DNA from: an uncultured archaeon
GTDB taxonomy: Archaea > Asgardarchaeota > Thorarchaeia > Thorarchaeales > Thorarchaeaceae
NCBI GenBank assembly: GCA_964590575.1
Contig: CAZPWM010000088.1
Coordinates: 1 to 13,238, forward strand
Length of the DNA stretch: 13,238 nt
Direction: 5' to 3'
Shown piece after piece: positions 1 through 13,238 of this stretch. The notes below the pieces were generated by a model, which saw only the letters and a program-made list of their open reading frames with translations, made no database searches and had not been told where the DNA came from. The translations under genes were made by a program, and so were the position numbers. Each line of letters begins with the position of its first letter. Position 1 is the stretch's first letter.

Positions 1-56
1 GTCTTGCCAACTGAGCCATCTCCCATGAGAACGACCTTGAATAGAGCTGTGACCAT
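1..56 (-). CDS. Small GTPase, Ras/Rab-like (5' end only; runs off the window edge)
   Basis: Not in the ORF track. The reverse complement from ATG at 56 reads MVTALFKVVLMGDGSVGKT, the typical Rab/Ras beta1 + G1 P-loop (FKvvlxGDxxVGKT). Confidence 0.85.
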   Translation of the reverse strand, partial: MVTALFKVVLMGDGSVGK

Positions 57-159
57 AGTTTGTCACCCGAATAGTAAAGTGTCTAGTGGATACTAGTGCG
101 CTATTTGATAATTCCACTATTTGAGTCTATGCCGATTGAACATGCTTGTAATAGTGTCT

Positions 160-177
160 GAAAATACTTATCTAAAT
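160..177 (+). promoter_or_regulatory. Putative archaeal BRE/TATA promoter for the PPOX gene
   Basis: GAAAATACTTATCTAAAT: purine-rich BRE-like run followed by a TTATCT/TA-rich box about 35-40 nt upstream of ATG 208. Confidence 0.35.
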
Positions 178-207
178 AAAGAACAGGATCTCAATGAGGT
201 TTTATGT

Positions 208-675
208 ATGGAGTATAAACAGGCACCTCCATTGACAAAGGAGGAGATGGAAGCATTCTTTCAAGAGGCAAAAATAGCACGATTCTGCAGCATCAATAAG
301 AATGGCACAATCCATGCAGTTCCAGTGTGGTTCAACTACGTTGATGGTAAGTTTCTCATCGGAACACCAGCTACGGGTAAGCGAGTGAGAAATATCAAAA
401 GAAACAATAATGTGACCCTCCTAATAGATGTCGAGGGCCCTCCAACACGAGGAGTCATCATCTATGGGGAGGCGGAGATCAATAATGACAACATAGAGGA
501 CATTGCACTTGAAATTTTCAAGAGATACATGCCCTATGAGGAGGCAGTAGTGTATCAAAGGGGGCTATTCAAACTTACAAGCTGGATTGGTGTGTATGTT
601 ACACCAAAGGAAATCACATCATTTGACTATGGCAAAGACACAACATACCGTAAGGCAGCCAATGACGAGTTATAG
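208..675 (+). CDS. Pyridoxamine 5'-phosphate oxidase-like (split-barrel, PPOX class) FMN/F420-binding protein
   Basis: Motifs 'LTKEEMEAFF..AKIARFCSINKNGTIHAVPVWF', 'KRVRNIKRNNNVTLLID' and 'GVIIYGEAEI'. ATG 208 with GAGGT just upstream is preferred over the track's TTG 121. Confidence 0.85.
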   Translation: MEYKQAPPLTKEEMEAFFQEAKIARFCSINKNGTIHAVPVWFNYVDGKFLIGTPATGKRVRNIKRNNNVTLLIDVEGPPTRGVIIYGEAEINNDNIEDIALEIFKRYMPYEEAVVYQRGLFKLTSWIGVYVTPKEITSFDYGKDTTYRKAANDEL

Positions 676-838
676 CGAGTCTTACTTTCGGGAGACTGTC
701 CCCCTCAGACTCGTACATTTGGAAGGACTAGGGAGTTCCATAAAACCCACAATCAGCTGGACTGTAGCATACTGGCCCTACAGTCTGGAAACCGTTCTCT
801 AGTACTGCGGGGTAACGCCAGTAAGAGGATGAAGACCT
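676..838 (+). promoter_or_regulatory. Inverted-repeat-rich leader/operator region of the PPB2-polB2 operon
   Basis: CGAGTCT(676-682)/AGACTCG(707-713); TGGAA(720-724)/TTCCA(736-740); GACTGTAG(760-767)/CTACAGTC(778-785); TACTG(803-807)/CAGTA(819-823); TTCTCT(795-800)/AGAGGA(824-829, SD-like, one G-U); TACTGGC(770-776)/GCCAGTA(817-823). Confidence 0.5.
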
Positions 839-1114
839 GTGGGACGAACAGTCCGCACCTATAGAGATGCGGTCAGGATTGAAGAGGCGAGATGGAAGGA
901 CTTCAGGCGGACCCTTAGGCCGTCCCAGAGAGAACGCTTTGACCGTATTTTTGACTATGCAAGAGGGTTCGCAGATGCAGGCACAATGATGGTGACGCCT
1001 CGTATCATTGAGGTCATTCTGCTTTCTGCAATCTTGGAGATGCTCGGGGAGATTGATGAGATTAAGGGAAGGGTTCAGGTCTTAGAAGAAAAGATCGAGG
1101 AGAACATCCACTGA
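839..1114 (+). CDS. PolB2-associated small helical protein (PPB2 / arCOG07300-like)
   Basis: The N-terminus 'MGRTVRTYRD....E..W..FRR.LR...RE.FD.IF..AR' is characteristic of the small protein encoded next to archaeal polB2. GTG start with AGAGGA SD; its TGA overlaps the polB ATG (TGATG, 1112-1116). Confidence 0.8.
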   Translation: MGRTVRTYRDAVRIEEARWKDFRRTLRPSQRERFDRIFDYARGFADAGTMMVTPRIIEVILLSAILEMLGEIDEIKGRVQVLEEKIEENIH

Positions 1115-3393
1115 TGAAAAAGACTGGATGGCTCTTGGACTGCAGCGTGAACCAAGAGAAACAGGCACTGACCCTCTGGATTAAGAGCGAGGGAAAGACC
1201 AAGGGCTATACCTATCGGGGATTTCATCCTTCTGTATATGTCAGCACAGACTTGATGAGAAGTGCAGATTGGAGTAAAAATGACGTCCTGCGTGCGGTCT
1301 TGGAACATCCCAAAGTAGTACACACAGAGATTGTAAGAAAATACACTAGTGTTTATGATACTGCCATGACTCCAGTGCTGCAAGTGTTCACTACACCAGA
1401 TGCACAACGAGAGGTGGCTGGAGACCTCGAAAGACTGCCCGGGGCTACCGTGTTTCATGCGGATATTGATCCGGTCCACCAGTTCTTCATCACTAGGAAC
1501 ATGTTCGCCTTTGGACGTGTCGAGTTCGAGCTGAAGGGGGATGAGATTGTCAAAGTTGAATGTCTTGACGAGCGCGAGGACCCTGAATACGAGATTCCTG
1601 AGCTAGAGGAGCTGGGATTCGAGGTGTTCGTAGACACTGAGCAGATCTTCCCCAAGATAGAGGACAGGATACACCACATTGAGGTCTACTATAGAGGAGA
1701 AACAATCTGTATCGAGGACCTAGAAGAGAGTAACATTCTCCACAGGTTTCAGAGTGTGATAGACAAGATTGACCCTGATGTGATAACCACAAGGAGAGGC
1801 GATGAGAGCATCTTTAGATACCTTAGTCTACGCGCAGGAGTCAATGGGATAGAACTACAACTCTCGCGGGATGCAACACCATTAAGGGTCACTTACAGAG
1901 AGCCGCAGTCATTCTGGCAATACAACCGGATTGTGTACAGGTCAGGAACACAGGTGACTTTGAACGGGAGGATTCACATTGATAGAGGAAAGACAGGCAT
2001 GCACTTCTTCTCGCCTGTGGGACTTGAGGGTGTCGTGGAGAGCTGTCGGCTCGCGTTAGGTCGACCACAGAGCGTTTCACGGATGACAATTGGTGCAGTG
2101 AATGCGGCGGTTCAATACTACAATGCCTTCAAGATGGATATCCTCATTCCACCAGTCAAACGAAATCCAGAATTTCTCAAGTCACTCAATGAACTGGCAG
2201 CCATCGACCGAGGCGGACTAATTCTTCAACCACGACCAGACATCTATGAAAATGTAGCAGAGTGTGATTTCTCATCAATGTACCCAACCCTCATGGTCAA
2301 CAAGAACATCAGTCCAGAAACCATTTGCACTCGAACTAGCTGCCCCTATGGCGAGGAATACTGCCTTCAAGTTCCAGAACTGAGCTTCAAGATCTGTACT
2401 CGCAAGAGGGGAATCGTGTCGGAATCATTGGAACTACTTGTCAATAGACGGTTTAAATTCAAGGAGTTGATAGAGGATGGTCAAAATGCCAAGAGGTACG
2501 AGTTTGTTCAGAACACATTGAAAGGGGTCTTGGTTTCATGTTTTGGATATCTTGGCTTCAAGAACGCAAAGTTTGGACGTGTGGAAGCACATACTGCAGT
2601 CACAGCATTTGCAAGAGATGTCCTACTCAGAACTCAAGAGATTGGAGAAGAAATGGGACTAGAGATGATTCACGGCATTGTTGACTCAGTCTGGTTGCAG
2701 GCCGAAGGAGAAGTCGAATACGAAAAAGTGGCGGAGTTCTGTGAACGCGTGACAAAGGAAGTTGAAATCAACATGTCCCCCAAAGGAGTTTATAGATGGA
2801 TGGTCATCCCGTCTTCCCGTCTGCACCCCTCAAATGCTCCATTGAACAGGTATTATGGCGTCTACAAAAATGGAGGAATTAAGACACGAGGAATTGAAAC
2901 CCGTAGACGGGACACATGCCTGTATGTCGGAGACTGTCAGAAAGAGATGATTAAGACTCTTGCACATGGCCGAAACAAGGCAGGTTTTCTCGAACAGATG
3001 CCCAATGCGAATGCAGTATGCCAGGAATACATCAGAAGGCTCCATGATGACGATGTTGACCTCAGAGACCTGATTCTCAATTCCACACTCACACGAAATC
3101 CCCACGAGTACCGTGCCACATCCCGAGCGGCAGTGGTTGCTCAGCAACTGGTAAAGGCGGGGCGGGAACTACATGCGGGCCAAAAGGTCCAATATGTGAT
3201 GACATCCGCGGACTCTATGAATCCCCTGCGCAGGGTATGCGCGTTAGAATTGTTCGGAGAATCCACAAGATATGACCCTGAGGCCTACGCTAAACTCTGT
3301 AAACGCGCTTTTGAGAGCCTCATACCTGTACAGTATCTTGACGCAAAGAAACAGATTGATTCAGAACAAACAGTTCTTCTCGCAAATGACTGA
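1114..3393 (+). CDS. polB2: Family B DNA polymerase, archaeal PolB2 (Dpo2) group, with degenerate proofreading exonuclease
   Basis: Motif A 'DFSSMYP' (D385), motif B 'QNTLKGVLVSCFGYLG', motif C 'HGIVDS' in place of YGDTDS, and 'KTRGIETRRRD'. ExoI/II acidic residues are lost ('GFEVF', 'TRRGDESIFRYL'). The adjacent PPB2 gene supports the call. Confidence 0.9.
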   Translation: MKKTGWLLDCSVNQEKQALTLWIKSEGKTKGYTYRGFHPSVYVSTDLMRSADWSKNDVLRAVLEHPKVVHTEIVRKYTSVYDTAMTPVLQVFTTPDAQREVAGDLERLPGATVFHADIDPVHQFFITRNMFAFGRVEFELKGDEIVKVECLDEREDPEYEIPELEELGFEVFVDTEQIFPKIEDRIHHIEVYYRGETICIEDLEESNILHRFQSVIDKIDPDVITTRRGDESIFRYLSLRAGVNGIELQLSRDATPLRVTYREPQSFWQYNRIVYRSGTQVTLNGRIHIDRGKTGMHFFSPVGLEGVVESCRLALGRPQSVSRMTIGAVNAAVQYYNAFKMDILIPPVKRNPEFLKSLNELAAIDRGGLILQPRPDIYENVAECDFSSMYPTLMVNKNISPETICTRTSCPYGEEYCLQVPELSFKICTRKRGIVSESLELLVNRRFKFKELIEDGQNAKRYEFVQNTLKGVLVSCFGYLGFKNAKFGRVEAHTAVTAFARDVLLRTQEIGEEMGLEMIHGIVDSVWLQAEGEVEYEKVAEFCERVTKEVEINMSPKGVYRWMVIPSSRLHPSNAPLNRYYGVYKNGGIKTRGIETRRRDTCLYVGDCQKEMIKTLAHGRNKAGFLEQMPNANAVCQEYIRRLHDDDVDLRDLILNSTLTRNPHEYRATSRAAVVAQQLVKAGRELHAGQKVQYVMTSADSMNPLRRVCALELFGESTRYDPEAYAKLCKRAFESLIPVQYLDAKKQIDSEQTVLLAND

Positions 3394-3398
3394 CCCGT

Positions 3399-4736
3399 CT
3401 ACTCGGTCACAGCACGTGCTTGCATTGCAATCCGTGGTCTTAATTCACGAACAGGGATTCCTGTATCTTTTGCCACCCTGAGGACATCATCAGCTTCAGG
3501 CTTTATGCTTAAAATACTGCCATCCACACTTCGAGAAACCTTCACACGAACCATGTAATCGTTATTATCAATCGTGAAACTACAAACAATGGTTTCGCGG
3601 GAGACCTTGAGTCGCTGCCAAGTAGAGTAACGTATCCCGATTGTACCTAGATTCTTTATCATCAGATCAGCAATACTTTTCAAACCAGCTTTGGCAGCAA
3701 TAACTTTGACCACGTAGCAAGGACGGTTCTTCTTCCCTATTGCGGGTATAACGGTCACATCATAGGCTAACCCCTCAGCAAGAAGGGTATCAAATAATGT
3801 GCCTATCGTTTCACCATCGACATCATCAACATTGGTTTCAATGACTATAACGTCATCTTCATTCCAACCATCGAGCATTTTTGGTTTCTCTTCAGGTTTA
3901 GGCTTTGGTTCTTTGGGAGTCGTGGGTTTTTCCTTCTTCGGTTCTTCTTTGGTTGGACCAGGAATCTCTTCAGATACTACAGTTTCACCAACAACGATGG
4001 ACATCATATTAGGAATATTGCCTAGGTCCCGTGTACCAAAACCGACACCCTGATTCTTGGCTACAAAATCGTCATAGGAGTCGATGAATTTGTCTGCTAT
4101 CGCAATAAGGAGGGCTGCTCCGGTAGGAGTTAGAAGCTCAGTCTTTGCATCTCCATTGTGATATGGAACCTTGTTTGCATCAAGCAACTCAGCCACTGCA
4201 GGGACGGGAACCTCTAGTGGACCATGTTCTGTTTCTATTGTTCCAGAACCCACAGCGACAGAAGTTGCTAGAAACTCAGCTTCACCTAGAAGGCCAGTTC
4301 TCTCAAGGAGGTAGGCAGTTCCTACGATATCGAGAACGGTGTCAACTGTGCCAGTTTCATGAAGATGAAGTTCATCTATTGGTTTATTATGAGCTCTACT
4401 CTCAGCTTCAAGAAGCTCATTTAGAGCTCTTTCAGCGATCTTCTTTCCAGCTTCCGATAGTTCAATTTCTTCAGATACTGAATGAAGTACTTCTGTTATT
4501 GAAGCTGGGGTAAGGCGGATTCCAGGATTCTGTGTTATTTGAAGTTGGCGACCTGTGATTCCAGAATGTGTGTGTGACGTCATGTTTAGACGAAAAGATG
4601 GATCATAAATCAACAAGCTGGCTGCAACGGGAAGCAGAGCATTATTCTCACCAATTAAATCTGTTAGAGCTGAGAGGAACATATCTCCAGAAGCTCCAGC
4701 TGTTGCAACGTTTATGAGTACAGTCTTCTTTGTCAA
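3399..4736 (-). CDS. larC: Nickel-pincer cofactor nickel insertase LarC (fused LarC1+LarC2)
   Basis: 'GASGDMFLSAL', 'AESRAH....ELHLHETG..D...DIVG', 'HG.L.VPVPA', 'ELLTPTGAALL', 'IETNVDDVDGE', 'KKNRP', 'KPEADD'. TTG start with GGAGG SD (4746-4750). Confidence 0.9.
   Translation of the reverse strand: MTKKTVLINVATAGASGDMFLSALTDLIGENNALLPVAASLLIYDPSFRLNMTSHTHSGITGRQLQITQNPGIRLTPASITEVLHSVSEEIELSEAGKKIAERALNELLEAESRAHNKPIDELHLHETGTVDTVLDIVGTAYLLERTGLLGEAEFLATSVAVGSGTIETEHGPLEVPVPAVAELLDANKVPYHNGDAKTELLTPTGAALLIAIADKFIDSYDDFVAKNQGVGFGTRDLGNIPNMMSIVVGETVVSEEIPGPTKEEPKKEKPTTPKEPKPKPEEKPKMLDGWNEDDVIVIETNVDDVDGETIGTLFDTLLAEGLAYDVTVIPAIGKKNRPCYVVKVIAAKAGLKSIADLMIKNLGTIGIRYSTWQRLKVSRETIVCSFTIDNNDYMVRVKVSRSVDGSILSIKPEADDVLRVAKDTGIPVRELRPRIAMQARAVTE
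3879..3962 (-). repeat. Low-complexity Pro/Lys/Glu linker within larC
   Basis: Encodes PGPTKEEPKKEKPTTPKEPKPKPEEKPK between the LarC1 and LarC2 domains. Confidence 0.7.
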
Positions 4737-4887
4737 ACAATATTTCCTCCGTTCAATACTCCACCAATTGGAACATGCATTAGTCTAGACCTTTTCATTC
4801 TTTCTAACATGGACCGCGTGTTTATCGTTATGATTTCATTTAACCCAGCCTAAATAAGATTGTCAGCTCGTATCATTTTTAAGCGTG

Positions 4888-5667
4888 TCAAGAATATTTG
4901 GTTCTTCTCCATTCGTCGAATATAGCCATATACATACATTCTGAGGGGGATATCCACATCTCTGCTGAATCAAATGATTGATCTACATACTCTACTGGAG
5001 CGTTTCTGATGATAGCAGCTGGAACTGACTCATCAGATTCACCCATCACAGCTGTGCATGCTGAAGCAAGATTGTCCGCTATTGCTCTTCGTGTGATGCG
5101 CAGCTCATTTCCAAACAAATCTTTTCTTCCTCGGTCATCAGCGACAGGATAGAATCCAGCAACACCAAGGGCCATTCCAATATTACCCAGTCTCAGAGGT
5201 TGTGTACGACTATCAATAATCAGAACCCCGACATTTTTTCCTAGTCGCCTCTTAATCTCTTCACGCAGTCTTGCAGCACTTGCACGAGAATCCAAAGGTA
5301 GAAGTGAGGCGTGTCCCGGAGGAACATTAGACTTGTCCACACCAGCATTGGCCATCAATGTGTTGTTCTTGATGGTAAGAACCACATGTGGAATTCCACC
5401 AAGAATCTCATCCGCTTCTTGAATAACTAGCTCAGCAATTTCAGGGAGCATCTCGAATTTACGGGCTAATACCTTGGCTTCCTCAGATGGATGTATAGCA
5501 GACATGGCCACAATCCTACCCTCAGTAGTACCAAGGGGAGTTTCAGCGATAGCTACGATATCATTATCCTCCAATTCAAGTCCAACAGATACCAGGCTCT
5601 CCAGGAGGACATCAATGATATTGTCTTTTGGAGTAATTATCCGAGTTTTAATGGGAAGAACATGCAT
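4888..5667 (-). CDS. cofE: CofE-family gamma-glutamyl ligase (coenzyme F420-0:L-glutamate ligase-like)
   Basis: 'DIVAIAET.....EGR', 'ANAGVDKSN', 'LLP.D...SA..LR..I....G..VGV.I.DS...PLR.G..G.ALG.AG', 'D.RG..DLFG..L..T..A.AD.LA......MGE..E..P..IIR'. Confidence 0.85.
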   Translation of the reverse strand: MHVLPIKTRIITPKDNIIDVLLESLVSVGLELEDNDIVAIAETPLGTTEGRIVAMSAIHPSEEAKVLARKFEMLPEIAELVIQEADEILGGIPHVVLTIKNNTLMANAGVDKSNVPPGHASLLPLDSRASAARLREEIKRRLGKNVGVLIIDSRTQPLRLGNIGMALGVAGFYPVADDRGRKDLFGNELRITRRAIADNLASACTAVMGESDESVPAAIIRNAPVEYVDQSFDSAEMWISPSECMYMAIFDEWRRTKYS

Positions 5668-5709
5668 TCAGTATACCCAAAAGAGCTTGCTATGGACTAC
5701 AAGATAAAT

Positions 5710-7140
5710 TCATCCACGTCCCTTGGTCTGAAGCTTCATTCTCTCTGTCATGATGCACCTATCACCTTTCCGACCACCCATGGGATGTCGTGTTGTGCCC
5801 ATTGAGTTCATGCATCTGGCAGCAACAGCAGCCCCCATTGCTAAACCATCCTCAACAAAGAGGAGGTCGTGTGATGAAGTCCATAATTCACCGTTATTCA
5901 GTTTGAGATTCTCAACAATAATCTTGGGTTTTTGACCAGTAATGATTGACCTTCCAGTAAGACCCAATGATGTGTTTTCAAAAATCAGTCCTTCCAAATC
6001 CACAATGGAGAGTATTCTTTGCACAACATTAGCTTGAACCTGATCAATGACTGCTAGAAGGGTTTCAATTCCAGCCTCGTTAATGATGGTTTCACCAATT
6101 TTTTCTAATTTCTTGAGTTTAGACCCGTTGTTACCGACATCCACTCCAATCAATAGGACTCCAGCGGCTTCTGCGGAGTTTCCATTGACTGGAACCGTGC
6201 CAAAGCGAGTGTCTGTTTTTTGAACTCGTTCAACCCGGATATATTTGTCCGCTTCATGAACCCATTTATCATCGATTACTACTCTCTTGGAGCTTTCTAA
6301 ATCAGGAATATCCATGACAGACCCATTCTTCTCTGGAACCAAGCCAGACAGACGAACTAAGGAGTCAGGAATTGCCCCTGCAAGCCCTGCAAAGGAGCCT
6401 ATTGTTTTTGCATATGGATATCCATTGTCTGTAATCCGACCTGCTAAAGTAGTGCCAAAATCAAGTGTCATGACAGGATTCCGGAAGTCGATGTCAGTGC
6501 TTTTTGCAGCACCTTTGATACCCGCAGTCACGAGCTCACCCTCCATCTCATTGGCAACGATATCCGTGTCTGAAGGCGGCAACGAACTGGCCACTGCACC
6601 ATCAAAATAGACTTTCTTCAACCAAGTGAAGTCTTGAAGTCCGGGCGGTAGATTTCCTGCAGATAGTGAGGCGGTCATCTTGCGAGGTGGAACCCCTGCA
6701 TTTAGACATCCGTCTGCAAGAGCCTGAACGATGACTCCAACTTCGTCGGGACTAGCGAATCCAGCAGTCACACCCGTTGACCTCACCACAAAATGCAGGT
6801 CACGTTCCATGTCGAGTCTTGCTCGGTTCAATACTGTGGTCAAGACATCGGTAATCATCTCTGACACAGACTTGCGAGTAAGGTCAACTCCGAAGATTGT
6901 TCTTCCAAAAACGGTCTCGCCTGGTCCTGGGGGACGAACATCCCTTGTGAATCGTACTTCTTTTTCTATCTCATAAATCTCGGCGGTTTGCAGATTAGTT
7001 GTCACCAGTATGCATTTTGTCGTTGTATTGCCCAATTCAACTGAAGCAACGGTGTAAAAGGGACCTTTTCGGAGAGATGACACTCCAATCGAGCGAGGAT
7101 GGATGATCCTATCTTTTCTTGTCATTCTGAACACGCCCAA
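5710..7140 (-). CDS. Methanogenesis marker protein 14 (DUF2114-like), predicted ASKHA-fold ATPase
   Basis: 'ASVELGNTTTKCIL', 'TRDVRPP.PGE.VFG.T', 'DLHFVVRSTGVTAGFASP.EVG', 'VANEMEGELVTAGIK', 'DFRNP..TLDFGTTLAGRI', 'EDGLAMGAAVAARCMNSMGT...P.GG..G..CI' match the Mmp14 family as recalled. Start is TTG 7140 or ATG 7125. Confidence 0.8.
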   Translation of the reverse strand: MGVFRMTRKDRIIHPRSIGVSSLRKGPFYTVASVELGNTTTKCILVTTNLQTAEIYEIEKEVRFTRDVRPPGPGETVFGRTIFGVDLTRKSVSEMITDVLTTVLNRARLDMERDLHFVVRSTGVTAGFASPDEVGVIVQALADGCLNAGVPPRKMTASLSAGNLPPGLQDFTWLKKVYFDGAVASSLPPSDTDIVANEMEGELVTAGIKGAAKSTDIDFRNPVMTLDFGTTLAGRITDNGYPYAKTIGSFAGLAGAIPDSLVRLSGLVPEKNGSVMDIPDLESSKRVVIDDKWVHEADKYIRVERVQKTDTRFGTVPVNGNSAEAAGVLLIGVDVGNNGSKLKKLEKIGETIINEAGIETLLAVIDQVQANVVQRILSIVDLEGLIFENTSLGLTGRSIITGQKPKIIVENLKLNNGELWTSSHDLLFVEDGLAMGAAVAARCMNSMGTTRHPMGGRKGDRCIMTERMKLQTKGRG

Positions 7141-7141
7141 A

Positions 7142-8077
7142 TTAGAGTAGTTTCTTGTAGGGATGGTTATCTGGAGGACCTATACCAAACTCAAGTTCCA
7201 ATGACTCAGCAGTAAAGATATCGCCCATTGCAATAACAGGAAACACACGCTCAGCATTCTCAATAGGGCCATAGAGTATAAAATCAGCCCCCATCATCTG
7301 GACTATGAGATTTGACGCAGCATCAGCAGTCAAGAAACTTTCACGGTTGACTTTCTTGTATTTTCGTAACCACGGCCAAGAGGATGGAGCATTATGTACG
7401 CCCGAACCAGTGGGTTGTCCATAAACTGTCTTCGATACAAAAGTAAATGCAGCGGCAGATCCAGCACCAGCGCCCATCGCTGTAACAGCAGTGTCAATAA
7501 GAGGTTTGATAATGCCTAACTCTTTGGCAATATCAAGAAGGCCTTTTTTGAGTGTGAGGACACCTTCTTCTAAGACAGCTCTTCTTCCTGCAATCGAAGG
7601 GTCTTGCGGATTAAATGCAAGAAGTAGTGCACACTCGTGGTGGATATCTCGTAGTGCTTCTATCTCTTCCTCCGTAGCGGACACATTGAGAGAATTATAG
7701 ATTGCTCGATCTAAGAGACCAACCTCTTCAGCATGCCTTAGGCCTGCAATTCGGACCATCGGTTCTGTTGAGTCAATGAGAAAGGGAGCTGCAGTAAGGT
7801 CTGCTACAAAATCAATGTATTTCTTTAAGGCGCCTTCAGATTCAGAAAAAATCTGAACAAGAGCTGGATTACCTGTGATGGTGGACATCTCGTCCTGTTT
7901 CTGAACCAGGGAAGTGGCGATGGCTTTGTCAAACACTCCCTTCTTTGCATCAGTAACTATCTTGTGACCACTATAGAAGATGGTTCCAGCTAAGACAGTC
8001 GAGGTCTCTCCGGGATTGCCTCCGATTTTGACTCCACCAATTGTGTGGATTACCTGTTCTTTCTCAAATACGAACAT
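7142..8077 (-). CDS. mtrH: MtrH-family methyl-pterin:corrinoid methyltransferase, copy 1 (canonical-like)
   Basis: 'MFVFEKEQ....IGGVKIGG.PGE..TVLAGTIFY.GHKIV.D...G.FDK', 'PFLIDST', 'IYNSLN', 'LIDTA', 'PTGSGVHNAPSSW.WL', 'GADFILYGPIENA'. GGGAGG SD. Confidence 0.9.
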   Translation of the reverse strand: MFVFEKEQVIHTIGGVKIGGNPGETSTVLAGTIFYSGHKIVTDAKKGVFDKAIATSLVQKQDEMSTITGNPALVQIFSESEGALKKYIDFVADLTAAPFLIDSTEPMVRIAGLRHAEEVGLLDRAIYNSLNVSATEEEIEALRDIHHECALLLAFNPQDPSIAGRRAVLEEGVLTLKKGLLDIAKELGIIKPLIDTAVTAMGAGAGSAAAFTFVSKTVYGQPTGSGVHNAPSSWPWLRKYKKVNRESFLTADAASNLIVQMMGADFILYGPIENAERVFPVIAMGDIFTAESLELEFGIGPPDNHPYKKLL

Positions 8078-8082
8078 GTGTC

Positions 8083-8769
8083 CTAAACCTCCCTTCCAAA
8101 GAGGATTGTACCGGTTTCATCACCTTGCATTTCAATGATAGCTGATGAGGGGTTTTCTGATACAATACCATTTGATTGATGGCGCTTTACAAGAGAGCTC
8201 GACAACTCGAAAACGACGCCATATTCGGGCAGGAGTATCACATCAGCCCCCATTAATCGCGTTGGTGATTTCCTAGCGGCAACTTTGAATTCCACCCACA
8301 TGGCTCCTTTGGTGTATTCCCCCGGATTCTCAGCACTTAGATCTCTAGATTTGGTATCTAATATTGCGGGGTCACTTGTGTTAATCATATCAACTAGTTC
8401 GATTTGATCTCTGAATTGCTCTATCCCTTCTAAGGGTATATTCTCGATATACGGAATTGCACCCTCAGCGTTGATTATCTTCCGAGTTGTCGGGTCGACG
8501 CCATTTTGGTAGAGCGCCCTCATTGAGCGACCTGTGAAATGACCAGGAACTTCAGGTCCAGCTAAAATTAGATATCGTATCTTGGGATTTGAAATGACAT
8601 TGATAATAACTCGTTCAATACCAATATTTTCAGTCTTACAAGTGCCGATGATGGCATACTCTGTGTCCACACTAATCTTCTTACCAAGCGTGCATATTGC
8701 GACACAATGAGAGGGGTTTCCAATCTCAAAATCTCCTGATATAGGAGGCCAATTGTGATCGCTGCTCAT
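8083..8769 (-). CDS. mtrA: MtrA/MtxA-like corrinoid protein, soluble (no C-terminal TM helix)
   Basis: 'WPPISGDF.IGNP...VAICTL', 'G.CKTENIGIERVI.NVISNP.IRYLILAG.EV.GH.TG.S' (H77 matches the Co-ligand His), 'I.AEGAIPYIEN'. The C-terminal ~65 aa has no hydrophobic helix. Confidence 0.88.
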   Translation of the reverse strand: MSSDHNWPPISGDFEIGNPSHCVAICTLGKKISVDTEYAIIGTCKTENIGIERVIINVISNPKIRYLILAGPEVPGHFTGRSMRALYQNGVDPTTRKIINAEGAIPYIENIPLEGIEQFRDQIELVDMINTSDPAILDTKSRDLSAENPGEYTKGAMWVEFKVAARKSPTRLMGADVILLPEYGVVFELSSSLVKRHQSNGIVSENPSSAIIEMQGDETGTILFGREV

Positions 8770-8786
8770 TGTGTTTTTTCACGCTC

Positions 8787-9704
8787 CTATTCGTATGTTG
8801 GCGGATCAAATATCAATCTGTCAATGTTTAATGCTCTACTTGCCTCAGCTCCAGCTGATGCCATGGCATTCCCAATCAAAGCCACTGCAGTGAAAACTTC
8901 CTTTGTATGAATCATAGACCCATACATGACAGAGTCTGCGGCAAAGAGCTGGGCTGCAACTGTTGACGCTACTAGGGCTGCAACCTGAATGGATTCATCA
9001 TCGAGTCCAGGTTGTCTAATGAACCTCCATGCTGAGGGGGCGTTATGCGGCCCTAGACATGTAGGAAGACCCAATTCTGATTTTATTGCCAGCGTGGTTC
9101 TGTATTCAAGGCCATAACCAGCACCGACAGGCATCGTCGCGGGATCTATGAGAACTTTCTCAATACCTAGAAATTCAGAGAGAGTAAGCACATCCTTAAT
9201 GGTTTCCATTCTATCAGGTAGTGTCATGGCTCGTGGAGACCATCCCAGGACTACTGCCATGTTTATTGAACTGTTCTTCAGAATATCCTTTTCATCATCC
9301 TTCATCGAGAGGTTGATTGAATTGTAGATTGTTCTCTCAGAAAGTCCAGACTCATCACAGTATTCGATAGCTCGCATACGTGCCTTAGCATTTGTGGATT
9401 CAAACATGAATGGACCATCAAAGTTGTCAGCTAGCCAAGAGAGATGATTCTCCATGGCAACAGGAGTTCGCCCATATGCTTGGATGATAAGAGGGTGACC
9501 TGTCTTTTCGACCATGGATAATCCAGTGTCTATCCATTGTTTTGCAGTAGTCTTGTCGAAAATGCCTTCCCTTGTGTTTTCCATTATCGGTTGACCCTTG
9601 AAGAATAAACCACCAATTAGAACGGTTGGATGTTCTCCGGGATGACCACCAATGGGTATACTTCCGAAATCGAATACTTGTTGTTCCTTCTTGAAGACGA
9701 ACAT
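8787..9704 (-). CDS. mtrH: MtrH-family methyltransferase, copy 2 (divergent)
   Basis: 'MFVFKKEQQVFDFG.I.IGG.PGE.PTVLIG.LF', 'G.FDK', 'IYNSIN', 'LIDPA', 'GPHNAPSAW', 'AD..MYG'. ATG 9704 is preceded by a GAGGTGA SD that contains the metF stop, and it aligns with the copy 1 start. Confidence 0.85.
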   Translation of the reverse strand: MFVFKKEQQVFDFGSIPIGGHPGEHPTVLIGGLFFKGQPIMENTREGIFDKTTAKQWIDTGLSMVEKTGHPLIIQAYGRTPVAMENHLSWLADNFDGPFMFESTNAKARMRAIEYCDESGLSERTIYNSINLSMKDDEKDILKNSSINMAVVLGWSPRAMTLPDRMETIKDVLTLSEFLGIEKVLIDPATMPVGAGYGLEYRTTLAIKSELGLPTCLGPHNAPSAWRFIRQPGLDDESIQVAALVASTVAAQLFAADSVMYGSMIHTKEVFTAVALIGNAMASAGAEASRALNIDRLIFDPPTYE

Positions 9705-9708
9705 TGCT

Positions 9709-10641
9709 TCACCTCTCTCCTTTCGGTCTTGGGTATAATCCAGCACCTTTGACTATTGCGACTATACTTTCAGGCCATCCGACACCCATAAGATGCAATC
9801 CATTGATACCATCAATCCCACGGATTAAGTCAATGGTTTCAAGTGCGATTTGAATACCTTCCGCTTTCATCGCAATCATACTAGCATCTTCATTAAGGCC
9901 TCTACCGGCATCATCAAGACGTTTAATGAACTTATCAGGGACTTGTATTCCTGGAACGAACGTGTTCATGAACTTAGCCATCTCCGAGTCTCGAAGGGGT
10001 ATGACACCAGCCAGAACTATAAAATCCGAATCAACACGATTCATGAAATCTTCGAGTCGTGATGGGTCGAATATGGCTTGGGTCTGAAAGAACTGAGCTC
10101 CTGCCTCTCGCTTCTTTTGAGTTCGTTGCACATGTTCATCGATTGGATCATCATTCGGATTGATTGTGGCGCCAAGAAAGAACTCGGGTATTCCTTCCAA
10201 CTCATCCCCAGCATAGTCTAACCCACTTGAAAGATGTTTAGCCATGGAGAGGGTTTCAAGAGTATCTAAATCGTAGACCATCTTTGCGTCGGGATGTGAC
10301 CCAAATCGAGCAGGGTCACCAGCCATGAACAGGATATTCCTGACTCCCAGTGCGAAAGCTCCATAGAGGTCACTCTGAAGGGAAATCCGATTCCGATCCC
10401 TTGTGGTTATGTGTAAGACTGGTTCTGCTCCTGCTTGAAGGACATAATGGGCACATACTGTGCTACTCATTGTTGGAACTCCTCGGGCATTGTCAGGTAT
10501 ATTGATAGCATCACAAAACTCGCGGACCATCTCAACACGCTCGATGAGTATAGAGGAGTCTGCTCCATGAGGTGCACCAATCTCACCTGTGACTACGAAT
10601 TCGCCTCTATCAAGCAAATGTTTGAAACGTGTATCTTGCAG
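9709..10641 (-). CDS. metF: Methylenetetrahydrofolate reductase MetF (anaerobe type)
   Basis: 'FVVTGEI', 'AINIPDN', 'EPVLHITTRDRNRISLQSDL.GA.ALGVRNIL...GD', 'HPDAK.VYDLD', 'K..AGAQFFQTQ.IFD', 'AGVIPL', 'GLHLM'. Start uncertain: TTG 10617 (track) or in-frame CTG 10641. Confidence 0.88.
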   Translation of the reverse strand: MQDTRFKHLLDRGEFVVTGEIGAPHGADSSILIERVEMVREFCDAINIPDNARGVPTMSSTVCAHYVLQAGAEPVLHITTRDRNRISLQSDLYGAFALGVRNILFMAGDPARFGSHPDAKMVYDLDTLETLSMAKHLSSGLDYAGDELEGIPEFFLGATINPNDDPIDEHVQRTQKKREAGAQFFQTQAIFDPSRLEDFMNRVDSDFIVLAGVIPLRDSEMAKFMNTFVPGIQVPDKFIKRLDDAGRGLNEDASMIAMKAEGIQIALETIDLIRGIDGINGLHLMGVGWPESIVAIVKGAGLYPRPKGER

Positions 10642-10701
10642 TTCATAAATCTCCAGTAATTCCTGCTATGACTGGTGGGTGTTCCCCTAAATTGCTTTTG
10701 T

Positions 10702-12540
10702 CTAGATTAATCGGACATCAAACTTTTTCCTCACAACAAATGAACCCACAATGATTGTCACAACTGTTGATGTTGAGAAGATCAACAGGAATTCAAGTGA
10801 CGGGAAGGGAGGTGGAGGACTACCATTTGAAGTGGGAGGTGGGGAAGAAATATTTCCGGGGATCCAATGATACTTGGAATTTTTTGTAAGCTCGTAGTAC
10901 TCACCAACAACAAAGTCGGTTAAGATGAATGGTCCGCAAGTCACATGAGGTTCTTCAGGGTTGAACACTGGCTCCCAGGTGTTCCACCCCTCGTAGCCAA
11001 TACCAGCACCAGGCTCGAAGATGTGCTTTGGAATAATGTACTCGTAGGCAATATTGAAAAAATTCCAATATGACTCCGTGCTGAACTCAATTACTACCCT
11101 GTATGGCGTGGGGGCGTACGCGACCACAAGACCGCTAATTCTGTTGACACTTCTGTTGACGTAATTAAAGGTAAATGCGATATCCTCAGCTGTCAGAGGT
11201 TCACCATCACTCCAACTTGCGTTCTGAATGATATCAAAGGTGAAACGCATATGGTATAATGGGAATATGGTTACGCTAGAATGATTGCTCTGTATTTCAA
11301 CAAGCTTAGATTCTACTAGGTTTGGAATTGGGTTCATGTTGGGATCGTGAGAATATAGTGATGAGTACAGATTCTCAAAAATCATGTATGAATAATAAGA
11401 GTATATAGTGTAGATGTTGAAGCTGATTGGGTCTCGGCTAATTGCGACGTTAATCGTACCACCACAGGTATTACAGATTTTTTGAATTTTTCTCAAAGTC
11501 CATGGACCGGATATATATCGTTCGAGGTCCTCAACATGACCCTCGAACTTGTCAGTCCTATATCCTTGCATGATAGTATTTTGACACGCTACTAGTATTG
11601 GAACATTGTAGTGCAGGATCTTCTGCATCTCAGTTGAAGCTTCAGAAACCTCTTCGTATGTTTTCCCGTTGCGGAATTGGCGTATCCAAGAGTCATACGT
11701 GTCATTCCTAAAATTGGACGGATTATGATAGGGAAGGGCTACGTACCCGCTCCCGTATTGAGAAACCAACCAGTCTATATCATCATAATCGACACCCATA
11801 CTATATGCCATCATGTCAAAATTATCATTTTCAGGCGGCACGGGAGGATACCAGAAATCTAATGGTTCACAATCTGCACTCACATTTAGAGAGTGGAGAG
11901 CTTCGACAGCAATATTTGCGATTTCGAAATGTACGTCGCCAAATCTCCATTCATAAAGAACTGAAACAGAAAACGGAATGCCATTCGGTGCATCTCTGAA
12001 CCCTGTGATGTTATTTATAGTGAATCCCAGCTCATCTAGGATTGTGTTTCCAATCTCAGGTTCTGCGTCATAGTAGTGAAAATCAAAGAGGTCTTCTGCA
12101 CACCATCGATTGACAGAGGGCACTAACGAATCATGGAGTGATGCGTGTCCGCCAAAGATTTCATACATGACTTTGGTCTTGTTGAATGCAAAAGCAAAAG
12201 ACCGTCTAAACCCACTGATGTTGAAAGGATAACGATTACAGTTAATTATGATAGCCCAGTAACCGTTTCTAGAAAATTCAGCTACATCAATATCCGGATC
12301 TGCACTGAGGGTAGACAGATTAGGGGGTTCGATGAAACCAATATCCATATCGATTTCTCCAGTTTGAAGGGCTTGTATTCTCAATTCATAATCATCGATA
12401 ACTTTGTAGACAACCTTGTCAACATATGGTCCATGCTGTAAGTCATCTCGGACTTCAACTGAAACTGTGTTAGATGACTGTAGAAAGATGATCAAGAAAA
12501 TACAACAGAGTGCTACGGCACTCTGTGAACACCTCAACAC
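10702..12540 (-). CDS. Family 5 (Opp/Dpp/Nik) ABC solute-binding protein, membrane-anchored, circularly permuted
   Basis: N-terminal signal peptide; SBP5 motifs 'ALQTGEIDM', 'FRRSFAFAFNK', 'MQKIL..NVP.L', 'PNLVES', 'WSDGEPLTAEDIAFTF', 'TCGPF.L......Y.L.KN..Y'; C-terminal Pro/Ser linker, TM helix and RKK tail. Confidence 0.85.
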   Translation of the reverse strand: MLRCSQSAVALCCIFLIIFLQSSNTVSVEVRDDLQHGPYVDKVVYKVIDDYELRIQALQTGEIDMDIGFIEPPNLSTLSADPDIDVAEFSRNGYWAIIINCNRYPFNISGFRRSFAFAFNKTKVMYEIFGGHASLHDSLVPSVNRWCAEDLFDFHYYDAEPEIGNTILDELGFTINNITGFRDAPNGIPFSVSVLYEWRFGDVHFEIANIAVEALHSLNVSADCEPLDFWYPPVPPENDNFDMMAYSMGVDYDDIDWLVSQYGSGYVALPYHNPSNFRNDTYDSWIRQFRNGKTYEEVSEASTEMQKILHYNVPILVACQNTIMQGYRTDKFEGHVEDLERYISGPWTLRKIQKICNTCGGTINVAISRDPISFNIYTIYSYYSYMIFENLYSSLYSHDPNMNPIPNLVESKLVEIQSNHSSVTIFPLYHMRFTFDIIQNASWSDGEPLTAEDIAFTFNYVNRSVNRISGLVVAYAPTPYRVVIEFSTESYWNFFNIAYEYIIPKHIFEPGAGIGYEGWNTWEPVFNPEEPHVTCGPFILTDFVVGEYYELTKNSKYHWIPGNISSPPPTSNGSPPPPFPSLEFLLIFSTSTVVTIIVGSFVVRKKFDVRLI

Positions 12541-12604
12541 AAACCACCACCTAATAATGGGGAATGAAAGATTTTATGGTTATGGTTAAACCAGGAACAC
12601 GATT

Positions 12605-13237
12605 TCACTGAGTACCAAGGCGGCGTAAATTGCCATCTGAAAGATTCCTCTCTAACTTCTGAGCTACCTCAATGCTAAGATTGGCGACAACCTGAATATT
12701 CTCACCAGCATACTTTTCACTCACAATATCCCCTTCTTCATGCAACCATGACAGAATAGACATCCCTTCATCACCGTAGGGCAGAAGTATCTCATATTTA
12801 TTTAGAAACGGCAACTCCTGTTTCACAGTTTCTATCAAGAGATTGAGATTTGTTTTTTGATGTGCGGATATTGGTACGACTATGGCACAAGTGGTTGGAA
12901 GGGCTAATCTTCGGTCCTCAATCTCTTGCTCATCAAGCAGGTCGATCTTGTTAAGGGCGGTGATAATCGGAATCCCGTTCGCCTCTATTTCATTAAAAGT
13001 TTCAAAGCATGACTCAACTTTGCGTTGCATTTCTTCAATTGGGTCTGCGGCATCAACGACCAGTACTATAATATCTGCGTCAGCGACCTCCATAAGTGTC
13101 GTATTGAATGCTTGAAGTAGTGTTTTGGGAAGATCACTGATGAAACCCACAGAATCTGAGAGGACTACACGACGGCCTGGCAGGTCTAACTCACTAGCCT
13201 TAGTAGCGAGGGTTGTGAATAGTTCATCTTTAACTTC
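12605..13237 (-). CDS. hflX: GTPase HflX (3' part; 5' end lies beyond the window)
   Basis: The frame is open to the window edge: EVKDELFTTL (G2), 'LSDSVGFISDLP..L..AF..TL.E...AD....VVD' (G3), NKID (G4), ISA (G5), plus a C-terminal domain. Confidence 0.9.
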   Translation of the reverse strand, partial: EVKDELFTTLATKASELDLPGRRVVLSDSVGFISDLPKTLLQAFNTTLMEVADADIIVLVVDAADPIEEMQRKVESCFETFNEIEANGIPIITALNKIDLLDEQEIEDRRLALPTTCAIVVPISAHQKTNLNLLIETVKQELPFLNKYEILLPYGDEGMSILSWLHEEGDIVSEKYAGENIQVVANLSIEVAQKLERNLSDGNLRRLGTQ

Positions 13238-13238
13238 G

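What the first reader, a model, noticed from the sequence alone, without database searches (positions are those of the whole stretch)
4888..10641. Candidate soluble methyl shuttle between H4MPT and H4folate: metF-mtrH'-mtrA-mtrH-mmp14-cofE
Seen: six co-oriented genes with gaps of only 4, 17, 5, 1 and 42 nt. Two divergent MtrH paralogs flank one anchor-less MtrA, a folate enzyme (MetF) leads the operon, and mtrBCDEFG and mcr are absent from the window. Established: MtrH moves methyl from CH3-H4MPT to the MtrA cobamide; the MtrH homolog MtgA of Desulfitobacterium uses H4folate; MetF interconverts methylene- and methyl-H4F. Inference: one MtrH loads MtrA from one pterin and the other unloads it onto a different pterin. 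The result would be a reversible, non-ion-pumping CH3-H4MPT:H4F transmethylase feeding MetF and linking archaeal and bacterial C1 carriers in a probable non-methanogenic Asgard archaeon. I know of no characterised system with this architecture, though the Methanosarcina mtxXAH operon is a partial analogue.
Basis: partly seen in the sequence, partly recalled or inferred. Interest (0 to 1): 0.88.

Follow-up and report, generated by a model that had tools for sequence, protein, structure and literature searches.

The report
Soluble two-MtrH methyl shuttle operon
A Thorarchaeota (Asgard) genome carries a conserved operon with one soluble vitamin-B12 carrier protein flanked by two different pterin methyltransferases and led by a folate-type reductase, which probably moves methyl groups between two one-carbon carriers, though which carriers is still untested.

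Summary
Six co-oriented minus-strand genes with gaps of 4, 17, 5, 1 and 42 nt encode MetF-like, divergent MtrH′, anchor-less MtrA, canonical MtrH, methanogenesis marker 14 (DUF2114) and a CofE-family ligase. The host is a Thorarchaeota MAG. No MtrE or McrA was found. It holds both H4MPT enzymes (Mtd, Mch, archaeal CdhACDE) and folate enzymes (Fhs, FolD, FTCD, GcvT, FolP). Gene order is identical in 37 of 37 related Asgard loci.

MtrH′ is a Thorarchaeia-type paralogue, 33% identical to MtrH. It derives from the canonical MtrH lineage and is under purifying selection. It keeps the catalytic pterin residues but carries fixed changes at a pterin-binding Asp (D→E), T→G, F→W and a docking Glu (E→R).

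A pterin-to-pterin methyl shuttle is therefore the most economical reading. Nothing shows that MtrH′ uses folate: it does not look like MtgA, and MetF could act on H4MPT. Thorarchaeial "MtrAH + marker m26" remnants are already published. The second MtrH, the MetF(V) linkage and the shuttle idea did not turn up in the papers I searched.

Verdict: new variant of a known kind; interpretation partly supported.

The parts
9709..10617 (-). MetF-like methylene-tetrahydropterin reductase (302 aa, TTG start). It is the only PF02219 gene in the genome, and no MetV partner is found in this genome.
   Evidence: PF02219: 107 bits. TIGR00676: 49.9 bits, below the cut-off of 293.7. Single copy. Distant from solved MTHFRs, E 1.6e-6. 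MetV lies upstream of the orthologue in 10 of 37 related loci and in 2 of 28 genus genomes.
8787..9704 (-). MtrH' (305 aa): a divergent pterin:corrinoid methyltransferase paralogue of the Thorarchaeia type.
   Evidence: PF02007: 242 bits. TIGR01114: 238 bits, below the cut-off of 271. 33% identical to MtrH. The clade stands alone at 50% clustering; the next full-length relative is 38% identical. Fixed G32, R79, E103 and W155 (W155 is the MtrH' residue at M. mazei position F156); N, D, H and N invariant.
8083..8769 (-). Soluble MtrA (228 aa): a cobamide carrier with a conserved C-terminal beta module in place of the membrane helix.
   Evidence: PF04208: 186 bits. GPEVPGH aligns with the His-ligand motif of solved MtrA. 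No hydrophobic segment. The AF2 N-domain is confident, the linker 164-174 is disordered, and the C-terminus 177-228 is beta with low pLDDT. LLPE and GT motifs are invariant in 29 sequences. Single copy.
7142..8077 (-). Canonical MtrH (311 aa): CH3-H4MPT:cob(I)amide methyltransferase type.
   Evidence: TIGR01114: 389 bits, above the cut-off of 271. 271.6 bits to M. mazei MtrH 9qtp. Keeps T32, Q75, E79, D103, F156 and the R/K-K-K patch.
5710..7140 (-). Methanogenesis marker 14 / DUF2114 (476 aa): ASKHA-fold putative ATPase. I infer that it is the activase or chaperone of the MtrA cobamide.
   Evidence: TIGR03285: 601 bits. AF2 pLDDT 86.3, pTM 0.89. ASKHA matches at Z 15-17. RACo 3zyy among the Foldseek hits. 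ASKHA phosphate motifs and C443/C462 are invariant in 38 sequences. 1-nt gap to mtrH.
4888..5667 (-). CofE-family gamma-glutamyl ligase (259 aa), the most divergent of three paralogues in the genome.
   Evidence: TIGR01916: 195 bits, against 252 and 236 for the paralogues on C99 and C150. It has the highest score of the three for TIGR04132, the 'folate metabolism gamma-glutamate ligase' model: 115.6 against 65.8 and 83, all below the cut-off of 350.
3399..4736 (-). LarC-type nickel-insertion protein: a conserved downstream neighbour, 151 nt after cofE. Whether it belongs to the unit is uncertain.
   Evidence: PF01969: 316 bits; TIGR00299 and NF052512 above their cut-offs. It follows CofE in the related loci that reach it.

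Best explanation
The operon encodes a soluble, non-ion-pumping, cobamide-dependent methyl-transfer module. Canonical MtrH exchanges a methyl group between CH3-H4MPT and the cob(I)amide of anchor-less MtrA. The neofunctionalised paralogue MtrH' exchanges it between the same MtrA and a second pterin, most probably tetrahydrofolate.

MetF (with MetV in other Thorarchaeia) makes or consumes the methyl-pterin on one side. The archaeal acetyl-CoA decarbonylase/synthase (Cdh) uses CH3-H4MPT on the other. Marker 14, an ASKHA ATPase, would keep the MtrA cobamide in the active Co(I) state.

Shown: gene content, solubility, conservation, the intact catalytic residues of both MtrH copies, and both pterin enzyme sets in the host.

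Inferred: that MtrH' acts on MtrA, that its pterin differs from that of MtrH, that this pterin is H4F, the direction of flow, and the activase role of marker 14.
For: 1. One corrinoid carrier sits between two different pterin-methyltransferase paralogues in one tight operon. The order is the same in 37 of 37 Asgard loci; 30 of them reach from MetF to marker 14. MtrH' is present in 25 of 28 genus genomes and in 7 of 7 high-quality ones. MtrA is in 42 of 43 genomes of the family.

2. MtrH' is functional-looking and specialised. N129, D196, H229 and N230 are invariant. T32G, E79R, D103E and F156W are fixed in 34 of 34. E at the D103 position occurs in 1 of 92 family representatives. It keeps M200 (32 of 34) and P201 (34 of 34), which contact the corrinoid in M. 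mazei. The site roles come from PMC12774963 and PMC10998594, passages read.

3. The same MtrH'-MtrA-MtrH triad, with G32, E103 and W156, occurs in a second Asgard family.

4. No other acceptor route was found. MtrE 0 of 31 and McrA none. No PF01717 in the genome and no PF02574 in 13 genomes, so no recognisable methionine synthase. The only PF00809 protein is FolP, so no AcsE or MetH.

5. Both pterin systems are present: Mtd, Mch and CdhA/C/D/E; and Fhs-FolD-FTCD, GcvT and FolP. A Mer equivalogue is lacking here and in 20 of 28 genus genomes. CH3-H4MPT for Cdh therefore needs another source.

6. Marker 14 is an ASKHA fold with invariant nucleotide motifs and sits 1 nt from mtrH.
Against: 1. MtrH' shows no MtgA-like (folate-type) signature. 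Its MtgA model score is 160.7 bits, lower than MtrH's 210.7. Q75 and H229 are kept as in canonical MtrH, where MtgA has D and S.

2. It branches, unresolved, within the canonical MtrH group and shares that group's insertion.

3. In Thorarchaeia the basic tail-binding patch is replaced by neutral or acidic residues. That would not favour a glutamylated folate tail either.

4. MetF may use H4MPT, as proposed for ANME-1 and Asgard-type MetF (PMC9012536).

5. Six genus genomes hold both a true Mer and MtrH', so the cluster is not simply a Mer bypass.

6. A Mer-like paralogue of about 200 bits, below the cut-offs, exists in every genus genome.

7. The genome has other corrinoid proteins that MtrH' could serve instead of MtrA.

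8. There are no expression or biochemical data.
Confidence: 0.4

Rival explanations
1. All-H4MPT reading. MetF (MetFV in relatives) is the methylene-H4MPT reductase that stands in for Mer. MtrH loads MtrA from CH3-H4MPT. MtrH' passes the methyl on to an acceptor other than folate, such as a modified pterin or another unknown cofactor, for biosynthesis or as a methyl store.
For: - No Mer equivalogue here or in 20 of 28 genus genomes.
- ANME-1-type MetF is reported to group with Asgard MetF and was proposed to use H4MPT (PMC9012536).
- MtrH' keeps canonical-type Q75 and H229 and derives from the canonical lineage.
- The operon's CofE paralogue could tailor a cofactor tail.
Against: - Six genomes have both a true Mer and the cluster.
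- The host has a full folate enzyme set that would otherwise have no methyl-level enzyme.
- No candidate acceptor is known.
- A Mer-like paralogue is present everywhere.
Confidence: 0.22
2. Methylotrophic funnel. The two MtrH copies differ in which corrinoid protein they serve, not in which pterin. MtrH' (or MtrH) takes methyl groups from substrate-specific corrinoid proteins (MtmC- or MtaC-like) into H4MPT, and MtrA is one of several carriers. This is the published general idea that MtrAH funnels methyl groups into the Wood-Ljungdahl pathway.
For: - The genome has a corrinoid protein with two URO-D-type methyltransferases (C32), an MtmB-like gene with a corrinoid protein (C40), and a further corrinoid protein (C22).
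- E79R in MtrH' is a charge reversal at a residue that contacts MtrA in M. mazei.
- The literature proposes this role (PMC9635834; PMC7886697).
Against: - MtrH' is never next to those systems. It is always next to MtrA, in 37 of 37 loci.
- The stand-alone third MtrH on C100 is a more natural candidate for that job.
- The fixed changes in MtrH' include pterin-pocket residues (D103E, T32G), not only docking residues.
Confidence: 0.15
3. Structural paralogue. MtrH and MtrH' form a heterodimer that replaces the canonical MtrH homodimer. Only one site turns over, and MtrH' mainly tethers or regulates soluble MtrA. The module is a methanogenesis remnant that merely equilibrates CH3-H4MPT with methyl-cobamide.
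For: - Canonical MtrH is a homodimer in which mainly one protomer binds MtrA (PMC12774963).
- The Thorarchaeial cluster has been described as a remnant (PMC9635834).
- MtrA's new C-terminal module could dock on such a dimer.
Against: - All four pterin-binding or catalytic residues of MtrH' are invariant across 34 orthologues, and across a second family. A scaffold would not be expected to keep them.
- A remnant without net chemistry would hardly stay syntenic with MetF, marker 14 and CofE through 60-90% sequence divergence.
Confidence: 0.1
4. Anabolic methyl supply. Methyl-MtrA donates to a corrinoid-dependent methionine synthase, as predicted for MesA in methanogens.
For: MtrA was predicted to be the methyl donor for core methionine synthase MesA (PMC7857596, passages read).
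Against: - No PF01717 (MetE or core MetE) in this genome.
- No PF02574 in 13 of 13 genus genomes.
- This reading does not explain the second MtrH.
Confidence: 0.04

Closest known systems
MtrA-H complex of methanogens (Na+-translocating CH3-H4MPT:coenzyme M methyltransferase; structures 8Q3V, 9QTS)
   Same: - MtrA with the His-ligand motif.
- A canonical MtrH above the equivalogue cut-off, with the pterin residues and basic patch.
- Marker 14 co-distributed with Mtr (PMC9635834).
   Different: - MtrA has no membrane helix.
- MtrE was not found in 31 genomes.
- No Mcr, and no CoM-methylating subunit.
- A second, divergent MtrH sits in the place of the second half-reaction.
- It cannot pump ions.
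Thorarchaeial 'canonical MtrAH + marker m26' remnants (Adam et al. 2022, PMC9635834)
   Same: The same lineage and, by all appearances, the same MtrA, MtrH and marker genes. The paper describes them as a methyltransferase serving a mixotrophic, Wood-Ljungdahl-centred metabolism.
   Different: The passages I read do not mention a second MtrH paralogue, the MetF(V) or CofE linkage, or a pterin-to-pterin role. The paper's supplements could not be opened and may hold synteny details.
MtgA of Desulfitobacterium hafniense (methylcorrinoid:H4F methyltransferase, 6SJ8/6SK4)
   Same: TIM-barrel MtrH-family enzyme that moves methyl between a corrinoid protein and a pterin. The conserved pterin residues D, N, D, N align.
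   Different: Neither window copy reaches the MtgA model cut-off: 160.7 and 210.7 bits against 550. MtgA has S32, D75 and S229, where MtrH' has G, Q and H.
mtxXAH of Methanosarcinales and soluble mtrAH of Methanomassiliicoccales 'MALP'
   Same: Soluble MtrA and MtrH homologues outside the membrane complex. For MALP, a folate-using divergent MtrH and an MtrA with an unusual C-terminal extension were proposed (PMC6147122; PMC12978539).
   Different: Those systems have one MtrH-type gene, not two, and a proposed CoM acceptor. MtxX was not looked for here. No MetF, marker 14 or CofE linkage is reported in the passages read.
MtrA-MtrH fusion proteins of other Asgard archaea (Atabeyarchaeia, Freyarchaeia; PMC11291895)
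   Same: Non-methanogenic Asgard MtrA- and MtrH-like methyltransferases of unknown acceptor. Long MtrA-MtrH open frames were seen here in several Asgard families.
   Different: These are fused, lower-scoring MtrA-like domains. No MetF, marker 14 or second MtrH lies within about 8 kb in the six loci examined.
RACo and RamA-type ATP-dependent reductive activases of corrinoid proteins (compared with marker 14 only)
   Same: ASKHA ATPase fold. RACo 3ZYY is among the Foldseek hits at E 5e-6. The gene lies next to its presumed corrinoid client.
   Different: No Fe-S domain is recognisable, only two invariant Cys. RACo is not the best structural match. Activity and binding are untested.

Membership tests
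Membrane Mtr complex (MtrA-H) | MtrA with a histidine cobalt ligand in the EVxGH motif | tested here: met
   GPEVPGH aligns with GSEVQGH of 8q3v and 5laa. The identity of the ligand His is recalled from Wagner et al. 2016, which I saw only in a search listing.
Membrane Mtr complex (MtrA-H) | C-terminal transmembrane helix of MtrA | tested here: not met
   The highest 19-residue hydropathy mean is 1.25. The C-terminus is a conserved polar beta module.
Membrane Mtr complex (MtrA-H) | Membrane subunits, tested with MtrE, the CoM-methylating subunit | tested here: not met
   PF04206: 0 of 31 genomes, including this one at 91.45% completeness. MtrB, C, D, F and G were not searched individually.
Membrane Mtr complex (MtrA-H) | MtrH equivalogue | tested here: met
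   TIGR01114: 389 bits against a cut-off of 271.4 for the 7142-8077 gene. MtrH' scores 238.5 bits, below the cut-off.
MtgA (methylcorrinoid:tetrahydrofolate methyltransferase) | Score above the NF047990 equivalogue cut-off (550 bits) | tested here: not met
   MtrH' 160.7, MtrH 210.7, third MtrH 175.3 bits.
MtgA (methylcorrinoid:tetrahydrofolate methyltransferase) | Use of tetrahydrofolate as the methyl acceptor or donor | not testable with these tools
   No sequence determinant that separates H4F from H4MPT users is established. A biochemical assay is needed.
Methylenetetrahydrofolate reductase (MetF) | MTHFR fold family PF02219 | tested here: met
   107 bits against a cut-off of 24, covering 6-286 of 287 profile positions.
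Methylenetetrahydrofolate reductase (MetF) | NAD(P)H-type MetF equivalogue (TIGR00676) | tested here: not met
   49.9 bits against a cut-off of 293.7.
MetFV-type reductase | Adjacent MetV (PF12225) partner | tested here: not met
   None in this genome. MetV is present upstream of the orthologous MetF in 10 of 37 related loci and in 2 of 28 genus genomes.
Methanogenesis marker 14 (TIGR03285 / DUF2114) | Score above the family cut-off | tested here: met
   601 bits against 274; PF09887 622 bits. 47-52% identical to Methanosarcinia orthologues.
CofE (F420-0:gamma-glutamyl ligase) | TIGR01916 equivalogue cut-off | tested here: met
   195.1 bits against 180.65. Two other paralogues in the genome score 252 and 236, so this copy need not be the housekeeping CofE.
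Corrinoid reductive activase (RACo/RamA kind), for marker 14 | ASKHA ATPase core | tested here: met
   AF2 pLDDT 86.3. VIA Z 15-17 to ASKHA ATPases. Foldseek hit 3zyy at E 5e-6. Phosphate motifs invariant.
Corrinoid reductive activase (RACo/RamA kind), for marker 14 | Fe-S electron-input module | tested here: inconclusive
   No Fe-S domain found by Pfam. Only C443 and C462 are invariant.

The most novel reading that the evidence does not exclude
Thorarchaeia run a hybrid Wood-Ljungdahl pathway. A bacterial-type folate methyl branch (Fhs, FolD, MetF, fed also by glycine cleavage and histidine breakdown) is joined to an archaeal acetyl-CoA synthase. The join is a dedicated soluble CH3-H4F:H4MPT transmethylase built from MtrH', MtrA and MtrH.

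The universally conserved but uncharacterised methanogenesis marker 14 is the ATP-dependent activase of the MtrA cobamide. That would also assign its function in all methanogens.
Probability: 0.2. Interest if true: 0.85.

Novelty: new variant of a known kind. Interest (0 to 1): 0.62.

Why it matters
Thorarchaeota are known to carry both the H4MPT and the folate versions of the Wood-Ljungdahl methyl branch (PMC6737245, passages read). How the two carrier pools talk to each other is not explained in the papers I read.

A soluble corrinoid shuttle between methyl-pterins would be a new enzyme activity. It would explain how genomes without Mer feed the archaeal acetyl-CoA synthase. It would also show how a piece of the methanogen energy-conserving Mtr complex was re-used after methanogenesis was lost in the lineage closest to eukaryotes.

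The tight link of marker 14 to MtrA and MtrH gives a directly testable function for a conserved 'methanogenesis marker' of unknown role. All components are small soluble proteins, so the hypothesis can be tested by ordinary in vitro reconstitution.

Tried and rejected
- **Complex prediction.** I sent MtrH + MtrH' + MtrA (alignments A4, A5, A3; MtrA as partner). The tool gave no answer: scores 0.08 and 0.02 against a mark of 0.32. I do not use this for or against binding.

- **Expression.** The look-up of sequencing runs listed 23 DNA holders (salt marsh, aquatic and sediment metagenomes by their labels) and no RNA holder.

- **Methionine-synthase acceptor idea.** PF01717 was not found in the genome. 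PF02574 was not found in 13 of 13 genus genomes. The rival is kept only at low odds.

- **AcsE or MetH-type methyl-H4F:corrinoid methyltransferase.** The only PF00809 protein is FolP, by TIGR01496 at 238 bits.

- **Labelling the MtrH tree with MtgA.** None of 9 representatives scanned, nor the third MtrH, reached the MtgA cut-off. The tree therefore places MtrH' relative to canonical MtrH only. Characterised MtgA, MtoA and MtxH sequences were not in the tree. The tree used the quick method (SH-aLRT only), and 41 of 107 inner branches are unresolved.

- **Marker 14 by sequence.** No PDB sequence match. No second Pfam family even at E 10. The ESM Atlas gave EutA at 0.83, under the 0.9 line, so it is a lead only. 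Fold searches show a generic ASKHA fold, not a specific reactivase.

- **Bacterial-type promoter and terminator scan.** Counts were at shuffle level and the scan is not suited to archaea.

- **Literature.** One search was swamped by matrix metalloproteinase MMP14. Liu et al. 2018 (ISME J) is not held. What I say about it comes from PMC6737245, which cites it, and from recall.

- **Claim that the shuttle idea is not in print.** I found no paper proposing a methyl shuttle between H4MPT and H4F, or noting two MtrH genes around MtrA in Thorarchaeia. This rests on searches of the held library only. Supplements are closed and may hold synteny figures.

- **Not searched.** Ftr, Fwd, MtxX, MtrB/C/D/F/G, F420 and H4MPT biosynthesis genes. 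I did not identify PDB entry 8z9u (a 344-aa 'MtrH').

Full report
**1. What is there**

The window is the whole of contig C88 of a 3.40-Mb, 194-contig MAG, 91.45% complete and 2.48% contaminated.

Six minus-strand genes sit between 10617 and 4888, with gaps of 4, 17, 5, 1 and 42 nt. Family scans give the following:

| Gene | Family hit |
|---|---|
| MetF-like | PF02219, 107 bits; far below the NAD(P)H-MetF equivalogue cut-off |
| MtrH' | PF02007, 242 bits; TIGR01114 238.5, below the cut-off of 271.4 |
| MtrA | PF04208, 186 bits |
| MtrH | TIGR01114, 389 bits, above the cut-off |
| Methanogenesis marker 14 | TIGR03285, 601 bits |
| CofE-family ligase | TIGR01916, 195 bits against a cut-off of 180.65 |

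The first ATG/GTG/TTG is the TTG at 10617.

MtrA has no hydrophobic segment: maximum 19-residue hydropathy 1.25, against 2.25 in the anchored SBP next door. It keeps the EVxGH cobalt-ligand motif.

Close homologues carry the names Candidatus Thorarchaeota or Promethearchaeota.

**2. Conservation**

The search for related loci returned 42 loci: 37 from Asgard MAGs and 5 from Methanosarcinales or ANME-2.

In all 37 Asgard loci, every gene that the contig reaches is in the window's order. Thirty run from MetF through MtrH', MtrA and MtrH to marker 14. Twenty-eight also show CofE, usually followed by LarC and a divergently oriented family-B polymerase. MtrH' identity across these loci falls to 60%.

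Distribution:
- MtrH' is found in 25 of 28 genus genomes and in 7 of 7 high-quality ones.
- MtrA is in 42 of 43 other genomes of the family, and in 65 of 201 sampled Asgard genomes.
- Ten of the 37 loci also have a MetV gene upstream of MetF, directly upstream in 8. The window's genome has none, and an SBP gene sits upstream of MetF instead.
- A short contig from a different Asgard family carries the same MtrH' (49%) - MtrA - MtrH (56%) triad.
- Six loci from other Asgard families carry MtrA-MtrH fusions without MetF, marker 14 or a second MtrH within about 8 kb.

**3. The two MtrH copies**

They are 33% identical. In a search of 1.84 billion cluster representatives, the MtrH' clade has one full-length representative (81%) plus fragments. 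The next full-length protein is 38% identical.

A quick maximum-likelihood tree of 110 rows puts the MtrH' clade on a long stem of 1.13 (SH-aLRT 100). It sits inside a 39-row group (SH-aLRT 91) that also holds Thorarchaeial and Methanosarcinales canonical MtrH. Its place within that group is unresolved.

MtrH' shares the insertion that carries K242 and K243 of M. mazei MtrH. That insertion is absent in 69-73 of 92 family representatives. So MtrH' is an old duplicate of canonical MtrH, not an import of an MtgA-like gene.

I used residue roles from the M. mazei and M. marburgensis structures (PMC12774963, PMC10998594 and the 2026 bioRxiv preprint; passages read). Alignments to 9qtp and 6sj8 and 34 MtrH' plus 32 Thorarchaeial MtrH orthologues then give this table. 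Positions use M. mazei numbering.

| Position | MtrH' (34 orthologues) | Thorarchaeial MtrH (32 orthologues) |
|---|---|---|
| N129, D196, H229, N230 (pterin/catalytic) | invariant | invariant |
| T32 | G in 34/34 | T in 31/32 (S in 1) |
| E79 | R in 34/34 | E in 31/32 (S in 1) |
| D103 | E in 34/34 | D in 32/32 |
| F156 | W in 34/34 | F in 32/32 |
| K242/K243 | neutral or acidic, then L/F | basic (K or R, then K) |
| M200/P201 (corrinoid contact) | M in 32/34, P in 34/34 | T in 32/32, A in 31/32 |

E at the D103 position occurs in 1 of 92 family representatives.

The second-family MtrH' has G32, E103 and W156 too, but keeps a basic patch. The pocket changes are therefore the hallmark of the clade.

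Both paralogues show the same mean column identity of 77%. MtrH' is thus a constrained, catalytically plausible, specialised enzyme.

It is not MtgA-like. MtgA has S32, D75 and S229, and the MtgA model scores MtrH' lower than MtrH.

The third MtrH-family gene, on C100, has the commoner S32 and D75 states. It stands alone beside a beta-lactamase-family gene.

**4. Host metabolism**

| Status | Genes |
|---|---|
| Not found | MtrE (0 of 31 genomes); McrA; Mer equivalogue (best 201 bits against 348.7); PF01717; PF02574 (0 of 13 genomes); AcsE or MetH-type pterin methyltransferase |
| Found, H4MPT side | Mtd, Mch; a complete archaeal CdhA, CdhC, CdhD, CdhE set |
| Found, folate side | An Fhs-FolD-FTCD cluster; GcvT beside FolP |
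| Found, other | Several corrinoid proteins with URO-D-type and MtmB-like methyltransferases |

A true Mer (about 440 bits) occurs in 7 of 28 genus genomes, plus one partial hit. At least six of these genomes also hold MtrH'. A Mer-like paralogue of about 200 bits is in every genus genome. Its best models are Mer models, but below their cut-offs.

A clean 'no Mer' argument is not available either.

**5. Marker 14, CofE and the MtrA tail**

*Marker 14.*
- It has no sequence match in the PDB.
- An AF2 model built on 38 sequences (Thorarchaeia plus 18 Methanosarcinia orthologues, 47-88% identical) has pLDDT 86.3 and pTM 0.89.
- The fold is ASKHA. The best VIA matches are CoaX (Z 17.2), a benzoyl-CoA reductase ATPase subunit (17.1), FtsA (17.1), a 2-hydroxyacyl-CoA dehydratase activator (15.8), EutJ (15.7) and the diol dehydratase reactivase (12.3).
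- Foldseek lists the corrinoid activator RACo at E 5e-6.
- The ASKHA phosphate motifs and two cysteines are invariant.
- In 24 Methanosarcinia loci the gene is not within 1.5 kb of mtr genes. In Thorarchaeia it starts 1 nt after mtrH.
- I infer an ATP-dependent activase or chaperone for the MtrA cobamide. This is an inference from fold and linkage only.

*CofE.* The operon's gene is the most divergent of three paralogues. A CofE-like gene also sits directly upstream of an MtrA-MtrH fusion in one other Asgard family. Its substrate is open.

*MtrA tail.* Residues 177-228 form a conserved (LLPE, GT) beta module behind a disordered linker, predicted with low confidence. It may dock MtrA to the MtrH proteins. 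That is speculation.

**6. Mechanism and odds**

Two distinct, intact pterin methyltransferases around one carrier give net chemistry only in three cases:
- they differ in pterin;
- they differ in corrinoid partner; or
- one is non-catalytic.

With no CoM branch and no methionine synthase found, and with MetF at the head of the operon, I rate the pterin-to-pterin shuttle (H4MPT with, most likely, H4F) at 0.40. It would link amino-acid-derived folate C1 units and MetF to the archaeal Cdh, or run in reverse.

| Reading | Odds |
|---|---|
| Pterin-to-pterin shuttle | 0.40 |
| All-H4MPT, with MetF as a Mer substitute and an unknown acceptor | 0.22 |
| Methylotrophic funnel with different corrinoid partners | 0.15 |
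| Structural heterodimer or remnant | 0.10 |
| Methionine synthesis | 0.04 |

That the unit is a soluble, non-pumping methyl-transfer module functionally tied to MetF I hold at about 0.8.

**7. What is known**

- Thorarchaeial canonical MtrAH and marker m26 'tied to Mtr' are published as methanogenesis remnants (PMC9635834 and its preprint; passages read).
- A folate-using soluble MtrAH was proposed for a Methanomassiliicoccales MAG (PMC6147122).
- MtrAH was proposed as an H4MPT:CoM methyltransferase for Sif- and Jordarchaeia (PMC9723677).
- MtrA/H fusions are described in Atabey- and Freyarchaeia (PMC11291895).
- CoP-MtrH couples are described in Bathyarchaeia (PMC7886697).
- Both Wood-Ljungdahl versions are reported in Thorarchaeota (PMC6737245).

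I found none that notes the second MtrH, its fixed pocket changes, the MetF(V)-MtrH'-MtrA-MtrH-marker 14-CofE unit, or an inter-pterin shuttle. Supplements were closed.

Verdict: a real, conserved, new variant of the known soluble MtrAH systems.

Noticed in passing
G000 contigs C99 (about 2336-3118) and C150 (about 2470-3198), and window 4888-5667: The genome has three CofE-family paralogues. The two outside the window score higher for the CofE equivalogue (252 and 236 bits against 195). The window copy scores highest for the 'folate metabolism gamma-glutamate ligase' model, though below its cut-off.
   Followed up: partly
L130 (G104:C6) 7296-7928 and 8047-9531: In another Asgard family, a CofE-like gene (34% identical to the window's) lies directly upstream of an MtrA-MtrH fusion gene. 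This is a second, separate association of a CofE-family ligase with MtrA/H.
   Followed up: no
L135 (G027:C86) 815-3512: A short contig from a different Asgard family carries the MtrH'-MtrA-MtrH triad. Its MtrH' has G32, E103 and W156 but keeps a basic KKTIKR patch. Its MtrA (258 aa) has the same LLPE C-terminal module. The contig ends before any MetF could be seen, and an HNH or transposon-like open frame lies at its other end.
   Followed up: partly
G000:C21:15015-15959 (L004) and every genus genome: A Mer-like F420-dependent LLM oxidoreductase (about 200 bits; its best models are the two Mer equivalogues, both below cut-off) is present in all 28 genus genomes. It is also present in those with a true Mer (about 440 bits), which only 7 of 28 have.
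   Followed up: partly
window 10702-12540: A family-5 solute-binding protein with a Pro/Ser-rich linker and a C-terminal hydrophobic anchor sits between the HflX-like GTPase and MetF. In 8 of the 10 related loci that have MetV, MetV sits at this place, directly upstream of MetF. In L021 and L027 MetV lies further upstream, with SBP genes between it and MetF.
   Followed up: partly
window 3399-4736 and 1114-3393: A LarC-type nickel-insertion gene and a divergently oriented family-B DNA polymerase are syntenic with the cluster in the related loci that reach that far. The polymerase has only a weak exonuclease-domain match (26 bits).
   Followed up: no
L125 (G000:C40) 2407-3786 and 3789-4571: An MtmB-family monomethylamine methyltransferase homologue is read as one uninterrupted 459-aa frame, with no in-frame amber codon. 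It lies next to a corrinoid protein and oligopeptide ABC ATPase genes. On C32, a corrinoid protein is flanked by two URO-D-type methyltransferases.
   Followed up: no
L059 (G000:C23) 3517-9125: A RuBisCO large-subunit homologue lies back to back with an Fhs-FolD-formiminotransferase-cyclodeaminase cluster. This points to catabolic use of folate (histidine breakdown).
   Followed up: no
L074 (G053:C12) 1486-2928, minus strand: The marker 14 orthologue of one Methanosarcinia genome has one in-frame stop codon over the aligned stretch. This may be a recoded codon, an error or a pseudogene. It was left out of the alignment.
   Followed up: no
L048 10566-11153 and L049 8686-9201: In two Methanosarcinales loci, a MetV-like gene (31-34% identical to the Thorarchaeial MetV) lies about 6-7 kb downstream of mtrH.
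   Followed up: no
window 121-675: A PPOX-class, probably F420-dependent oxidoreductase gene lies at the contig start. Together with 8 LLM-class hits in the genome, it points to heavy use of F420.
   Followed up: no
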